DNA of 64,000 bases. Source: Patescibacteria group bacterium (GTDB lineage: Bacteria > Patescibacteriota > Minisyncoccia > Phycocordibacterales > UBA12445). The stretch covers positions 75,535-139,534 of the forward strand of contig DOAO01000007.1 in NCBI GenBank assembly GCA_003504275.1. The letters run 5' to 3'. The notes below the pieces were generated by a model that saw nothing but the letters and a program-made list of their open reading frames with translations, had not been told where the DNA came from and made no database searches. Shown here piece after piece: positions 1 to 64,000 of this stretch. Every line of letters begins with the position of its first letter. Position 1 is the first letter of the stretch. The translations under genes were made by a program, and so were the position numbers.

Positions 1-453
1 AGACTCCTCAGAAACAAGAGTTTCTATATTTATGGAGATGGAAAACAGGAGAGAGCTTTTTCCTATATAGACGACACAATACCACCAATGATAAGAGCCG
101 CCTTTAGTAAAAAGTGCGAAGGGAAAACTATGAACGTCGGAGGAGAAGAAAATATTTCTTTAAACAAACTAGCAAAGGTGCTTTTGGAGGAATATTTTGG
201 AACAAAGAAAATTCCAAAAGAATTTATTCCCATACATCTTCCCGCAAGACCCCAAGAGGTTAAATACGCTTACTCTAATCACGACTTAGCCGGTAAATTA
301 ATGGGATTTAAGCCCAAGACATCGCTAAGCGAAGGACTCAAAGAAATGATAAAATGGGCGAAAGAAATTGGCCCCCAGGATTTTGTTTATTTGGAGGAGC
401 TCGATTTGGAGAACGATCTTGTGCCAAAGACCTGGAAAAATAAGCTTTTGTAA
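1..453 (+). CDS. NAD-dependent epimerase/dehydratase family protein, C-terminal part (5' end lies outside the window)
   Basis: Frame is open from base 1 with no stop until 451-453. C-terminal region looks like the SDR-type sugar epimerase family (YGDGKQERAFSYIDD...). Confidence 0.55.
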   Translation, partial: RLLRNKSFYIYGDGKQERAFSYIDDTIPPMIRAAFSKKCEGKTMNVGGEENISLNKLAKVLLEEYFGTKKIPKEFIPIHLPARPQEVKYAYSNHDLAGKLMGFKPKTSLSEGLKEMIKWAKEIGPQDFVYLEELDLENDLVPKTWKNKLL

Positions 454-455
454 AA

Positions 456-1121
456 ATGAATATATATAAAAATATAAAACTAGAAAGTTTCAGCTATGAT
501 TCTTATTGGAATGGAAGAGATTTTAATATTAGAAAGAAGCTTTTTGAAAGAGAAGAGATTTTTTCCGATTGGATAAAAGACAAGAGCAAGGTTCTTGACG
601 TTGCTGTCGGTAACTCATATCTCCCTATTTATCTAAAAGAGAAAAAGGGTTGCGATGTTACTGTTTATGATTTGGCGCAGAAGGTTATAGATGAATATAA
701 GAAATACGGAATCAGGGCCGAAGGTAAGAGTATATACGATACAGCTAATGAGAGGGGTGAGGTGTATGACTTTATAGTAATGAGTGAAATATTGGAGCAC
801 TTACCCATGCCGGAAGATGTAATCAAGAAAATGTCGGAACGTGCCGAATATCTTGTAATTTCTGTTCCCAATTCCGCTTTTTATCGTTTTAGAATACAGC
901 TTTTATTCGGTAGATTTTTTAAGCAGTGGATACACCACCCGTCTGAACACCTTCGTTTTTGGTCCCACGTTGATTTCTTAGATTGGCTACGTGCACTAGA
1001 GCTTGAAGTTGTAAAAACAGAGGCTTCCAACGGTCTAGATATTGGCCCCCTAAAACTATTCAAATATTTTCCTAATTTATTCGGACATCAAATGTGCTAT
1101 CTTGTTAAAAATAAAAAATGA
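456..1121 (+). CDS. class I SAM-dependent methyltransferase
   Basis: Motif I-like LDVAVGNSY plus the acidic post-motif signature (VMSEILEHLP) typical of Methyltransf_11/23 proteins. Confidence 0.55.
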   Translation: MNIYKNIKLESFSYDSYWNGRDFNIRKKLFEREEIFSDWIKDKSKVLDVAVGNSYLPIYLKEKKGCDVTVYDLAQKVIDEYKKYGIRAEGKSIYDTANERGEVYDFIVMSEILEHLPMPEDVIKKMSERAEYLVISVPNSAFYRFRIQLLFGRFFKQWIHHPSEHLRFWSHVDFLDWLRALELEVVKTEASNGLDIGPLKLFKYFPNLFGHQMCYLVKNKK

Positions 1122-1762
1122 GCATTTTTAAAAAATATTATAATAGAGATAATGCCGAGTACGGCTCAACCTCTTCCAGAATAAGGAAGATACTTTCATT
1201 TTTTGATGGGATAAAAGGCAAGAAAGTTTTGGATGTCGGTTGTGCGGGAGGGCATCTTGGCACAGAGATAAAAAAACTAGGAAATGAGGTTACCGGAATA
1301 GACATTTCAGATGTTTTGATTAAGGAGGCTGAAAAAGTTTTAGATAAGGCTATCGTCGTAGACGTACAAGAAGAAAATATTCCCTTCAACGAAGGGTATT
1401 TTGATATTGTTATTTTGTCGGAAGTAATAGAGCACCTCTTCTTTCCGGAGATTACTCTTGAAAAAATTAAAAATGTCTTGAAAAAAGACGGAAGGCTCAT
1501 TATTACCACTCCGAACTTACTGGTTTTTTCCAATAGAGTTAGAATATTTTTCGGAAATTTTGAATATACAGAGAAAGGGATTATTATTCCGGAACACATT
1601 CGTTTCTTTACGCATGATTCGCTGATTAAATTTTTAAACAAAAACGGTTTTGAAGTAGTGAGAGAAAATAATATTATTCATCCAAAAATACCAGAATTTT
1701 TGGGCAAGTTATTTCCAAATTTATTCACATACCAGATGGTTATTGAATTTAAATTTAAATAG
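1118..1762 (+). CDS. class I SAM-dependent methyltransferase
   Basis: VLDVGCAGGHLG (GxGxG motif I), D-I-S motif II, ILSEVIEHLFFPE. Overlaps the previous gene by 4 nt (operon). Confidence 0.65.
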   Translation: MSIFKKYYNRDNAEYGSTSSRIRKILSFFDGIKGKKVLDVGCAGGHLGTEIKKLGNEVTGIDISDVLIKEAEKVLDKAIVVDVQEENIPFNEGYFDIVILSEVIEHLFFPEITLEKIKNVLKKDGRLIITTPNLLVFSNRVRIFFGNFEYTEKGIIIPEHIRFFTHDSLIKFLNKNGFEVVRENNIIHPKIPEFLGKLFPNLFTYQMVIEFKFK

Positions 1763-1787
1763 CTATTAAGAATTATAATCTAAGGTA

Positions 1788-2765
1788 ATGTTAAAAATAG
1801 CGGTTATAAATCCTGGTATAGCAGACGGTTTGGCGAGGACCATACTTGATGGGCTCGTTTCTCTTACAAAAAGAGATTCTTCGGTGTCTTTTAAATATGC
1901 CAATACTTTTCCTTACGCCATAGAAGGTCTCGAGGAGAATCAAAGTAAAGACAAAAAAGATTTTATTGATTTTGCAAAAGAGGCTAATCTTATATTTTTT
2001 ATTTGGGCAAAAAGGGATATGGATATCGGTTTGGCAAATGAAATCGGTCTCTGGGATAAAACTATTTTTATAGACGGTTCTGAAATAGGTAAAAACGGAA
2101 GATATAATTTTGAAATTCAGCACAAGATAATAAAGGGAGAGTATTCTGGGAGCGGAAAAATTGACACAGAAATGCTCCATAAATGCCCACTTTATTTTAG
2201 AAGAGAAAAACCCTATAAGGATGGAATTGTTCCTTTTCCGTTTGGAATAGAGAGTCTTTATGTTAAAGATTTTTCTTTAAATACCCCCAAAGATATAGAT
2301 TTCTTTTGTGTTTTTGGACAAGATGAATATCCTTTAATGAGAAGATATTCCAGAGAAATTTTGATTGATTTCTGTAAGAAGAACGGATTTACATGTTTTA
2401 CAGAAAAAACAGATAGAGATAATTTTTATAGAACCCTTGCAAGATCAAAAGTCGGCATTTCTGTTGGTGGGGGAGGATATGACTGCATGCGTTTTTGGGA
2501 GATATTGGGTAATAATTGTCTGATGCTGACCGAAAAAATAGATATTTATGAACCTGATTCAAAAAAGCTTAAATATGATAGGATTTGGCAGTTCAACGAT
2601 CTTTTTGATTTTGAATATCAGTTAGAAAAAATGGGAGAATATTTGAGAAAAGAATACGACCAGTCTAAGTTAAAAGAAGAATATAGAAAGGTAATGTCTG
2701 AGCATTCATCCGAAGCCAGAGTTTTGGAGATTATTGAAAAGGCAAAAGAAATAAAATTATTATAA
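1788..2765 (+). CDS. putative glycosyltransferase (GT-B C-terminal-domain-like)
   Basis: C-terminal region (GISVGGGGYDCMRFWEILGNNCLML) looks like the Glyco_trans_1_2 type fold. Context is a glycosyltransferase operon. Confidence 0.35.
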   Translation: MLKIAVINPGIADGLARTILDGLVSLTKRDSSVSFKYANTFPYAIEGLEENQSKDKKDFIDFAKEANLIFFIWAKRDMDIGLANEIGLWDKTIFIDGSEIGKNGRYNFEIQHKIIKGEYSGSGKIDTEMLHKCPLYFRREKPYKDGIVPFPFGIESLYVKDFSLNTPKDIDFFCVFGQDEYPLMRRYSREILIDFCKKNGFTCFTEKTDRDNFYRTLARSKVGISVGGGGYDCMRFWEILGNNCLMLTEKIDIYEPDSKKLKYDRIWQFNDLFDFEYQLEKMGEYLRKEYDQSKLKEEYRKVMSEHSSEARVLEIIEKAKEIKLL

Positions 2766-2770
2766 TTTCA

Positions 2771-4480
2771 ATGAAGGAAGATAACCTTAAAAATGAATGT
2801 TCTGTTGTAGTCTCATCTTGCGACGCTTTTTCAGATGTTTGGGAGGCATTTTTTACATTATTTTTTAAATATTGGCCTGATTGTCCATTCCCCATTTATC
2901 TTATAAGCGAAACAAAGAAATATCCCGATAACAGGGTAACAACATTAAACATCGGAGAAGATAAAAAATGGGCCACTAACATTAAGAACGCCTTAAAAAG
3001 AGTTAATACTAAAAATATAATTTATTTACAGGAAGATTATTTGCTTGAAAGTAAAGTCAACACAGAAAAAATTATAAATTTGATTAAAATTTTGAGCGAT
3101 AGTGGTGCTGCTTATTTAAAACTCTGTCCATCTCCCGCACCCTATAGAAAGTTCGGCGAATATAAAGATATTGGTGAAATAAAAAAGGGTAGCAATTACA
3201 GCATTTCTTTGCAGGCTGCGATATGGAATAAAAAAATAATGGAGGGTTTGTTGATAGATGGAGAAAGCGGATGGGATATGGAGTTTAAAGGTAGCATTAG
3301 GACCGCGGATATCAAGGAGCCACTTCTTAGCGTTTATAGCAGTGTTTTGAATTATTTTTATGCAACTGCGATAAAGAAAGGGGTATGGTTTTATGATGCA
3401 ATAAAATTATGTGAGAAAGAGGGAATAAAAATAGATAAAACAAAAAGAAGAATTGAAACATTTAATCACTATGTTTTAAGAGTGACAAAATTTTTACACC
3501 TAAAGAATATATTAAAAATTTTCTTATTTAAGGTAAAGAGAAAGATGATTTTAATTAGCAGATTTTCATTCAATTTATATTTATTTTTCAAAAAAAGTAA
3601 ACAAATTAGCGATTTTTATGTAACAAGAAAGACTTTTTTTGAAAATTATGACCTTATAAACAAACAAGATATTTCAAAATTTATAACTCCCCATTGGCAC
3701 GATTTAAATAAAAAATATGAAAATTATCTAAGAATAAAAAACGTACCGGTAAATTTCTTAAGAGACAGGGTAATCGGATACACAATGTTTGTTTCTTCTG
3801 GTGGCGGTGCCATGAAGGCCGAATTAGATTTTTTAGAAAATAAATATTCTAAAGGAGATTTAGGTAAATATTTAGAAGAAGAAGCCGTCGGTTTCCCTAT
3901 AATATTGAGCAGGAAATATCTCTCCTCTCACAATAGTATCCGTCACCTATACCACATAAGTCGCTTTATTTTTAGGACCAATGTGGAAATAAATTCCATA
4001 AAGACGGTTGTTGAGTGGGGAGGAGGATATGGTAATTTTGCTAAAATATTTTTAAGACTTCAGGACAGTCCCCAAAAAACAACTTATGTGATAATAGACA
4101 CCCCACTATTTAGCTGTATTCAGTGGTTATATTTGTCCGTTGTTCTTGGCAAAGATAAGGTTAATTTTGTTAGAAGAGAAAATGATAAGATTGTCTCCGA
4201 AAAGATAAACATCATTCCCCTTGGTTTTGTTGAGAAGGTTAATCTTAAGCCGGATTTATTTGTTTCTACTTGGGCGCTAAGTGAAAGTTCGCCATTCTCT
4301 CAAGATTTTGTTTTAAACAAAAACTTTTTTGGAGCTAAGCATCTTTTGATTGGTTATCAGGAAAGTAACCCATCGCTACCTGATGCGGATAGAATAAATT
4401 TAATCGTTGATGAAAAGAGGAAAGATACAATAAAAGAGATAATAGATTTTATCCCGGGGAATTATTATGTATTTAAATAA
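2771..4480 (+). CDS. hypothetical two-domain protein: N-terminal GT-like domain, C-terminal putative sugar O-methyltransferase-like domain
   Basis: Continuous 569-aa ORF. The N-terminal ~230 aa are W/F-rich and GT-like. A low-complexity AT-rich linker follows. The C-terminus carries VVEWGGGYGNFAKIF (GxGxG SAM-binding-like). Confidence 0.35.
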   Translation: MKEDNLKNECSVVVSSCDAFSDVWEAFFTLFFKYWPDCPFPIYLISETKKYPDNRVTTLNIGEDKKWATNIKNALKRVNTKNIIYLQEDYLLESKVNTEKIINLIKILSDSGAAYLKLCPSPAPYRKFGEYKDIGEIKKGSNYSISLQAAIWNKKIMEGLLIDGESGWDMEFKGSIRTADIKEPLLSVYSSVLNYFYATAIKKGVWFYDAIKLCEKEGIKIDKTKRRIETFNHYVLRVTKFLHLKNILKIFLFKVKRKMILISRFSFNLYLFFKKSKQISDFYVTRKTFFENYDLINKQDISKFITPHWHDLNKKYENYLRIKNVPVNFLRDRVIGYTMFVSSGGGAMKAELDFLENKYSKGDLGKYLEEEAVGFPIILSRKYLSSHNSIRHLYHISRFIFRTNVEINSIKTVVEWGGGYGNFAKIFLRLQDSPQKTTYVIIDTPLFSCIQWLYLSVVLGKDKVNFVRRENDKIVSEKINIIPLGFVEKVNLKPDLFVSTWALSESSPFSQDFVLNKNFFGAKHLLIGYQESNPSLPDADRINLIVDEKRKDTIKEIIDFIPGNYYVFK

Positions 4481-4482
4481 GT

Positions 4483-5196
4483 ATGAAATTAATTAAAGAA
4501 ATAAAAAAATACCTAAGACCAGTTAAGAAATTATTTAGCACAGAGTACAAAAAGACTTATTCTCAAGCAGGAGAGGATATTATTGTTTCGGGCGCGTTAA
4601 AGGCCATGAAGATAGATAATGTTAGATATTTGGACATTGGAGCCCACCATCCTTCTTATTTGAGCAATACATATCTTTTTTATAAAAATGGCGGTAGTGG
4701 GGTTTGTATTGAGCCCGATCCATACTTGTTTAAAAATATACAGAAAAAAAGACCCAAAGATATTTGTCTTAATATTGGGATAGGAGTAAATACAGAGAGT
4801 GAGGCTGACTTTTATATTATGTCGGCAAGGACCTTAAATACTTTTTCAAAAAGTGAAGCTGAAAAAGTAAGTAGGGAAACTAAATATAAAATAGAATCTA
4901 AAATAAAAGTACCATTAAAACCTGTAAATGAGATAATTGGAGAATATTTTGAAACAACTCCCAATTTTATATCTTTAGACGTAGAGGGATTAGATATGGA
5001 AATATTAAAGTCTTTTGATTTTAATAAATACAGACCAGAAGTATTTTGTGTTGAAACAATAACTTTTACCGATGATAACTCGGGGGAGAAGGAGCAGGAT
5101 ATCATTGATTTTATGATACTTAAGGGTTATTTTGTTTTTGCCGATACACATATAAACACAATCTTTGTAGATAAAGATAAATGGATAAAGAAATAA
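4483..5196 (+). CDS. FkbM-family methyltransferase
   Basis: YLDIGAHHPSYLSNTYLFYKNGGSGVCIEPDP is characteristic of the FkbM methyltransferase domain. Confidence 0.55.
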   Translation: MKLIKEIKKYLRPVKKLFSTEYKKTYSQAGEDIIVSGALKAMKIDNVRYLDIGAHHPSYLSNTYLFYKNGGSGVCIEPDPYLFKNIQKKRPKDICLNIGIGVNTESEADFYIMSARTLNTFSKSEAEKVSRETKYKIESKIKVPLKPVNEIIGEYFETTPNFISLDVEGLDMEILKSFDFNKYRPEVFCVETITFTDDNSGEKEQDIIDFMILKGYFVFADTHINTIFVDKDKWIKK

Positions 5197-5855
5197 ATCA
5201 GAGATTTATAAATGTTAAGAATTCAAAGACCTTTAATAGGATTATCCGTCTTTTGGGACTTAATAATAAAAAAGTTTTTGATGTTGGGTGTGGATTCGGG
5301 GAGTATTTAGCTCTTTTTGGCAAGGGCAGTTTTGGTATTACATCTACAGAAGAAGAAGTGTTTGTTGCAAGGGAAAGGGGGCTTGATGTTTTTAAAACGA
5401 ATGCTGAGTTGATAAGCAGAGATAGCATAAAAAATGATTTTGGAGTCATTTGGGCTAATAATCTTTTTGAGCACCTTTTGTCTCCTCACTATTTTTTAAT
5501 GAGATTGAGATCTATTTCTGACAATGGTGCTATTTTGGTTTTAGGCGTTCCCGTTATACCGAAATTTGTTTCACTTCTAAGGTTGTCTCACTTTGGAGGT
5601 TCACTTGCGAGTAATCATATAAATTTTTTTACAAAGGAAACATTAAGACTAACAGTAGAGAGGTCTGGCTGGAGGGTAATAGAAGCGAGACCATATTTAA
5701 GCAAATTTAGAATATTTGATAGTATATTAAGTTTTTTTTCTCCTCATATTTATATTATTGCCAAGAAGGACCCTTTATTTAATTATCCCGAAAAGAAAGT
5801 ATTAGAGTGGGAAGGGGAAAGTTATTACGAAAATATTTTAGGGATGACAAAATAG
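5181..5855 (+). CDS. class I SAM-dependent methyltransferase
   Basis: VFDVGCGFGEYLALFG motif I. Overlaps the upstream gene. Confidence 0.5.
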   Translation: MDKEINQRFINVKNSKTFNRIIRLLGLNNKKVFDVGCGFGEYLALFGKGSFGITSTEEEVFVARERGLDVFKTNAELISRDSIKNDFGVIWANNLFEHLLSPHYFLMRLRSISDNGAILVLGVPVIPKFVSLLRLSHFGGSLASNHINFFTKETLRLTVERSGWRVIEARPYLSKFRIFDSILSFFSPHIYIIAKKDPLFNYPEKKVLEWEGESYYENILGMTK

Positions 5856-5857
5856 AA

Positions 5858-6979
5858 ATGAAAATATTGTATTTAGAAAACATAAGAATGCCGACAGACC
5901 GTGCACACGGTATTCAAATAATGAAGACCTGCGAAGCTCTTTCAAGGCTCGGTGTAGAAGTTGAATTGGTGGTTCCGACAAGAGAAAATAATATCAAAAA
6001 AGACCCCTTTCTTTACTACAAAGTAGAAAATAATTTTACTATCAAAAAAATATATTCGCCCGATCTTGTGAGATTCGGTAAAACTGGAGGAATTGTGCAA
6101 TATATATTTTTTTCTTTTGCCTCTCTTTTTTATGCTTTAAACCAAAAGGCTGACATTTTTTATTCCAGAGATGAATTACCTATTTGGTTTTTGGGCTTCT
6201 TTAATAAAAAAGTTTTTTGGGAAGTTCATAACGGTAAATGGAATTTTCTTGTTTCAAGTCTTATGAAGAGGTGTGCTGGGGTGGTTGCAATATCGGGTGG
6301 CATAAAGAATTTTTTTAAAGATAAAGGTGTTCTTGAGGAAAAAATAATAGTAGCGCCAGATGCAGTAGATATTGATGATTTTTATTTGAATATAAAAAAA
6401 GAGGAAGCGAGAGACAGGGTTAAGCTTCCTAAAAACAAGAAGATTGTTATGTATACGGGACATCTTTTTGAATGGAAGGGAGCTGATACAATCGGCCAGG
6501 TTGCCAAAAATTTTAGCAACGATTATCTTTTCGTTTTTGTTGGCGGAACAGAAAAACATATAGAAGATTTTAAAAAGAGACATCTTTTTGATAATAAAAT
6601 ATTAATGGTTGGTCAGAAGTCTCACGAGGAAATACCTCTTTATCTGAAGAGTGCAGATGTGCTAGTTATTCCCAATAGCGCGAAGGAAGATGTCTCGCGA
6701 TTATATACATCGCCGATGAAGCTTTTTGAGTATATGGCGAGCGGGACCCCAATCATTGCCTCAGACCTGCCTTCCATAAGGGAGATACTGGATGATGACG
6801 GCGCTGTTTTCTTTAAGTCAGATGATTCCGAGAGCCTAACTAAAGCGATTAAAAAAGTCTTTGATAATCAGACCTTGGCTGATAAAATGGCCAGTATCTC
6901 AAGGGAAAATTCCAAGAATTACTCTTGGGACAAAAGAGCTGAAAAAATAAACTCTTTTTTGTTAAAAAATGGAATTTAA
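5858..6979 (+). CDS. glycosyltransferase family 4 (GT-B)
   Basis: C-terminal EX7E-like region PMKLFEYMASGTPIIASDLPSIREIL. Start moved to the ATG at 5858 (MKILYLEN), immediately after the upstream stop, rather than the ORF-track start at 5807, which overlaps the previous gene. Confidence 0.7.
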   Translation: MKILYLENIRMPTDRAHGIQIMKTCEALSRLGVEVELVVPTRENNIKKDPFLYYKVENNFTIKKIYSPDLVRFGKTGGIVQYIFFSFASLFYALNQKADIFYSRDELPIWFLGFFNKKVFWEVHNGKWNFLVSSLMKRCAGVVAISGGIKNFFKDKGVLEEKIIVAPDAVDIDDFYLNIKKEEARDRVKLPKNKKIVMYTGHLFEWKGADTIGQVAKNFSNDYLFVFVGGTEKHIEDFKKRHLFDNKILMVGQKSHEEIPLYLKSADVLVIPNSAKEDVSRLYTSPMKLFEYMASGTPIIASDLPSIREILDDDGAVFFKSDDSESLTKAIKKVFDNQTLADKMASISRENSKNYSWDKRAEKINSFLLKNGI

Positions 6980-7397
6980 AGAAAATATAAATCTAATAAA
7001 CAAGAGGGCTCGTGACCTTTATCAAAATGCCATGTTTATTAAATCTATTTTAGTAGGCTTTGTCGCCCTAGCAGTAGATCTTTCTTTAATATTTATTTTT
7101 ACCGATGTGTTTTTGTGGAATTATTGGATATCTGCAAATATCGCATTCATAATTACTATTTTGGTTAATTTCCTGTTGCAAAAATTTTGGACTTTTGGCG
7201 ATAATGTCGTCCACAGAACGAAGGCTCAACTATTTAAATTTTTTACTCTCTCTTTATTAAATCTTTTTGCAAACAGTATTTTAATGTATGTATTTGTAAG
7301 TTTGTTTGGCATATGGTATTTATTAGCCCAGACGGTTATAACGGCAATACTTTTTTTGTTTAATTTTGTGGTTTATAGATTTTATATATTTGTTTAA
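6969..7397 (+). CDS. GtrA-family membrane protein (polyprenyl-phosphate sugar translocase-like)
   Basis: 142 aa with 4 TM segments. Carries the GtrA signature (NFLLQKFWTF). Confidence 0.6.
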   Translation: MEFKENINLINKRARDLYQNAMFIKSILVGFVALAVDLSLIFIFTDVFLWNYWISANIAFIITILVNFLLQKFWTFGDNVVHRTKAQLFKFFTLSLLNLFANSILMYVFVSLFGIWYLLAQTVITAILFLFNFVVYRFYIFV

Positions 7398-7403
7398 AAT
7401 AAA

Positions 7404-8351
7404 ATGAAAATATCAATTGTTGTTCCTGTGTATAATGAAGCGAAGAGTTTGCCGGAGCTTTTTAATGAGATAAGGGCTATTTTACAAAAAGAAAAAATAG
7501 ACTATGAGATAATCGCAATTAATGACGGCTCTCGGGACAACAGTTGGGATGTTCTCAAAAAACTCGGGAGCGATGACAAGAGAATAAAAGCCCTTAATTT
7601 CAAGTGGAATAATGGTCAGACCGCCGCTATGTCTGCAGGAATAAGAGCATCAACAGGGGATGTTGTGATTCCGATAGATTCAGACCTTGAGAACGATCCT
7701 GCTGATATACCAAAACTTCTAAAGAAAATGGAGGAAGGTTTCACTGTGGTTTCTGGATGGAGAAAGGAAAGATGGAGTGGTTCCGCTTTTAGCAGGAAGA
7801 TTCCGTCGGTTATGGCCAACTGGCTCATTTCAAAAATAACAGGAGTGAAACTCCATGATTATGGTTGTACGCTCAAAGCTTACGATAGGGATATTATTTC
7901 TGAGGTAGAGCTGTATGGGGAGATGCACCGATTTATTCCGGCTTATGCCAAATGGAAGGGTGGGAGAGTGGCAGAAATACCTGTTAACTATAGACCAAGA
8001 AAATATGGCGAAAGCAATTATGGTATTTCAAGAACGTTTAGAGTTCTCTTGGATCTTGTCTTGATAAAATTTCTTGTTAAATATATGAATCGTCCAATGC
8101 ACTTCTTTGGTGGGTTGGGTTTTTTTAGCGTAATTTTAGGATTATTATCCGGAACCTTGGCGTTGGTTTTAAAGTATTCTTATGGAATAAGTTTTATTTC
8201 TACCCCAATGCCGGTCTTAACCACATTCTTTATAATCGTCGGTATTCAGATGGCAGCTATGGGTATATTGGCCGAGATGATAATGCGTACCTACTATGAA
8301 TCTCAAAGTAAAACCCCGTACTCAATAAAAGAGAAGATTAATTTTGATTAA
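7404..8351 (+). CDS. glycosyltransferase family 2 (polyprenyl-phosphate glycosyltransferase, GtrB/DPM-like)
   Basis: MKISIVVPVYNE...INDGSRDNS (GT-A DXD context) and a C-terminal TM pair, as in the dolichol-P-mannose synthase / ArnC / GtrB family. Confidence 0.75.
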   Translation: MKISIVVPVYNEAKSLPELFNEIRAILQKEKIDYEIIAINDGSRDNSWDVLKKLGSDDKRIKALNFKWNNGQTAAMSAGIRASTGDVVIPIDSDLENDPADIPKLLKKMEEGFTVVSGWRKERWSGSAFSRKIPSVMANWLISKITGVKLHDYGCTLKAYDRDIISEVELYGEMHRFIPAYAKWKGGRVAEIPVNYRPRKYGESNYGISRTFRVLLDLVLIKFLVKYMNRPMHFFGGLGFFSVILGLLSGTLALVLKYSYGISFISTPMPVLTTFFIIVGIQMAAMGILAEMIMRTYYESQSKTPYSIKEKINFD

Positions 8352-8376
8352 GTTGCGCTGTCTGCCCCCTGTTCTA

Positions 8377-8515
8377 CTTTGTCATCCGCACGAGTGTTGT
8401 CATCCCAGACTTGATCTGGGATCCACTAGCATTGGTGGTGAAACATGGATCCCAGATCAAGTCTGGGATGACAAAGGTTGTGTGTCATCCTCGCGAATGC
8501 GGGGATCCAGAAAGT
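8377..8515. repeat. nested palindromic intergenic element (MITE/REP-like) carrying GTCATCC...GGGATCCAGAAAG motifs
   Basis: Perfect 26-bp inverted repeat GTCATCCCAGACTTGATCTGGGATCC / GGATCCCAGATCAAGTCTGGGATGAC, each arm itself hairpin-forming. An outer imperfect inverted repeat (TGTCATCCGCACGAG / TCATCCTCGCGAATGCGG) flanks it. Confidence 0.6.
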
Positions 8516-8546
8516 TTTTATTAAAAAATCATAGAATAGTAAGAAC

Positions 8547-10415
8547 ATGTGTGGAATAACCGGATTTATAGGAAAAGGGACAAAAAACGACCTGGAAAAA
8601 ATGGTCGCCTCTATAAAGCACCGTGGTCCTGATGCACAGGGGCATTTTTGGAGCGAAGGCATCGCCCTAGGGCACACAAGGCTCAGTATCATAGACCTTT
8701 CTGAGACCGGCTCTCAGCCTATGTTTGATAATAAGAAAGAGATAGGTATCGTTTTTAATGGAGAAATATATAACTTTCCGGAGCTAAGAAAAGAGCTAGA
8801 GAAAAAGGGTTATGTTTTCATGGGTACTTCCGACACAGAGGCGATAATTTATCTATATAAGGAATTTGGCGAAAAATGTTTTGAAAAGATGAATGGGATG
8901 TTCGCTGTCGCCATATATGATTTCAAAAAAAATAAGCTCGTGCTCGCCAGGGATAGAATGGGAAAGAAACCATTATATTGGGGTATTTTTCAAGAGACTT
9001 TAATTTTTGGTTCCGAACTCAAGTCATTAATTTCCCATCCTCTTTTTAAAAAAGAGATTGATTTAAATTCTGTAAATAAATATCTTCAGTATGATTATGT
9101 TCCGTCACCTCATTCTATTTTTAAAAATGTTTACAAATTAGAACCGGCAAGTTATCTTCTTTTTGAAAAAGGTAAAATAGAGAAAAATAAATTCTGGAGA
9201 GCAGACCTCACTCCTAATAAAATTACCTTCAAGGAAGCGTTAGGGGAGTTTGATAGTAATATGAATAGTAGTGTCGCCTCAAGACTTGTTTCCGATGTGC
9301 CTCTCGGTATTTTTTTGAGCGGGGGATTAGATAGTTCCGCGATAGCTTATTATGCGCAGAAGAATTCCAAAGATAAGATAAAAACTTTTTCAATCGGTTT
9401 TAAGGAGGATAGTTTTGATGAATCCAAATATGCCAGACAGGTTGCAGAGCACTTAGGTACCGAGCATTATGAGAAGATTTTAAGTGCCAAAGATTCTCTT
9501 GATTTGATACCCAAAATAGCTGATATTCTGGATGAGCCCGTTGCTGATGCTTCTATAATACCGACATACTTACTTTCTAAATTTACTAAAGAGAGGGTAA
9601 CTGTCGCACTAGGCGGTGATGGGGGTGACGAACTTTTTGCTGGATATCCGACATTCCAGGCTGATTCAATAGTTGGTCTTTATGAGAGCATCCCCGAATT
9701 TATGAGGAAGGGGATAATTGAAAAGGTAATAAAAAGTATTCCCGCATCAGACAAGAATTTTAGTCTGGGATTCAAGCTTAAAAAATTTATTAGCGGGTTG
9801 GGTGTTAATAAAAAATACTTACACCAAACATGGCTCGGCAGTTTTGGAAAAGAAGAGAGAAAAAATTTATTTAAAAATGAAGCTTGGGAAAAGTTAGTTA
9901 ATGAGAATGAGTTTGAGGATATAGATACATATATGAATGAAGTAAAAGACAGTGACCCGAGGAATAAGATTCTATATTTATATATGCGAACATATCTTAT
10001 GGACCAGGTACTTGTGAAGGTTGACAGGGCTAGTATGGCGAACGCCATGGAGGTCAGAGCACCATTCCTAGATACAAGTATTGTCGAATTCGCCAACTCT
10101 CTGCCTTACATATATAAATATAAGAATTTTCAGACCAAATATATACTTAAGAAGCTTATGGAAGGTAAACTTCCGCAGAATATTATACATAGAAGCAAGA
10201 AAGGTTTCGGTATTCCACTCGGCAAATGGCTCAAAGAGGACTTGAGGGGATTTTGTGATAAAACATTGTCTAAGGATAATTGTGATAAATTCGGCTTGTT
10301 TAATTATGAATTTATTAATAAACTTAAAAACGAGCACTTTTCTGGAGTTAAGGACAATAGGAAGTTGCTCTGGAATTTAATAGTATTATTCCTGTGGAGG
10401 GAAAAGTGGATTTAA
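8547..10415 (+). CDS. asnB: asparagine synthase (glutamine-hydrolysing) family amidotransferase
   Basis: N-terminal MCGITG (Ntn Cys2), SGGLDSS PP-loop, and ~620 aa length. Confidence 0.8.
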   Translation: MCGITGFIGKGTKNDLEKMVASIKHRGPDAQGHFWSEGIALGHTRLSIIDLSETGSQPMFDNKKEIGIVFNGEIYNFPELRKELEKKGYVFMGTSDTEAIIYLYKEFGEKCFEKMNGMFAVAIYDFKKNKLVLARDRMGKKPLYWGIFQETLIFGSELKSLISHPLFKKEIDLNSVNKYLQYDYVPSPHSIFKNVYKLEPASYLLFEKGKIEKNKFWRADLTPNKITFKEALGEFDSNMNSSVASRLVSDVPLGIFLSGGLDSSAIAYYAQKNSKDKIKTFSIGFKEDSFDESKYARQVAEHLGTEHYEKILSAKDSLDLIPKIADILDEPVADASIIPTYLLSKFTKERVTVALGGDGGDELFAGYPTFQADSIVGLYESIPEFMRKGIIEKVIKSIPASDKNFSLGFKLKKFISGLGVNKKYLHQTWLGSFGKEERKNLFKNEAWEKLVNENEFEDIDTYMNEVKDSDPRNKILYLYMRTYLMDQVLVKVDRASMANAMEVRAPFLDTSIVEFANSLPYIYKYKNFQTKYILKKLMEGKLPQNIIHRSKKGFGIPLGKWLKEDLRGFCDKTLSKDNCDKFGLFNYEFINKLKNEHFSGVKDNRKLLWNLIVLFLWREKWI

Positions 10416-10426
10416 TTTTTTAAAAA

Positions 10427-11194
10427 ATGTCATCAAGCGAACGATTCGGATACGAGTGGGATACTTATTCATTTATGGATGAGAATTATGAAAAACAGTT
10501 CTTAAACTGGACTAGTCCTCTACCTAAAAGTTTTTTCAAAGATAAGTTTATTCTAGACGCTGGATGTGGAATGGGAAGGAATAGCTACTGGCCACTTAAA
10601 TGGGGAGCAAAAGAGGTTGTTTCATTTGATCTTGATGAGCGCTCTGTAAACAGGGCGAAAGAAACCTTGAGGGAGTTTAAGAATTCGGAAGTTTTTCTAA
10701 AAAGTATTTATGAAATAGATTGGAAAGATAAGTTTGATGTGGCTTTTAGTATTGGAGTAATACATCACTTGAAAGATCCTAAAAAAGCCCTCCAAAATAT
10801 TGTGAATGCTTTAAAGAAAGATGGCACCTTGCTTATATGGGTATATAGTTTTGAGGGTAATGAATGGATACCAAGGTATATTGATCCAATAAGAAAAAAT
10901 ATTACATCAAAGCTTCCTGTGGGATTGGTTCATTTTTTGAGTTATTTTTGCTCGGTACCGTTATGGACTTTTGTTAAGATTTTTAGAGGACCAACGGGAT
11001 ATTTAAAACAACTCTCAACTTTTGATTTTTGGCATATTCACAGTATTGTTTTTGATCAGCTTATACCAGATGTTGCAAATTATTGGTCAAAGAAAGATAT
11101 TGAAAAATTATTTTCTGGATTAAATATAAAAGATGTTTCTATTAAGATGCCTCCTAATGGGAGCGGTTGGACAATAATAGGATACAAAAAATAA
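10427..11194 (+). CDS. class I SAM-dependent methyltransferase
   Basis: ILDAGCGMGRNSY motif I and VAFSIGVIHHLKDP. Confidence 0.55.
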   Translation: MSSSERFGYEWDTYSFMDENYEKQFLNWTSPLPKSFFKDKFILDAGCGMGRNSYWPLKWGAKEVVSFDLDERSVNRAKETLREFKNSEVFLKSIYEIDWKDKFDVAFSIGVIHHLKDPKKALQNIVNALKKDGTLLIWVYSFEGNEWIPRYIDPIRKNITSKLPVGLVHFLSYFCSVPLWTFVKIFRGPTGYLKQLSTFDFWHIHSIVFDQLIPDVANYWSKKDIEKLFSGLNIKDVSIKMPPNGSGWTIIGYKK

Positions 11195-11198
11195 TTTT

Positions 11199-11777
11199 AT
11201 GACAAAGGAAATTAAAAAATTAAATCTTGGTGCCGGTGAATTTAAAAAGGATGGATATGTAAATGTTGATTGGCAAGATCTTACAAAACCGGATGTAAAG
11301 CACGATCTCAATGTATTACCATATCCATTTGAAAACAATACTTTTGATTTGATTGAGGCTTTTCATGTTCTGGAACACTTAGATAAACCGTTTAGCATCA
11401 TGTCGGAGCTTCATAGGATTTTGAAACCGGGGGCTATTTTGATAATAAAGGTACCTCATTTTAGTAGGGGGTTCACACACGCTGAACATTCACATGGTTT
11501 TGATGTTACTTTCCCGCTATATTTCAATAGGAATTTCACAAAATCTGGTTATTTTGGGACTGATTTTAAATTAAAAAAATTGAAGCTTAGGTGGTCGGCT
11601 TTTATACACCTCATGCCTTCTATGGGTTACGGGAAGATAAGTCTAACATTGGTTAAAATTGTTGATTTTATTTTCTCGTTTCTGGCTAATCTTAGTCCGA
11701 ATTTTTGCAGTAGAATGTGGTGTTTTTGGGTTGGTGGTTTTGAGGAAATAGAATTTGAATTCATAGCACAAAAATAA
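11199..11777 (+). CDS. class I SAM-dependent methyltransferase (Methyltransf_11-like)
   Basis: LNLGAGEFKKDGYVNVD...FHVLEHLDKP...LKPGAILII. Confidence 0.5.
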   Translation: MTKEIKKLNLGAGEFKKDGYVNVDWQDLTKPDVKHDLNVLPYPFENNTFDLIEAFHVLEHLDKPFSIMSELHRILKPGAILIIKVPHFSRGFTHAEHSHGFDVTFPLYFNRNFTKSGYFGTDFKLKKLKLRWSAFIHLMPSMGYGKISLTLVKIVDFIFSFLANLSPNFCSRMWCFWVGGFEEIEFEFIAQK

Positions 11778-11778
11778 A

Positions 11779-12468
11779 ATGTCTATATTTAGGGAATATT
11801 TTAAAAAATGGCCTATTTTTTACTATTTTGTCGGTACTGTTTTTGGCCCTGTTCTACTTGCGGGGTTAAACCCGCGAGGTTTTTTGAAAAAATATAAAAT
11901 AGACGGAAAGGTTCTTAATATTGGTTCTGGTCCAAGAAGAATTGCCTCCGGGGTTATAAATATGGACATAGAAAAATATGAGGGAGTAGATATTGTTGGT
12001 GATGCAACAAATATGCCTTTTGACGATAATACTATTTCTGCTGTGATTTGTGATAACGTCTTAGAACATGTAAAAGATCCACAGAAGGTGGCAGGGGAGA
12101 TAAATAGGGTTTTAAATGTTGGCGGTGTTGCATATATAAGTACTCCTTTTATTTACCCATTCCACTCTTCCCCATACGACTTCACTAGATGGACCAAACA
12201 GGGATTGGAAAAATTATTTAGTGATTTTGATATCGTGGAAATTGGCTCAAGGTCGGGACCGTTTTCTTCGCTAGTGGTTTGCCTATGTTATCTTTTTGCC
12301 ACGATATTTTCTTTTGGAAATAGTACTATTTATTGGTTTTTGGTAGATCTTTTTATGTTTGTCTTCTTTCCTATAAAATTTTTAGATGTAATCTTTAATT
12401 TTTGGCCCAACTCAATAAATATGGCCGCAGTATTGTATGTAGTTGTCAGAAAAAAAGATGGTCAATAA
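11779..12468 (+). CDS. class I SAM-dependent methyltransferase
   Basis: LNIGSGPRRI...ICDNVLEHVKDP...LNVGGVAYI. Confidence 0.5.
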   Translation: MSIFREYFKKWPIFYYFVGTVFGPVLLAGLNPRGFLKKYKIDGKVLNIGSGPRRIASGVINMDIEKYEGVDIVGDATNMPFDDNTISAVICDNVLEHVKDPQKVAGEINRVLNVGGVAYISTPFIYPFHSSPYDFTRWTKQGLEKLFSDFDIVEIGSRSGPFSSLVVCLCYLFATIFSFGNSTIYWFLVDLFMFVFFPIKFLDVIFNFWPNSINMAAVLYVVVRKKDGQ

Positions 12469-14254
12469 ATATTGGGCAAATCTTAAATTTTTTGTTTCTG
12501 AGCACTTAATAGCTATCTTTTTTGCTTTACTTGTCGGAACTTTGTGCTCACTTCCACAGTTTTTAGCTATCTGGTCTCTGGGGGAACAATATAAAGGAAT
12601 TCCTTTTTTGTATAGTGACTCAGAGTTTGTTTATTTGGCTAGAATACAAGAGATATTTGATGGACATTTGTCCGCAAGTTCACATGTTTTTTATGAATAT
12701 AAGGATTCAGTTTCAATAACACCCCCTTCTGGTGAATATTTTTATTTTTTAGGAAGTAAACTATTGGGAATAAGTATTATCGGATTTGTTTATTTGAGTA
12801 AGCTAATTTTTCCCGCCATTCTTTTTCTTCTCATATATTTTCTTGTTTTACTTCTAACAAAGAAAATAGAAAGTGAGTGTGGTCTCGGTCAAAAATTAAC
12901 GGCTATTCTAGCCGGATTAACCTCCACTATAGGGTATGAATTTTTTAATTATCGCACCCTGATACCACTATTGTCGGGTAATACTCAAAATTTAAATTTA
13001 AATATATGGACAAGGCTTATTAATCCCATAACTGGTGCTATTTTATTATTTTTATTCTTTATATTTTTATTAAAAATAATAGAAGGTAAAAGGAAATTGA
13101 TAATACCAGCGGGAATATTACTTTTTTTGATGATTGGCTACATATTCTCCTTCGGAATTTCGCTATTAACTTGTTTGATATTGAGTATTATTTTTGCAGT
13201 AAAAAAGGAATACCGGATATTTAAAGATCTTCTCTCGGTAATTTTATTTTCCACCATCATCTTTGCTGTTTATATTTTTATATCATTAATGACCAACCCC
13301 TATCCGACAGATTCTCTGAGGATGGGATTGTTTTTGACCCATACTGTTTTGTTAAACAAGCTATTGCTTTTAGTCATTTCTTTTTTTGCTGTTTCGTCTC
13401 TTTATTTTGTTAAAAATAAGACCTTTTTTAAAGATGAGAGAAATAATTGGTGGCTATTTCTTTTGTCTGTTGTTTTGGCCTGTTTTATTTCCTACACACA
13501 GCAGGTTGTGACAGGTATGACTGTTTGGCCACAACACCTCGTCCAATATACAATACCGATTTCTATTATAACTGTTTTAGTTTTATTATTTAACTTTTTC
13601 TCTAATAATTGGAGAAAAATATATATCCCTTTTTTAATAATATTAATTTTTTCAAATGTTTTTATGAGTTTAATGAGTCTATTAACATATAAAAATATTT
13701 TAATTGATTTTATTGACGTTCAAAAATATGGAGAAGCTGTTAATTGGATTAAGTTAAATGCCGAAAAGGACTGTGTTATTTTGTCGTCAGATAATAGAAT
13801 GAATCGGATAATACCGGCACTAACCAGATGTAATGTTTATTTATCCGATTGGGTTTTTTCCGGTGTTCCTATGGACAGAGTAAGGCATAATTATTTTTTG
13901 TATCTTAGACTAAAGGGGATTACCCCAGACACCATAGACAGCTATCTTTCTGAAAATAAAGAAGAGGTCTCCAATCTTTTTTTTAGAGACTGGAAAGATT
14001 TGTTTATGGACAATAATGATCCGTGGCTTAATAAAATAAGTAATAAAAAAGAAATAGAAAATTGGAAGGAAGAATTGAATTTAGATTTGGCGTCCGATTT
14101 CAAAAAATTTATGAATAATGACCTTTTAGAACAAATAAAAAAATATAGAATTGACCATGTTATAATAAACGGCGCCGATATTGGCAAATATAAAGAATTA
14201 AAATTGAATTTAATAGAAGAAACAGGTGATTTTAAAATCTATAAATTAAATTAA
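12458..14254 (+). CDS. polytopic membrane protein, putative GT-C-type glycosyltransferase
   Basis: About 12 predicted TM helices followed by a soluble C-terminal domain. Sits in a GtrA/GT2 neighbourhood. Start set at the internal ATG (MVNKYW); the ORF-track start at 12443 overlaps the upstream gene further. Confidence 0.35.
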   Translation: MVNKYWANLKFFVSEHLIAIFFALLVGTLCSLPQFLAIWSLGEQYKGIPFLYSDSEFVYLARIQEIFDGHLSASSHVFYEYKDSVSITPPSGEYFYFLGSKLLGISIIGFVYLSKLIFPAILFLLIYFLVLLLTKKIESECGLGQKLTAILAGLTSTIGYEFFNYRTLIPLLSGNTQNLNLNIWTRLINPITGAILLFLFFIFLLKIIEGKRKLIIPAGILLFLMIGYIFSFGISLLTCLILSIIFAVKKEYRIFKDLLSVILFSTIIFAVYIFISLMTNPYPTDSLRMGLFLTHTVLLNKLLLLVISFFAVSSLYFVKNKTFFKDERNNWWLFLLSVVLACFISYTQQVVTGMTVWPQHLVQYTIPISIITVLVLLFNFFSNNWRKIYIPFLIILIFSNVFMSLMSLLTYKNILIDFIDVQKYGEAVNWIKLNAEKDCVILSSDNRMNRIIPALTRCNVYLSDWVFSGVPMDRVRHNYFLYLRLKGITPDTIDSYLSENKEEVSNLFFRDWKDLFMDNNDPWLNKISNKKEIENWKEELNLDLASDFKKFMNNDLLEQIKKYRIDHVIINGADIGKYKELKLNLIEETGDFKIYKLN

Positions 14255-14262
14255 AATATATA

Positions 14263-15399
14263 ATGAAAATTTTATATATATTGGAAAATATGGATGGCAA
14301 AGATGGGTGGAGTACTTATGGTCTTTCTCTTATTGATGAGGTTATGGCACTTGGGATGGAGGTTCGTATTATTTCTTCAAAAAATTCGAAAAAATCAAAC
14401 GAGAAGTCGTCTTTTTTGTATTTTTTAAAACCACCAAAGGATTATTTGTTAAATATTTTTAATTGTTTCTCAGCCTCCCGAAAGATAAGGGTGGTAATTG
14501 AAGAGTTTAATCCAGACATTATTCATTTCGTAGTTGAACCTTATTCAAACATACTTTTATTTTTGAGAAGGAATAAAAAAGAGAAATATATTTTAACCGT
14601 GCATGGAACTTATTCATATATTCCTGAACTATTTGACAACCCCATTAAAAAAATTGTATCCGCTCTTATCTGTGGGGTTGTTTTTAATAGTATCGATAAA
14701 ATTATTGCAGTAAGCAACTTCACTTCAAATTACCTGAAAAGCAAAGCCCCATACCTAAGGGATAAAATAATTGTAATTAAAAATGGAATAAAAATAAATA
14801 AAAACGCAAGGACAGTGAAACAAGAAGGCGGTGTAAAGAAAATTACCTATATAGGAGCCGTAAAACCAAGAAAGGGTCTCTACGAAGCTGTGGAGGCTCT
14901 GGGTATTTTTAAACAAAACAGCAATACTCCATTTATTTTTAATATAATTGGTTCATACCACGGAGGTGATTCATACTATGAGAAGATTTTAAACAAAATT
15001 AAAATCAATAAGCTTGAAGAAAATATAAAATTTCTCGGCAGGGTGAGTGACGAAGAAAAAAATTCGTTGTTGTCTGATTCCGATCTGTTTATAATGACTT
15101 CAATAAATAATGGAAAGGACTTTGAAGGTTTTGGTTTGGTATACCTAGAAGCAAATAGTTTTGGTGTACCATGTATTGGCCCCAACGATTCTGGTGCCGT
15201 TGATGCTATAATGGAAGGTGTTAGTGGATTTGTAGTTAATCCTCGCAATTCGAGAGAAATTTGCGATAAGGTAGATTTTATAATTAATAAGAAAGCCATA
15301 AAAAGAGAGGATTGCGTCGATTGGGCTAAAAAAAACGATATAAAGAATAGAATATTGGAAACCGTTGAAGTTTATAAAGATATAAATAATAACAACTAA
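14263..15399 (+). CDS. glycosyltransferase family 4 (GT-B)
   Basis: EGFGLVYLEANSFGVPCIGPNDSGAVDAIMEGVSGFVVNP is the EX7E region of GT4 enzymes. Confidence 0.7.
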   Translation: MKILYILENMDGKDGWSTYGLSLIDEVMALGMEVRIISSKNSKKSNEKSSFLYFLKPPKDYLLNIFNCFSASRKIRVVIEEFNPDIIHFVVEPYSNILLFLRRNKKEKYILTVHGTYSYIPELFDNPIKKIVSALICGVVFNSIDKIIAVSNFTSNYLKSKAPYLRDKIIVIKNGIKINKNARTVKQEGGVKKITYIGAVKPRKGLYEAVEALGIFKQNSNTPFIFNIIGSYHGGDSYYEKILNKIKINKLEENIKFLGRVSDEEKNSLLSDSDLFIMTSINNGKDFEGFGLVYLEANSFGVPCIGPNDSGAVDAIMEGVSGFVVNPRNSREICDKVDFIINKKAIKREDCVDWAKKNDIKNRILETVEVYKDINNNN

Positions 15400-15418
15400 G
15401 AATAATTTTTTTCAAAAA

Positions 15419-16558
15419 ATGTCCTTTTTGTGTAAAAAAAAAATTGTGCTGAGTGCTTCATATGGGTTAGGAAACCTGGGAGATGAGGCAATTTGTAAGA
15501 CTTTGATAGAAGATCTTTTTTCTACTGGTTTGGTTAAAAAAATAACTGTTTTGGTTTTTGATAAGGTTGTTTTTATAAATAATCACCCTGAATTGATAGA
15601 AGAAAAAAGGGTTAGTATAAGAGAGTTTTTTGTTGGCCCCAAGGTATTATTATCTATTACAAAAATATATGATTTTTTGTTTTCAATTTATGATTTGGTT
15701 TACTGTGATTTATTTATTTTGGGTGGTGGTGGTTTAATAAGAAATAGAAACGATTGGTTTAGATTTTATATTCAACCATTAAAAATAGTACAATTTTTTC
15801 ATCGAAAAACGGCGATTTTTTCTATTGGAGTTGATGCGGTTGAGAGGGAAGACGTCATCTTAGGGGTTAACAAGATAAAAAGGGTAGATTTTTTCTCTGT
15901 GAGAGACAATGAATCTAAAAATAATTTGCTAGCAATAAATAAGAATTTTTCTGATGAATTTATAAAAGTGATACCTGATCCGGTTTTTCATATGAAAAGT
16001 ATTTATAATCATTCTCCGGAAAATAAAAAGATCGGCTTTAATTTAACTTCGCCGGATCTTCTGAGCCTTGGTGGAAAAGCGTTTGATAAAGGTAAATTTT
16101 TAAATGATCTGTCTGGAATATTTAATGAATTATTTACAAAAGAAAAGTTTGAGCTTGTTTGTTTACCTACAGATACCCAAAAAGATTCTTTGTTTATGAG
16201 CGACTTCATTTCTTCTTTAAATAAAGAAATACACGTTACTTTAATTAAATTAGAAACCCCAGAGCAATTTTTAAAAGAAGTTTCTCGTTGTCGCTGTTTT
16301 ATTGGTATGAGAATGCACTCATTAATAATGTCTTCAATAATAGAAGGTTTGCCGATATTGGGTATAGTTTATGCCAAAAAGGTTGAAAATATGTTTGGGG
16401 AGATCGGTTTTAAAAATATTGTTTCCGCTGATATAATTTCCGGCAGGGATAGTATCATTAAGTTTTTGAGTAGGCCGGAAGACTATGTTTTTGACTTCAA
16501 ATCTACGAAAGATAGTTCTTACGATGGCACAAAGAAGATCCAATTTTTATTAAGATAA
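15419..16558 (+). CDS. polysaccharide pyruvyl transferase family protein
   Basis: N-terminal GYGLGNLGDEAI and GGGGLI motifs typical of PS_pyruv_trans. Confidence 0.5.
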   Translation: MSFLCKKKIVLSASYGLGNLGDEAICKTLIEDLFSTGLVKKITVLVFDKVVFINNHPELIEEKRVSIREFFVGPKVLLSITKIYDFLFSIYDLVYCDLFILGGGGLIRNRNDWFRFYIQPLKIVQFFHRKTAIFSIGVDAVEREDVILGVNKIKRVDFFSVRDNESKNNLLAINKNFSDEFIKVIPDPVFHMKSIYNHSPENKKIGFNLTSPDLLSLGGKAFDKGKFLNDLSGIFNELFTKEKFELVCLPTDTQKDSLFMSDFISSLNKEIHVTLIKLETPEQFLKEVSRCRCFIGMRMHSLIMSSIIEGLPILGIVYAKKVENMFGEIGFKNIVSADIISGRDSIIKFLSRPEDYVFDFKSTKDSSYDGTKKIQFLLR

Positions 16559-16568
16559 TATATAAATT

Positions 16569-18425
16569 ATGTGCGGAATTTTGGGAATCGTGAGTTCAAA
16601 AGATGAGAATATCTCTGAAAGTGTTTTTAGGGAATCTCTTTCTTTGATGAGTCACAGAGGACCAGATGGTATGAATATAAAGAAGAATGTAGGGTGTATT
16701 CTTGGTCATGTTAGATTATCCATAATAGATCTTTCTGATTTAGGGAAACAACCAATGTACTGTGAGTTTAATAATAAAAAACTCATGATTGTTTTTAATG
16801 GAGAAATTTACAATTATTTAGAAATTAGAGACTCGTTACTAAAAGAAGGTTTTGTATTTAAAACAAAAACAGACACAGAGGTTCTTGTTGCCGCTTATTC
16901 TTTGTGGGGAGAAAATTGTTTAGATAGGCTCAACGGAATGTTTTCTTTTGCTATTTGGGATGTTAATAGGAGGGAGTTATTTGCAGCTAGGGACAGAATA
17001 GGAAAAAAACCTTTCTTTTACTATAAACATGGAGATACTCTTGTTTTTTCTTCAGAAATAAAGGCAATAAGAAATATTTTTCCACAAATACAAATGGATC
17101 CGGAAAAATTTTTTCAGTATTTAGTTTTACCAAATAATTATAATTCTGGGCCAATTGAAACATTTTTTAAAAACATCAAACAACTTCCCGCCGGGCATTT
17201 TATAAAATACAAAGAAGGAGGAGATTTTTTAATAAAAAAATGGTGGAGCTTTTCTGATTTATTAAAGAATTCAAAAAACGAACAGTTTTTACCAGGGGAG
17301 TTTAATTCGATTTTTCTCGACACCTTTAATGATGCTGTTAAAATAAGGACCAGGAGTGATGTAAAAATAGGATTAAGTTTAAGTGGTGGGATTGATTCAA
17401 CCTCAATATTGAGCGCACTTTCTAAAATTTATGACGAAAAAGGTGGGGATATATTTACGTTCAGTCTTTGTCACCCCGGAAGCAGTACTGATGAAAGGGG
17501 TCTCGTTCAGGACACAGTAGATTATTTTAAAAATAAAACTGGCACAAAAATTATTCCGTCTTTTTTTGACTTTCCCAAAACCATATCAGAAGAAGATGTA
17601 ATTAAGTTTTGTAAAATTCACGATGAGCCCGTTAGAAGTTTCGATGTTTATAATCAATTCTTTTTAAATAAAAAAGTACATGAATCTGGGATTAAGGTTC
17701 TGTTGAGTGGGCAAGGGGCAGATGAATTTTTTTGGGGGTATCCACGTTATTATAATGTTAAGGCCCTAGACGATCTAAAAAGAATAAAAGTTATTAATTT
17801 TATTAAGGATGTTTCATATATATCCAGTTTTTATAACAAAAAGTTTCATTCTGTGGTTTTGAATACTTTCTCAATGATGTTTCCTAGCTTATATTTTAAT
17901 AAAAGATTGGATTATTTTAGTCATAATTATTTTTTGAATAAAGATTTATTGAAGCCGGAGCTTCTTTTCAATAGATATAATTTTCTTAATCCCACCGATG
18001 CTAACGCCTTTAGGGTGGCAGAATTAGATTACTCTAGTTTGCCATCTCTCCTGAGAGATGAAGATATAAATAGTATGAGTTTTTCAGTTGAGACAAGAGC
18101 CCCCTATTTAGACTATAGAATAATGGAACTAGCAACGAAGATACCAATAGAAGAATGTTTAAAAAATAGCCAGACTAAGTATTTCAATAGATCTATTTTT
18201 TCCGAATTAATACCTAAAAATATCGCGTGGAGGAAAACAAAGTCCGGTTTTTATGAAAAAAGAACAATGAGATATCTTAATAATTTTGAGATGTTTGCAT
18301 TAAAGGAAATAAAGAAATCAGATTTTATTAAAAATTTTATTAGAATAGGAGATGTTGATTTGAACAACTCGGAATTGCTTTGGAAATTGTTTAACGTTGC
18401 CGTGTTAGATATTAAACATGATTAA
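16569..18425 (+). CDS. asnB: asparagine synthase (glutamine-hydrolysing) family amidotransferase, second paralog
   Basis: MCGILG N-terminus and SGGIDST PP-loop. Clearly diverged from the copy at 8547. Confidence 0.75.
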   Translation: MCGILGIVSSKDENISESVFRESLSLMSHRGPDGMNIKKNVGCILGHVRLSIIDLSDLGKQPMYCEFNNKKLMIVFNGEIYNYLEIRDSLLKEGFVFKTKTDTEVLVAAYSLWGENCLDRLNGMFSFAIWDVNRRELFAARDRIGKKPFFYYKHGDTLVFSSEIKAIRNIFPQIQMDPEKFFQYLVLPNNYNSGPIETFFKNIKQLPAGHFIKYKEGGDFLIKKWWSFSDLLKNSKNEQFLPGEFNSIFLDTFNDAVKIRTRSDVKIGLSLSGGIDSTSILSALSKIYDEKGGDIFTFSLCHPGSSTDERGLVQDTVDYFKNKTGTKIIPSFFDFPKTISEEDVIKFCKIHDEPVRSFDVYNQFFLNKKVHESGIKVLLSGQGADEFFWGYPRYYNVKALDDLKRIKVINFIKDVSYISSFYNKKFHSVVLNTFSMMFPSLYFNKRLDYFSHNYFLNKDLLKPELLFNRYNFLNPTDANAFRVAELDYSSLPSLLRDEDINSMSFSVETRAPYLDYRIMELATKIPIEECLKNSQTKYFNRSIFSELIPKNIAWRKTKSGFYEKRTMRYLNNFEMFALKEIKKSDFIKNFIRIGDVDLNNSELLWKLFNVAVLDIKHD

Positions 18426-19359
18426 AATTAGAGAAAATTGTCCCGTTTGTAGGAGTAGCGAAATCTCAGACATAAGGAGCAGGTACGATTTTACACTTTC
18501 TTTTTGTAAAAAGTGCGATTTTATGTTTGTTAAAGAAATATTTAATTATGATGATTTTTACAATTCTAAATATTTCCGTAATTATGCTAATTCAGAGGCC
18601 TTATTTGATAAGAACAAAGATTCTATAGAGGGGGAGTGTAGTTATGAAAAAAATAAAGACACTCACAAGATTAGCTATGAAGGTGGCTTTCGCGCGTTGA
18701 AAAAATCTATTGACCCACGTGGCGCTACTTATCTAGATATCGGGTGTGCCGAGGGTTATGGGGTTGAGTTGGCTAAAAATTTTGGGGCTATTCCATATGG
18801 GCTAGACGTTTCTAAGGATGCCGTTGAAAAATGTAGGGAAAGTGGTTTAGGGGACATGTTTGTAGGAGAGCTATCAAGTTGCCGATTTTCTAATATAAAA
18901 ATGGCGACCATGATAGATGTTCTGGAACATATGCAAGACCCTGTTTCTAACTTAAGGGCACTTAATAGAATAATGGAAACTGGAGGTTTTGTTTTTGTTA
19001 AGAATAATTTATTTTCCCTAGACTTGTTTATGAATGACAATGATTATTTTTTAAGAAATTTCGAACCACCCTACCACTGTAGTTATTTTTCCGAGAGTAA
19101 GATGGTAGAGATCTTTAATGATAATGGATTTAAATTAGTATACAGAAGACCCAATTTTGTGCTTCATGTTTTTCAAATTTACGGATATCTTAAGGGGCTT
19201 TTTAATCGGAAACACAGGGATCTTTACATGGAAAATAAAAAGAAGAGATTACCGGGATTAATGGCCAAAAAAATTAGCAAAGGAGGTTTTTGGGGTAGAA
19301 AGATGGAGGAGTTTTTCCCGTCGGGCTTTGTCTTTAAAAAGATAAAAAATATTAGTTAA
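18418..19359 (+). CDS. class I SAM-dependent methyltransferase with N-terminal Zn-ribbon
   Basis: CPVC...CKKC zinc ribbon. YLDIGCAEGYG motif I. IDVLEHMQDP. Confidence 0.55.
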   Translation: MIKIRENCPVCRSSEISDIRSRYDFTLSFCKKCDFMFVKEIFNYDDFYNSKYFRNYANSEALFDKNKDSIEGECSYEKNKDTHKISYEGGFRALKKSIDPRGATYLDIGCAEGYGVELAKNFGAIPYGLDVSKDAVEKCRESGLGDMFVGELSSCRFSNIKMATMIDVLEHMQDPVSNLRALNRIMETGGFVFVKNNLFSLDLFMNDNDYFLRNFEPPYHCSYFSESKMVEIFNDNGFKLVYRRPNFVLHVFQIYGYLKGLFNRKHRDLYMENKKKRLPGLMAKKISKGGFWGRKMEEFFPSGFVFKKIKNIS

Positions 19360-19368
19360 ATCTACTGT

Positions 19369-20748
19369 ATGAAAAAAACAATATTTATAACCAGTTTTCA
19401 CAGTATAATCTCAAAAAATATTTTTAATTCTGATGTTTTAAAGATATTGTCTGAAGATAAGAATATAAATATTGTTATTTTTGTTCCCTCCCATAAAAAA
19501 GAATTATTTGAAAAATATTACAAGAGAGATAATATAATCTTTGAGGGGATAAATCTTGAACCCTTAATTAACTCCAAGATAAACACCTTTTTTTCAAGAA
19601 TATCTTTTTTGCTTATGGATTCTCACTATCTTTGGTATAAAAAGGCGGAAAGGTTGGAGACTGCAAAAAACTTGAGGGGATATTTAAAATATTATTATGA
19701 AATTGTTTTTACAAAAATACTCAGCGGACACCGATTTGTAAATAACTTTTATAGGTTTTTTGATTACCTATTTACACCAAAGAATTTTTTCAAAAAATAT
19801 TTTGATGCATATAATCCTAACATGGTTTTTGTAACAGATCTTTTTGATAAGACTGATTCCGCCTTCTTAAGAGAAGCTAAATCTAACAAGGTTTTTTCAA
19901 TAGGAATGGTTAGATCTTGGGATAATTGCTGGAGTAAGGGGCTGATGAGAGTTTTGCCTGACAAATTTATTGTGAATAATGAAGTGATCAAAGATGAGAT
20001 CGTTTCAATGCACAATGCAGATAAAAAAAATATATTTGTTGGCGGGTTGCCACAATTTGATAAATTTTTATCTATGGACTTGGGCTCAAGAAAAGATTTT
20101 TTTGAAAAGTTGAAAATAAGGGAAGATAGAAGATTATTAATGTTTTCCCCATTAGGATATTCTTTATCGGACGTTGATTGGGAGATACTGCAGATTTTTA
20201 AAGATGCAATTAAAAATGGTGACCTACCTGAAAATATTCAATTTTTAATCAGAATGCATCCTGGCAGACCGTTGCCACTTAAGGATTTCACCCCAGACGA
20301 TCATTTTTATTTTGATAAACCAGGAATCGGAGAAGGAAAGGACGTGGAATTTCGACCAGACGACGTTGAGCATTTAGCCAAATCACTTTATTTTTCAGAG
20401 ATAATAATATGGGTAGCAACGACCCTGGGCTTAGATGCAGCTGTCTTTAATAAACCACAAATAGTTGTTAATTTTGATGGCTGGGAAAAACGCGAATATA
20501 TCAATAGTGTACGTAGATATCATAATGAGAACCATATGAGAAAAATGATAGACTGCGGAGGTGTAAAAGAGGTTTTAGACAGAGAATCTCTTATTGAGGC
20601 TATAAATAAATATTTAAACAATCCTTCTCTTGATCAGACCGGTAGAGACGCAATGGTAAAACAACAGCTCTATAAAATAGACGGTAGGTCAGGAGAGAGA
20701 ATAGCCAATTTTATTTTGAGTGAATTAGAAAAAATAGACAAAAAATAA
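19369..20748 (+). CDS. hypothetical GT-B-like protein (possible CDP-glycerol/capsule-type glycosyl- or glycerophosphotransferase)
   Basis: C-terminal IIIWVATTLGLDAAVFNKPQIVVNF resembles the Glyphos_transf / capsule biosynthesis family. Weak. Confidence 0.3.
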   Translation: MKKTIFITSFHSIISKNIFNSDVLKILSEDKNINIVIFVPSHKKELFEKYYKRDNIIFEGINLEPLINSKINTFFSRISFLLMDSHYLWYKKAERLETAKNLRGYLKYYYEIVFTKILSGHRFVNNFYRFFDYLFTPKNFFKKYFDAYNPNMVFVTDLFDKTDSAFLREAKSNKVFSIGMVRSWDNCWSKGLMRVLPDKFIVNNEVIKDEIVSMHNADKKNIFVGGLPQFDKFLSMDLGSRKDFFEKLKIREDRRLLMFSPLGYSLSDVDWEILQIFKDAIKNGDLPENIQFLIRMHPGRPLPLKDFTPDDHFYFDKPGIGEGKDVEFRPDDVEHLAKSLYFSEIIIWVATTLGLDAAVFNKPQIVVNFDGWEKREYINSVRRYHNENHMRKMIDCGGVKEVLDRESLIEAINKYLNNPSLDQTGRDAMVKQQLYKIDGRSGERIANFILSELEKIDKK

Positions 20749-20751
20749 ATT

Positions 20752-21468
20752 TTATTTTTTATTACTCTCGAGAAGCTTCATTTTTTGTTCCGCAATAAAC
20801 CAGTCCTCTTCCGTATTTATATCTACGTTGTATTTGTCGTCCATTGTGAATAGTTCAACTTTTTCTCCATATAAATTAGGAACATCTTCATATAGATTTT
20901 TGGGTCTCAGTAGATAAATAATATCGTTTCTTGAGTAGCATTCTGGTAAATCTTGGCTTCTTGTTATTATTTTCTTAAGTGGTTCTCCTGTAAATAAGGT
21001 AACTTTGTCGTCTTTATCTTTTTTTAATATCCAATAGGGATTATTGTTTGCTGTTGCCCTAATAACAGAGACCACTGAATCTGGTTTTTTGTCCTCAAAT
21101 ATTTTTATTGCTTCATCTATCTGTTCCGTCGTTCTGGTTGGATTTGTGGGTTGTAGTAGTGCTATTAAGTCGGGTTGGTAATTTTGATTTTGCTTCAACC
21201 ATTCATATGCGTGTTTGAGGACAGGTTCTATTCCCATTTTGTCTCCTGATAGTTCCTCTGGTCTAATGAAAGGAACTTCGGCTCCATATTCTCTTGCTAT
21301 GTCTGCAATTTTAACGTCGTCGGTTGAGACGATAACTCTATCTAATTTGCTCTTAATGGCACTCTCTATAGACCATGCAATAAGTGGCTTATTTAATAAA
21401 ATCTTTTCATTTTTATGAGGAATTCTTCTTGAGCCACCCCTTGCTGGTATTACAGCTAATATTTTCAT
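20752..21468 (-). CDS. neuA: acylneuraminate (nonulosonic acid) cytidylyltransferase, CMP-NulO synthetase
   Basis: MKILAVIPARGGSRRIPHKN is the CMP-NeuAc / CMP-Pse / CMP-Leg synthetase N-terminus. Confidence 0.75.
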   Translation of the reverse strand: MKILAVIPARGGSRRIPHKNEKILLNKPLIAWSIESAIKSKLDRVIVSTDDVKIADIAREYGAEVPFIRPEELSGDKMGIEPVLKHAYEWLKQNQNYQPDLIALLQPTNPTRTTEQIDEAIKIFEDKKPDSVVSVIRATANNNPYWILKKDKDDKVTLFTGEPLKKIITRSQDLPECYSRNDIIYLLRPKNLYEDVPNLYGEKVELFTMDDKYNVDINTEEDWFIAEQKMKLLESNKK

Positions 21469-21509
21469 ATTTTTTATGATATATTAAATCATTATTATCT
21501 TCAAACTAT

Positions 21510-22451
21510 ATGGAAATCAAATATTGGAAAATAGAGGACGGCATTAGAAAGGAAATAGAGGATCATTACAGAACCAGACTTGCTCTTTCTCTGAAGGAAC
21601 AAAGTGCAATAGAGATTGTTAAAGAGATAACTTTTGATAATGTCGCCCCAAATTTAAATGTGAAGGAGGTTGATAGTCTTATTTCTTTTGTTAACAAAAA
21701 TTTTTTAGAAGAGAAATTGGAAGGTGTCGGGCTAGAGGTCGGCGCAGGATGCGGATTTTTCAGCGCTGTTTTTGCTAAAGAAGCTACTGTAAAAAAGGTT
21801 TATGCCCTAGAGATAGTGGAGAATATTGTAAAAGAACTGATGCCTAAGGTCGTTGAATCTGTCGCGGGTAAAAATAGTAATAAAGTTGTTGGATGTGTGG
21901 GGGAGTTTAATAATATAGAATTACCTAATAATTCTGTTGATTTTGTATTCGATTTTTATTCACTACACCATTCTAATAATCTGGAAAAAACTTTTAGAGA
22001 ATTATTTAGGGTTTTAAAACCAGGGGGTTTTGTTTTGTGTTTTGACAAAGCCAGGAGCAATTCACTTAGCAGGGAACAATTAGACGGCCTTTTAGATAAG
22101 GAATATCCACGCGAAGCAAAAATTAACATGGGTATAGATCCTTCCGCTATTCATACACGAAGAATGAACGGAGAATATGAGTATAGGCTTAAAGATTGGG
22201 AAAAGGCTTTTTTGGATTCAGGTTTTAATAATTTTTATCACTATCATTTGGCTAGAATGGGCTCGGGCGGTGTTTTTTCTCGGATATACAAAAAGATGAT
22301 TTCAATTTTTCCTATAAAGTTACAAATATTTATAAATAACCTTTTATTGAGAAATAAGAAGGTTAATAATTTAGATGTTTCTAATGTTATCTACACTCGC
22401 TTAGTAGATAATATGCCAAAAGAAATTTCGCTGATGATGGTTTATAAATAA
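21510..22451 (+). CDS. class I SAM-dependent methyltransferase
   Basis: GLEVGAGCGFFS motif I and LKPGGFVLCFD. Confidence 0.55.
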   Translation: MEIKYWKIEDGIRKEIEDHYRTRLALSLKEQSAIEIVKEITFDNVAPNLNVKEVDSLISFVNKNFLEEKLEGVGLEVGAGCGFFSAVFAKEATVKKVYALEIVENIVKELMPKVVESVAGKNSNKVVGCVGEFNNIELPNNSVDFVFDFYSLHHSNNLEKTFRELFRVLKPGGFVLCFDKARSNSLSREQLDGLLDKEYPREAKINMGIDPSAIHTRRMNGEYEYRLKDWEKAFLDSGFNNFYHYHLARMGSGGVFSRIYKKMISIFPIKLQIFINNLLLRNKKVNNLDVSNVIYTRLVDNMPKEISLMMVYK

Positions 22452-22476
22452 AAAAAGACCACAATTTCTTGTGGTC
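22450..22476 (-). terminator. rho-independent terminator for the minus-strand radical SAM gene
   Basis: Hairpin GACCACAA-TTTC-TTGTGGTC. On the minus strand it is followed by a T6 run. Confidence 0.55.
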
Positions 22477-22483
22477 CTGTCTG

Positions 22484-24139
22484 CTACATATTTAGAATAT
22501 CTTCTATTCTCCCATTGTCTATTTTTTTTCTTGCCTCCAGAAAAATTTCGTTAGACATTTCGCTGAAGTTAAGTGGTTCTCCATTCTTGTCCAATAATAC
22601 TTTTGTTGCATCATCCAGTTCAAGAACATAATTTTGAAGCTTGTCGTCGAAAATCAGCTCTCTTTTATTGCTGAATTTTATTTCAAAATGCTTGTTAAGA
22701 ATCTTTGTGACATGGGGGTCGCTAAACATCCTTGTTCCAGGATAAGCCGTCGCAGTAAACATCTTTTTATTAATTGAGCCAACTGCAATTTTATGAGACT
22801 CTGTGCCTGGAGTTAATTCTTTAGAGACATTTTCTATCTGCCACAGTATGAAAGAAACACTCTTCTTTAAGTCATTAAGTGTTTCTCCTGGGTAACCCAT
22901 TATCCAAGTGCAGTTTGAATGTATTCCGTAAATTAGGCAGTTGTTTATTCCCTCAATCATTGTTCTTGGGAATTCAAAATCATAACCAGGTATTTTAATC
23001 ATACCTTTTTTGAGTATAAATCCACCCTTCCCCATTTTCTCTAGTATTTTTTTACTCGCACTTTCTGCGCCAAAACCTATATAAATGCACCCAGAGTCAG
23101 CCATATCCTTAAGTCTTTCGTCGGCCTCATCTATTCTTGTGTGCGTTCCCCAGCGAAGTTCAATTTCTTTGAATAATAGGGGTAGCAATTTTAATCTTTT
23201 TGTATCAACGGCAAAATTGTCGTCAGGATACCCAAGAAAATCTATTGCATATTTATCCTTAAGTATTTTTGCCTCCTGAAAAAGATTTTCAGCGCTTCTC
23301 ATTCTGTAATTTCTCTCCCCCTGAGAACCACGATAACAAAAAGCACAGTTGTATGGACAACCTCGGCTACTGACCGTAGTAAGACTTTTTTTCATTGTAA
23401 ATGGTGTAGCAGAACTATTATTCGCTGACCCACCCCAAACTGGAGTGTCAATGTACCAATCAAGGAGTCTATTACCAAAAACATCTACTTCAAGTAAATC
23501 TAGCGCAGGAAGGGGTAAAGAATTAAGGTCTTTGGGTCTGCTACCGGGGTATAAGAAGCGATGCCTACCATTAATTTTACCAAAATAGAAAGGAGAATTA
23601 AGGTTACGATCAAAATTATTAAACGCCCCATTTTTCTTGAGATCCAAAATCTCTTTAGCGATTACCAGGATAATATCGTCTCCCTCTGAGTGCCCGATAG
23701 CATCAATGTCATTTATCCAATTAAAGAGTTCGCCACGGATTTCGGTTGCAAGTCCTCCTCCAGAAATCATAAATGATTGTGGACTCGTTTTTCTACAAAT
23801 ATTGGCCACAATTTTTTGCCATCTTAGCGTTGTAATCATTCCAGAGAGGGCGATAATGTCTGGTTCGCCAAATTTATTGAAATGGCTTTCCAGGAGAAAT
23901 TTCACCTCATTCTCTGTGAGGTGTCTTCCCAAAGAAGCTCTTTTGGCTTCCGATAATTCATCAATTATACGATAGGCGTTAAGATCAACAATAGAAACAT
24001 CCGCTCCGTGGCTTCTAAGTCTGGATGCGAGTAATAGTGGTCCTTGTGGTGGTACATTTGGCCTAGCCATCTCCCTTAATGGCATATTAATGAAAACAAC
24101 ATTCAAACCTCTTAGTTCAGAAAATTCTTTTATGATCAT
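22484..24139 (-). CDS. B12-binding domain-containing radical SAM protein
   Basis: N-terminal cobalamin-binding Rossmann-like region. Radical SAM CxxxCxxC = CPYNCAFC. Confidence 0.7.
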   Translation of the reverse strand: MIIKEFSELRGLNVVFINMPLREMARPNVPPQGPLLLASRLRSHGADVSIVDLNAYRIIDELSEAKRASLGRHLTENEVKFLLESHFNKFGEPDIIALSGMITTLRWQKIVANICRKTSPQSFMISGGGLATEIRGELFNWINDIDAIGHSEGDDIILVIAKEILDLKKNGAFNNFDRNLNSPFYFGKINGRHRFLYPGSRPKDLNSLPLPALDLLEVDVFGNRLLDWYIDTPVWGGSANNSSATPFTMKKSLTTVSSRGCPYNCAFCYRGSQGERNYRMRSAENLFQEAKILKDKYAIDFLGYPDDNFAVDTKRLKLLPLLFKEIELRWGTHTRIDEADERLKDMADSGCIYIGFGAESASKKILEKMGKGGFILKKGMIKIPGYDFEFPRTMIEGINNCLIYGIHSNCTWIMGYPGETLNDLKKSVSFILWQIENVSKELTPGTESHKIAVGSINKKMFTATAYPGTRMFSDPHVTKILNKHFEIKFSNKRELIFDDKLQNYVLELDDATKVLLDKNGEPLNFSEMSNEIFLEARKKIDNGRIEDILNM

Positions 24140-24320
24140 ATTACCCCTCCTCTTCTTTATTTTAAGTTTTCAAAGTTCAGACTATTTTAAATTATAAAAG
24201 CACATAAATGGTATTTTTACAATAGCAACATAACAATTAAGATAGAAGATTATTCAATAATCGTGTTTAGATAATAGATGTGCCCAGTTTTTCTTATCTT
24301 ATGCCGAATAATAATTAAAA

Positions 24321-24342
24321 GCCGACTCTTGTGAGAGTCGGC
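24321..24342. terminator. hairpin terminator downstream of the small radical SAM gene
   Basis: GCCGACTCT-TGTGA-GAGTCGGC with A/T runs on both sides. Confidence 0.5.
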
Positions 24343-24350
24343 AAAATTTT

Positions 24351-25154
24351 TTATGTGGAAGTGGGTACGCCCCAGAATTCACATTTAGCGCAAAGGGGAA
24401 TTCCTGCTCTTTTTCCTTGCTTATGGAGTTCGAGCCACTCAAGTCTCTGTTTACCATTCCATATCTCGGCTAGGGTATTTTCATTTACATTGCCTATGAC
24501 TCCGAGATGGTTTGGGTCGAATCTGACACAGATTGAGACATCTCCTGTAATACTGATGCAAAGATGGCTAAGAAAGTCGAGACATATTCCTATTTCCGGT
24601 ATTGTGGGATTTTTTTTCTGATACTTGAAACTTCCCATTGGATGATGTAGAACCCTCTTTACCATAAGAAGTCCAAGGTGTTCATACCCCTTAGGATCAA
24701 TTTCCCCGATGAGACGAAGGTTCGTAAACGGTTTTCTATTTCCTTTTATTTTTACGAATTCTTCGATTATTTTGAGCTGTTCTTCTGCTTCGGTGTCCCC
24801 TTCAAATATTGAAATAGACATCGTATCGAGGTTGTCAATTATCTCGTCGGCTTTTTTGATGAGCAGTTTTCCGTTGGTTGTAATGCTTTTAATTTGTCTT
24901 GTAAATAATTTTAAGGCGTCGCCAAATCTGGGATAGAGTAGACCTTCTCCGTCTTTGTGAAATTGAACCACAATGTTTGAAGGAAGTTGCTCTGCTATTT
25001 TACGCAGTATTTCAAAGTCGGCGTCACCATATTTAAGCGTAAGTTCCGGAAAATCCTTTTCTACTTTTCTTCTGCCACACATCCAACATTTTTTGTTGCA
25101 CCTATTTGTGAGCTCAACATTGACGCAGTTAAGACCAAAAAGCCCTTTTTCCAT
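24351..25154 (-). CDS. radical SAM protein with C-terminal Cys-rich (SPASM/twitch-like) region
   Basis: CNKKCWMC (CX3CX2C) near the N-terminus. C-terminal CxxxxxxC...CAKCEFWG. Confidence 0.65.
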   Translation of the reverse strand: MEKGLFGLNCVNVELTNRCNKKCWMCGRRKVEKDFPELTLKYGDADFEILRKIAEQLPSNIVVQFHKDGEGLLYPRFGDALKLFTRQIKSITTNGKLLIKKADEIIDNLDTMSISIFEGDTEAEEQLKIIEEFVKIKGNRKPFTNLRLIGEIDPKGYEHLGLLMVKRVLHHPMGSFKYQKKNPTIPEIGICLDFLSHLCISITGDVSICVRFDPNHLGVIGNVNENTLAEIWNGKQRLEWLELHKQGKRAGIPLCAKCEFWGVPTST

Positions 25155-25161
25155 ATTTATT

Positions 25162-25170
25162 CCCCCCCCC
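25162..25170. repeat. homopolymeric tract C9 on plus (G9 on minus) forming the RBS of the radical SAM gene
   Basis: On the minus strand: AAGGGGGGGGGAATAAATATG. Nine G ending 7 nt before the start codon, in a very AT-rich genome. Confidence 0.6.
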
Positions 25171-25323
25171 TTATTTTCAAAGTCCTAAGTTGACAAAAGA
25201 TTAACATCTTATTAATTATTTGTCAAAAAATAAAAATGATTTTCGTTGACGCTACTTTATTAATGTGATATCTTCATTCTTAGGTCTTGGAACTTTTACA
25301 ATAAAAAAGAAGGGGGAGATATT

Positions 25324-26187
25324 ATGGCTATTAAGATTGGAAACAGGCTTGTGGGCCTCGGTCACCCGTGTTTCATTATCGGAGAAATAGGCATCAATCA
25401 CAATGGTGATGTTGCTGTCGCCAAAAGGCTTATCGAGGTTGCTAAGAATGCTGGATGTGACGCAGTTAAGTTCCAGAAAAGAACAATTGATATCGTCTAC
25501 CGGCCCGAAGAACTGGCTATGCCAAGGGAAAATCTTTTTGGTAAAACGAATGGCGATCTCAAGCGCGGACTCGAATTCGGTCAGAAAGAATATGAAGAGA
25601 TTGATCGTTATTGTAAGGAAATCGGCATCATATGGTTCGCTTCTCCGTGGGACGAGGACAGTGTTGATTTTCTCGAACAGTTTAATCCGCCCTGCTATAA
25701 AGTAGCTTCCGCTAGTTTGACTGATAGCGGTCTTTTGTCTCATATTAAGACGAAAGGAAGGCCGATTATCTTATCGACAGGCATGAGCACAATGAAGGAA
25801 ATCGAGTACGCATTCAAGGTTCTGGGAAAGGAAAATTTAATAATTCTTCACACCGTTTCCACCTATCCTTCAGAAAATGACGAGTGCAATCTCGCTGTTA
25901 TGGGAACTCTCAAGAACAAATTTAAAGATGTTCCTATTGGATATAGCGGACACGAGAGGGGTATTGTAATTTCTGTAGCGGCTGTTGCACTCGGTGCTTG
26001 TGTTATAGAGAGACATATTACCCTTGATCGCGCAATGTGGGGTTCTGATCAGGCGGCGAGTATTGAGCCAAAAGGTCTCGAACTTTTGGTCCGCGATATT
26101 CGTATGGTCGAGACAGCTATTGGAAGTCCCGAGAAAAAAGTTTACGAAAAAGAGATAGCGATAAAGAAGAAACTCCGCAGAAAATAA
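25324..26187 (+). CDS. neuB: N-acetylneuraminate synthase family (NeuB/PseI/LegI-like nonulosonic acid synthase), short form without obvious SAF domain
   Basis: FIIGEIGINHNGDVAVAKRLIEVAKNAGCDAVKFQKRT is the NeuB N-terminus. 287 aa. Strong SD GGGGGAG upstream. Confidence 0.75.
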   Translation: MAIKIGNRLVGLGHPCFIIGEIGINHNGDVAVAKRLIEVAKNAGCDAVKFQKRTIDIVYRPEELAMPRENLFGKTNGDLKRGLEFGQKEYEEIDRYCKEIGIIWFASPWDEDSVDFLEQFNPPCYKVASASLTDSGLLSHIKTKGRPIILSTGMSTMKEIEYAFKVLGKENLIILHTVSTYPSENDECNLAVMGTLKNKFKDVPIGYSGHERGIVISVAAVALGACVIERHITLDRAMWGSDQAASIEPKGLELLVRDIRMVETAIGSPEKKVYEKEIAIKKKLRRK

Positions 26188-26206
26188 ACAAAAAAGTTTT
26201 TACTTA

Positions 26207-26236
26207 AAAGGGCGAACAAATGTTCGCCCTTTATTT
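26207..26236. terminator. bidirectional rho-independent terminator between convergent neuB and the flippase gene
   Basis: AAAGGGCGAACA-AATG-TTCGCCCTTT followed by TATTTTTTAAATTTTT. Confidence 0.6.
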
Positions 26237-26237
26237 T

Positions 26238-27488
26238 TTAAATTTTTCTAAGTGTATAGAAATTAAGAATAAGATTTATAAAACCGTTTAATATTTCTGC
26301 GGCTACTGCTCCGGCTAATCCCCAGATGGGTAGTAGTATCAGTTTGAGAATTAATAATATAGTAGGATTAATAACAGATAAAAAATAATTTATTTTTTTT
26401 CCACCATGAGCTGTAATTGCAATACTCAGTGGTTTTTTGGAATAAGTTAGCAGAGTAAGGGCTAAGAACTGTGAATATATTATAGCCTCATTATATTGAG
26501 GAAAGAATATATTATAAAAATAAGGTATCAATAAAATATAAAGAACAGTAGGAATTATCATTAGCAGGGTGATTTTTAGAGACTTGATTGGAAGCGTCTT
26601 TTTTAAATCCTCAATACTTCTGGATGCTATTTTGGGAATAAGCAGGGAGTTTGATGTTTTTAGCATTGATGCAACTTGATCTACCGGGGCGGAGGCGAAG
26701 GCATAGATAGCCAGTGGTGTGGCTCCCAGGTAATGGAAAACAAGGATTTTGTCTATATTACTGCTTATCATCCCTAATATACCCATTAAGCTGAGGTGTT
26801 TTCCATATTTTATTGCCCCTTTTTCAACATCATGATTTGGTTTATATTTGCTGACGGTAACGAAATAGTAAAAGGTTACCATTATTGCATTTGATAAAAA
26901 ATAAGACCCGACAACATAGACGGGACTGCCAGTTAGCAAGATGGTGACAATCATTACAGCATTTGTGAACAAGCCGGAAGTTACACCATACGTTGTGGAG
27001 GTTTTGAATTCTTTTTTTCCCGTTAGAAATGCTCCATAAAGACTAAGGTTTGTCGTTATTGGCGACAATAGAGCGGGAAAGAGAAGGGAGATACCTAGGG
27101 TATAGTTTTGATTTAAAAAATAATAGGCAGAGATAGCTAACGATATTGATGTGGGAATGAAGCTCCACTTAAAACCTGTTTTAATCGCGGCATACATAGT
27201 ACCTTCAAACCCTCGGGAAACTGATTGGGCTACAATAGTTCCAAGTCCTGTCAGATAGAAGGCACTCGTTATTCCCGCTAAAGACATAATATATTTGTAG
27301 CTTCCATATGAATCTTTTGGGAAGTAGTTTGCAAAAACGAGAGACATTATGAATGTCCCAATCATAGATACACCAAAACCGGAACCAAGCCAAAAACCGC
27401 CCTTAGCGAAATAGACCAGGTCGGTTTTTAAATATCTTCCACCTAGTTTAAGCCATTCAAATACCTTTATCTTTATTTTTTTCAGCAT
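26238..27488 (-). CDS. oligosaccharide flippase (Wzx/MOP superfamily polysaccharide biosynthesis protein)
   Basis: 416 aa, ~12 TM helices, general MOP flippase architecture. Confidence 0.6.
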   Translation of the reverse strand: MLKKIKIKVFEWLKLGGRYLKTDLVYFAKGGFWLGSGFGVSMIGTFIMSLVFANYFPKDSYGSYKYIMSLAGITSAFYLTGLGTIVAQSVSRGFEGTMYAAIKTGFKWSFIPTSISLAISAYYFLNQNYTLGISLLFPALLSPITTNLSLYGAFLTGKKEFKTSTTYGVTSGLFTNAVMIVTILLTGSPVYVVGSYFLSNAIMVTFYYFVTVSKYKPNHDVEKGAIKYGKHLSLMGILGMISSNIDKILVFHYLGATPLAIYAFASAPVDQVASMLKTSNSLLIPKIASRSIEDLKKTLPIKSLKITLLMIIPTVLYILLIPYFYNIFFPQYNEAIIYSQFLALTLLTYSKKPLSIAITAHGGKKINYFLSVINPTILLILKLILLPIWGLAGAVAAEILNGFINLILNFYTLRKI

Positions 27489-27606
27489 CTTAACAATTTT
27501 AGACTATTTGTCGTCCTTTTGATAGAGTTACCGTTATTGAAACTATTGTTTGTGTTATTTGGTTACAAATACACCCTATTAAATAAAATTTAAAATTAAA
27601 TAATAT

Positions 27607-27864
27607 ATGTACTGCTATGTCTATGTTTTGAGGTCTGATAAGGATGGTAAAATGTATACTGGTTATACAAATAATTTAAAATTTAGATTTGATAGTCACA
27701 ATAAGGGTCTAGTGTTCTCAACAAAAAACAGAAAACCTTTTAAATTGATATATTTTGAGGGGTGCTTAAATCAACAAGATGCGACTAGGCGTGAAAAATA
27801 TTTGAAGACTATTTATGGAAAGAGGTTTATTAAAAGCAGGATCAAATCTTATTTAATAGGGTAA
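27607..27864 (+). CDS. GIY-YIG nuclease domain protein
   Basis: CYVYVLRSDKDGKMYTGYTNNLKFRFDSHN carries the GIY...YTG core. 85 aa. Confidence 0.55.
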   Translation: MYCYVYVLRSDKDGKMYTGYTNNLKFRFDSHNKGLVFSTKNRKPFKLIYFEGCLNQQDATRREKYLKTIYGKRFIKSRIKSYLIG

Positions 27865-27927
27865 ATGAAAAATAAATACAAGATAGGGGTGGCGGGGGTT
27901 GGGATGGTGGGTGTTCAGGTGAGATAA
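27865..27927 (+). pseudogene. duplicated 5' fragment (20 codons) of the downstream UDP-glucose dehydrogenase-like gene
   Basis: MKNKYKIGVAGVGMVGVQVR* matches the start of the 28959 gene (KKGQYKIGVAGVGMVGVQAERW). A 37-nt stretch is identical (27883-27919 = 28992-29028). Confidence 0.6.
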
Positions 27928-27952
27928 ACGGAAAGATGGTAAGATTAAAAAA

Positions 27953-28966
27953 ATGAAAAAGGAAAATAAAAATATTGATGAAAAATTAGATAGAGGAGAG
28001 ATAGCAATTTATCAAAATAAGGACAAGGGTGTTATCGTGGAGGCTAATCTTAAGGAGGATACTATTTGGCTTACACAAGCTCAAATAACAGACATTTTCG
28101 GAGTAGACAGAAGCGTCATAACTAAGCATATTCGTAATATATTTAAAGACGGGGAGCTAGAAGAAAAAAGCAATGTGCAAAAAATGCACATTGCTAATTC
28201 TGATAAATTGGTTAATTTTTATAACTTAGACATGATTCTCTCTGTTGGTTATAGGGTTAATTCTAAACAGGCAACACAGTTTAGGGTTTGGGCGACAAAG
28301 ACTCTCAAGGAACATATCATTAAGGGATACACGTTAAACAGTAAAAGATTGGAGGAGTTGAAGGGAAAGCAGTTAAACGAATTTGAACAAGCGATTGGCC
28401 TAATAAAAAAAACCATAGACACAAAGATTCTTTCTGGAGGAGAAGAGAGTGGTCTTTTGAAGGTCATTACCGAATACGCTAATTCCTGGTTACTCTTACA
28501 GAGATATGATGAAGATGGACTGACTCTACCAAGGAAGGTAAAAAAGCCTACTTTTTCTCTTAAATATGATTTTGCGCAATTGGCTATTTTTGATTTGAAG
28601 AGAGATTTAATGAAGAAGGGAAACGCAAGTGAGCTTTTTGGTACCGAAAGGTCAAGTCTTCAGGGTATAATAGGAAATATCTACCAAACTTTTGGTGGTT
28701 CTGAATTGTATTCAAGTATAGAAGAGAAAGCGGCTCATCTTCTTTACTTTGTTATCAAGGACCATCCTTTTGCTGACGGAAATAAACGTATAGGCTCTTT
28801 TTTGTTTATTGTTTTTCTTGCACAGAATAAACATCTTTTTAGAAAGAATGGGGATAAAAAAATAAATGACAACGCTCTTGTTGCGGTTGCTTTGCTTGTA
28901 GCCGAAAGTGAGCCTTCACACAAAGATACTTTAATAAAATTGATAACAAATTTAATTAGTGATTAA
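27953..28966 (+). CDS. RhuM-family (virulence RhuM) / Fic-DOC fusion protein
   Basis: N-terminal RhuM-like region (IWLTQAQITDIFGVDRSVITKHIRNIF...SVGYRVNSKQATQFRVWATKTL). C-terminal Fic motif HPFADGNKRIGS (HxFx[DE]GNKR). Confidence 0.65.
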   Translation: MKKENKNIDEKLDRGEIAIYQNKDKGVIVEANLKEDTIWLTQAQITDIFGVDRSVITKHIRNIFKDGELEEKSNVQKMHIANSDKLVNFYNLDMILSVGYRVNSKQATQFRVWATKTLKEHIIKGYTLNSKRLEELKGKQLNEFEQAIGLIKKTIDTKILSGGEESGLLKVITEYANSWLLLQRYDEDGLTLPRKVKKPTFSLKYDFAQLAIFDLKRDLMKKGNASELFGTERSSLQGIIGNIYQTFGGSELYSSIEEKAAHLLYFVIKDHPFADGNKRIGSFLFIVFLAQNKHLFRKNGDKKINDNALVAVALLVAESEPSHKDTLIKLITNLISD

Positions 28967-29834
28967 AGCCATGAAAAAGGGGCAATACAAAATAGGGGTG
29001 GCGGGGGTTGGGATGGTGGGTGTTCAGGCAGAAAGATGGTTCAAGTCAAAGGGATTTGAAGTTTTTGCTTATGATAAATTCAAAAATATTGGAAAAGAGG
29101 AAGATCTGCAGAAAGCCGATTTGATATTTTTGTGTTTACCTACTCCCCATAAGGATAAGGTTAATACGGGGGTGGATATTTCAGTATTTTTTGATTTTTT
29201 GAAGAAGTTTAAAGAACCAAAGATATTTGTAATCAAGTCCACCGTTCCGCCCGGAGCGACCGAGGCAATACAAAAGAAATTTCCCAAACACAAATTCTTA
29301 CATAGTCCGGAGTTTTTGACCGAAGCCACCGCTTGGAAAGATTTTTCAAAACCTGTATTTCAGCTTCTTGGATATACAGAAAAAAGTAAAGATGTGGCTC
29401 AGAATGTTTTAGATATTCTTCCAAGGTCTAAAAAAACAAATTTATTAATGAAGTCTTCTGAGACAGAGGTATTCAAATTTGCACGAAATGCATTCTTTGC
29501 TGTTAAGGTTGTTTTTGCTAATCAGATATATGATATTTGTAAATCTTTTGGCGGTGATTACGATATTATAAAAAATTTAATGCTTTCCGATCCTTGGATA
29601 GGAGGACATCATTTGGAGGTGATTCATAAAGGGTATAGGGGGTTTGGAGGTAAGTGTCTTCCAAAAGATCTCAAGACTTTCATAAAGGTATTTAAAACCA
29701 AAAAATTAAAGCCAGAATTATTTGAAGCGACCGATAGAATCAATGATGGTCTTATAAAAAAACAAAAACTCACAAAAACCTTGAATAAATATTGGTTGGG
29801 AAATTACAACGAGCCCGATTTAGTAAAATTTTAA
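28959..29834 (+). CDS. UDP-glucose/GDP-mannose dehydrogenase family protein, short form (N-terminal NAD-binding and central domains only)
   Basis: N-terminal KIGVAGVGMVGV Rossmann motif. GFGGKCLPKDL catalytic Cys region near the C-terminus. Ends ~100 aa earlier than canonical ~430-aa enzymes. Confidence 0.5.
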   Translation: MIKAMKKGQYKIGVAGVGMVGVQAERWFKSKGFEVFAYDKFKNIGKEEDLQKADLIFLCLPTPHKDKVNTGVDISVFFDFLKKFKEPKIFVIKSTVPPGATEAIQKKFPKHKFLHSPEFLTEATAWKDFSKPVFQLLGYTEKSKDVAQNVLDILPRSKKTNLLMKSSETEVFKFARNAFFAVKVVFANQIYDICKSFGGDYDIIKNLMLSDPWIGGHHLEVIHKGYRGFGGKCLPKDLKTFIKVFKTKKLKPELFEATDRINDGLIKKQKLTKTLNKYWLGNYNEPDLVKF

Positions 29835-29895
29835 ATTATAATAATGTTTTACTATGTCTACGTGGGCAGGTTAAGGATTAAGAATAATTATCCCG

Positions 29896-29989
29896 ATTGT
29901 CATTCCCGCAGATAGAAAATTTAGAAAGAGGCTCAACCTCCTAAAAAAGAGGTTGAGCCTCTAATTTTCTATCTGCGGGAATGACGATG
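29896..29989. repeat. nested palindromic MITE/REP-like element (outer inverted repeat GTCATTCCCGCAGATAGAAAATT, inner 13-bp-stem hairpin GAGGCTCAACCTC...GAGGTTGAGCCTC)
   Basis: Perfect 23-bp outer inverted repeats at 29899-29921 and 29964-29986 enclose a conserved inner hairpin. The same inner hairpin recurs at ~32925-32960. Confidence 0.65.
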
Positions 29990-30111
29990 CAATAAAAATA
30001 GACCACATTATATTTTTTAGAAAACATTTAATTTTGTCTCTAATAATGCTATATTACTTTAGATAAAAAGAGTTTCTTTTTTGAGTTAAATTAAAAATTA
30101 AAAACAAGAGA

Positions 30112-32304
30112 ATGAGTAATATAAGCACAGAAAAGCTTCTTAAAAACGCAATTATCGGCGGATTATTTTTAATTCCTTTTTTGCCTTTCATTGTGTCCGG
30201 TTCATTGTTCTTTCCGTTTATAACAGGGAAGAATTTTGCATTTCGTATAATTATAGAAATAGTTTTTGCTCTTTGGCTTGCTCTTATTATTTTTGATAGA
30301 AATTATTTACCAAAGAAGAGTGATATTATTATCTCAGTTCTTTCTTTTGTTGGAATAATTGCACTAGCTGATTTTTTGGGAGTAAATTCATTCAAGAGCT
30401 TCTGGTCAAATTACGAAAGAATGGAGGGACTGGTTTCCTTGTTACACGTTCTGGCATATTTCATTCTTCTTGTTTCTGTTTTTAATGAAAAAATTTGGAA
30501 ATATTTTTTTAATACGATACTTGTTTCCGGAATAGGCCTCTACGCAGTAGGGACTCTTCAGCTTATGGGAAAGGTGGCGATACATCAGAGTGGTACCAGA
30601 TTAGATGCTACTTTTGGAAACTCGTCATACTTTGCTGTTTATATGCTTTTTCTAGCATTCTTGGGCGCTCTATTTTTCTTTAGAAATAAGATTGAAAATA
30701 ATTTTTATTCTTGGTTTTATGGTTTTGTTTCCCTCTTCGCTGTATTTATGTTGGCGCAGACAGCTACTAGAGGTACTGCTATCGGCCTTGTAATGGGTGT
30801 TATTGTTTCATCTGCTATTCTCGTGTGGCAGGGAGATGAGACGCAAAAAAAGATAGCTAAATATATTATTGGTGGAATAGCGGGGGTTATTCTTCTTTTC
30901 TTTTTTGTTAAAGAAATTCCTGCAATAAAAAGTCACCCTATCTTAGGGCGATTTGCTGAACTCTCTGTTACAAGCATAATGAACCAACCTAGATATATGG
31001 TTTGGAATATGGCATATCAGGGTTTTAAGGAAAGACCTATTCTTGGATGGGGTCAGGAGAATTTTAATGTTGTTTTCAACAAAAATTATGAGCCGAAAAT
31101 GTATTCTCAAGAACCTTGGTTTGATAGGGCGCATAATGTTTTCTTCGATTGGTTGATTGCGGGTGGGATTTTAGGATTGTTGTCTTATCTCTCTATATTT
31201 TTCTTTTCAATTCGTGCTATTTGGAATAACAAGAAGACAAAAAAACTGTCTCTCCTGGATAGATCTATTCTCACAGGTCTTCTTACTGGATACTTTATTC
31301 ATAATTTTTTCGTTTTCGATAATCTTTTGAGCTACGTGATGTTCTTTGCGGTTATTGCATATATATGTCACGAATCAGGTGGAATAGCTGTAAAGAGCAA
31401 GGAGAAACCAGTATCCCTTATTAAAGATGAGCTTTGGGTTTATGTAGCGGTTTCAGTCATTATTGTGTCTGTTTCAATGTGTTTGTATTTTGTAAACATT
31501 AAACCGATAATGGCCTCTAGGACTTTAATCAAGGCTCTATCCTCAAGGACCATTAATGAAACTTCTGATTATTTCAAAAAAGCTATTTCATACAACACAT
31601 TTGGCACCACAGAATCAAGGGAGCAATTAGTACAAAGATCAATGTCTATTTCTAGGTCCAGCGAAATAGATGCAACAACAAAACAATCTTTCTTTTTACT
31701 TGCGAGAGAAGAGATGAATAAGCAGATAGAGCTTTTCCCGTCAGATGCAAGGTATAGAGTTTTTCAGGGGGCATTATATTCAACCTATGGATTTCTTGAT
31801 GACGCCATAAGGGAGTTTGTGTCTGCTAACGAGCTCTCTCCCAGAAAACAAAATATTATGTTTGAGCTAGTTTCTGCTCTATTGAATAAGGGAGATTATG
31901 CTAACGCGCTTGTTATTGCGGAAAAAACTTTCAGATTAGAAGAAACTTATATTGATGCCAGGAAAATTTATGCGGTAACCCTTATTTATAATAAGGAGTT
32001 TAATAAGGCAGAAGAATTACTCGCTGAAGTTTATGGAGAAGGGGTGATTGTTGTAGATGACCGTATAATAAATGCCTATGCTGCAACAAAACAATACAAG
32101 AAGATAATTGAGATATGGAAAAAGAGAATTGAGTCAGAACCAACAAATGCTCAGTATCATGTATATCTGTCTGCTAGTTATTTGGCTGATGGTCAGAGAA
32201 CTAATTCAATCTCTGAACTTAGAAAAGCAGTGGAGCTCAATCCTCCATTTGCGCCTCAGGCTGAAATATATATAAAGGAAATAAAGGCCGGTAGGAATCC
32301 TTAA
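30112..32304 (+). CDS. O-antigen ligase (Wzy_C)-like polytopic membrane protein with C-terminal TPR repeats
   Basis: Multi-TM N-terminal region with a loop (ATRGTAIGLVMGVI) typical of O-antigen ligase-like proteins. C-terminal ~250 aa are TPR-like. Confidence 0.55.
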   Translation: MSNISTEKLLKNAIIGGLFLIPFLPFIVSGSLFFPFITGKNFAFRIIIEIVFALWLALIIFDRNYLPKKSDIIISVLSFVGIIALADFLGVNSFKSFWSNYERMEGLVSLLHVLAYFILLVSVFNEKIWKYFFNTILVSGIGLYAVGTLQLMGKVAIHQSGTRLDATFGNSSYFAVYMLFLAFLGALFFFRNKIENNFYSWFYGFVSLFAVFMLAQTATRGTAIGLVMGVIVSSAILVWQGDETQKKIAKYIIGGIAGVILLFFFVKEIPAIKSHPILGRFAELSVTSIMNQPRYMVWNMAYQGFKERPILGWGQENFNVVFNKNYEPKMYSQEPWFDRAHNVFFDWLIAGGILGLLSYLSIFFFSIRAIWNNKKTKKLSLLDRSILTGLLTGYFIHNFFVFDNLLSYVMFFAVIAYICHESGGIAVKSKEKPVSLIKDELWVYVAVSVIIVSVSMCLYFVNIKPIMASRTLIKALSSRTINETSDYFKKAISYNTFGTTESREQLVQRSMSISRSSEIDATTKQSFFLLAREEMNKQIELFPSDARYRVFQGALYSTYGFLDDAIREFVSANELSPRKQNIMFELVSALLNKGDYANALVIAEKTFRLEETYIDARKIYAVTLIYNKEFNKAEELLAEVYGEGVIVVDDRIINAYAATKQYKKIIEIWKKRIESEPTNAQYHVYLSASYLADGQRTNSISELRKAVELNPPFAPQAEIYIKEIKAGRNP

Positions 32305-32404
32305 AAAATATTTGCTGTAAATAAGCTGTTTTGGTAATATATAGGAGTGAGCGTTGTTCAATAATAATTATTTTATTTGAACTGCACTTCATTAAGCAAG
32401 TACA

Positions 32405-32441
32405 AGCGCAAAACCCCCGAAAGGGGGTTTTGCGTTTTTTT
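32405..32441 (+). terminator. rho-independent terminator
   Basis: GCAAAACCCCC-GAAA-GGGGGTTTTGC followed by T8. Confidence 0.7.
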
Positions 32442-32769
32442 TGTGGAATTGATAAAATTATAGGTAGATCTTTTGTTTAGTTAAGGTTGGCGGAACGCTC
32501 ACATCTTTTGTACTTGTGGAGTTTGTTTCCGCCAACTTTAAGTAGATGAAAACTTGTCCGCCAAAATTTTTATATAATAAATAAAATTGTGCGGTAATAT
32601 TTTAAATAGGTATTAATTTATTTTATCGTTGAAATTGATTGTATAAAAATTTAGGAGGATGAATTTTAAAAAAAAACGAGAGCAATCTCGTTTTTTTCTT
32701 GCCCCGTTAGAAGTTCTCCATTCGGATTAATGCGATTCCCGTCAGAATGACAGTCTCGTCGGGTCAGCA

Positions 32770-32995
32770 TCCACTCGCCACCGTCTTTGCGAGACCGAAG
32801 GTCGTGGCAATCCAGAAAGTATTATGAACAATCTGGATTGCTTCAAGCTTCGCTTTCGCAAAGACGATAAGAAATATTTTTTGTAAATTATTTTTCGCTG
32901 TCTTTGCGAGATTTAAAAATTTTAGAAGCTCAACCTCCTAAAAAAGAGGTTGAGCTTCTTTTTAAAAAATTTTTAAATCTCGAAATGACGACAAG
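32770..32995. repeat. two adjacent nested palindromic elements of the same family as 29896-29989 and 8377-8515
   Basis: Inverted repeat GTCTTTGCGA...TCGCAAAGAC enclosing GCAATCCAGA...TCTGGATTGC. Then inverted repeat CGAGATTTAAAAATTTT enclosing the AGCTCAACCTCCTAAAAAAGAGGTTGAGCT hairpin. Confidence 0.55.
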
Positions 32996-33162
32996 AAATA
33001 TTTTTTATTTTATTTTTTTAAAGTTATCCACATATTTTTTATTTTTTTTATTACAAAAAATTTTTTTATGTGAGATAATTAAATTATTAGAGCAACATCA
33101 TCACAAGAATTTTTATTTAAAAAGGTCGGATGTTGTCTCCAAGCAAAAAAAAGAAAAATAAA

Positions 33163-33249
33163 ATGGCAGCAAAAAAGAAAGCAAAGAAAGTAGTAAAGAA
33201 AGCAGTAAAGAAAGTTGCAAAGAAGAAAGTTGCAAAGAAGAAGAAATAG
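33163..33249 (+). CDS. candidate small ORF encoding a 28-aa Lys/Ala/Val-rich basic peptide (MAAKKKAKKVVKKAVKKVAKKKVAKKKK)
   Basis: ATG-initiated ORF immediately followed by a strong terminator. Below the 60-aa ORF-track cutoff. No clear SD, so tentative. Confidence 0.3.
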   Translation: MAAKKKAKKVVKKAVKKVAKKKVAKKKK

Positions 33250-33258
33250 TTTTTAACA

Positions 33259-33295
33259 AAAAGAAAACCCTCCTAATCGGAGGGTTTTCTTTTTG
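33259..33295 (+). terminator. rho-independent terminator
   Basis: AAAACCCTCC-TAATC-GGAGGGTTTT followed by CTTTTTG. Confidence 0.65.
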
Positions 33296-33405
33296 TTTAA
33301 TTTCACAATTTGCAAATTATATTCCGGCCTAGATTTTTTCTGTTATTTTGCTCTCAAATGAGCTAGTATAATTAAATAGCTTTTATTTATCCTAAACACT
33401 AAATC

Positions 33406-35904
33406 ATGTATATATTAGATAAAATATTTGGAAGCAGAAACGACAAGGAAATAAAGAATATGGGGCCCATTGTAGAAAAAGTGGCCTCTTTTGGCGATTC
33501 CTTAAAAACACTTTCCGACGAGCAACTTTCTTTAAAAACAAAAGATTTTAGGGAGAGGATTGCTAAGGGGGAAACCTTAAACGATATTTTGCCCGAAGCT
33601 TTTGCTGTAGTGAGAGAGGTTTCAACAAGATTGTTAAATCAGAGACATTACGATGTTCAGATAATGGGTGGTATTGTTTTGCATGAAGGTAAAATTGCAG
33701 AAATGAGAACGGGAGAAGGAAAGACACTCGTCGCAACCTTACCTGCTTATCTGAATGCACTTGCGGGACACGTTCATGTCGTAACAGTAAATGATTATCT
33801 TGCGAGAAGAGACTCTGTGTGGATGGGACAGATATATTCTTTTTTGGGACTTTCTGTTTCTGTTATAAATCACGAGTCTTCTTATTTGTATGATCCAAAA
33901 CATAGTGAGGCGGACAAAGAAAGAGATGAGCTCGGGTCTTTTAAAATTGTTTATGAATTTTTGAGACCGTGTACAAGAAGAGAAGCATACTTGGCTGATA
34001 TTGTTTATGGAACAAATCACGAATTTGGTTTTGATTATTTGCGTGACAATATTGCATACGAGGAAAGAAACATAGTTCAGAGCTTTGGTGATTTTTCTGA
34101 AAAGTCTGCCTATAATTTTGCAATCATAGATGAGGTTGACTCTATTTTGATAGATGAATCAAGAACGCCTCTTATTATTTCTGCCCCGGCTGGTGAATCA
34201 GAAGACCTTTATGCAACTTTTGCAAAGATAGCATCATCCATGAATGAAGTTGAAGATTATGCAATAGACGAAAAGCTTAAGGCAATAACTTTAACAGATG
34301 CAGGTATTACAAAAGCGGAAAAAGCTCTTGGTGTTTCAAATATATATACAGAAGGAGGTGTAAAATTTGTACACCACCTAGAATCAGCTGTTAAGGCGAA
34401 GGCTTTGTTTACGCTGGATAAGGACTATGTCGTTAAGAATGGCGAAGTCATAATCGTTGACGAATTTACAGGAAGACTTCAGCCTGGGAGGCGCTGGTCT
34501 GACGGTCTCCATCAAGCAATAGAGGCGAAAGAGGGTGCACGTGTGCAAAAGGAATCAAAGACGATGGCCACCATCACTATTCAGAATTATTTTAGAATGT
34601 ATCAGAAATTATCCGGAATGACCGGAACAGCGCTTACTTCCGCTGAGGAATTTTTGAGTGTATATAATTTAGACACGATAGCAATTCCTCCAAATAAAAT
34701 AAGTAAAAGAAAAGATGTTGACGACCTCGTTTTTCAAAGTGAAGAGGGCAAGATAAAAGCGATTACTGCTAAAATAAAAGAGCTAAACAAGAAGGGTCAG
34801 CCTGTACTTGTTGGTACTGTTTCTATAGAGAAAAATGAAGTGCTTTCTAAATATTTAGAAAGAGAGGGTATTAAGCATAGTGTTCTTAACGCCAAGAATC
34901 ATGAGAAAGAAGGAGAAATTGTTGCCGAGGCCGGTAAAAAGGGTAGTGTCGTTATCGCAACCAACATGGCTGGAAGAGGTGTTGATATCAAGCTTGGTGG
35001 TCCAATGGCTAATAAGGAAGAAATGGAAGAGATCAGGGGGCTTGGAGGGCTATTTGTACTTGGTACAGAAAGGCACGATGCCAGAAGAATTGATAATCAA
35101 TTAAGGGGAAGAAGCGGAAGACAGGGTGATGAAGGGGAAACTCAATTTTTTGTTTCTCTGGAGGATCCTTTGATAAGAATCTTCGCTTCAGACATGGTAA
35201 AGAATATGATGGGTAGGCTTGGTATACCAGAAGATGAAGCTATACAAAATAGGCTTGTTACAAGATCTATAGAAAGCGCACAGACAAAGATTGAGGGGAT
35301 AAATTTTGACTCTAGAAAACATCTTCTTGAATATGACGATGTTATGAATATTCAAAGGAAGACTGTTTATGAAAAGAGGAGAAAAATACTTTTGGGTGAT
35401 AAAGAATATTTAGAATCATTCTTGAATGAAATATCAGCGGGAGATGAAGATGTCGCTAATTTTGTTAAAAAATTAAAGGAAGAATTAGGTGAGGATAATT
35501 TCTTTGCGTCATTAAAAATACTGTCACTTCAGGTTGTGGATATGATTTGGACCGATCATTTGGAGATGATGGATCACATGAGGTCTAGCGTCAGGTTGCG
35601 TGCTTATGGACAGAGAGACCCTTTGGTTGAATACAAGAAAGAGGGAATAAAGCTATTTAGAGAAATAGAAGACACCATAGCAGATAGTATAGTGAAACTT
35701 CTGCCTACGTTGCGGGGTAATAATGTAATGATGTCGTCTGACGGCGCTGAGTTAAAAGAAGTGCATGACTCCGCTAGTCTTGTTGGGAATTCCGAAGACG
35801 AGGATCATGCCAAAATGGAATCTGAAAAAGAGGTCGTCGGTAGAAACGAACCATGTCCTTGCGGGAGCGGAAAAAAGTACAAGAAGTGCTGTGGGAATAA
35901 ATAG
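33406..35904 (+). CDS. secA: preprotein translocase subunit SecA
   Basis: DEAD-like motor motifs (MRTGEGKT, DEVDSILIDE). C-terminal Zn-finger CPCGSGKKYKKCCG. 832 aa. Confidence 0.9.
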   Translation: MYILDKIFGSRNDKEIKNMGPIVEKVASFGDSLKTLSDEQLSLKTKDFRERIAKGETLNDILPEAFAVVREVSTRLLNQRHYDVQIMGGIVLHEGKIAEMRTGEGKTLVATLPAYLNALAGHVHVVTVNDYLARRDSVWMGQIYSFLGLSVSVINHESSYLYDPKHSEADKERDELGSFKIVYEFLRPCTRREAYLADIVYGTNHEFGFDYLRDNIAYEERNIVQSFGDFSEKSAYNFAIIDEVDSILIDESRTPLIISAPAGESEDLYATFAKIASSMNEVEDYAIDEKLKAITLTDAGITKAEKALGVSNIYTEGGVKFVHHLESAVKAKALFTLDKDYVVKNGEVIIVDEFTGRLQPGRRWSDGLHQAIEAKEGARVQKESKTMATITIQNYFRMYQKLSGMTGTALTSAEEFLSVYNLDTIAIPPNKISKRKDVDDLVFQSEEGKIKAITAKIKELNKKGQPVLVGTVSIEKNEVLSKYLEREGIKHSVLNAKNHEKEGEIVAEAGKKGSVVIATNMAGRGVDIKLGGPMANKEEMEEIRGLGGLFVLGTERHDARRIDNQLRGRSGRQGDEGETQFFVSLEDPLIRIFASDMVKNMMGRLGIPEDEAIQNRLVTRSIESAQTKIEGINFDSRKHLLEYDDVMNIQRKTVYEKRRKILLGDKEYLESFLNEISAGDEDVANFVKKLKEELGEDNFFASLKILSLQVVDMIWTDHLEMMDHMRSSVRLRAYGQRDPLVEYKKEGIKLFREIEDTIADSIVKLLPTLRGNNVMMSSDGAELKEVHDSASLVGNSEDEDHAKMESEKEVVGRNEPCPCGSGKKYKKCCGNK

Positions 35905-35908
35905 AAAC

Positions 35909-36124
35909 ATGTTAAATATAAAATTGGGAAAATACGAGCATTATAAAGGAAAGCTCTATGAAGTGGTTGGAGTCGCCCGACATAGTGAGACTTTAGAGAG
36001 CATGGTTGTTTATAGACACTTGTCTGATGATGGTGGATTATGGGTTCGTCCAGCGAAAATGTTTGAGGAAATGATCAATATTGATGGTGATGTTGTGCCT
36101 CGTTTTAAATATATAGAAGAATAA
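35909..36124 (+). CDS. DUF1653-like small protein
   Basis: YEHYKGKLYEVVGVARHSETLESMVVYR. Start set at the ATG just after the secA stop rather than the overlapping ORF-track start at 35765. Confidence 0.45.
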   Translation: MLNIKLGKYEHYKGKLYEVVGVARHSETLESMVVYRHLSDDGGLWVRPAKMFEEMINIDGDVVPRFKYIEE

Positions 36125-36128
36125 GTTT

Positions 36129-36560
36129 ATGGAACATGTGGCGATAATGAAAAGATCTTGGAAGCACATAGAAAAAATCTTGAGTGGCGAGAAGAATATT
36201 GAATCGCGCTGGTATTCAATGAAATGTAGACCGTGGAATTTAATAAAAAAGGGAGAAAAGATTTATTTTAAAGATTCTGGTGGTGTAATTAGGATAAAAG
36301 CAGAGGTCAATAAAGTCTTACAGTTTGACGGTCTTGTTTCGAAAGAAGTGCAAGAAATATTAAATAAATACGGAAAAGATATCGGAATACAAAAAGATCA
36401 GAGTAAAGAATTTTTTGAAAGATTTAAAAATAAAAAATATTGCATACTTGTGTTTTTGAATAATATTACAGAAATTAAACCTTTTGATATAAATAAAACC
36501 GGATTTGGGATGATGTCAGCATGGATAACAGTAGACAGTATTTCAAAAATTAAAAAATAA
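36129..36560 (+). CDS. hypothetical protein, possible ASCH/PUA-like domain
   Basis: Small beta-rich protein with an ASCH-like N-terminus. Weak. Confidence 0.3.
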   Translation: MEHVAIMKRSWKHIEKILSGEKNIESRWYSMKCRPWNLIKKGEKIYFKDSGGVIRIKAEVNKVLQFDGLVSKEVQEILNKYGKDIGIQKDQSKEFFERFKNKKYCILVFLNNITEIKPFDINKTGFGMMSAWITVDSISKIKK

Positions 36561-36566
36561 TTTTTT

Positions 36567-37469
36567 ATGAAAAATAAAAAAGTAAAAGTTGTGGTCACCG
36601 GCGGTGCTGGATTCATCGGTTCAAATTTAGTTGACGCACTTATTTCTGAGGATTTTAATGTTCATGTTATTGATAATCTGTCTGGTGGCAAAAAAGAGAA
36701 TGTTAACAAAAAAGCCAAGTTACACATTGCCGACATAACGGATCTAAAACAGATAAAACCTATATTCAAAAAGGCTGAATATGTATTTCATTTGGCCGCT
36801 TTACCCAGGGTGCAATATTCCATAGAACATCCTAAGGAGACAAATGAAGCCAATGTTAATGGAACATTGAATGTGCTCATTGCGTCTAAGGGTGCAGGGG
36901 TTAAAAAAGTTGTCTATTCTGCTTCAAGTTCGGCTTATGGAGATCAAAAAATAATGCCACTTAAAGAAGATATGAAGGCAAGTCCAAAGAGTCCTTACGG
37001 CCTCCAGAAACATATAGGAGAATTATATTGTAAGATTTTTAGTGATGTTTATAGTTTGCCGACCGTTTCTTTAAGGTATTTTAATGTTTATGGACCAAGA
37101 CAAAGTTCAGAAGGCGCTTATGCTTTGGTCATCGCCAAGTTTTTAAAACAAAAAGCAGAAGGGAAGATGATGACAATTACGGGTAGCGGGAAACAAACCA
37201 GAGATTTTACACATGTGAGCGATGTCGTTCGTGCAAATATTCTTGCCATGAAAAGTAATAAGGTTGGAAAAGGGGAGGTTGTAAATATTGGATGTGGAAA
37301 TAATCAGTCTATAAATAAGATTGCGAAATTAATTGGAGGAGAGGTTGCGTATATTCCAGCAAGACTTGAGCCGAAAGACACACTAGCCGATAATTCATTG
37401 GCAAAAAAATTACTCAGTTGGGTGCCAAAGGTAAAGATAGAGGAGGGGGTAGCGTGGCTGAAAGAATAA
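36567..37469 (+). CDS. NAD-dependent epimerase/dehydratase (UDP-sugar 4-epimerase-like)
   Basis: VVVTGGAGFIGSNLVDAL Rossmann motif. YxxxK region SPYGLQKHIGE. Confidence 0.75.
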   Translation: MKNKKVKVVVTGGAGFIGSNLVDALISEDFNVHVIDNLSGGKKENVNKKAKLHIADITDLKQIKPIFKKAEYVFHLAALPRVQYSIEHPKETNEANVNGTLNVLIASKGAGVKKVVYSASSSAYGDQKIMPLKEDMKASPKSPYGLQKHIGELYCKIFSDVYSLPTVSLRYFNVYGPRQSSEGAYALVIAKFLKQKAEGKMMTITGSGKQTRDFTHVSDVVRANILAMKSNKVGKGEVVNIGCGNNQSINKIAKLIGGEVAYIPARLEPKDTLADNSLAKKLLSWVPKVKIEEGVAWLKE

Positions 37470-37479
37470 ATATCTAAAA

Positions 37480-37941
37480 ATGGCTACGATACATAGATTT
37501 GAGGATTTGATTTGTTGGAAGAAAGCTCGTGAGCTTACGAAGGAGATATATAAAGCTTTTAAGGATAGTAAAGATCGTGGGCTGAAGGACCAGATTGAAC
37601 GTGCGGCGGTTTCTGTAATGAGCAATATTGCAGAGGGTTTTGAAAGAGGCACTAAACAAGAGTTTCTGAATTATCTTTTTATCGCAAAAGGTTCGGCAGG
37701 AGAAGTAAGATCACAGCTTTATATAGCACTTGATGTTGGTTATTTAAATATTGAAACATTTAAATATTTAAATTCTCTGGCAACGGAAAATTCACGTCTC
37801 ATCCAGAGTTTTACCGAGAAGGTAAGGGGTGGTTCACGTGCGGGAACGCAATTTAAGAAACTAGACAAAAAGGACCCTTTAGAAGAAATTATAAAAGAGA
37901 AGTCCCCAGAGCTTTACGAAAAATTTTACGGAAAAAATTAA
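37480..37941 (+). CDS. four-helix-bundle protein (23S rRNA intervening-sequence-type protein family)
   Basis: MATIHRFEDLICWKKARELTKEIY...SNIAEGFERGTKQEFLNYLFIAKGSAGEVRSQLYIA fits this family. Confidence 0.55.
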   Translation: MATIHRFEDLICWKKARELTKEIYKAFKDSKDRGLKDQIERAAVSVMSNIAEGFERGTKQEFLNYLFIAKGSAGEVRSQLYIALDVGYLNIETFKYLNSLATENSRLIQSFTEKVRGGSRAGTQFKKLDKKDPLEEIIKEKSPELYEKFYGKN

Positions 37942-38158
37942 TAAATTTATAGACGTCCAGCAGGATTAGGTCATATATAATTTTTCTGACGATTAGCAGG
38001 ATTAGGCCACGAGTTACTAATTCGCTTCGCTCATAAGTACTCTCGGCCCCGCCTCAGCTCCCATTCTTGCAGAATGGGTCCCGCTTCCGGCTTTCAAATC
38101 CTGCTGTGGCGCTACAAAACAAAAAACACCCAAATGCTTTCGCATTTGAGGTGTTTGT

Positions 38159-38327
38159 TTTGTGCGCCCAGCAGGATCTTTTCTCTACGAGAACAGTATA
38201 GGTTTCCCATTTTTTCGGATTAAAATCCTCAAAAATAAGGGAGAACCTTTTCAAATCCTGACGCAAGGTAAGCAGTTACCTTGCTTGGGCGCAAGAGAAA
38301 AAACAGGCTAAAGCCTGTTTTTTGTTG
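38159..38327 (-). ncRNA. candidate structured element downstream of tRNA-Lys (trailer element copy 1)
   Basis: Closed by a stem that copies the tRNA-Lys acceptor/3' end (18-nt direct repeat 38159-38177 = 38325-38342). Internal hairpins show compensatory changes relative to copy 2. A hairpin plus T-run terminator separates it from the tRNA. Confidence 0.4.
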
Positions 38328-38400
38328 TGCGCCCAGCAGGATTTGAACCTGCGACCCTCCGCTTAAGAGGCGGTTGCTCTACCAACTGAGCTATGGGCGC
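38328..38400 (-). tRNA. tRNA-Lys (anticodon CTT)
   Basis: Cloverleaf: acceptor GCGCCCA/TGGGCGC, anticodon loop CTCTTAA, T-loop TTCAAAT. No encoded CCA. Confidence 0.85.
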
Positions 38401-38442
38401 TTGATTTGCTGATTTAAAATAACACTTTTAATCTTTTTTTTC

Positions 38443-38609
38443 AATGTGCCCGAGGTGAATCTTCCTCTACGAGGACTGTATAGCTTTCCCATTTATTCAG
38501 AGCAAAGCTCTTCATAAATAAGGGAGAAGCTTTTCGACTCCCTCACGCAGACCAAGCAGTTGGTCTGCTTCGGCATAAAATCAAAACCAAAAGATGGTTT
38601 ATGATTTTG
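38443..38609 (-). ncRNA. candidate structured element downstream of tRNA-Leu (trailer element copy 2)
   Basis: Same architecture as 38159-38327, with a conserved core ...TTCTCCCTTATTT...AAATGGGAAAG/CCTATAC...CTCGTAGAG... . Hairpins vary by paired substitutions (GCAAGGTAA/TTACCTTGC vs GCAGACCAA/TTGGTCTGC; GGATT/AATCC vs AGAGC/GCTCT). Confidence 0.4.
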
Positions 38610-38693
38610 TGCCCAGAGAGGGAGTCGAACCCTCAATCCCTTGCGGGCGACAGATTTTAAGTCTGTAGCGTATACCAATTCCGCCATCTGGGC
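38610..38693 (-). tRNA. tRNA-Leu (anticodon TAA)
   Basis: Acceptor GCCCAGA/TCTGGGC, anticodon loop CTTAAAA, long variable arm, T-loop TTCGACT. Confidence 0.85.
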
Positions 38694-38717
38694 ATTAGAC
38701 CCTTTTTTAGGATCTTG

Positions 38718-38789
38718 AGGCCTGGGGGAGAATCGAACTCCCGCATAACGGTTTTGCAGACCGTCGCTTTACCACTTAGCAACCAGGCC
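38718..38789 (-). tRNA. tRNA-Cys (anticodon GCA)
   Basis: Acceptor GGCCTGG/CCAGGCC, anticodon loop CTGCAAA, T-loop TTCGATT, U73 discriminator. Confidence 0.85.
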
Positions 38790-38794
38790 AATAT

Positions 38795-39145
38795 TTATTT
38801 ATATGCTTGATCAGCTCTGTTCGCTTGGCTTAAAAGCTCATCAATTCTTTGTCTGTGTTTCTCTCCTTTGTCTAATTCAAAATCGAAGAATGGGATAAAT
38901 TTCATATTCCAGTCTTTCTTTACATAGTCACGAAAATCACTTCGTTGTCTCTTTAGGAATTCCAGAGCTCTTTCTTCCCCGCTATCCGGAAGAACCGTAA
39001 AAAGGACCTTGGCCTCCTTCATATCAGGAGAAAGGTCAATGCTCGTTATTGTTATTATCGATTTCTTATTAGAAACTCTCTCCACGAAATCCGCGGCAAG
39101 TTTCATTAAAAGGGATGATATTTTTTCGTTTCGTCTTCCTTGCAT
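38795..39145 (-). CDS. rbfA: ribosome-binding factor A
   Basis: 116 aa with RbfA-like N-terminal sequence. Sits just downstream of infB. Confidence 0.75.
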   Translation of the reverse strand: MQGRRNEKISSLLMKLAADFVERVSNKKSIITITSIDLSPDMKEAKVLFTVLPDSGEERALEFLKRQRSDFRDYVKKDWNMKFIPFFDFELDKGEKHRQRIDELLSQANRADQAYK

Positions 39146-39288
39146 TTTACCCAGTTAAATAAAATTGACTGATAATCCGTCTTGCACCTGTTTTTAACAT
39201 TTTATCCTGATAATGTCTATCTTTCCGAGATAAGCCCAGCCAATTTTAATTTTCTTTTTTAAAAATTATTTAACCGGGTGAATTGCCT

Positions 39289-40791
39289 TTAAATCGTTTC
39301 TAAGTCAAAGGCCTCAATGATATCGCTCTCTGCAATTGTTATTTTTGAATCGATTGTGACACCGAATTGCTTTCCTTCAACAACCTCTCTCGCTTTCATT
39401 TTATTCTCTTGAAGCTCGTTTATTTCTCCTCTTCCTATCTCATTTTTCTGTCTTATTATCTTTACTTCCTTGCCTACGATAATAGATCCGGAAAGTACAG
39501 TACCTCCTACAACCTGCTTGTCTTTTTGTCTACTAAATACCCTAAGTATTCGGGCTTGTCCTAGGGTTTTCTCAACTTCCTCCTTCGGCATTCTTCTTTT
39601 TATTTCTTCCTCTATTGTATCGTTGATCTTATAAATAATATCAAAGGTCATTGGTTTTATGCCAAGTTTTTCGCCAAGCTCCATGACGTCTCTATCTGCT
39701 TTAACATTAAAACCAATCACGAGAGGCTTATCTTTGTTTCCTGCAGAGCTGACATCATTCTCTGTGATATTTCCAACCCCACAAGATATTATTCTTATCT
39801 TCACATCGTCGTTCTCCAATTTTCTAAGTTCCTTTTCAATTGCCTCAACTGAGCCTTGAAAGTCGGCTTTAAGTATTACCGGTAATACTAATTTTACATT
39901 TTCATAATTTTCTTCAGCTCTTCTTGCGCAGATAGGCGCTTGAGTCTCTGCTATTTTCTCGGCCTCTTTTTTGTTTTTTGTTGATATGAAATTTGAACCA
40001 ACAGCAGGAAGCTTACTGAATCCTGTTATTTTAACAGGGGATGAGGCGATAGCTTCCGCTATTTTTTTTCCTGCGAAATTTTCAAGGCTTCGGAGGGGTG
40101 TTACATTTCCGTCAATTATTATAAAATCTCCAACATTTAAAGTTCCATCTTTGATTATAAGTGTAGCGACACCACCTTTCTTTGGATCGAGATTTGATTC
40201 AAAGACAAATCCTTCTCCAGGTTTACTATCGTCTTTTTTAAATTCACCCATTTCAGCCATCAAGAGTAATACATCCAAGAGATCAGAAACCCCGTCTCCT
40301 GTTTTTGCAGACACGGGAACATTTGGAACATCTCCTCCATAACCTTCAAGGAATACTCCATTTGATGCCAAGTCTAATTTAGTTTTCTCAATGTCGGAAT
40401 TTGGTTTATCTATTTTATTTATTGCTACTACATAAGGAGTTCCTGAGTCCTGTATTGTTTTGATTGCTTCTATTGTTTGAACATTAACACCATCGTCAGC
40501 TGCGACAACAAGAATTATTACATCTGCAATTTGTGCTCCTCTACCCCTCATTTTGGAAAAAGCAGCATGACCAGGTGTGTCTATAAAAGTAATTCTTTTT
40601 GCCTCGCCACTCGGCATTTCGTGCATGACTTCATATGCGCTCGTGTGTTGAGTTATTCCTCCAGCCTCTTTTTCTACCGTATTGGCCTTTCTTATGTAAT
40701 CAAGAAGGGTAGATTTACCATGATCAATATGACCCATCACCGTGATGATTGGAGGTCTCTCTGTTTCAGTTTTTTGGGTCTTGTTAGTCAT
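39289..40791 (-). CDS. infB: translation initiation factor IF-2 (short form lacking N-terminal extension)
   Basis: G1 GHIDHGKST, G3 DTPGH, G4 NKID. 500 aa. Confidence 0.85.
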   Translation of the reverse strand: MTNKTQKTETERPPIITVMGHIDHGKSTLLDYIRKANTVEKEAGGITQHTSAYEVMHEMPSGEAKRITFIDTPGHAAFSKMRGRGAQIADVIILVVAADDGVNVQTIEAIKTIQDSGTPYVVAINKIDKPNSDIEKTKLDLASNGVFLEGYGGDVPNVPVSAKTGDGVSDLLDVLLLMAEMGEFKKDDSKPGEGFVFESNLDPKKGGVATLIIKDGTLNVGDFIIIDGNVTPLRSLENFAGKKIAEAIASSPVKITGFSKLPAVGSNFISTKNKKEAEKIAETQAPICARRAEENYENVKLVLPVILKADFQGSVEAIEKELRKLENDDVKIRIISCGVGNITENDVSSAGNKDKPLVIGFNVKADRDVMELGEKLGIKPMTFDIIYKINDTIEEEIKRRMPKEEVEKTLGQARILRVFSRQKDKQVVGGTVLSGSIIVGKEVKIIRQKNEIGRGEINELQENKMKAREVVEGKQFGVTIDSKITIAESDIIEAFDLETI

Positions 40792-40828
40792 GATTTATCT
40801 GTTTAATTTTTTAATAAAAAACTTTTTA

Positions 40829-41290
40829 TTATTCTCGATTTTCCCAGGATATTCTCATTGCTTCTTTTTCTTCGCCGGAAAGTTCGTAATCTGATTTTAA
40901 TTTTTTTATCGGCTTAGCAAATACACTTACTTTATCTCTGGCATAGAGACTAGATAATACAACCCCATCTCCGTGATCATCTAAAAAGGCTGAGGCAAAG
41001 CTCTGGTTGCCACCAGCATCTCCAAAAGGATTAAATCTTATAGTTCCTGCGGTTTGTATATTTCTCCTTATTTTAGTTTTTATCGCCTGTATTTCTTTTT
41101 CTATTTCTTTTTTGGAGTCAGTTAATTTTTCGATATCATTAAGGGCAGATACAATCGTACCTTCGACATCTTTTACATTATTACCTCGCAAGAGGCGTCG
41201 TATTCTAATTTCTAGTCTAATGGCTAAAATTAGAAGTATCGCAACTAGTGCGATAAGCGCATAGGTTATATATGGTGAATTGATGTTCAT
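40829..41290 (-). CDS. DUF4446-family protein (N-terminal membrane anchor)
   Basis: N-terminal TM. Conserved IRFNPFGDAGGNQSFASAFLDDHGDGVVLSSLYARD. Confidence 0.5.
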   Translation of the reverse strand: MNINSPYITYALIALVAILLILAIRLEIRIRRLLRGNNVKDVEGTIVSALNDIEKLTDSKKEIEKEIQAIKTKIRRNIQTAGTIRFNPFGDAGGNQSFASAFLDDHGDGVVLSSLYARDKVSVFAKPIKKLKSDYELSGEEKEAMRISWENRE

Positions 41291-41486
41291 GGTGTGGGAC
41301 CTGACAGTAATCTAAACACTAGATTAAAAATAAAAAACTGTTTGTCGGTCACGATCTTAAAATTTTGGCTGCAAATTACGAATTTCTCGTCGGCTGCCTT
41401 ATCTAAATTCGTTATTTTCGCTCAAAATTTAAAAATCCTGACTCAATATTAGATTTCTAACAGGTCTCGCTATTCTACCTTTTTTT

Positions 41487-42710
41487 TTGCTATTTTGCAA
41501 AAAATTCAGTATTATGGCGCTCGTGATAAAGAAAACGAAGAAAATCGGAAAAAGAATATTTTTGGATCATGCCTCAACCACCCCTGTTCTCGGTGAGGTT
41601 TTGGGTGCTATGAAAAAATTCTGGTCATCTGAATATGGTAATCCGGGCTCCATACATTCTTTTGGTATCAATGCGAGTAAGGCAATTGAAGAATCTAGGA
41701 AAAATATTGCGATGGTTTTGGGCGCCAAGTCTTCAGAAATTATTTTTACAAGCGGTGGTACAGAATCAAACAACCTCGCGATACTTGGTGTTGCTAATTT
41801 ATTTAAAAAAAATAGCAACGGAGCGAAACTTCACATAATAACTACACAGATAGAGCATCACGCAGTTCTCTATCCTTTTAAGTATTTGGAAAACTCAGGA
41901 TTTGAAGTTACTTATTTACCTGTATCTGAAAAAGGAATTGTTTCGGTGGAAGAAGTAAAAAAAGCGATAAAAGAAAATACTGTTTTGATTTCAATAATTT
42001 ATGCCAATAATGAGGTTGGAACCATTCAGCCTATTAGAGAGATTGGTAATCTTATAAAAAAGGTAAGAGCCGACCGACCTTATCCAGTATTTCACACAGA
42101 CGCATGTCAGGCTCCATGTTTTTTGAATTTACAGGTTTCTAATTTGGGAGTGGACTTGATGACGATAAGCGGATCAAAATTATATGGTCCTAAAGGTTCG
42201 GGATTTTTGTATGTTAAAAATAATACACCGATAGAGCCGACAACCTTTGGAGGAGGACAGGAGTCCGGCTTACGTTCTGGAACCCAAGCCGTGCCTCTTA
42301 TTGTAGGATTGGCTAAGGCATTGAAGATAGCCGAAGATAAAAAGAAAAAAGAAAGCGATAGGCTGATTTCACTGAGAGATTATTTTATTCGTTTGGTTCT
42401 AAAAAAAATAGCAGGAACAAAATTAAATGGCGATATGAAATTAAGATTACCAAATAACGCCAATATTTATTTTCCGGGAATTTCAGGCGAACAGCTTGTT
42501 ATTGAATTGGATGTGAAAGGCATAGCTGTTTCTACGGGAAGCGCTTGTAGTAGTAGGGAAGAAGCTCCATCTCATGTGCTTTTGGCAATTTATAATGATA
42601 AAAAGAGAGCGGATGGCTCTATTAGATTTACTTTTGGACGAGATACCACCAAAAAGGATGTTGACCAAACGATAAAAACTTTGGATTCTATAATTAAAAG
42701 AATAAGGTAG
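41487..42710 (+). CDS. cysteine desulfurase (aminotransferase class V, IscS/NifS family)
   Basis: RIFLDHASTTP, SGGTESNN, SGSKLYGPKG (PLP Lys), and the active-site loop SACSS. The true start may be the internal ATG at 41514 (MALVIKK). Confidence 0.8.
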   Translation: MLFCKKFSIMALVIKKTKKIGKRIFLDHASTTPVLGEVLGAMKKFWSSEYGNPGSIHSFGINASKAIEESRKNIAMVLGAKSSEIIFTSGGTESNNLAILGVANLFKKNSNGAKLHIITTQIEHHAVLYPFKYLENSGFEVTYLPVSEKGIVSVEEVKKAIKENTVLISIIYANNEVGTIQPIREIGNLIKKVRADRPYPVFHTDACQAPCFLNLQVSNLGVDLMTISGSKLYGPKGSGFLYVKNNTPIEPTTFGGGQESGLRSGTQAVPLIVGLAKALKIAEDKKKKESDRLISLRDYFIRLVLKKIAGTKLNGDMKLRLPNNANIYFPGISGEQLVIELDVKGIAVSTGSACSSREEAPSHVLLAIYNDKKRADGSIRFTFGRDTTKKDVDQTIKTLDSIIKRIR

Positions 42711-42757
42711 AAAAATTTTCTTTTACTTTTTATTTTTGTCGTGTAGAATAAAGGTAA

Positions 42758-43660
42758 ATGGAAGAGCTCAACAAGACACAAATAATTCTTTTGGCAATAT
42801 TTATCACTTTGGTTACTTCGGTAGCGACGGGTGTTATTGTTGTTACTCTAATGGATCAGGCACCACCCGGGGTTACTCAGACAGTAAATAGAGTTGTTGA
42901 AAGAACCATTGAAAGAGTTATTTCTCCCGGAAAAGTAGAAAAAACTGAAGTTAAACAAATTGTGAGGGAGGACGATACAATTGTTTCTTCTGTGAAGACT
43001 GTAAGACAATCTCTTGTAAAAGTTGTCAGACAGGGTGCTTCAAGCGATGTTGCTTTTAGTAATCCGGACTTACAAGTATCTTCTATTTCTGGGTCAATAG
43101 AAAGCTCCAGTTTGGCTTCTGGTTATTTGGCAGTAGGAGAGGACGTTAGCAGGGTGGGCTTTATTGTTTCTGGGGATGGATTAATTATGACAAGCAATGA
43201 AGTTCTGGGGGGAAGCGGTTCCGCCTATTACGCTATTTTAGGTGATTCAAAATATAATCTTAAGTTTATAAAGAGTAATGATTATAATGGAATTGCGCTT
43301 TTCTCAATGGAGCAAGCTCCTAAGGGATTAGTCCCAATAGATGCTTTGTCTATAGATCAAGTATCTTTAGGACAGACAGTAATAACGCTTGGATTTGATT
43401 CAGGATTGAATACTTTAACAATGGGTTATATTTCCGGTCTTAAGGTTGGTAACGCATCTTCAACACCTATAATTAAGACGAGTATTAGACCAACAGAAAA
43501 TTGGAGCGGTAGACCAATTATAGATATAAATGGATTTTTGATTGGAATGTATGGTTCGGATAATGACGTCGTACCTTATGTAGTTGTAAAGAATTTAATT
43601 GATTCTTCCAACCCAAAAACAGGCGGAAATAACGCTACCTCAACAAAAACTTCTCAATAA
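42758..43660 (+). CDS. membrane-anchored trypsin-like serine protease (HtrA/S1C-like, no obvious PDZ)
   Basis: N-terminal TM. Asp IALFSM region. NWSGRPIIDINGFLIGMY resembles the GNSGGPL catalytic Ser context. Confidence 0.5.
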   Translation: MEELNKTQIILLAIFITLVTSVATGVIVVTLMDQAPPGVTQTVNRVVERTIERVISPGKVEKTEVKQIVREDDTIVSSVKTVRQSLVKVVRQGASSDVAFSNPDLQVSSISGSIESSSLASGYLAVGEDVSRVGFIVSGDGLIMTSNEVLGGSGSAYYAILGDSKYNLKFIKSNDYNGIALFSMEQAPKGLVPIDALSIDQVSLGQTVITLGFDSGLNTLTMGYISGLKVGNASSTPIIKTSIRPTENWSGRPIIDINGFLIGMYGSDNDVVPYVVVKNLIDSSNPKTGGNNATSTKTSQ

Positions 43661-43775
43661 CAGAAATAAAGGAGTAAAAGTCAAAAATGGTTTTTTAACT
43701 TTCTTTTGAATTTTTAGTTGTTATTTTACATTTTGAGATTTGCATTTTGCATTTATTCACGTACCCCTCTTTTGT

Positions 43776-43804
43776 TTGACAAGACGCTATTGGTCTATTA
43801 GTAT
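43776..43804 (+). promoter_or_regulatory. sigma70-like promoter upstream of clpB
   Basis: TTGACA, 17-nt spacer, TAGTAT, about 27 nt upstream of the ATG. Confidence 0.45.
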
Positions 43805-43830
43805 AACCGACATAATAATAAGACAAATTT

Positions 43831-46500
43831 ATGATCCCATTTAACAATTTAACTTCAAAAGCGCGTGAAGCCATAAGAAAAGCCCACGAGTTGGTAATAG
43901 AAAGAGGACAAAATCAGGTAAACCCGATACATCTTTTGGTGTCTCTTTTGATACAGGAAGACAGCTTGATTCTTTCTATCTTAGATAAGATGGAAGTAGA
44001 TACAAACTTACTCATGGATCAGCTTCTTGAGTCTGTGGAAGGAGCGGAGAGCCAGAACGTTCTTTCACCTTCATATCAAATATATTTGACCGCTGAACTT
44101 GTAAAAATATTAGATGGTTCAGCCAAGATGGCTGCAGTACTCAAGGACGACTTTATTTCAACAGAACACTTATTTTTATCAATGCTCGAAGAAGCAAACT
44201 CGGCTAGGGAAATTTTAAATAGATTTAAAATAAACAAAGAAGAGGTGCTAAAAATTCTTCAAGATATAAGGAAGGGAAAAATTTCTGATGTTGGCGGAAA
44301 GAAAAAGCCAAAAGCCCTGGAGAAGTTTACGAGAAACCTTACGAGATTAGCCAAAGAAGACAAACTGGATCCTGTTATTGGTAGAGATGAAGAAATCAGG
44401 AGGATAATGCAGATATTAACAAGAAGAACAAAGAATAACCCTGTTCTTGTTGGAGAAGCAGGTACCGGAAAAACTGCGGTTGCAGAAGGTCTTGCTATCA
44501 GAATTGCCAAGGGCGATGTGCCGGAAACTTTGAAAGATAAAGAAATAGTTTCTCTTGATCTCGGTTCTCTTATTGCCGGAACAAAATTCAGAGGAGAATT
44601 TGAGGAGAGATTAAAAGCTATTTTGAAAGATATAGAGAAGTCGGCAGGAACGGTTATTCTTTTTATAGATGAGATCCACACAATAGTGGGCGCTGGTGCC
44701 GCTGAGGGTTCTCTTGATGTTTCAAATATGTTAAAACCCGCTCTTGCAAGGGGAGAGCTTAGGGCTATCGGTGCAACTACTCTTAATGAATACCAGAAGC
44801 ACATAGAAAAAGACCCCGCTCTTGCTAGAAGATTCCAGCCTGTTCATGTGGGTGAGCCAAGTATTGAAGATGGTATCGCAATATTACGTGGTCTTAAGGA
44901 TAGATACGCTATTCATCATGGAATAAAAATAACTGACTCCGCTATTGTAGCTGCAGTTAATTTGAGCAGTAGATATATTGCTGATAGGTTTTTGCCGGAC
45001 AAGGCGATAGACCTCATAGATGAGGCGTCTTCATCTTTACGTTTACAATTGGAAGATAAGCCGATAGTAATTCAGGATACAGATAAAAAAATAATGAGAC
45101 TGGAAGTTGAAAAAGAGGCTCTTAAGAAAGAGGACATTTCAAAAGATGTTCAGGCAAAAGCTAGATTAAAGAAAATAGATAAAGAAATCGCCGACCTAAG
45201 AGAGAAAATATCAGAAGTTGATATGCGCTGGAAGAATGAGAAGAAATTAATAGCTGAGACAAGAACGATTAAAAAAGAGTTGGATATTTTGAGACTTGAA
45301 GCTGAGGCCGCCGAGATGAGATCGGATCTTTCTCTTGCCGCAGAAATAAGATACGGAAAAATACCAACCAAAGAGAAGTCGTTAGCTTCTCTTGAAACAA
45401 AACTCTCCAAACTTCAGCCAAGAAGATTACTCAGAGAAGAAGTCACAGAAGAGGATATCGCAAATGTTGTGTCCAAGTGGACTGGCATCCCAGTATTTAG
45501 AATGCTTGAGGAAGAGGCTGATAAATTGAGAAGAATGGAAGATGAGCTCAAGAAAAGAGTTGTTGGACAGGATGAAGCCATCAGAAAGATATCAGAATCT
45601 ATTAGACGATCAAGAGCTGGTGTTTCTGACCCAGACAGACCAATTGGTTCATTTATGTTCCTCGGTCCATCAGGTGTAGGAAAGACAGAACTTGCAAAAA
45701 CATTATCTCAGTTCTTATTTAATGACGAGAAGGCGATAATCAGAATAGATATGTCCGAATTTATGGAGAAACATTCAGTTTCAAAATTGATCGGTTCTCC
45801 TCCGGGATATGTCGGATATGACGAAGCCGGGAAGCTTACTGAGATGGTAAAACATCGCCCATATTCCATCGTGCTCTTTGATGAGATAGAAAAAGCTCAT
45901 CCGGAGGTGTTCAATATTCTTCTTCAGGTTTTGGATAATGGACGATTGACCGATTCAAAAGGAAGGACTGTTAACTTTAAGAACACTGTTATTATCATGA
46001 CCTCAAATGTCGGTTCCGAATTTGTGAATAAAATGGAGACGATTGGATTTGGTAACGGCAAGAATGAAAAGTCCGAATATAACTTGATGAAAGAAAAGAT
46101 AATGGAAAGACTCAAGGATAATTTCAGACCGGAATTTTTGAATAGACTGGACGAGGTAATCATATTCGATACTTTAAGTAAGGATGTTATTAAGACGATT
46201 GTTGGCGTTCAGCTTGAGGTTGTTAAAAAGAGACTTGAAGACAGGGGAGTAAAACTAGAAGTTACACCTGACGTCTTTGATATACTCGCGACCGAAGGAT
46301 ATGATCCTCAGTATGGTGCAAGGCCGATGAAGAGACTTATTCAGACAAAGATATTAAATAGAGTCGCTGAGTATTTAATATCAAAGAGTTTGAGTCCTAA
46401 GTCGGTGGTAGTTGTCAGTGTTAAAAATAATGATATAATGGTCGGCATCAAAGAAACGTCATCTGAGAAGGTGACTGCTGGGAAGAAAAGTAAGAAGTAG
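43831..46500 (+). CDS. clpB: ATP-dependent chaperone ClpB
   Basis: Clp N-domain, two AAA+ modules (GEAGTGKT; GPSGVGKTE), a long middle coiled-coil between them. 889 aa. Confidence 0.9.
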
Positions 46501-46539
46501 TTGAAAATTGAATAAAGGCAGTGGAAACACTGCCTCAAT

Positions 46540-46622
46540 GCGCAGGTGGTAGAGTGGTCAATTACAACAGACTGTAAATCTGTCGGCTTCGGCCTACGAA
46601 GGTTCGAATCCTTCCCTGCGCA
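46540..46622 (+). tRNA. tRNA-Tyr (anticodon GTA)
   Basis: Acceptor GCGCAGG/CCTGCGC, anticodon loop CTGTAAA, long variable arm, T-loop TTCGAAT. Confidence 0.8.
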
Positions 46623-46628
46623 TAACGA

Positions 46629-46655
46629 AAAAGTTCCCGAAAGGGGACTTTTTAG
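46629..46655 (+). terminator. rho-independent terminator after tRNA-Tyr
   Basis: AAGTTCCC-GAAA-GGGGACTT followed by TTTTT. Confidence 0.7.
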
Positions 46656-46890
46656 TTTGCGCAGGAGAAAGCCATTATCCATGGCTTTCGTGAAGGATTC
46701 GAAGCCTGATTGAGTATTTTTTCTAGTTCAGAGAACGAAGAAAAAATCCAATCAGGTTACTGGTCGTGTAACGACCGAAACTCCTTCCCTGATTTTTTAA
46801 CTGCTTCATTCGCGTAAGGATTCGAAAAGCTCCTCTCATAATTTTTAGGATTTTTTAATCCGAAAAAATGGGAAAGCTATATCTGTGTAT
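46656..46890 (+). ncRNA. candidate structured element downstream of tRNA-Tyr (trailer element copy 3), with partial tRNA-Tyr copies
   Basis: Begins GCGCAGG (the tRNA-Tyr 5' acceptor copy). Contains T-arm-like fragments GAAGGATTCGAA and CTCCTTCCCTG. Core GATTCGAAAAGCTCCTCTCATAATTTTTAGGATTTTTTAATCCGAAAAAATGGGAAAGCTATA is near-identical to copies 1 and 2. Confidence 0.4.
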
Positions 46891-46951
46891 AATAATAATT
46901 AATTTGATATAATTATTGTGCATTATATTTTATCAGTAGGTTAATAATAAA

Positions 46952-49900
46952 ATGAAGAAATTTATTGTAGTAATCATCTTGCTCTGTATGAGCGTGGTTT
47001 TTATAAAAAACATCTCTGCTTCTGGTCCAACTTATTTACCTGGGAATATTCTTATAAATGAATTCATGACAAGCACGGACGTCGGAGTTTCACAGTGGTA
47101 TGAATTAATAAATACAACAGAGGATAATATTAATTTGACCGAATGGGTGTTAAGTTCGGCTGTTAATGGTGAAATCAACATTGCGACGATACTCGACGAT
47201 GACACAATACCCGCTTACGGCATTGTGGTAATAGATACAGCTTACAATCCCGCAGATGATTTCGGCGATGTCCTTCAATTAAAAGATCCTACCGCTCAGG
47301 TGATTCACGCGGTTTCTTATGGCGATCAACCGGAGCCAGCTGAGCCAAACCATACAGACGCTCCGACCGTTGGAAGTACGGTTGCTTTAATTTCTGGTGT
47401 ATGGGGTTCTGCCCCTATGCCTACCAAGGGTTGGTTTAATGATGCAATAGATTGGACTTGCGAACAAATCAATGGAATAGATTCACCGGAAGTTCCTCCG
47501 ACACTGTCTTCTGTCGCGACATGCCTTTCTTCTGAAATGAGTCTTGAGACAAATTTGGGAGAAGGGTCGCCGATAAATCCCTCTGCTTTTTCAAGCTTAT
47601 ACTTCAGGATACCTGGTATGGGGATGATAACTTTCAATGACAATCTTAATCTTTCCGATCAAAATACTGTGACGGTTATACGGTCTCTTGCAGACAAACT
47701 TATGATGAGTACGGCTGGAACGGTAGGATTAAATCCTGATGCGTGTGATCCAATGTCTGGCCCTTGTATTGTTCCTGCGCCATCAGTCTTTAAGAACGTT
47801 AACGCAACTGTGGAATTTTATGGAGTAAATGCTCTAGGATTTTATAATGTTCCACCTATTTTGGTTAAGGATGATGAGGGGGTTATAATTCCATCAGATG
47901 ATCCAAGTTACCCCACAATTACTAATCTTTCATATGATGGGGGCCAAAATGATGGAACCGTATATTTGACTACAAACCATTTCACACAGTTTACTCTGGA
48001 TAATAGTGTTTATGTAGACGATGATTTTAGCGGAGATGGATCTGAAGCTAATCCTTTCGCAACGATAGCAGAGGGTGTTGCTAATGTTCCTGAGGGAGGT
48101 ATTGTTCATGTTGCAGCAGGTTCTTATGATGGAAATATTTTAATAGACAGATCGATGACTATTCAGGGGGTGAGTAGTACGACAATTACAGTTACGGCCC
48201 CCCTTGCTTCTCACGGGTTTGATGTAAGTGCGGACAATGTAACAATATCAGGGTTCACAATAACCGGCGCGACGGGTGGTGGGGGAGGGGGAAAGGCCGG
48301 TATAAATATAAATTCTGGCGTAGATAATCTAACGATATCCGATAATATCATAGCAGGGAACATGTATGGAATAAAAACAAAGGGAGCTATCACTGCCCTT
48401 AATGTGCAAAATAATTCCATTAACAATAATTCGTATTATGGTATCTATATTATTAAGGTGGTTGGTGATTTAACGGTTGTTGCCGACTGGACACTACAAA
48501 ATAACTCCTTCGAAAATGATTCTTATAATATTTACAGAGAAGGAACGACTGGTACCTTGAATGCTGAAAATAATTATTGGGGCTGGGACAATAGAGCCTA
48601 TGTGAAAAATTCCATCTACTATGTTAGCAATAATGGAGGTGTGGATTTTGTTCCTTTCTATACTGATGAGGAAAGAACCACCCTATCTGATCTTTATTTC
48701 ACATTTGATGTTGGGGCGGATGAAATGCATACCTACTTTTCGATTCAGGATGCTATTAATGAGGCTGATTGTGAAGCATCGACTACAGGAACAAGTAATA
48801 TAATTACGGTAGGTCCAGGATATTATTCAGAGACAATAAGTATGACAAAATCTGTAGACTTAAGGGGACCTAATTCAAATATCAATCCTATAACGGATGA
48901 GCGCGCTGATGAGGCGATACTGGATGGAGTATTGCCATTAATTCAGATGACTACCAATGGGGTGGCTAACGTAACAATAAACGGATTTAAATTGGTTGGT
49001 GCCACTGATGTGGCCGTTGCTGGAGCCATATACTCCAATAAATTAAATGCACACAACATCACGATTCGCGACAACATTTTTTCTGGTAGTCAGGGGCGAT
49101 CGATCTTTACATCACAAGGAGAAGAGGGGGTGTATCGAAACAATTGGCTTATAACTGAAAATGTTTTTGAGAATGTGGGAAGTGTAGAAGGAGATCCTTT
49201 TCAGGCGGCCATGATGATTCAGAGTATCGAGGGCAGTTCAATAACGAACAATCAGATTGATAACACTTCTTATGGGGGGATTCAATTGGGTCACTCCTCC
49301 TCTACTATTATATCTGGGAATAGTGTATCTAACGTACCACGATCGGGTATTCAGGTCGCCTACAGCACAGGGATTACTGTCACAGGGAACACTATTACGA
49401 ACGCTGGTAATGGCGAAGAAATGGTGGATGTTCGAGGGTTTGGGGTTCATACCGACGACACGACTGAGAATGGAGGCATTACATTTTATAATTATGATCA
49501 GCCAAATATTACCGTCACCAACAATACAATCAGCGGGTCTTACAATGGCATCGCAATCCGCAGTGTGGGTACTTCGGAGTTGGGAAATTTGGGAGAGGAT
49601 ATCCTTATTAACGAGAACAGTATAACGGGTAGTCTTAATTTTGCGGTGGAAAATCTTGCTCCCTCCGGACAGCTTAGCGCTGAGCATAATTACTGGGGAA
49701 GCTCCCTTCCTGATTTTGGAACGATAATGTCTGGTAGTGTTGATTATAATCCTTGGTGGACGACTGCTTCCGGTCCAGATGTTGTTTCCTCTTCTAACAA
49801 AGATATTTCTAGTTTTTCTATTTCCAGTCAAGTGGGTACTACTACGATAAATCAAACTACACATACTGTCTCGATGGTTGTTCCTTTTGGTACAGACGTT

Positions 49901-51121
49901 ACTGCTTTTTCGCCCACAATAACTCACACTGGTTTATTTATTAGTCCATCAGGTGGAACAGCGCAGGACTTTACGACACCACAAACATATACTGTTACCG
50001 CAATTGATTCTTCAACCCAAGAATATACTGTTTCCGTGGAGATTTTGTCTGATACTCAAACAGCTCCAAATGATTCAGGAAGCGCTACTGCCAGTTCCAC
50101 AAAACCTCAAGTTGTAATTAAAAATCCGACACAGGAGGTAAGTGTCTCAATAGAAAGCGGAACAATCGAGCCATCTATTGATGTGAGTGCATTTATCACT
50201 GATGGGGTTGGAGATATACCAAAAATTACTATTACATCTGCCAATGCGGGAAATGCTGTTATCTCAATTCCGCCTACGACAATTACAAGTGCGAGTACTA
50301 CATGGAATGGAATTCTTGCCGCGCCTACAGTAACCTCTGTTACTTTGCCGGAAACCTCAGGAGAAACAAAGACATTAAGTACTGCAATCGAAGTCGGATT
50401 TTCGGGAGTCAAATTGTCTTTTGATAAAGGAGTTAGGATTTTATTACCAAGTCAAGCTGGTAAAAGAGTGGGATATATTAGGACTGGAATAGAATTTACT
50501 GAGATAACCGCCACATGTTCTTCTGATTCTCAATCGGCTGGAGATGCTCTTGTTGCAGATGGTGATTGTAAAATCGATGTTGGCAGTGATTTAGTTATCT
50601 GGACGAAGCATTTTACAAGTTTTGCGTCTTATACTCAGACGACAAATACAACAACACCTTCTTCGGGTGGAGGTGGTATTGCAGGAAGTGGACCTACGGC
50701 AGTCGGTTACGTGGTGACTTATCCCCCTAGTCTGGTTCAATTAGCGCCTAAACAAATGTCAGAAATGACAATAGAAGAATTGAAGGCTGAGATATATAGA
50801 CTGACAGTATTGCTTCAAAGTCTCCGTACTCAAATAGAGCCACTAATCATTCGTCCATATGGTTTCGCTGTAAATTTAGCATTCGGTTCAAAGAATGAGG
50901 ATGTGAGAAATTTGCAAAAAGTTTTAAACAGCGATCTGGACACTGCGGTTGCACTCTCTGGGGCAGGATCAAGCGGGAATGAAACAAATTTTTTTGGAAC
51001 AGCTACAAGGGTGGCGGTGTTGAAATTTCAAAAGAAGTACGGTATTGCGCAGACTGGATTTGTAGGGCCCTTGACCAGGGCAAAATTACAGGAACTGTTC
51101 GGAACACATATAAATAACTAG
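46952..51121 (+). CDS. large secreted surface protein: signal peptide, lamin-tail-like domain, parallel beta-helix repeats, C-terminal putative peptidoglycan-binding domain
   Basis: N-terminal signal peptide MKKFIVVIILLCMSVVFIKNISA. LTD-like ILINEFMTS...WYELINTTEDNINLTEWVL. Many right-handed beta-helix (PbH1-like) repeats. C-terminal PG_binding-like region GTATRVAVLKFQKKYGIAQTGFVGPLTRAKL. Confidence 0.6.
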   Translation: MKKFIVVIILLCMSVVFIKNISASGPTYLPGNILINEFMTSTDVGVSQWYELINTTEDNINLTEWVLSSAVNGEINIATILDDDTIPAYGIVVIDTAYNPADDFGDVLQLKDPTAQVIHAVSYGDQPEPAEPNHTDAPTVGSTVALISGVWGSAPMPTKGWFNDAIDWTCEQINGIDSPEVPPTLSSVATCLSSEMSLETNLGEGSPINPSAFSSLYFRIPGMGMITFNDNLNLSDQNTVTVIRSLADKLMMSTAGTVGLNPDACDPMSGPCIVPAPSVFKNVNATVEFYGVNALGFYNVPPILVKDDEGVIIPSDDPSYPTITNLSYDGGQNDGTVYLTTNHFTQFTLDNSVYVDDDFSGDGSEANPFATIAEGVANVPEGGIVHVAAGSYDGNILIDRSMTIQGVSSTTITVTAPLASHGFDVSADNVTISGFTITGATGGGGGGKAGININSGVDNLTISDNIIAGNMYGIKTKGAITALNVQNNSINNNSYYGIYIIKVVGDLTVVADWTLQNNSFENDSYNIYREGTTGTLNAENNYWGWDNRAYVKNSIYYVSNNGGVDFVPFYTDEERTTLSDLYFTFDVGADEMHTYFSIQDAINEADCEASTTGTSNIITVGPGYYSETISMTKSVDLRGPNSNINPITDERADEAILDGVLPLIQMTTNGVANVTINGFKLVGATDVAVAGAIYSNKLNAHNITIRDNIFSGSQGRSIFTSQGEEGVYRNNWLITENVFENVGSVEGDPFQAAMMIQSIEGSSITNNQIDNTSYGGIQLGHSSSTIISGNSVSNVPRSGIQVAYSTGITVTGNTITNAGNGEEMVDVRGFGVHTDDTTENGGITFYNYDQPNITVTNNTISGSYNGIAIRSVGTSELGNLGEDILINENSITGSLNFAVENLAPSGQLSAEHNYWGSSLPDFGTIMSGSVDYNPWWTTASGPDVVSSSNKDISSFSISSQVGTTTINQTTHTVSMVVPFGTDVTAFSPTITHTGLFISPSGGTAQDFTTPQTYTVTAIDSSTQEYTVSVEILSDTQTAPNDSGSATASSTKPQVVIKNPTQEVSVSIESGTIEPSIDVSAFITDGVGDIPKITITSANAGNAVISIPPTTITSASTTWNGILAAPTVTSVTLPETSGETKTLSTAIEVGFSGVKLSFDKGVRILLPSQAGKRVGYIRTGIEFTEITATCSSDSQSAGDALVADGDCKIDVGSDLVIWTKHFTSFASYTQTTNTTTPSSGGGGIAGSGPTAVGYVVTYPPSLVQLAPKQMSEMTIEELKAEIYRLTVLLQSLRTQIEPLIIRPYGFAVNLAFGSKNEDVRNLQKVLNSDLDTAVALSGAGSSGNETNFFGTATRVAVLKFQKKYGIAQTGFVGPLTRAKLQELFGTHINN

Positions 51122-51343
51122 ATAAATAACCCCTTCTCAGGATTCCGCTCCGTCATACCTGGAGTTTCCCTTACTGGCATAAGGAGTCCTTGTGGATATA
51201 TGTGACTGTATGGAATGGACTAAGGTCATACACCCAATCCCCGCCCTCCTAAGTAGATAAATTGGGTAATTGGAGGAGGGAGTTTATGGTGGAGTTTTGA
51301 TTATTAATAAAATAATACCACTTTCCAGACAGGAGTATTTTAT

Positions 51344-51372
51344 TTGACTCTTTGTTATTATGAGTGTATATT
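51344..51372 (+). promoter_or_regulatory. sigma70-like promoter upstream of def
   Basis: TTGACT, 17-nt spacer, TATATT. Confidence 0.45.
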
Positions 51373-51423
51373 CATAATATTATATAGGCGGGTTTTGAGA
51401 TATTTTTAAACAAAATAGTAAAA

Positions 51424-51954
51424 ATGGTAGAGATAATTCAAAAGGATGATAAAATTCTACGAGAAATTTCGAAAGAAGTTTCTGTCTCTGAAATAACAAA
51501 ACCGGAAATACAAAAAATTATTTCCGATATGAATTCCGCACTGGATTCTCAGTATGATGGAGTTGCAATAGCTGCACCTCAGATTGGTGTGTCTCTTCGA
51601 ATTTTTATAATACCTAAAAGAGTTTTTGAAAACAGAGATTTTATTAAACAAATAGGTTCCATAGATAATCTGAAAGAAGAAATTAAGCAAAATCTGGTTT
51701 TTATTAACCCTGTTATTAAGAAGTTATCTAAGGATAAAAAATTAATGGAAGAGGGTTGTCTGTCTGTTCGTCCCATATTTGGTAACGTTAGAAGAGCCAC
51801 CAGGGCTACTGTAGAAGCTTATAATGAAAAAGGTGAAAAATTTATAATGGAAGGAACCGGTTTATTGGCTCACATATTTCAACATGAGGTTGACCATTTA
51901 GAAGGAATACTTTTTACAGATAAAGCAAAAAATCTTCGCGAGATTAAAATATAG
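51424..51954 (+). CDS. def: peptide deformylase
   Basis: GVAIAAPQIG, EGCLSV, and QHEVDHLEG (HExxH). Confidence 0.85.
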   Translation: MVEIIQKDDKILREISKEVSVSEITKPEIQKIISDMNSALDSQYDGVAIAAPQIGVSLRIFIIPKRVFENRDFIKQIGSIDNLKEEIKQNLVFINPVIKKLSKDKKLMEEGCLSVRPIFGNVRRATRATVEAYNEKGEKFIMEGTGLLAHIFQHEVDHLEGILFTDKAKNLREIKI

Positions 51955-51998
51955 TTTTTTGGTTTTTTAAATAACAAATTATTAATAAAAATTGAATT

Positions 51999-52304
51999 AT
52001 GCCAAGACCTCAACGTTGTTTGTGCCAAGGTATAAAATTTAGACCAAATGTAGTTTATTTCAAGCCCCAAGGTGTTCCGATACAAGATCTTGAGGTTGTA
52101 GAACTATCGATGGAAGAAATTGAATCTTATCGCTTACGCCATATAGATGACTTAGATCAAAAGGAATCTGCTGAAAGAATGCATACGTCTCAAAGTACTT
52201 ATCAGAGAATACTTAATTCAGCATATAAAAAAATTGCCGATTTTTTGATAAATGGCAAAGCAATTAAGGTTGTTGAGCACGAACAATTTGTTATTAGAAG
52301 TTAA
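51999..52304 (+). CDS. DUF134 (UPF0251) family predicted DNA-binding protein
   Basis: MPRPQRCLCQGIKFRPNVVYFKPQGVP N-terminus. C-terminal HTH-like region. Confidence 0.6.
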   Translation: MPRPQRCLCQGIKFRPNVVYFKPQGVPIQDLEVVELSMEEIESYRLRHIDDLDQKESAERMHTSQSTYQRILNSAYKKIADFLINGKAIKVVEHEQFVIRS

Positions 52305-52321
52305 AAATAAATAAATATAAC

Positions 52322-53065
52322 ATGACACTACTTTATATATTATTGGCCACACTTTCCATAACATTCTGCGTTTTTGTGGCTGTCGGTTTTTTGTATATAA
52401 AAAAAGAGATTTTACCAAAGATATTGTTGACACTAGTTTCTCTTTCTGCTGGTGCTTTGATGGGGGGCGCATTTTTGCACCTTTTACCGGAATCAGTTTC
52501 TTCAGGTGTTGGGTTTGATACTGCTGGGTTGATTGTTTTATTATCGTTTATTTTTTTTCTTTTAGTAGAAAAATTTCTTCATTGGCATCATTGTCACAAG
52601 GCAAATTGTGATATCCATGGCAGTATTGGTCGCATCAATCTCTTGGGAGACTCTATCCATAATTTTATTGATGGTCTTGTGATAGCCGCTTCTTTTTTGG
52701 TTGATTTCAATACAGGAATAGCAACATCATTGGCAATAGCACTACACGAGATACCTCAAGAAATTGGGGATTTTGGTGTTCTTTTGTATGCAGGATATAA
52801 CAGAAAAAGGGCGCTAATCTTTAATTACCTAGTCGCAACGACAGTGGTATTGGGAGGTTTGGCGGGTTACTTCTTTAATTTTATGATTGAGGGTGTAATG
52901 CCTTACTTATTGCCATTTGCAGCCGGAGGATTTATTTATATTGCAGCCTCCGACCTTATACCTGAAGTACGAAAAGAAACAAGTGTAAGTAAGTTTATGC
53001 TTCACCTCAGTGTTTTTGTTATAGGTATTATTTTCATGTTTTTAATAAAATTTATTCACGAATAA
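52322..53065 (+). CDS. ZIP-family divalent metal transporter (ZupT-like)
   Basis: HNFIDGLVIAASF and HEIPQEIGDFGVLL metal-binding motifs. 8 TM helices. Confidence 0.7.
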   Translation: MTLLYILLATLSITFCVFVAVGFLYIKKEILPKILLTLVSLSAGALMGGAFLHLLPESVSSGVGFDTAGLIVLLSFIFFLLVEKFLHWHHCHKANCDIHGSIGRINLLGDSIHNFIDGLVIAASFLVDFNTGIATSLAIALHEIPQEIGDFGVLLYAGYNRKRALIFNYLVATTVVLGGLAGYFFNFMIEGVMPYLLPFAAGGFIYIAASDLIPEVRKETSVSKFMLHLSVFVIGIIFMFLIKFIHE

Positions 53066-53076
53066 TTTTTAAATTT

Positions 53077-53346
53077 ATGAAAGTATTAAAATTTGGAGCA
53101 GTTTGGTGTTCTGGTTGTCTTGTAATGAGACCAAGGTGGAAGGAAATAGAAGAGGAAAATAAATGGATGAAAAATGAATATTATGATTTCGACAAAGATA
53201 AGGAGATGGTAGAAAAATACAAAATAGATCAAAATTTACCCACTTTTGTTTTTCTGGATAAAAATAATAATGAGATAATGCGTTTGAGCGGGGAGCCATC
53301 AAAGGAAGAGTTACTTAAGTTGATTGAAGTGCACAAAGACAAATAA
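53077..53346 (+). CDS. thioredoxin-fold protein
   Basis: WCSGC active site. 89 aa. Confidence 0.6.
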   Translation: MKVLKFGAVWCSGCLVMRPRWKEIEEENKWMKNEYYDFDKDKEMVEKYKIDQNLPTFVFLDKNNNEIMRLSGEPSKEELLKLIEVHKDK

Positions 53347-53355
53347 CCAAAATAT

Positions 53356-54561
53356 ATGTTTAAAAAAATTATTTTCTCAATCTTTTTATTTTCTCTGTTT
53401 TTGATACCAGGGTATATTTTTGCTCAAGAAAATAAAAATATTGTTAATGTTTATTTCTTTTGGGGCAACGGTTGTCCCCATTGTGCTAATGAGAAGCCGT
53501 TTTTGGATAAAATTGAAAAAGAAAATGAATATGTTCATATTAATAGGTACGAGGTTTGGGAAAATAAAGAAAACCTTGATTTACTTATTAATATTGGTAA
53601 AGAGCTGGGGGTAAATGTTTCAGGGGTTCCTTTGACGCTGGTTGGGGATGAATCTTTTGTTGGATATGCTGAAGGGTATACATCTAAACAAATAGAAGAC
53701 AGAATTGCTTATTGTTCCACTAATAAATGCAAAGATTCCGTTGCATCTCTTGCTGGACTAGAAACATCAAACGGAGATGGTGAGGTACTAGCTTCTTTTA
53801 CAAAGAAGGAAATTCCAGAAAGCATTAACTTACCAATAGTAGGAAATATAAATATTAAAAACTTTTCCCTGCCTCTTCTTACGGTTATTTTGGGTGGTTT
53901 GGATGGTTTTAATCCCTGTGCAATGTGGACACTTCTCTTTCTGATAAGTCTTCTTTTGGGAATGGAGAATAAGAAAAGAATGTGGATATTGGGCAGTGCT
54001 TTCATAATAAGTTCAGCCCTCGTGTATTTTATGTTCATGGTGGCATGGTTAAATTTACTTTTATTTCTTGGATTTATTGTTTGGGTAAGAATTTCCGTGG
54101 GTTCTTTGGCTTTAATTGGTGGGGGTTACAATATAAGAGAGTATTTTATGAGTCAAACCGCAGGATGTAAAATTACTGGATCAGAAAAAAGGCAGGCTGT
54201 TTTTGAAAAATTAAAAAAAATTACACAAGAAAATAGCTTTTGGTTGGCACTTGTTGGTATCGTTATCCTTGCTTTTGCTGTTAATTTGGTAGAGTTGATT
54301 TGTTCCGCCGGATTACCGGCTGTTTATGCTCAAGTTCTTGCGCTTAGCGAACTCTCTTCCTTGCAATACTATTTATACATTTCCTTGTATATATTTGTTT
54401 TTATGTTAGACGATTTGGTTGTCTTTTTCATTGCCATGTACACACTGGAGATGGTTGGAATTACAACTAAATATACAAAATGGTCTCATTTAATAGGCGG
54501 GTTATTGATGGTAATAATAGGCTTCCTGCTTATTTTAAGGCCAGATTTGTTAATGTTCTAA
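53356..54561 (+). CDS. thioredoxin-like domain fused to CcdA/DsbD-type transmembrane disulfide-reductant domain
   Basis: N-terminal signal peptide and WGNGCPHC. C-terminal multi-TM region with a conserved Cys in a helix (GLDGFNPCAMWTL), as in the DsbD/CcdA family. Confidence 0.6.
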   Translation: MFKKIIFSIFLFSLFLIPGYIFAQENKNIVNVYFFWGNGCPHCANEKPFLDKIEKENEYVHINRYEVWENKENLDLLINIGKELGVNVSGVPLTLVGDESFVGYAEGYTSKQIEDRIAYCSTNKCKDSVASLAGLETSNGDGEVLASFTKKEIPESINLPIVGNINIKNFSLPLLTVILGGLDGFNPCAMWTLLFLISLLLGMENKKRMWILGSAFIISSALVYFMFMVAWLNLLLFLGFIVWVRISVGSLALIGGGYNIREYFMSQTAGCKITGSEKRQAVFEKLKKITQENSFWLALVGIVILAFAVNLVELICSAGLPAVYAQVLALSELSSLQYYLYISLYIFVFMLDDLVVFFIAMYTLEMVGITTKYTKWSHLIGGLLMVIIGFLLILRPDLLMF

Positions 54562-54604
54562 AAATAAGTAATCATGTATCTAAGGAATAATTTTTTATTT
54601 TAAA

Positions 54605-55666
54605 ATGATTATTAAAAAACTACTCATTATTTTATTTTTAATTCCATTTTTTGTTATTGCCGAAAGCCCTGAAATTTTTAAAGGTGAGGTGTTGGATATT
54701 ACGTTTGAGGAAGATACTATAATTCCGGAAATAAATTTAGAAACTTTTGTTCAGGATCTAAAAATAAAGATTATTGAAGATAACAATAAAGAGAAGATTA
54801 TAGACGTAAAGAATGACTACATAAGGCTTAAGAAGGGGGATAGGGTTTTTGTAGAAAACACTGGAAACGGTACAAAGGAAGAGGGCAGTTTTATCATAAA
54901 AGAAAAAGATAGAACTGGTCCTCTTTTTTATTTTCTAATAATATTTGTTTCCTCAATAATTTTTTTTGGTGGAATGCAAGGTGTTAGATCTGTGTTCAGT
55001 TTGTTTTTAAGCTTTGTTGCAATTGGTTATATCCTTATTCCCGCAATAATGAGCGGTTACTCACCAGTATTAATAAGTAGTGCGGTTGCAACAGCAATAT
55101 TATTTATTGCTATATATTTTACACATGGTTTCAATAGAGAATCCACCTCGGCCTTTTTAGGAACGGTAATCTCCGTAATCGTTACTGGTTTTTTATCTTA
55201 TGTTGGAGTAAAAATGGCTCAATTTACAGGAATGGGAACAGAAGAGGCTTTTATCCTTAGTTTACATGGAGGTGTAAGTATCGATTTTTCGGGTCTACTT
55301 TTGGGAGGTATTATAATTGGAACCTTGGGTGTTTTGGATGATGTTGCTGTAACGCAATCTATTGTCGTAAGGGAAATTTATAAACTACAAAAAGATATGA
55401 AATTTTCCGATGTCTATAAACGTGCGTTGTCTGTTGGAAAGGAGCATGTTGGAGCAATGGTTAACACTCTGGCCTTGGCTTACACGGGAGCGTCTTTGCC
55501 TCTTATTCTTATTTTTTACAAAAGCGAATATCCCGTGTCTCTTATTTTGAGTCAGGAGATATTTTCCGTTGAAATAATGAGGACTGTGGTTGGAAGTATT
55601 GGGTTGATTTTTTCAGTTCCATTAACCACAGCTTTTGCTGTTTATCTTTTAAGGAGTAAAATTTAA
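54605..55666 (+). CDS. YibE/F-family membrane protein
   Basis: N-terminal signal/soluble domain followed by ~8 TM helices. YibE/F-like GMQGVRSVFSLFLSF. Confidence 0.5.
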   Translation: MIIKKLLIILFLIPFFVIAESPEIFKGEVLDITFEEDTIIPEINLETFVQDLKIKIIEDNNKEKIIDVKNDYIRLKKGDRVFVENTGNGTKEEGSFIIKEKDRTGPLFYFLIIFVSSIIFFGGMQGVRSVFSLFLSFVAIGYILIPAIMSGYSPVLISSAVATAILFIAIYFTHGFNRESTSAFLGTVISVIVTGFLSYVGVKMAQFTGMGTEEAFILSLHGGVSIDFSGLLLGGIIIGTLGVLDDVAVTQSIVVREIYKLQKDMKFSDVYKRALSVGKEHVGAMVNTLALAYTGASLPLILIFYKSEYPVSLILSQEIFSVEIMRTVVGSIGLIFSVPLTTAFAVYLLRSKI

Positions 55667-55670
55667 ATAT

Positions 55671-56099
55671 ATGAAAAAATATCTTTTAATTGGAACTTTT
55701 TTAACAGTAGGATTATTTGTCTATAATTTTTATTCTCCAGGTGTCTGTCTTGGAGGAGAGTGTGAAGTAATTTCAAATATAGAGCAGACTGCTAGTTTGT
55801 CTAATCCTGAAATTATTCAAAAACAGCTAAATATTGGCCAATTTGTTCTAATTGATGTAAGGGAGGACGAAGAGTGGGACACTGGACACATTTTGGGAGC
55901 AAAACATATACCCTTAAGTAGTTTAAATGAAGAAACCACAAGAAATATTCCTAAAGATAAAATAGTTTATCTTTATTGTCGTTCAGGTAAGAGAGCTAAA
56001 AACGCTGAGACCATAATGAATGATTTGGGTTTTGAAAAAGCTAAGGGTATTGGTGGAATTGTGGAATGGCAAGAAAACGGAGGTGTATTGGTTCAATAG
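55671..56099 (+). CDS. rhodanese-like sulfurtransferase domain protein
   Basis: LIDVREDEEWDTGHI...YCRSGKRA, with the active-site Cys in CRSG. Confidence 0.65.
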   Translation: MKKYLLIGTFLTVGLFVYNFYSPGVCLGGECEVISNIEQTASLSNPEIIQKQLNIGQFVLIDVREDEEWDTGHILGAKHIPLSSLNEETTRNIPKDKIVYLYCRSGKRAKNAETIMNDLGFEKAKGIGGIVEWQENGGVLVQ

Positions 56100-56130
56100 A
56101 AGTATGCGTCTTTATTATTAATATATAAAA

Positions 56131-56838
56131 ATGAATAAAAAGAATTTATTAGTGGTATCGTTATTTTTTGTTTTATTCTTGATTCTTAGTTTTAATTTAA
56201 ATCAGAAAAAAAATACAAATTCAAATAATTTAAACAATAAATACGAAGAATATGTAGTTGATTCCGGAGATATGATAAAAGAAAAAGACCTCTCCGTGTC
56301 TATATTAGATTTAAATATTACAGCAGAAGAGAAGGCCGGTCTCATTCTTATGAGGGAAGAGGAGAAATTGGCCAGAGATGTATATCGTCACCTTGGGGAA
56401 AAGTGGGGAATGAATATTTTCTTTAATATAGCAGATAGCGAACAAACACATACTAATGCTATTAAGGTACTGCTTGAACGTTATGGCGTAGAGGATCCTG
56501 TTAAAGACGATATTTCGGGTAAATTTACTTCTTTGGAAATGTCCAAATTGTACGAAGAATTAATACAAAAAGGAGAAAAGTCTATTGTCGATGCGATTAT
56601 GGTGGGTGCCATTATAGAGGATCTTGATATAAAGGATTTGGAGGTTCTTTTGGGACAAACGACAAAAGAGGATATTGTTTTAACTTATAAAAACCTTCAA
56701 AAAGGTTCTAGAAACCATCTTCGTGCTTATTCAAAAAATTTAGATCGTCAAGGAATTACATATGCTCCGCAATACATATCTGAGGAAATATACAAACAAA
56801 TAATTTCTTCTGAACAAGAGAGGGGAACAGTAAAATAA
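56131..56838 (+). CDS. DUF2202 ferritin-like domain protein
   Basis: LILMREEEKLARDVYRHLGEKWGMNIFFNIADSEQTHTNAIKVLLERYG. Confidence 0.55.
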   Translation: MNKKNLLVVSLFFVLFLILSFNLNQKKNTNSNNLNNKYEEYVVDSGDMIKEKDLSVSILDLNITAEEKAGLILMREEEKLARDVYRHLGEKWGMNIFFNIADSEQTHTNAIKVLLERYGVEDPVKDDISGKFTSLEMSKLYEELIQKGEKSIVDAIMVGAIIEDLDIKDLEVLLGQTTKEDIVLTYKNLQKGSRNHLRAYSKNLDRQGITYAPQYISEEIYKQIISSEQERGTVK

Positions 56839-56857
56839 CCCGTCATTCACAAATAAA

Positions 56858-56890
56858 ATACCGGTATAAACGCCGGTATTTTTGTTTTTG
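56858..56890 (+). terminator. rho-independent terminator
   Basis: ATACCGG-TATAAACG-CCGGTAT followed by TTTTGTTTTTG. Confidence 0.65.
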
Positions 56891-56919
56891 TTGACAAAAA
56901 ACAGTTATGGGTATATATT
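56891..56919 (+). promoter_or_regulatory. sigma70-like promoter for the DUF5320 gene
   Basis: TTGACA, exactly 17-nt spacer, TATATT, about 40 nt upstream of the ATG at 56959. Confidence 0.55.
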
Positions 56920-56958
56920 CATAATAATAGTCGTATTTATTATTTAATTTTTAAAAAA

Positions 56959-57153
56959 ATGCCAAGATTAGATGGAACAGGCCCAATGGGCCAGGGGCGT
57001 GGTATGGGTCGTGGGCAGGGGGGGGTTGGGAGAGGACGTCGGGGTTTTTCTCAGAACCAAGTTAGAAAACTTGATGGAACAGGCCCAATGGGTCAGGGAC
57101 CAAGAACTGGCAGAGGGTTGGGAAATTGTCCCGCTTCTGATAAAAGGGTTTAG
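56959..57153 (+). CDS. DUF5320-family small Gly-rich protein
   Basis: MPRLDGTGPMGQGRGMGRGQGG...LDGTGPMGQGPRTGRGLGNCPAS with an internal repeat and a C-terminal Cys. Confidence 0.55.
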   Translation: MPRLDGTGPMGQGRGMGRGQGGVGRGRRGFSQNQVRKLDGTGPMGQGPRTGRGLGNCPASDKRV

Positions 57154-57259
57154 GTTTTTAAAAACCTAATTATTACGTTATTGTTGTCAAAATTAAGAAT
57201 ATATTGTAAAAGTTATTTTCTTTGTATTTTTTATTTGCGTTATTTATTTTTATTTTTTA

Positions 57260-57385
57260 TAATAACATTGAGGTTGATGGTTTGACAGGTTGTGTCGTGA
57301 GGCATAACCACTCGGTTGCAACAGACCGATAGAACCGTTTTACCTTGTCGAGAAGTTCCGGGTCAAACCGGGGCTTTTTGATTTG
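57260..57385 (+). promoter_or_regulatory. structured 5' leader with intrinsic terminator/attenuator upstream of the P-type ATPase (candidate riboswitch)
   Basis: GC-richer structured stretch inside an AT-rich intergenic region. Ends in hairpin AAGTTCCGG-GTCAAA-CCGGGGCTT plus TTTGATTTG, about 45 nt before the start codon. Confidence 0.4.
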
Positions 57386-57428
57386 TGGTTAATTTTGGAA
57401 AATTTGAAAATATTAGTAGAATTGTCTT

Positions 57429-60083
57429 ATGAATAAAATAGATAAAGATACGATTAAAAATCCATTTTGGGCAATGTCGGCGGAAGATTCTGTCGCAATA
57501 TTAAGATCTTCTTATTTGGGTGTTTCAAATCAAGAGGTCTCTGAAAGAAAAAAGATTTTTGGGAAAAATAAAATAATATCCCAAAAGCAATTTGTTGTCT
57601 TGAAACTATTTCTAAGACAATTTGAGAGCCCATTGATTTACATATTGGTACTGGCGGGAATTGTAACCTTATTATTGGGTGATTTTAGTGATGCCATATT
57701 TATATTTACAGCTGTTTTTATAAATGTGTCTCTCGGTTTTTATCAGGAGAATAAAGCAGAAAAAGCCCTGGAGAGTTTGGCTAATTATTTAGAAATAAAG
57801 ACTAGGGTTATAAGGGAAGGAAAGATAAAGGAAATAAATATAGAAGAACTCGTTCCTGGGGACATAATAAATTTTTCTAGTGGAGATAGTATTCCTGCAG
57901 ATTGTAGAATCATTCAATCAAATAATCTTTTGATAGATGAGGCAATATTAACAGGCGAATCTCTTCCTGTGGAAAAAGGAGTAAGGACGGTTGGATTAAG
58001 GGTTGGTTTGGGAGACAAAAAATCGATGGTTTTTTCAGGCACCTCTGTTGTTGAAGGGCTTGGTTCCGCTGTTGTCGTCTCAACGGGTAAAGATACTGAG
58101 CTTGGTCTAATAGCATCACTTATGGCTAGTATAAAAGACGAAGTCACACCTTTGCAAAAGAACATAAATTCTTTCGCAAATAAACTTACTATAATGGTTT
58201 TACTCCTGTCTTTTATGGTTTTTGTTTTGGGATTATTTTATGAATATTCTATTTTGGAAATGTTCACGATGTCGGTTGCCATTGCGGTGGCTGCTGTTCC
58301 CGAAGGTCTCGCTATATCATTGACGGTTATTTTGGCTGTTGGAGTAGAGAGATTGGCAAAGAAAAAGGGTGTTGTAAGGAGGCTTTCATCTTCAGAGACA
58401 CTTGGAGATACTTCCGTTATTCTTACGGACAAAACAGGAACATTAACCATGGCCAAAATGAATCTAGTTAGAGTAGAGGTTCCATATCTGGAAAATCAAA
58501 ACAATCTCTTGGATTATCAGAAGGAAATATTGAAGTTTGCAATACTTTGCACGGATGCTCGTGTTGAAAATCCAGAAGCACCAATTTCTGAATGGAGAGT
58601 AATAGGTAAGTCGCTAGATTCGGCCCTAATAATTGGCGCAGCAAAAAATTTTGAATTAAAAGAGTTTGATATAAGAAAAAGAGCATCTGTAATAGATAGA
58701 TTACCTTTTAATTCTTCAAATAAATTTTCAGCAGTTAAGATTAGAGAGGGAGAAATAGAGTCTACTCTTATGATTGGCGCCCCAGAGGTTGTTTTAAAAA
58801 TGTGCCACAATTTTTACTGGAATGGAAAAAATGCTATTTCAGACAAAGAGAGATCTGATCTTTTGAAAGAGGTTCACAAGAATGCGGGAGATGGATACAG
58901 AATAATTTCCGTTGCATTTTCTGAAAAAAATAAAAATACACAGCTCAAAGATATTAAAAAAATAGACGGATTTTATTATTTGGGAAACCTTTTATTAAAG
59001 GATCCAATTAGAAAAGAAGTTGGTCAGGCTATAAAGGAAATACAAAAAGAAGGAATTAGAACGATTATTGTGACCGGTGACCATACTGGTACTGCAAAAT
59101 CTGTGGCTCGAGAAATAGGCATGGATATAGATGAAAATTCTGTTATTGAACAACATGAACTGGATTTGTTAAGTGACGAAGAATTGCAGGCAAAGCTATC
59201 TTCGGTAAGAATTTTTTCTAGAATCAATCCAGAGTCTAAGGTTAGAATCGCAAGATTATTTCAAAACAATGGCCACGTCGTTGCTATGACTGGTGATGGT
59301 GTGAATGACGCGCCTGCCCTAAAACAAGCCGATGTGGGAATAGCAATTGGTTCTGGTTCTGGTGTGGCGCGTGAATCTTCTGATCTGGTTCTTCTGGATG
59401 ATAGTTTCCACACCATAGTTTCCGCCATAGATGAAGGAAGAAGAATTCTTCAGAATATAAGAAAGGTTTTGGTTTTTTGTTTAACTTCTCTATTTGACGA
59501 ACTTATTCTCGTTGGTGGTTCTATTATTCTTAATATACCTATTCCTTTAAATGCACTGCAGATACTTTGGGTAAATTTTATTGCAGACAGTTTTCCGGCC
59601 GTTTCCCTTTCTTATGAAGATGAAAAAAATAAAGAAGAAATAATAAGAAGGAAAATAAGCAGAGAATCTGTCTTTGATAAGGAGGTAAAATTCTTGGTAT
59701 GGGTAATTGGAATCCTCACAAGTATACTTTTATTTTCTTTGCACGTAATAATGTTAAAACTCGGCATAGAAGAGGGTCTTGTTAGAACATTTATTTTTGC
59801 GTCATTTGGAATTTATACACTCATGCTTATTTTTTCTATTAGAAGTCTGGATAAGAATATTTGGGAATATAACCCATTTTCCAATTGGTTAACAAATCTT
59901 AGTTCCGCTGTTGGTTTATTGTTAATGTTTGTTGCTATTTATTTTCCTCCCGCACAAGCGCTTCTAGATACCGTGTCACTCCCTGAGCCCTGGATTCTTT
60001 CTGTTTTTGGTGTCGGCTTTTCTTGTATAGTGATGGTTGAGGTTGGAAAATTTATATTTATAAGAAAAAAAATGGTGCGTTAA
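57429..60083 (+). CDS. cation-transporting P-type ATPase (type II, Ca2+/Mg2+-like)
   Basis: DKTGTLT phosphorylation motif, TGDGVNDAPAL hinge, TGES. 884 aa, 10 TM helices. Confidence 0.85.
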   Translation: MNKIDKDTIKNPFWAMSAEDSVAILRSSYLGVSNQEVSERKKIFGKNKIISQKQFVVLKLFLRQFESPLIYILVLAGIVTLLLGDFSDAIFIFTAVFINVSLGFYQENKAEKALESLANYLEIKTRVIREGKIKEINIEELVPGDIINFSSGDSIPADCRIIQSNNLLIDEAILTGESLPVEKGVRTVGLRVGLGDKKSMVFSGTSVVEGLGSAVVVSTGKDTELGLIASLMASIKDEVTPLQKNINSFANKLTIMVLLLSFMVFVLGLFYEYSILEMFTMSVAIAVAAVPEGLAISLTVILAVGVERLAKKKGVVRRLSSSETLGDTSVILTDKTGTLTMAKMNLVRVEVPYLENQNNLLDYQKEILKFAILCTDARVENPEAPISEWRVIGKSLDSALIIGAAKNFELKEFDIRKRASVIDRLPFNSSNKFSAVKIREGEIESTLMIGAPEVVLKMCHNFYWNGKNAISDKERSDLLKEVHKNAGDGYRIISVAFSEKNKNTQLKDIKKIDGFYYLGNLLLKDPIRKEVGQAIKEIQKEGIRTIIVTGDHTGTAKSVAREIGMDIDENSVIEQHELDLLSDEELQAKLSSVRIFSRINPESKVRIARLFQNNGHVVAMTGDGVNDAPALKQADVGIAIGSGSGVARESSDLVLLDDSFHTIVSAIDEGRRILQNIRKVLVFCLTSLFDELILVGGSIILNIPIPLNALQILWVNFIADSFPAVSLSYEDEKNKEEIIRRKISRESVFDKEVKFLVWVIGILTSILLFSLHVIMLKLGIEEGLVRTFIFASFGIYTLMLIFSIRSLDKNIWEYNPFSNWLTNLSSAVGLLLMFVAIYFPPAQALLDTVSLPEPWILSVFGVGFSCIVMVEVGKFIFIRKKMVR

Positions 60084-60118
60084 AAACTTTTATTTTTTGA
60101 TTCTGCTATAATTAACCT

Positions 60119-60991
60119 ATGAAAAAATATTTAATATTTGCAGTAGTGTTTTTTTTATTTGTTTTTATTAATCACAGCTTAGCTGTCGAAATACCTCCTA
60201 TTAAGCCCGGCAAGGTCACTCCTATTAAATGGGATAATACCCGGGAAATGATAGATTTGGTCAACGCCTGTCCGATTCAGGATATTGATCCTGCAGAGCC
60301 AAAACCGACCGTTTCAAATATGAAAGGAAGATTTAAGATTATTCGAGCTGATGGTAGCGAACAATATTACTACAACAGACACGGAGAAGCAAATGCTCCA
60401 GTAGAACTTAAGGATGGCGATCAAATAAAGACGTCTGACGGTTCTTCTTCAATAAATTTATCAGACGGAAGTAGCTGGATACTTGGTGAGAACACTACCG
60501 TTAAATACAGAAATAATGAAACCCTCACAAAAATATCGTTATTGGTTGGTAAATTAAGAATATTAAGACCGTCTGTCTTTTTACATGGTTTAAAGAAAAA
60601 AGTCGCTGCAAAACTTGAACCAAAAATGAGAGTAACTTCAGCTTGTGTAAGGGGAACTGATTTTGTGATGGAGCAGACTGAGGACGAAAATACATCAAAA
60701 TATTATCTACATGAGGGAACATTAGACATCGCTACATTGCAGGGCGAGATTAAGCATTTACAATCTGGAGATATTGCTGTGGTGGATTTCGATGGTCAGG
60801 TTGTTCTCACGAAATTAGATGATAATGAATGGAATGAATTAGTGAAAAATCTCGCTCCTCTCGGTGCCATAAATCCACCAGCACAGGAAGGAGAGACTAC
60901 CACTAAACAATCTTCGTCGAAATGGATTGTCTTGGTTACTGTTTTATTGATAATTGGCGGATATTATATTTATAAAAAGAAGTTTAGATAA
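60119..60991 (+). CDS. secreted FecR-domain-like protein with C-terminal TM anchor
   Basis: Signal peptide, FecR-like beta region (INLSDGSSWILGENTTVKY...GKLRIL), C-terminal hydrophobic helix. Confidence 0.4.
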   Translation: MKKYLIFAVVFFLFVFINHSLAVEIPPIKPGKVTPIKWDNTREMIDLVNACPIQDIDPAEPKPTVSNMKGRFKIIRADGSEQYYYNRHGEANAPVELKDGDQIKTSDGSSSINLSDGSSWILGENTTVKYRNNETLTKISLLVGKLRILRPSVFLHGLKKKVAAKLEPKMRVTSACVRGTDFVMEQTEDENTSKYYLHEGTLDIATLQGEIKHLQSGDIAVVDFDGQVVLTKLDDNEWNELVKNLAPLGAINPPAQEGETTTKQSSSKWIVLVTVLLIIGGYYIYKKKFR

Positions 60992-61003
60992 TTTTACTAC
61001 AAG

Positions 61004-61041
61004 AAAAAATCCCCTCAACCAATCGGCAAGAGGGGATTTTT
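61004..61041. terminator. bidirectional rho-independent terminator between convergent genes
   Basis: A-run, TCCCCTC, 13-nt loop, GAGGGGA, T-run. Confidence 0.6.
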
Positions 61042-61043
61042 AG

Positions 61044-61376
61044 TTAAACTTTTCCAAATCTATACAGGATGCCGTCGTAGACATTTCTAAACCAGTTTTT
61101 TAGTCCCTCTATTGTATAGTCTAGCGTGTTGTTTATCTTTGTTGTGATACCAGATAGATAATCAAATATCTTACTAAATCCCGTTGGAACATCGTATTTT
61201 ATATCTGACGTCGGCTTCTGAGCCTTTTCATAAGAATTGCCTCGATCAGGACAAGGTATCTCTAGGGTGTCTATACAGACTGGCTCGGGAATGACATATT
61301 CTTGAGCGAAAGCGATCGGTGCAACTAATAATGACGCCACTATTAATCCGCAAATTATTATTTTATTTTTTTTCAT
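61044..61376 (-). CDS. small secreted hypothetical protein
   Basis: Signal peptide MKKNKIIICGLIVASLLVAPIAFA. 110 aa. Confidence 0.4.
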   Translation of the reverse strand: MKKNKIIICGLIVASLLVAPIAFAQEYVIPEPVCIDTLEIPCPDRGNSYEKAQKPTSDIKYDVPTGFSKIFDYLSGITTKINNTLDYTIEGLKNWFRNVYDGILYRFGKV

Positions 61377-61466
61377 ACTTTTATTTTACCACTCAATATG
61401 TTTAATCGCAAAGTTTCTTCTCAATAATTCATTGCGCCTCATTCTTTATTACATTAAGATTAATAG

Positions 61467-62387
61467 ATGGAAATTCAAACATATTTATTTATTGCATTTG
61501 CTTTTATAATTACCATTTTTCTCGTTGCTGATCTTGGATACTTTAACAGACGTGCACACAAGGTGGATATGAAGTCGGCGCTTTTGCAGTCTATCTTTTG
61601 GGTGGCGGTTTCTCTCGCTTTTGCAGTTTTAATCCTTATATATATGGGGGAGGATTTAGCTCTTCAGTTTTTGAGTGCATATGTCACAGAAAAGATGCTT
61701 TCTGTAGACAATCTATTTGTTATTCTTTTAATTTTTAATTTCTTTAAGTTAGATGAGAAATATCATCATCGCGCACTGTTTTGGGGTATTTTGGGTGCAA
61801 TAGTTTTTCGAGGAATATTTATTACTGCTGGTTCGCTCATCGTCAGCCAATTTCACTGGGTATTGTATATTTTTGGAGTGATACTTATTTATACAGGCTT
61901 TAAATTGTTTGAAGAAAAAAAGGAAGAGCATATCAATTTTCACGAAAACAAAGTTTTAAAGTTTGCTCATAAATATCTGTCTTTTACGAACAGTCCCCAT
62001 GAAGGTAAATTTATGCTTCGCGAGAATGGCAAGTGGCATTTTACCCTACTCTTCATGATAGTGCTTCTTGTAGAAACCACAGATATAGTTTTCGCAGTTG
62101 ATTCTATCCCGGCCGCGTTCGCAATTACTCAGAATCCTTTTATACTTTATACTTCAAATATTTTTGCGGTAATGGGTCTTCGAGCACTCTTCTTCCTTAT
62201 TGAGAATGTTATGCACAGGTTTCATCATTTACAGAAGGGGCTATCCTTAATCCTTATTTTTATCGGCGGTAAAATGTTTGCCGGAATTTTTCATATTGAG
62301 ATATCGTCTTTTGTATCATTTGCCATTGTGATGTCCGCTCTTGTTTTATCTCTGGTTCTCTCCATATATTTTCCAAAGAAAATATAA
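61467..62387 (+). CDS. TerC-family integral membrane protein
   Basis: VDNLFVILLIF and DSIPAAFAITQNPFILYTSNIFAVMGLRALFF repeats of the TerC/Alx family. Confidence 0.7.
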   Translation: MEIQTYLFIAFAFIITIFLVADLGYFNRRAHKVDMKSALLQSIFWVAVSLAFAVLILIYMGEDLALQFLSAYVTEKMLSVDNLFVILLIFNFFKLDEKYHHRALFWGILGAIVFRGIFITAGSLIVSQFHWVLYIFGVILIYTGFKLFEEKKEEHINFHENKVLKFAHKYLSFTNSPHEGKFMLRENGKWHFTLLFMIVLLVETTDIVFAVDSIPAAFAITQNPFILYTSNIFAVMGLRALFFLIENVMHRFHHLQKGLSLILIFIGGKMFAGIFHIEISSFVSFAIVMSALVLSLVLSIYFPKKI

Positions 62388-62460
62388 AAGCATAAAATCA
62401 CTGTTGATAACTATCACGTTTTAATGTGTTATAATTCTAGAGTTAGTTAATAAAATTTTT

Positions 62461-63261
62461 ATGCACCAACAACTTGTAGATTTTATAGAAGAATATCTTC
62501 GAAAAGGCTCGACAAAAGAAGAGATTCACTCGGCTCTTTTAAGGGTGGGTGGATGGACACAGAAAGAAGTAGATGATGTTTTTTTAATTGTCGAAAGAAA
62601 TAATTCATCCTTACCCCAAGATGTTCCAGTTAAGCCAATACCTACAATACCAGCCGTCTCTTCAAATATTGATATCAAACCGACAGTACCAACAAATTCT
62701 CCCGTGACACCACAGAAGCCAATTATTCCGCCATATTCTAGGCCTGTTATAAACAAGCCACCAATGATTGGATTTCAGACATCTTCTCCCTCCTCTGCGC
62801 CTAAGCCACAATTGGAATTTAAGACAACTCCCGCGTTACCACCAAGGCCTTTAATGGATATCAAGGAGCCCTCTTCGCAATTCAAGCCAGTCAAGCCACA
62901 AATGCAGATTTACCCCATGCCAACTCAATCTCCTGTGTCTGCGAATAATACACTTCGGATTGTCTTAATAACTATTTCTATTTTTTCCTTATTCATTGCT
63001 GGAGGAGTGTTTGTATATTTTTACTACTTTGCTCCTGTGATAAATGAAAAAATACCGGTTCAAAATATTGCTACAACAACTGAAACCGAGAGGAATGTTA
63101 TTTTGCCTCCAGACAATGCCGTTCCAGAAGGGGCTGATTTACTTATTCTGCCCCCGGAGATTATTCAGGATATAAAAAACGATGTTTCTTCTACAACGTT
63201 AGAAGTGCCCATAGTTCCTCCTACGCAGTCTTCGTCTTCAGTCCCTTTTGTTAACGATTAA
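62461..63261 (+). CDS. hypothetical Pro-rich membrane-anchored protein
   Basis: N-terminal soluble domain, Pro/Thr-rich low-complexity linker, single TM helix. Confidence 0.35.
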   Translation: MHQQLVDFIEEYLRKGSTKEEIHSALLRVGGWTQKEVDDVFLIVERNNSSLPQDVPVKPIPTIPAVSSNIDIKPTVPTNSPVTPQKPIIPPYSRPVINKPPMIGFQTSSPSSAPKPQLEFKTTPALPPRPLMDIKEPSSQFKPVKPQMQIYPMPTQSPVSANNTLRIVLITISIFSLFIAGGVFVYFYYFAPVINEKIPVQNIATTTETERNVILPPDNAVPEGADLLILPPEIIQDIKNDVSSTTLEVPIVPPTQSSSSVPFVND

Positions 63262-63479
63262 TAACGTTTATAAAAAAAGACTAAGAAAAATATCTCTTAG
63301 TCTTTTTTATTGCCCAAAAATCAAAAAGACCTAGATAAATCTAGGACTCTTTGATGAGGTAAGATGGTTCTATCGATCTGTTGCAAACGAGTGGCTTATA
63401 CCTTGCGATAAAACCTATCAAACCATCAACCTCATTTACAAGTATAAAAAAAAGATAAAAATGGGTCAAGGATCCACCT

Positions 63480-63675
63480 GTGGATAACTTTTGCACCCTC
63501 GTCACCGTCATTGCGAGACGAGGCGCATTGCCCAGTAGTGAGCTCTGCTCTACTACCTTGGGTCCTAGCCGAGTCGTGGCAATCCCCGTCGACCAATCCA
63601 GGAATCCATTCCCGTTTCCGTCATTGCGAAGGCTTTAGCCTGTGGCAATCCAGACTGAGTTTTTTATGATATTAT
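63480..63675. repeat. cluster of GTCATTGCGAG / GTGGCAATCCAGA palindromic repeat motifs (same family as 8377, 29896, 32770)
   Basis: GTCATTGCGAGACGAGG...GTCGTGGCAATCC...CCGTCATTGCGAAGGCTTTAGCCTGTGGCAATCCAGACTGAG followed by a T-run. Confidence 0.5.
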
Positions 63676-63744
63676 AATTGTGCGTAGGGTTTTTCATTTT
63701 AAATAACTCCTACCAACTAATATTTACTTTATATTTTTTATTTT

Positions 63745-64000
63745 ATGGATACACCAAGAAATGGAACATTGGATTTCGGGGGAACAAAAGCCACAGTAGG
63801 CGAGCCTGCCCGAACCGACGGCAGTCGGGGCGGGGGATTTTATCTTTTCTTTGATACAGAAACGACAGGGCTACCAAAAGATTGGAAAGCACCTGTTACT
63901 AATTTGGATAATTGGCCACGTCTCGTTCAGATAGCCTGGATGTTGTATGACAAAGACGGCGGTAAGATAAGTGAGGCGTCATATGTTGTTAAGCCGGAGG
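63745..64000 (+). CDS. DnaQ-like 3'-5' exonuclease (DEDD family) domain protein, N-terminal part (3' end lies outside the window)
   Basis: FDTETTG Exo I motif. ORF runs off the window end. Confidence 0.55.
   Translation, partial: MDTPRNGTLDFGGTKATVGEPARTDGSRGGGFYLFFDTETTGLPKDWKAPVTNLDNWPRLVQIAWMLYDKDGGKISEASYVVKPE

Follow-up and report, generated by a model that had tools for sequence, protein, structure and literature searches.

Tandem RtT-like units framed by copies of the tRNA 3' end in the DNA behind tRNA genes of Patescibacteria

Introduction

What is the repeated, tRNA-like sequence that follows the tRNA-Tyr gene at positions 46656-46890 of the DNA analysed here, and why does similar sequence stand behind other tRNA genes of the same genome? 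The stretch under study, a contig section of 64,000 nucleotides from a Patescibacteria group bacterium, is called the window throughout. A first-pass annotation, made from the sequence without database searches, had described a single trailer element which restarts with the 5' acceptor of tRNA-Tyr (GCGCAGG), carries several T-arm-like fragments and runs into a core shared with elements behind tRNA-Lys and tRNA-Leu. Re-reading of the sequence recovered all motifs quoted there at their positions: GCGCAGG at 46659-46665, GAAGGATTCGAA at 46692-46703, CTCCTTCCCTG at 46781-46791, GTAAGGATTCGAA at 46814-46826 and the core at 46827-46881. The meaning given to several of these motifs had to be revised, as described below.

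Results

Two units follow tRNA-Tyr

The stretch 46656-46890 consists of two tandem units of one repeat family and is located downstream of the host gene tRNA-Tyr(GTA) (46539-46623, + strand; called by ARAGORN and by the Rfam tRNA model with 63 bits). For the detection of units a covariance model, R1, was built from two near-identical copies with a structure drawn by hand. R1 gave two separate matches behind tRNA-Tyr. Thus, the flagged stretch holds two units, with different core types, and not the one element assumed before. The match at unit 1 is full-length (46658-46796, +; 44.2 bits, E=3e-8), and that at unit 2 is partial (46823-46900, +; model positions 43-121, 32.2 bits). The stretch behind tRNA-Tyr folds better than shuffled sequence (z=-6.4).

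The arms of the units have their source in the last ~21 nt of tRNA-Tyr (46603-46623, +), here named X, as judged by sequence comparison. X comprises the T-loop TTCGAAT, the T-stem 3' strand CCTTC, the acceptor 3' strand CCTGCGC and the discriminator A followed by T. Between tRNA-Tyr and unit 1 lies a terminator-like hairpin, the tip, with the sequence AAAAAGTTCCC-GAAA-GGGGACTTTTT (46628-46653, +). Unit 1 opens with the outer left arm TTTGCGCAGG (46656-46665, +), the reverse complement of tRNA-Tyr nt 66-75, which represent the acceptor 3' strand, the discriminator and the trailer. The GCGCAGG motif is therefore not a restart of the tRNA 5' acceptor; it is the reverse complement of the tRNA 3' end together with the genomic trailer. 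The hairpin hp1 (GAAAGCCAT-TATCC-ATGGCTTTC, 46667-46689, +; taken from the MFE fold) branches off between the outer and the inner left arm and is, across the family, a covarying 9-bp helix. The inner left arm, GAAGGATTCGAA (46692-46703, +), is the reverse complement of tRNA-Tyr nt 54-65, i.e. of the T-loop and the T-stem 3' strand.

The left arms enclose, together with the right arm, a type B core (46704-46776, +), which rests on the RNAalifold consensus, the R1 match and the fold (z=-7.2). Its first part is a long imperfect hairpin (46704-46757, +); the junction TACT (46758-46761, +) comes next, followed by a short hairpin whose triloop is GTA (46762-46776, +). The right arm GAA-AC-TCCTTCCCTG (46777-46791, +), defined by comparison with the tRNA, repeats tRNA-Tyr nt 57-69 in direct orientation, interrupted by an insertion of 2 nt, and ends within the acceptor strand. 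What had been read as T-arm-like fragments are inverted and direct copies of the T-loop and T-stem 3' strand, which make up a closing stem. The fold of unit 1 (46658-46791; type B) reaches -54.1 kcal/mol (z=-7.2). Judged by its sequence, the unit appears intact except for the shortened right arm.

In unit 2 the outer left arm is missing, as is the 5' half of hp1; the same form of junction is present in the locus L058. It begins with a remnant of hp1, recognised by sequence and consisting of the loop AACTGCTT, the 3' half of the stem and GCGT (46799-46815, +), and continues with the inner left arm TAAGGATTCGAA (46815-46826, +), which differs by one mismatch from the reverse complement of tRNA-Tyr nt 54-65. 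The type A core that follows, a long hairpin plus TATA (46827-46881, +), was identified by a type A search pattern, a shared 25-mer and the partial R1 match. It breaks off ahead of the short hairpin, and the right arm is missing. On its own unit 2 (46799-46881) does not fold significantly (z=-1.05) and is, as far as its letters tell, a decaying type A remnant.

A second, larger fold is possible at this locus. The 3' part of tRNA-Tyr, the tip and the left arms (46603-46703) form a giant hairpin with the tip as its apex (-60.3 kcal/mol, z=-12.2), which is stabler than the fold of unit 1 itself. By eye, tip hairpins are G+C-rich hairpins followed by a U-run; a simple terminator scan flagged the one at 38129-38150 and did not flag that at 46628-46653. 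The units themselves are not terminators.

Sister copies in the window

Further units are found at the cluster of genes for tRNA-Cys, tRNA-Leu(TAA) and tRNA-Lys(CTT), which lie at 38327-38789 on the - strand (ARAGORN, Rfam). Type A units were found behind tRNA-Leu(TAA) (38444-38577, -; R1 86.3 bits; -55 kcal/mol, z=-5.5) and, with both arms complete, behind tRNA-Lys(CTT) (38162-38293, -; R1 104.8 bits; -54.6 kcal/mol, z=-6.8). The latter is followed by a type C unit (37985-38118, -; assigned by sequence and fold), which has a contiguous left arm and no hp1. Reverse-complemented, this left arm corresponds to the preceding right arm together with that arm's own trailer.

The core behind tRNA-Tyr had been regarded as near-identical to those behind tRNA-Lys and tRNA-Leu. 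For tRNA-Lys this is correct: the 25-mer AATCCGAAAAAATGGGAAASCTATA occurs exactly at 38197-38221 (-) and at 46857-46881 (+) and nowhere else in the window, where shuffles expect 0 occurrences. The tRNA-Leu copy diverges at its hairpin tip and gives no match to the 25-mer even at 3 mismatches; it is recognised by the covariance model with 86 bits. When R1 was run with filters off over the whole 64-kb window, only four significant sense-strand matches were obtained, each of them behind a tRNA.

Arms are copied from the host gene

Each unit consists of a left arm, a core of type A, B or C and a right arm, and a tip separates it from the host gene or from the previous unit. In arrays the order X - tip - rcX - core - X recurs. 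As a reverse complement, the left arm covers tRNA nt 54-75; in types A and B hp1 interrupts it, and in type C it runs without a break. The right arm reads in the same direction as the host gene and copies it from nt 56/57 on. In the locus L013 the right-arm repeat extends 38 nt into the trailer and is exactly equal to the upstream copy.

That the left arm is an inverted copy of the host 3' end follows from its behaviour towards T-loop variants, trailers and wobble pairs. The segment after the 'T-stem' copy varies with each variant of the host T-loop, as its reverse complement: a host T-loop TTCAAAT is accompanied by ATTTGAA in the element, TTCGAGT by ACTCGAA, TTCGATT by AATCGAA, TTCGACT by AGTCGAA, TTCGACC by GGTCGAA and TTCGATC by GATCGAA. 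Of 42 informative positions in the three bases before the 'acceptor' segment, 33 complement the trailer (for example, a trailer ACA appears as TGT in the element), while only 3 of the 42 agree with the tRNA's own leader. Moreover, wobble pairs of the tRNA are replaced in the element by Watson-Crick pairs which complement the 3' strand (five of six cases). The base preceding the acceptor-like stem is almost always U.

The two arms are not equally well preserved. In ungapped comparison left arms diverge from the host by 13% and right arms by 25.5%, and between about a third and a half of the right arms show truncation or decay. Within the left arm, mismatches amount to 0.74 per 12 nt in the inner part versus 1.98 per 9 nt in the outer part.

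A family with three conserved cores

Altogether about 70 copies were found across some 60 Patescibacteria loci, and their cores fall into the three types A, B and C. Type A was searched with a degenerate pattern, from which part of the apparent invariance of the core stems. Among 185,579 species genomes this pattern detected 29 stretches, all in Patescibacteria MAGs; 28 metagenome contigs matched as well, and the viral contigs gave no match to it. R1 at E<=1e-8 yielded 38 copies in the window and 29 genome loci and a further 34 copies in metagenome and relative loci.

The predicted structure is supported by covariation in each core type. In the R1 alignment, which was guided by the model, paired cells account for 95.4%, versus 68% after shuffling and 31-54% in slid controls, and changes on both sides occur in 46 of the 50 pairs. 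An independent RNAalifold analysis of type B (8 copies) returned 36 pairs, 23 of them with compensatory changes. Type C, aligned independently of R1, has a consensus fold of its own, with compensatory changes in 21 of 26 pairs. The unpaired junctions and the GUA triloop are strongly conserved in the family. G.U pairs outnumber A.C pairs (70 vs 24), which indicates that the folded strand is the sense strand of the tRNA. This excess cannot tell RNA from single-stranded DNA.

At the gathering threshold no Rfam family matched the units anywhere in the window. A permissive Rfam search of 37900-38800 and six loci detected only tRNAs, tmRNA and a group I intron, the weak matches of miRNA type being noise. 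In the literature on tRNA-like elements in Patescibacteria, Parcubacteria and Saccharibacteria no description of such elements was found.

Units are linked to tRNA-like genes

Units start 10-52 nt past a tRNA called by ARAGORN on the same strand (10-47 nt in the genome loci and the window). Of the 34 matches in a metagenome sample that served as an independent set, 23 have a same-strand tRNA within 60 nt. Other copies follow another unit, a group I intron tRNA, a tmRNA or a decayed tRNA 3' end, or are found at the edge of a locus; for two copies in genome loci (L028, 4276-4416; L005, 769-981) the upstream context was not traced. The hosts comprise tRNAs of at least 17 amino-acid identities and tmRNA. 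Units recur behind identical tRNAs (Leu-taa, Tyr, Lys) in distant genomes and also occur within tRNA clusters, for example in the order Leu-unit-Lys. The earlier proposal that the element follows tRNA genes, in a relative orientation that is fixed on either genomic strand, is borne out by these data, the matches being co-oriented with the tRNA. Cores scattered at random sites in both orientations would have refuted it; among the matches none was antisense to a neighbouring tRNA.

In order to estimate how common the arms are, tRNA genes with enough downstream sequence were inspected. An inner left arm lies within 130 nt downstream in 61 of 82 such genes (74%). A stricter test found it behind 29 of 45 tRNA genes and in none of three control placements. 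Since many loci had been picked for containing a type A core, the estimate leans partly on bystander tRNAs and on loci fetched via ClpB or RbfA.

Units turn over rapidly among relatives

The first-pass annotation had suggested looking for presence/absence polymorphism in sister genomes. Close relatives do indeed differ in the units found at shared tRNA loci. By its ClpB the window is assigned to Parcubacteria group bacterium GW2011_GWF2_38_76, which was recovered from Rifle aquifer samples. The junction of clpB and tRNA-Tyr is common to four relatives, and the content downstream of it differs in all four. In the window tRNA-Tyr is followed by a type B unit and a type A remnant. L031 (ClpB 92% identity) has a solo degenerate left arm at this place, L035 (84%) a type C unit, a small-ORF cassette and a type A remnant, and L033 (85%) an ORF cassette, a decayed copy of the tRNA 3' end, a type C unit and half a type B unit. 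The small-ORF cassette measures ~440 nt, lies between repeats of the tRNA-Tyr 3' end and takes a different position in two relatives.

Unit content also differs between relatives at the cluster of rbfA with tRNA-Cys, tRNA-Leu and tRNA-Lys. The gene for tRNA-Cys is followed in L067 by a unit, in L065 by a solo arm and in the window by just a hairpin. What is probably the native terminator of tRNA-Lys comes after the unit in L067 and ahead of it in the window. Where relatives differ by substitutions in a host T-loop, the left arm shows the mirrored change in three instances, whereas the right arm at tRNA-Leu does not follow. In one genome near-identical 32-nt tips occur behind tRNA-Lys and tRNA-Tyr with arms fitted to each host. 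Nested copies were observed, in which units without arms are located within the hairpin tip of another unit, and intact units were found behind decayed tRNA 3' ends. The ten genes flanking the two arrays of the window include no transposase, integrase or reverse transcriptase, and neither an excised form nor a clean empty site was seen.

Discarded identities

Several other identities of the units were considered and dropped. A tRNA-like or tmRNA-like RNA with an insert in its T-loop is contradicted by the 'T-loop', which is the reverse complement of the host T-loop, and also by the 'acceptor 5' strand', which complements the 3' strand plus trailer. The junction strands UCGAAA, AUACUG and AGA do not fit, by eye, the core of a hammerhead, and Rfam detected no ribozyme, so a hammerhead or other small ribozyme was rejected. 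A small peptide starting at the conserved AUGGGAAACC, suggested by analogy with the tpr gene inside an RtT repeat of E. coli, was ruled out as well: the downstream 'codons' coincide with the short hairpin and its covariation, and no conservation is apparent among the putative peptides. A phage origin was abandoned because the viral contigs lack the type A pattern. A link to the adjoining gene for a 23S-rRNA-IVS protein was rejected, too; this gene is syntenic in one relative, L067, and absent from all loci compared earlier. Finally, were a palindrome extended outward from the tip hairpin, the outer left arm should be the one with fewer changes, while in fact the inner one is.

Discussion

Origin and spread of the cassettes

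The data establish a modular and structured family of cassettes which is framed by tRNA 3' ends, uses three cores, forms arrays and turns over quickly. As to its nature, we tentatively prefer the view that these are RtT-like, non-coding and non-autonomous cassettes which colonise the DNA behind tRNA-like 3' ends, be it those of tRNA, intron tRNA or tmRNA; our confidence in it stays somewhat short of even. Cassettes of this kind might spread and reshuffle with the repeated tRNA 3' ends as the sites of recombination. Hairpin-templated copying or correction, such as template switching of the quasipalindrome type, could keep the left arm matched to its host. Read-through transcripts would presumably fold as RtT-like RNAs clamped by a mimic of the acceptor/T minihelix; transcript data that bear on this inference are not available. 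Homology-directed integration leaves unexplained how the same core and tip families acquired new arms at no fewer than 17 tRNA identities and tmRNA, and why the tRNA-Lys unit of the window stands after the apparent native terminator, when it precedes it in L067. Both points count against the preferred view, as do the lack of a transposase, integrase or reverse transcriptase among the ten flanking genes and the failure to see an excised form or a clean empty site.

It is conceivable, though in our opinion unlikely, that the cassettes constitute a self-retargeting module, whose cores land behind any tRNA-like 3' end and have their clamp rewritten from that gene. The clamp would then be made of one inverted and one direct copy of the target gene. 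The copying might be achieved by dedicated or replication-coupled synthesis, either hairpin-primed or with template switching; alternatively, an unknown recombinase or reverse transcriptase could recognise the T-arm/acceptor structure. If true, this would amount to target-templated homing without a protein gene, and the RNA of the module could switch the adjoining tRNA between a folded and a sequestered state.

Do the units serve the host or the tRNA next to them? Core conservation across distant Patescibacteria and the recurrence at Leu-taa, Tyr and Lys would also fit a host function, and the units could be host-beneficial RtT-like small RNA genes co-transcribed with the tRNA. We consider this somewhat unlikely, although it is not excluded and is compatible with the cassettes proposed above. 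On this view a minihelix of acceptor and T-stem would be restored by the arms, enabling RNase P, RNase Z and the CCA-adding enzyme to release and stabilise the RNA, and a protein or RNA partner would bind to the conserved core. Such a role agrees with the strong covariation in all helices, with the high conservation of the unpaired junctions and the GUA triloop and with the G.U excess over A.C on the tRNA sense strand. The near-constant U before the acceptor-like stem, as found in good RNase P substrates, the units inside tRNA clusters such as Leu-unit-Lys, the recurrence behind the same tRNAs in distant genomes and the E. coli rttR RNA, which reportedly stems from one repeat unit of the tyrT operon (PMC3318445), point the same way. 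Yet many right arms are truncated or decayed, so that no minihelix can form, and still the left arms are intact; discriminator and trailer are paired with the left arm, unlike in tRNA precursors; a terminator-like hairpin with a U-run stands ahead of most units; and units are readily lost, swapped or nested among relatives. Nor does a need for processing give any reason for a stem that copies the neighbouring tRNA. An attractive minority view, to which we assign a low probability, is that the units act in cis on the tRNA, as an RNA switch, a quality control device or an insulator. In read-through RNA the left arm would pair with the tRNA 3' strand, giving the giant hairpin with the terminator at its tip; the tRNA would thereby be unfolded and lose its activity, or a site for RNase III would arise. 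By binding the left arm in turn, the right arm could set the tRNA free again. The stability of this hairpin (-60.3 kcal/mol, z=-12.2, above that of the unit fold), the left arms that follow host T-loop substitutions between relatives when right arms do not, and the better conservation of left over right arms speak for such a switch. It does not account for three conserved cores, hp1, multi-unit arrays and nesting, nor for intact units behind decayed tRNA remnants. In addition, the inner left arm, on the core side, is better kept than the outer one on the tip side; hence a stem that closes the core fits at least as well.

The arm duplex could also be regarded as DNA. Folded single-stranded recombination sites, similar to attC or the CTX attP, might serve a tyrosine recombinase that targets the 3' ends of tRNA and tmRNA genes; the arm duplex would mimic the double-stranded target, and the hairpins and small genes between units would be the cassettes. 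The duplex exactly reproduces the T-loop-to-acceptor duplex with wobble pairs corrected to Watson-Crick pairs, and tmRNA is used besides tRNA, as genomic-island integrases are said to do (attributed to Williams 2002). GNA triloops and tandem G.A pairs are stable in DNA, too, and the ~440-nt small-ORF cassette between repeats of the tRNA-Tyr 3' end, differently placed in two relatives, would suit such a system. No integrase was found near the arrays of the window, however, known attC sites are not matched to the gene at which they attach, and the type A pattern had no match in viral contigs, all of which makes recombination sites very doubtful. Decaying tandem tRNA duplicates, i.e. pseudo-tRNAs, or chance similarity deserve practically no credence any more. 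The flanks do look like acceptor and T-stem strands of a tRNA, but the 5' segments complement the 3' end and do not copy the tRNA 5' strand, and there is neither a D-arm nor an anticodon arm; ARAGORN and Rfam (RF00005) call no tRNA in the units. The same cores stand behind at least 17 tRNA identities in dozens of genomes. The absence of hits in shuffles and at control positions, the covariation and the complementarity of the 5' segments to the 3' end already refute this reading.

Implications

With units behind about three quarters of the sampled tRNA genes, Patescibacteria would possess a pervasive and previously undescribed layer at their tRNA loci. These bacteria represent a large share of bacterial diversity and have genomes otherwise reduced to essentials. 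The match of arms and host suggests that DNA or RNA is copied at tRNA 3' ends; if an enzyme did this, it would be a new mode of target specification. E. coli RtT has been unexplained for decades. The design principle common to both, in which a mirror copy of the tRNA 3' end clamps a structured RNA, becomes testable with three independent cores and dozens of host tRNAs. There are practical consequences as well: metagenome assemblies break at tRNA loci with units, as contigs L064 and L066, which end there, illustrate, and units could be wrongly annotated as pseudo-tRNAs or terminators.

Comparison with known systems

Plant mitochondrial t-elements and the mascRNA of MALAT1 are tRNA-like processing signals. 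The cassettes share with them a helix resembling acceptor and T-stem beside another RNA, which could recruit RNase P or RNase Z, although processing of the cassettes is putative. Those signals, in contrast, are not copies of an adjoining tRNA and have no conserved inserted core.

MITEs and foldback elements are likewise short, non-coding, multicopy and bounded by inverted repeats, with presence/absence polymorphism and nesting, and in this respect the cassettes qualify. The terminal inverted repeats of MITEs are, however, constant within a family and flanked by short target duplications, whereas those of the cassettes change with each host gene and one of the arms is a direct copy of the target. 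Constant termini with short target duplications are thus not given here, the right arm being a host copy of 13 to 38 nt.

Like attC and the CTX attP, the units are imperfect palindromes of ~60-140 nt in which the fold is more conserved than the sequence, with variable terminal structure and arrays that have cassettes in between. The stems of the cassettes are copied from the neighbouring gene and those of attC are not, and only the general palindromic architecture is comparable. No IntI or Xer gene has so far been connected with the units, and boxes of the attC type, R''/L''-L'/R' with a conserved GTTRRRY core site, did not come to notice in them.

The attachment sites of integrative elements offer another parallel. 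Integrases reportedly show a sublocation preference within tRNA and tmRNA genes (again ascribed to Williams 2002). In both cases the insert is bracketed by direct repeats that correspond to the 3' part of a tRNA or tmRNA gene and start in the T-loop or close to it, tandem arrays form at one gene, and decayed partial tRNA copies are left. The insert of the cassettes, on the other hand, measures just ~130-180 nt and contains no integrase and no ORF; the cassettes also carry an inverted repeat copy, and the same insert families occur at many different tRNAs. An integrase in or next to the insert, as expected of an integrative element, is lacking: the ten genes flanking the arrays of the window are without a recombinase domain.

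The closest relatives in design are the RtT repeats of E. coli (RF00391), which occur as 178-bp repeats at tyrT-tyrV. In K-12 each RtT unit defined by Rfam at this locus ends with the exact last 19 nt of tRNA-Tyr, AATCCTTCCCCCACCACCA, a sequence that was found six times. The structured part of RtT opens with the reverse complement of this copy (GGGGAAGGAT; GGGGAAGGAU), and exactly that stem of inverted and direct tRNA-Tyr 3' ends closes the Rfam consensus structure. Consequently, RtT is closed by the same frame and has the same design as the units of Patescibacteria. The E. coli gene tpr is annotated inside an RtT repeat. One repeat unit of the tyrT operon reportedly encodes the rttR RNA, whose function is unclear (PMC3318445; bioRxiv 10.1101/2024.07.17.603846). 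According to the first article, which cites Bosl and Kersten 1991, rttR is set free as an RNA of its own when the transcript of the tRNA operon is processed (PMC3318445).

In both systems tandem units lie directly downstream of a tRNA gene, the closing stem is formed in the trailer by an inverted and a direct copy of the adjoining tRNA 3' end, and the function is poorly understood. Their cores are unrelated in sequence, however. The RF00391 model, whose gathering threshold is 45 bits and which scores 133-137 bits on the E. coli positive control, had no match in the window at gathering, in 37900-38800 at E<=10 or in six Patescibacteria loci at E<=1. RtT of K-12 is restricted to tRNA-Tyr, while the cassettes of Patescibacteria occur with matching arms at 17 or more tRNA identities and at tmRNA. 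Their left arm, which hp1 splits, covers the entire acceptor strand and reaches into the trailer, and the family has three core families, nesting and arrays of mixed type. The family is absent from Rfam and, as far as searched, from the literature, and it is best filed as a new and far more elaborate variant of the RtT kind.

Arrays behind tRNA-Lys and tRNA-Tyr

In the window a third element type, type C, comes after the tRNA-Lys unit. Together with a trailing repeat this element occupies positions 37952–38118 of the minus strand (motifs AGCCGGAAGC...GCTGAGGCGGGGCC...GTGGCC), and its left arm, which in these cassettes is the reverse complement of the host gene's 3' end, is contiguous. Beyond it lies a degenerate further copy of the tRNA-Lys 3' end, AATCCTGCTGGACGTC, at 37952–37967. 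Thus, the end of the gene is repeated at least three times in the tRNA-Lys array.

The end of this array is convergent with a plus-strand gene at 37480–37941 for a 23S rRNA intervening-sequence (IVS) protein (PF05635, E=1.9e-34). No copy of this gene was found in any of the other loci that were checked for it. The relative L067 keeps the same gene order as the window, namely rbfA, tRNAs, IVS-protein, epimerase and SecA.

At tRNA-Tyr the 3' half of the gene is predicted to form a giant hairpin (46603–46703, plus strand) together with the terminator-like hairpin and with the left arms of unit 1, the type B unit behind the gene. The computed fold reached −60.3 kcal/mol (z = −12.2), and the fold of unit 1 on its own was less stable. 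The palindrome between the tRNA-Tyr 3' half and the unit 1 left arms accounts for the weak antisense matches of the covariance model of the cassettes at the tRNA/unit boundaries.

Two promoter-like sites were observed near these arrays. A strong sigma-70-like site (46412–46439, plus strand; TTGTCA-16 nt-TATAAT with TG upstream, 11/12 matches) lies within the 3' end of clpB, approximately 100 nt upstream of tRNA-Tyr. The weaker one (38444–38416, minus strand; TTGAAA-17-TATTTT) overlaps the end of the tRNA-Leu unit and is located immediately upstream of tRNA-Lys.

Nested and additional modules

Among the comparison loci, the hairpin that splits the left arm of types A and B (hp1) was found nested together with a type B core in two cases, both without arms. 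In L005 (769–981) the pair is inserted into the tip of a long hairpin of type A, and in L001 (~7290–7500) it lies within a type C unit behind tRNA-Leu-tag. In some copies the short hairpin is separated from the right arm by an additional short module with the approximate consensus AAGCGTACTCGCGG / GATGTACTCATGG; such copies are found in L005, L001 (behind tRNA-Lys), L027 and L028 (behind tRNA-Ala-ggc). A fragment of this module, GCGTACTTC, persists behind tRNA-Cys in L065.

A cassette of ~440 nt consisting of a promoter-like site, an ORF of ~55 codons and a terminator was found amid tRNA-Tyr 3'-end repeats in the relatives L033 (6800–7230) and L035 (3440–3830). Its location is not the same in the two loci, and in L033 it is flanked by a decayed partial tRNA copy.

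We suspect that short-read assemblies break at tRNA loci because of the repeated units: the contigs of two relatives, L064 and L066, end near the tRNA cluster, the former inside the tRNA after tRNA-Cys and the latter 96 nt past rbfA.

Other host genes and the E. coli RtT locus

In L042 (5600–6291, minus strand) the host gene is a tmRNA (Rfam, 109 bits). Behind it stand a tip hairpin, then a left arm that reads as the reverse complement of the 3' end of this tmRNA, then a type C core and finally one of type A. Therefore, the elements use tmRNA besides tRNAs. Type B and then type A units also stand behind tRNA genes interrupted by a group I intron in L024 (5029–5271) and L045 (413–696). Both introns were identified by Rfam (RF00028, 78–86 bits across the two loci); the interrupted genes were not called by ARAGORN. 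In L008 a type A unit follows a tRNA whose group I intron was seen by eye only.

In the RtT locus of E. coli K-12 (L030, 1286000–1288200) six copies of the final 19 nt of tRNA-Tyr lie within 900 bp. Two belong to the tRNAs themselves, and the other four form the ends of RtT units, one of which contains the annotated tpr ORF.

Follow-up and report, generated by a model that had tools for sequence, protein, structure and literature searches.

A recurrent promoter-RNA-terminator unit in Parcubacteria: a candidate family of free-standing, possibly metal-linked small RNAs

The locus and its gene neighbourhood

The stretch of DNA analysed here, referred to as the window, comprises 64,000 nucleotides of a MAG from the Parcubacteria (CPR). 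Within it, two copies of a structured element, copy 1 at 57270-57390 (+) and copy 2 at 63433-63313 (-), face inward across a 6-kb block of genes. The features of both copies and of the block are collected in Table 1, together with the genomic context of the six copies of the element that are compared below. An initial annotation of the window had placed a P-type ATPase gene directly downstream of copy 1 and TerC further downstream, and both assignments were borne out by Pfam and NCBIfam models. For the ATPase, the best NCBIfam model is of the PMR1 type, with a score of 598 bits that does not reach the equivalog cut-off of 798. Its nearest solved relatives in a PDB sequence search are the Ca2+(/Mn2+) pumps LMCA1 of Listeria (6zhf/9euq, E = 1.4e-144) and human SPCA1 (E = 1.5e-124).

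Table 1. Positions of the two copies and the enclosed genes in the window, and gene context of the six copies
Feature	Positions	Strand	Basis or description
Copy 1, predicted sigma-70-type promoter	57235-57263	+	-35 TTGCGT 57235-57240, 17-nt spacer, -10 TATAAT 57258-57263
Copy 1, three-way-junction domain, 77 nt	57270-57346	+	MFE and centroid folds, covariation in six sequences
Copy 1, P1/P1a	57270-57283 with 57332-57346	+	
Copy 1, J1/2	57284-57287	+	GACA
Copy 1, P2	57288-57309	+	GNRA loop GUGA
Copy 1, J2/3 and J3/1		+	AC (J2/3); UA (J3/1)
Copy 1, P3	57312-57329	+	loop GCAACA
Copy 1, predicted intrinsic terminator	57347-57392	+	15-bp stem 57347-57382, loop GUCAAA; U-rich tract CUUUUUGAUUUGUGG overlaps, then follows
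AU-rich spacer up to ATPase start codon	57393-57428	+	
P2A-type cation ATPase, 884 aa	57429-60083	+	Pfam, NCBIfam; gene downstream of copy 1
FecR-domain protein	60119-60991	+	
110-aa ORF	61044-61376	-	
TerC/Alx	61467-62387	+	matches NCBIfam model R_switched_Alx
266-aa ORF, no family	62461-63261	+	
Perfect 14-bp hairpin, A and T runs on either side (bidirectional terminator)	63273-63308		repeat search
Copy 2, predicted intrinsic terminator	63320-63355	-	followed by CUUUUUGAUUUUUGG; alignments, fold, pair counts
Copy 2, three-way-junction domain	63356-63433	-	about 86% identical to copy 1
Copy 2, predicted promoter	63441-63469	-	-35 TTGACC 63469-63464, 17-nt spacer, -10 TATACT 63446-63441
Context of window copy 1			same-strand downstream: ATPase, 45 nt
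Context of window copy 2			same-strand downstream: none (convergent ORF); located after the TerC operon
Context of L127			same-strand downstream: VF530-family 71-aa protein, ~30 nt
Context of L129			same-strand downstream: VIT1/CCC1 Fe/Mn transporter, ~35 nt
Context of L130			same-strand downstream: none (convergent small membrane ORF); MgtE divergent, ~76 nt between
Context of L131			same-strand downstream: unannotated membrane ORF after ~200 nt with another hairpin; S49 peptidase upstream

A dense cluster of metal-themed genes extends over 51999-62387 and includes DUF134, a ZIP permease (52322-53065), thioredoxin, YibE/F, rhodanese and DUF2202, which is presumably ferritin-like, followed by a glycine-rich DUF5320 protein (56959-57153), the ATPase, the FecR-domain protein and TerC/Alx. 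Genes for DUF5320 and DUF134 also flank a 77%-identical ATPase ortholog in another contig (L003, 5246-5739), there on the other side. With respect to translation signals, Shine-Dalgarno-like motifs precede about 8% of 50 long ORFs in the window, and a TGnTATAAT-like box stands 6 nt before the ATG of several first genes (e.g. those starting at 60119 and 61044), an arrangement suggestive of leaderless mRNAs.

Sequence, fold and transcription signals of the two copies

Copy 1 differs markedly in composition from the AT-rich spacer around it, as had been pointed out initially. The GC content of 57270-57382 is 0.50, compared with 0.15 over the preceding 116 nt, 0.22 on the downstream side and 0.35 in the whole window. 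The previously described 9-bp hairpin is likewise present as stated, formed by AAGTTCCGG (57352-57360) with CCGGGGCTT (57367-57375), including two G-U pairs, and followed directly by TTTGATTTG, 45 nt past which lies the ATG of the ATPase at 57429. By terminator scan, this helix is the upper part of a 15-bp terminator-like stem. The MFE of 57255-57428 is -55.5 kcal/mol, against -37.7 +/- 3.1 kcal/mol for 200 dinucleotide shuffles (z = -5.8), none of which was as stable as the native sequence (0/200). The feature at copy 1 is real and well beyond chance, and its fold, its predicted intrinsic terminator and covariation in six sequences uphold the earlier description of a structured RNA ending in a terminator upstream of the ATPase. 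Its proposed extent of 57260-57428 captured the feature, but the true unit is slightly larger and also takes in the predicted promoter upstream of the RNA.

The -10 box of that promoter is a perfect match to TATAAT, and from its position transcription is expected to start on the first base of P1 (about 57269-57271). A simple promoter scanner had overlooked it because the -35 box matches at just three of six positions. From this start, the RNA would fold into the 77-nt three-way junction of Table 1, which scored 133.8 bits with covariance model R1 and 102.4 bits with R2. Another promoter-like sequence, TTGGAA-16-TAGAAT (57395-57422), occurs in the AU-rich spacer and ends 6 nt short of the ATPase ATG. 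This is a weak match (9/12) of a kind found at near-chance frequency (5 vs 3.4 expected in 1 kb), and it is not conserved among the other family members. A separate ATPase promoter giving rise to a leaderless mRNA was also considered and set aside: about 20% of the genes in the window have a -10-like hexamer 6-9 nt ahead of the ATG, a share that by our estimate is close to chance in AT-rich sequence. In addition, two independent Logan assemblies of the same organism (L133 and L134) both start, at their position 1, at window position 57355 within the copy-1 terminator hairpin. This identical break point probably arose in assembly, owing to the perfect palindrome, and does not reflect biological variation.

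The minus-strand copy 2 was detected by nhmmer (63434-63309, E = 4.6e-17) and blastn (86% identity over 78 nt) and was found separately by a repeat search as the inverted repeat 57269-57307 / 63396-63434. In the alignment, similarity between the copies spans the -35 box to the terminator U tract and ends there. The predicted promoter of copy 2 is the better of the two, and both of its boxes fall at the same aligned positions as those of copy 1. Its junction domain scored 126.3 bits (R1) and 95.8 bits (R2), and when the copy-1 architecture was imposed on it, the resulting fold lay 0.3 kcal/mol above the copy-2 MFE. The P2 loop is GCAA, by which the GNRA type is kept, the P3 loop is GCAACA and J1/2 is GAUA. 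Furthermore, the terminator stem differs in sequence from that of copy 1 with its pairing kept (CCGG/CCGG changed to CUAG/CUAG).

Copy 2 is aimed at the 3' end of the convergent 266-aa ORF located after TerC. Between the end of this ORF and copy 2 lies the perfect 14-bp hairpin, which is 83% similar to the copy-2 terminator, and tandem terminators are therefore present there. Since the ORF is convergent and a bidirectional terminator intervenes, copy 2 has no gene to lead. Further copies were not found within about 87 kb of the same contig, including 10 kb to the left and 3 kb to the right of the window.

This inward-facing arrangement suggests a reading in which transcription itself regulates the block, with copy 1 driving or gating the ATPase in sense orientation and read-through from copy 2 running antisense to, or colliding with, the operon of the 266-aa ORF and TerC. 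Riboswitch-controlled antisense RNAs of Listeria and Clostridium would be the model for such regulation. The convergent geometry of the two copies was confirmed, and their absence from the rest of the ~87 kb places both specifically at the borders of the block. However, the bidirectional terminator separates copy 2 from the operon, inward-facing pairs do not recur among the other family members (on short contigs), and no switch structure is evident, which makes regulation of this kind highly unlikely.

The region upstream of copy 2 contains several further sequence elements. A perfect DnaA-box-like sequence, TTATCCACA (63479-63487, -), lies directly upstream of the -35 box, and AAGTTATCCACAG, the same as the DnaA-box sequence at copy 2, is also found upstream of the promoter of the homolog on contig L127 (about 3609-3621). 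An oriC at this position was rejected, as the window holds no box cluster and 30 near-matches vs 19 expected; the sequence at copy 2 and L127 may serve in regulation or stem from a flank of common ancestry. Between copy 2 and an RNase_T-like gene (start 63745, +), a GC-rich block (63485-63700) holds a palindromic element in two units, GATTGCCAC...CGCAATGACGG, with fold z-scores of just -2.2 and -2.8. An exact 11-mer of this element recurs at 63505-63515 and 63618-63628 (-), against 0.19 occurrences expected in the window allowing one mismatch, and contig L133 terminates within the block. The palindrome resembles what we take to be a widespread REP-like repeat that gives rise to spurious '...RFARNDG' ORFs.

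A structured RNA family in unrelated gene contexts

A metagenome scan blind to genomic context was carried out, its search pattern being derived from the junction and the P3 loop. Four of the five loci returned (L127, L129, L130 and L131) are true homologs from other uncultivated bacteria, each with promoter, junction and terminator; the fifth, L128, was discarded as a chance match within a coding region. In all six sequences, sequence prediction places a -35 TTGxxx, a 17-nt spacer and a TATAAT-like -10 about 6 nt before P1. Similarity between loci is limited to the promoter-terminator unit of 115-180 nt and stops at the terminator U tract; neither the flanks nor the neighbouring proteins are related. 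As junction and P3 loop are fixed in the pattern, the scan may have passed over more divergent members, and for the same reason the invariance of these two parts is not independent evidence.

The structure was tested on an alignment of the two window copies and the four homologs (A3). At the positions of the proposed pairs, 97.3% of cells are paired in this alignment, compared with 37-56% when the 3' partners were slid by 1-3 columns. Changes on both sides were found at eight pairs, distributed across P1/P1a, P2, P3 and the terminator, and none of 500 shuffles equalled the observed values. Five of these pairs belong to P1/P1a, P2 and P3, where 96-99% of cells are paired, and three to the terminator stem, which is present in all six sequences. 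In addition, the P2 tetraloop, which the search pattern did not impose, is GUGA, GCAA or GUAA and conforms to GNRA in 6/6. The structure of the RNA is under selection, and because the alignment holds six distinct sequences, four of them close relatives, the covariation and context statistics are thin.

The strand of the RNA is fixed by 54 G-U pairs: 250 of 257 pairs are canonical on the RNA strand, compared with 196 of 257 on its complement. An RNA on the opposite strand, which would put the element in the mgtE leader of L130, was ruled out by this count. The same pairs bear on a reading in which the element is a mobile or recombinogenic DNA repeat, either MITE-like or forming the inverted termini of a 6-kb segment that is composite or invertible. 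Its hairpins would then matter in the DNA itself, and its RNA features would be incidental. Inverted copies flanking a cargo-like metal-homeostasis block, a patchy distribution across genomes with unrelated flanks, and Logan contigs that break within copy 1 would all be in keeping with such a repeat. However, each G-U pair would be an A-C mismatch in the complementary strand or a cruciform of the DNA, and the GNRA loop is kept through three sequence variants. The unit is bounded by a promoter and a terminator, and the repeat search revealed internal hairpins and AT-rich low-complexity matches but no terminal inverted repeats or target duplications. Furthermore, no transposase or recombinase lies nearby, the copies are just 86% identical, the orientation of the block is constant in every assembly seen, and contig breaks within perfect hairpins are a common assembly artefact. 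A mobile origin of the element is considered most improbable.

With regard to gene context, a co-oriented gene follows within 30-45 nt in three of the six copies (ATPase, VIT1 and VF530), while such a gene is lacking close to the other three: window copy 2 and L130 are convergent with their neighbours, and L131 is followed by a gap of about 200 nt. A share of 3/6 roughly agrees with the expectation for a free-standing gene. Four copies adjoin divalent-cation transporter loci (the ATPase, the TerC operon, VIT1 and MgtE), in three orientations. Transporters account for 3/12 of the immediately flanking genes, against a rough expectation, by our own estimate, of 1-2% of genes; no metal-related gene was found near L127 or L131. 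L138 and L139 are contigs of the same organism as L130, and L129 shares its JGI sample of origin with L139, a contig of the L130 type, so that one organism may carry both the VIT1-linked and the MgtE-linked copy. On L131 (231-4762), a DNA methylase gene (561 aa) is divergent from a gene for a fusion of UvrD helicase and PD-(D/E)XK nuclease (933 aa), about 1.4 kb from the RNA; this pair may represent a defence-type island.

Loci orthologous to those of the neighbouring genes were searched with nhmmer, blastn and covariance models R1 and R2. The initial annotation had named a missing Rfam match together with lack of conservation of the leader at orthologous ATPase loci as the outcome that would count against a riboswitch, and at these loci absence was found: upstream of five ATPase orthologs (L001-L006, 65-77% identity) there was no nhmmer, blastn or genuine covariance-model match. 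Two weak R1 matches in L003 were dismissed as generic terminators with the inner hairpins deleted. Similarly, the RNA was not found at three VIT1 relatives (L135-L137, 74-80% identity) or at one MgtE relative (L140/L141, 62% identity), and none of the sampled orthologous loci holds a known Rfam riboswitch. The unit is thus found in several unrelated gene settings, whereas orthologs of its neighbouring genes are not accompanied by it. Two of the ATPase loci show other peculiarities. Upstream of the 65%-identical ortholog in L002 (2633-2920), a tRNA gene (2633-2715) stands ahead of two partial copies of its own 3' end (...CCAACTCGGCGCAC), which look like scars of integration at the tRNA. In L005, a contig of 550 kb, 1.85 kb without a called gene (652-2500) lies just upstream of the 75%-identical ortholog and yielded neither an Rfam match nor a match to the new RNA.

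Comparison with known RNAs and proposed function

Searches of Rfam 15 with cmscan returned only four tRNAs for the whole window at gathering score, and only tRNAs for the homolog loci. Within 57100-57500, no riboswitch family matched at E <= 10, yybP-ykoY, M-box, ydaO and NiCo included; the only matches were weak ones to sRNA models with 7.6-20.1 bits, far short of the gathering scores of 39-106 bits. The identities that had been raised as candidates, namely M-box, yybP-ykoY, c-di-AMP (ydaO) and NiCo, accordingly find no counterpart at gathering score or at E <= 10. In viral contigs, two specific patterns gave no match; more than 120 matches to a 15-base pattern were attributed to chance, and 19 matches to an 18-base pattern were rejected as a single phage coding gene with no R1 score. 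Blastn against phage and plasmid collections gave no match to the RNA, and a literature search found no description of such an RNA, or of an sRNA or metal riboswitch in Parcubacteria or Patescibacteria.

Among the close parallels is yybP-ykoY (RF00080), since the new RNA likewise has an intrinsic terminator behind a structured domain and lies by P-type ATPase, TerC and VIT1-like genes of the kind that yybP-ykoY controls. The yybP-ykoY fold has four helices, with docked, conserved L1/L3 loops that form metal sites, whereas the new RNA is a 77-nt three-way junction with two hairpins, supported by covariation. In contrast to yybP-ykoY, moreover, half of the copies lie outside a 5' UTR and no switch was found, in addition to the missing covariance-model match; upstream of the TerC gene in the window, no yybP-ykoY element was found either. 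The M-box (RF00380), a Mg2+ riboswitch upstream of mgtE/mgtA in Firmicutes, is comparable in its terminator-type 3' end and in its gene partners, the new RNA being near an MgtE gene (L130) and a P-type ATPase gene. However, the new RNA has no Rfam match, is about half the size of the M-box and, in L130, is divergent from mgtE and outside its leader. A P1 that closes a junction with two hairpins, one of them GNRA-capped and possibly engaged in a tertiary contact, is also reminiscent of purine and c-di-GMP-I riboswitches. Purine aptamers have long conserved junction strands, whereas those of the new RNA measure 4, 2 and 2 nt, and there is no sequence or covariance-model similarity to either class.

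A further group of comparable RNAs consists of free-standing, Rho-independent bacterial sRNAs. MicF/ompC and OxyS/oxyR are cases of sRNAs encoded beside functionally related genes, and the SreA/SreB sRNAs of Listeria are riboswitch-derived. The new RNA resembles this group in having its own promoter, a compact fold, a terminator with a U tail and several paralogous copies, of which one (L130) is divergent from a transporter gene and some lack a downstream gene; it has no homology to MicF, OxyS or SreA/SreB. We know of no characterised sRNA regulators or Hfq-type chaperone in CPR bacteria.

The main alternative, held to be less likely, is a new cis-acting riboswitch or attenuator. Here, the ligand of the junction would be a divalent cation, another small molecule or a protein, and its binding would modulate the terminator; of the cations, Mn2+ agrees best with the neighbouring genes (SPCA-like ATPase, VIT1 and TerC). 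Read-through into the ATPase, VIT1 or VF530 gene would be controlled in this way, and orphan copies would be decayed or sRNA-like derivatives. Transcriptional riboswitches have the architecture seen here, in which a terminator stands behind a compact conserved junction, and paralogous copies beside different cation transporters form a pattern typical of riboswitch regulons. In line with this, three copies stand where a cis-regulator would be placed, 30-45 nt ahead of a co-oriented gene, and two of these three genes encode metal exporters. The share of transporters among flanking genes exceeds expectation, and in a genome poor in Shine-Dalgarno motifs a 5' UTR could be provided by the AU-rich spacer. 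Against these points stand the convergent position of window copy 2 and L130, the 200-nt gap with its own hairpin in L131, and the MgtE gene of L130, which is divergent from the RNA and not downstream of it. The neighbouring transporters also differ in ion and comprise exporters plus an importer, the element is missing at 9/9 sampled orthologous loci of its supposed target genes, and no Rfam family matches at E <= 10.

In the expression platform, no switch is evident. In folding calculations, transcripts cut before the 3' arm of the terminator keep the junction folded with the 5' arm unpaired, and folds in which the terminator is forbidden are 14-22 kcal/mol worse. P1 and the terminator adjoin without overlap, and no pairing of the terminator 5' arm with the junction domain was found by thermodynamic folding, a method that cannot settle co-transcriptional behaviour. 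The one potential alternative that would favour a switch is a pairing of about 15 bp between the 5' strand of P1/P1a and the terminator loop plus 3' arm, available in copy 1, L129, L130 and L131. This pairing is about 19 kcal/mol worse, must outcompete a local hairpin, is absent in copy 2 and L127, and does not make an antiterminator that uses the terminator 5' arm. Of the metal-sensing riboswitch proposed initially, the structured RNA, its terminator and a more frequent association with metal-transporter genes than expected have held up, while no Rfam counterpart, no leaders at the sampled orthologous loci and no antiterminator were found. The riboswitch reading of the leader is weakly supported overall, although ligand-controlled read-through may occur in some copies.

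The reading preferred here, to which a probability of roughly one half is assigned, is that the feature belongs to a hitherto undescribed, possibly metal-linked family of free-standing genes for structured small RNAs in Parcubacteria (CPR). As judged from sequence prediction, the unit has what characterizes sRNA genes: a position-conserved promoter of its own, a 3' end defined by a terminator and independence from the downstream gene. Of the features expected of a riboswitch, it has the structured domain with covariation but does not consistently occupy the 5' UTR of a co-oriented gene (3/6). The unit is therefore predicted to behave as a self-contained promoter-RNA-terminator gene and not as an ATPase leader. 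A sigma-70-type promoter would start transcription at the first base of P1, and the transcript would fold into the three-way junction with its long P1/P1a, GNRA-capped P2 and P3 with the GCAACA loop. The strong intrinsic terminator abutting P1 would then yield a discrete RNA of about 115 nt. The terminator is probably constitutive, so that a stable small RNA would be released instead of a leader for the ATPase.

Because four of the six copies adjoin divalent-cation transporter loci and their orientations differ, such an RNA probably acts in trans, or via a bound factor or ion, in cation homeostasis, a link to which the gene neighbourhood points. A duplex-energy scan of 52 start regions in the window gave long, uninterpretable duplexes and no trans target, and neither a seed region nor a target was identified in it. 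It is also conceivable, though unlikely, that the junction is the sensor of a new divalent-cation-responsive RNA class in CPR, operating as a riboswitch (for which Mn2+/Ca2+ would be the most coherent ligands) or as a metal-responsive sRNA. The unit would then serve as a portable cassette of promoter, sensor and terminator, placed next to transporter genes for Ca/Mn, Fe/Mn and Mg.

Altogether, the RNA appears to be new as a family, yet of a familiar kind of element. If it is merely a lineage-restricted sRNA, it would constitute a modest addition to the catalogues of RNA families. The Candidate Phyla Radiation appears to have received little attention with respect to regulatory RNAs, and a compact, covariation-backed RNA with its transcription signals, without an Rfam counterpart and near cation transporters is a concrete candidate for RNA-based regulation linked to metals in reduced genomes. 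With a length of 77-115 nt, it lends itself to direct biochemical study.
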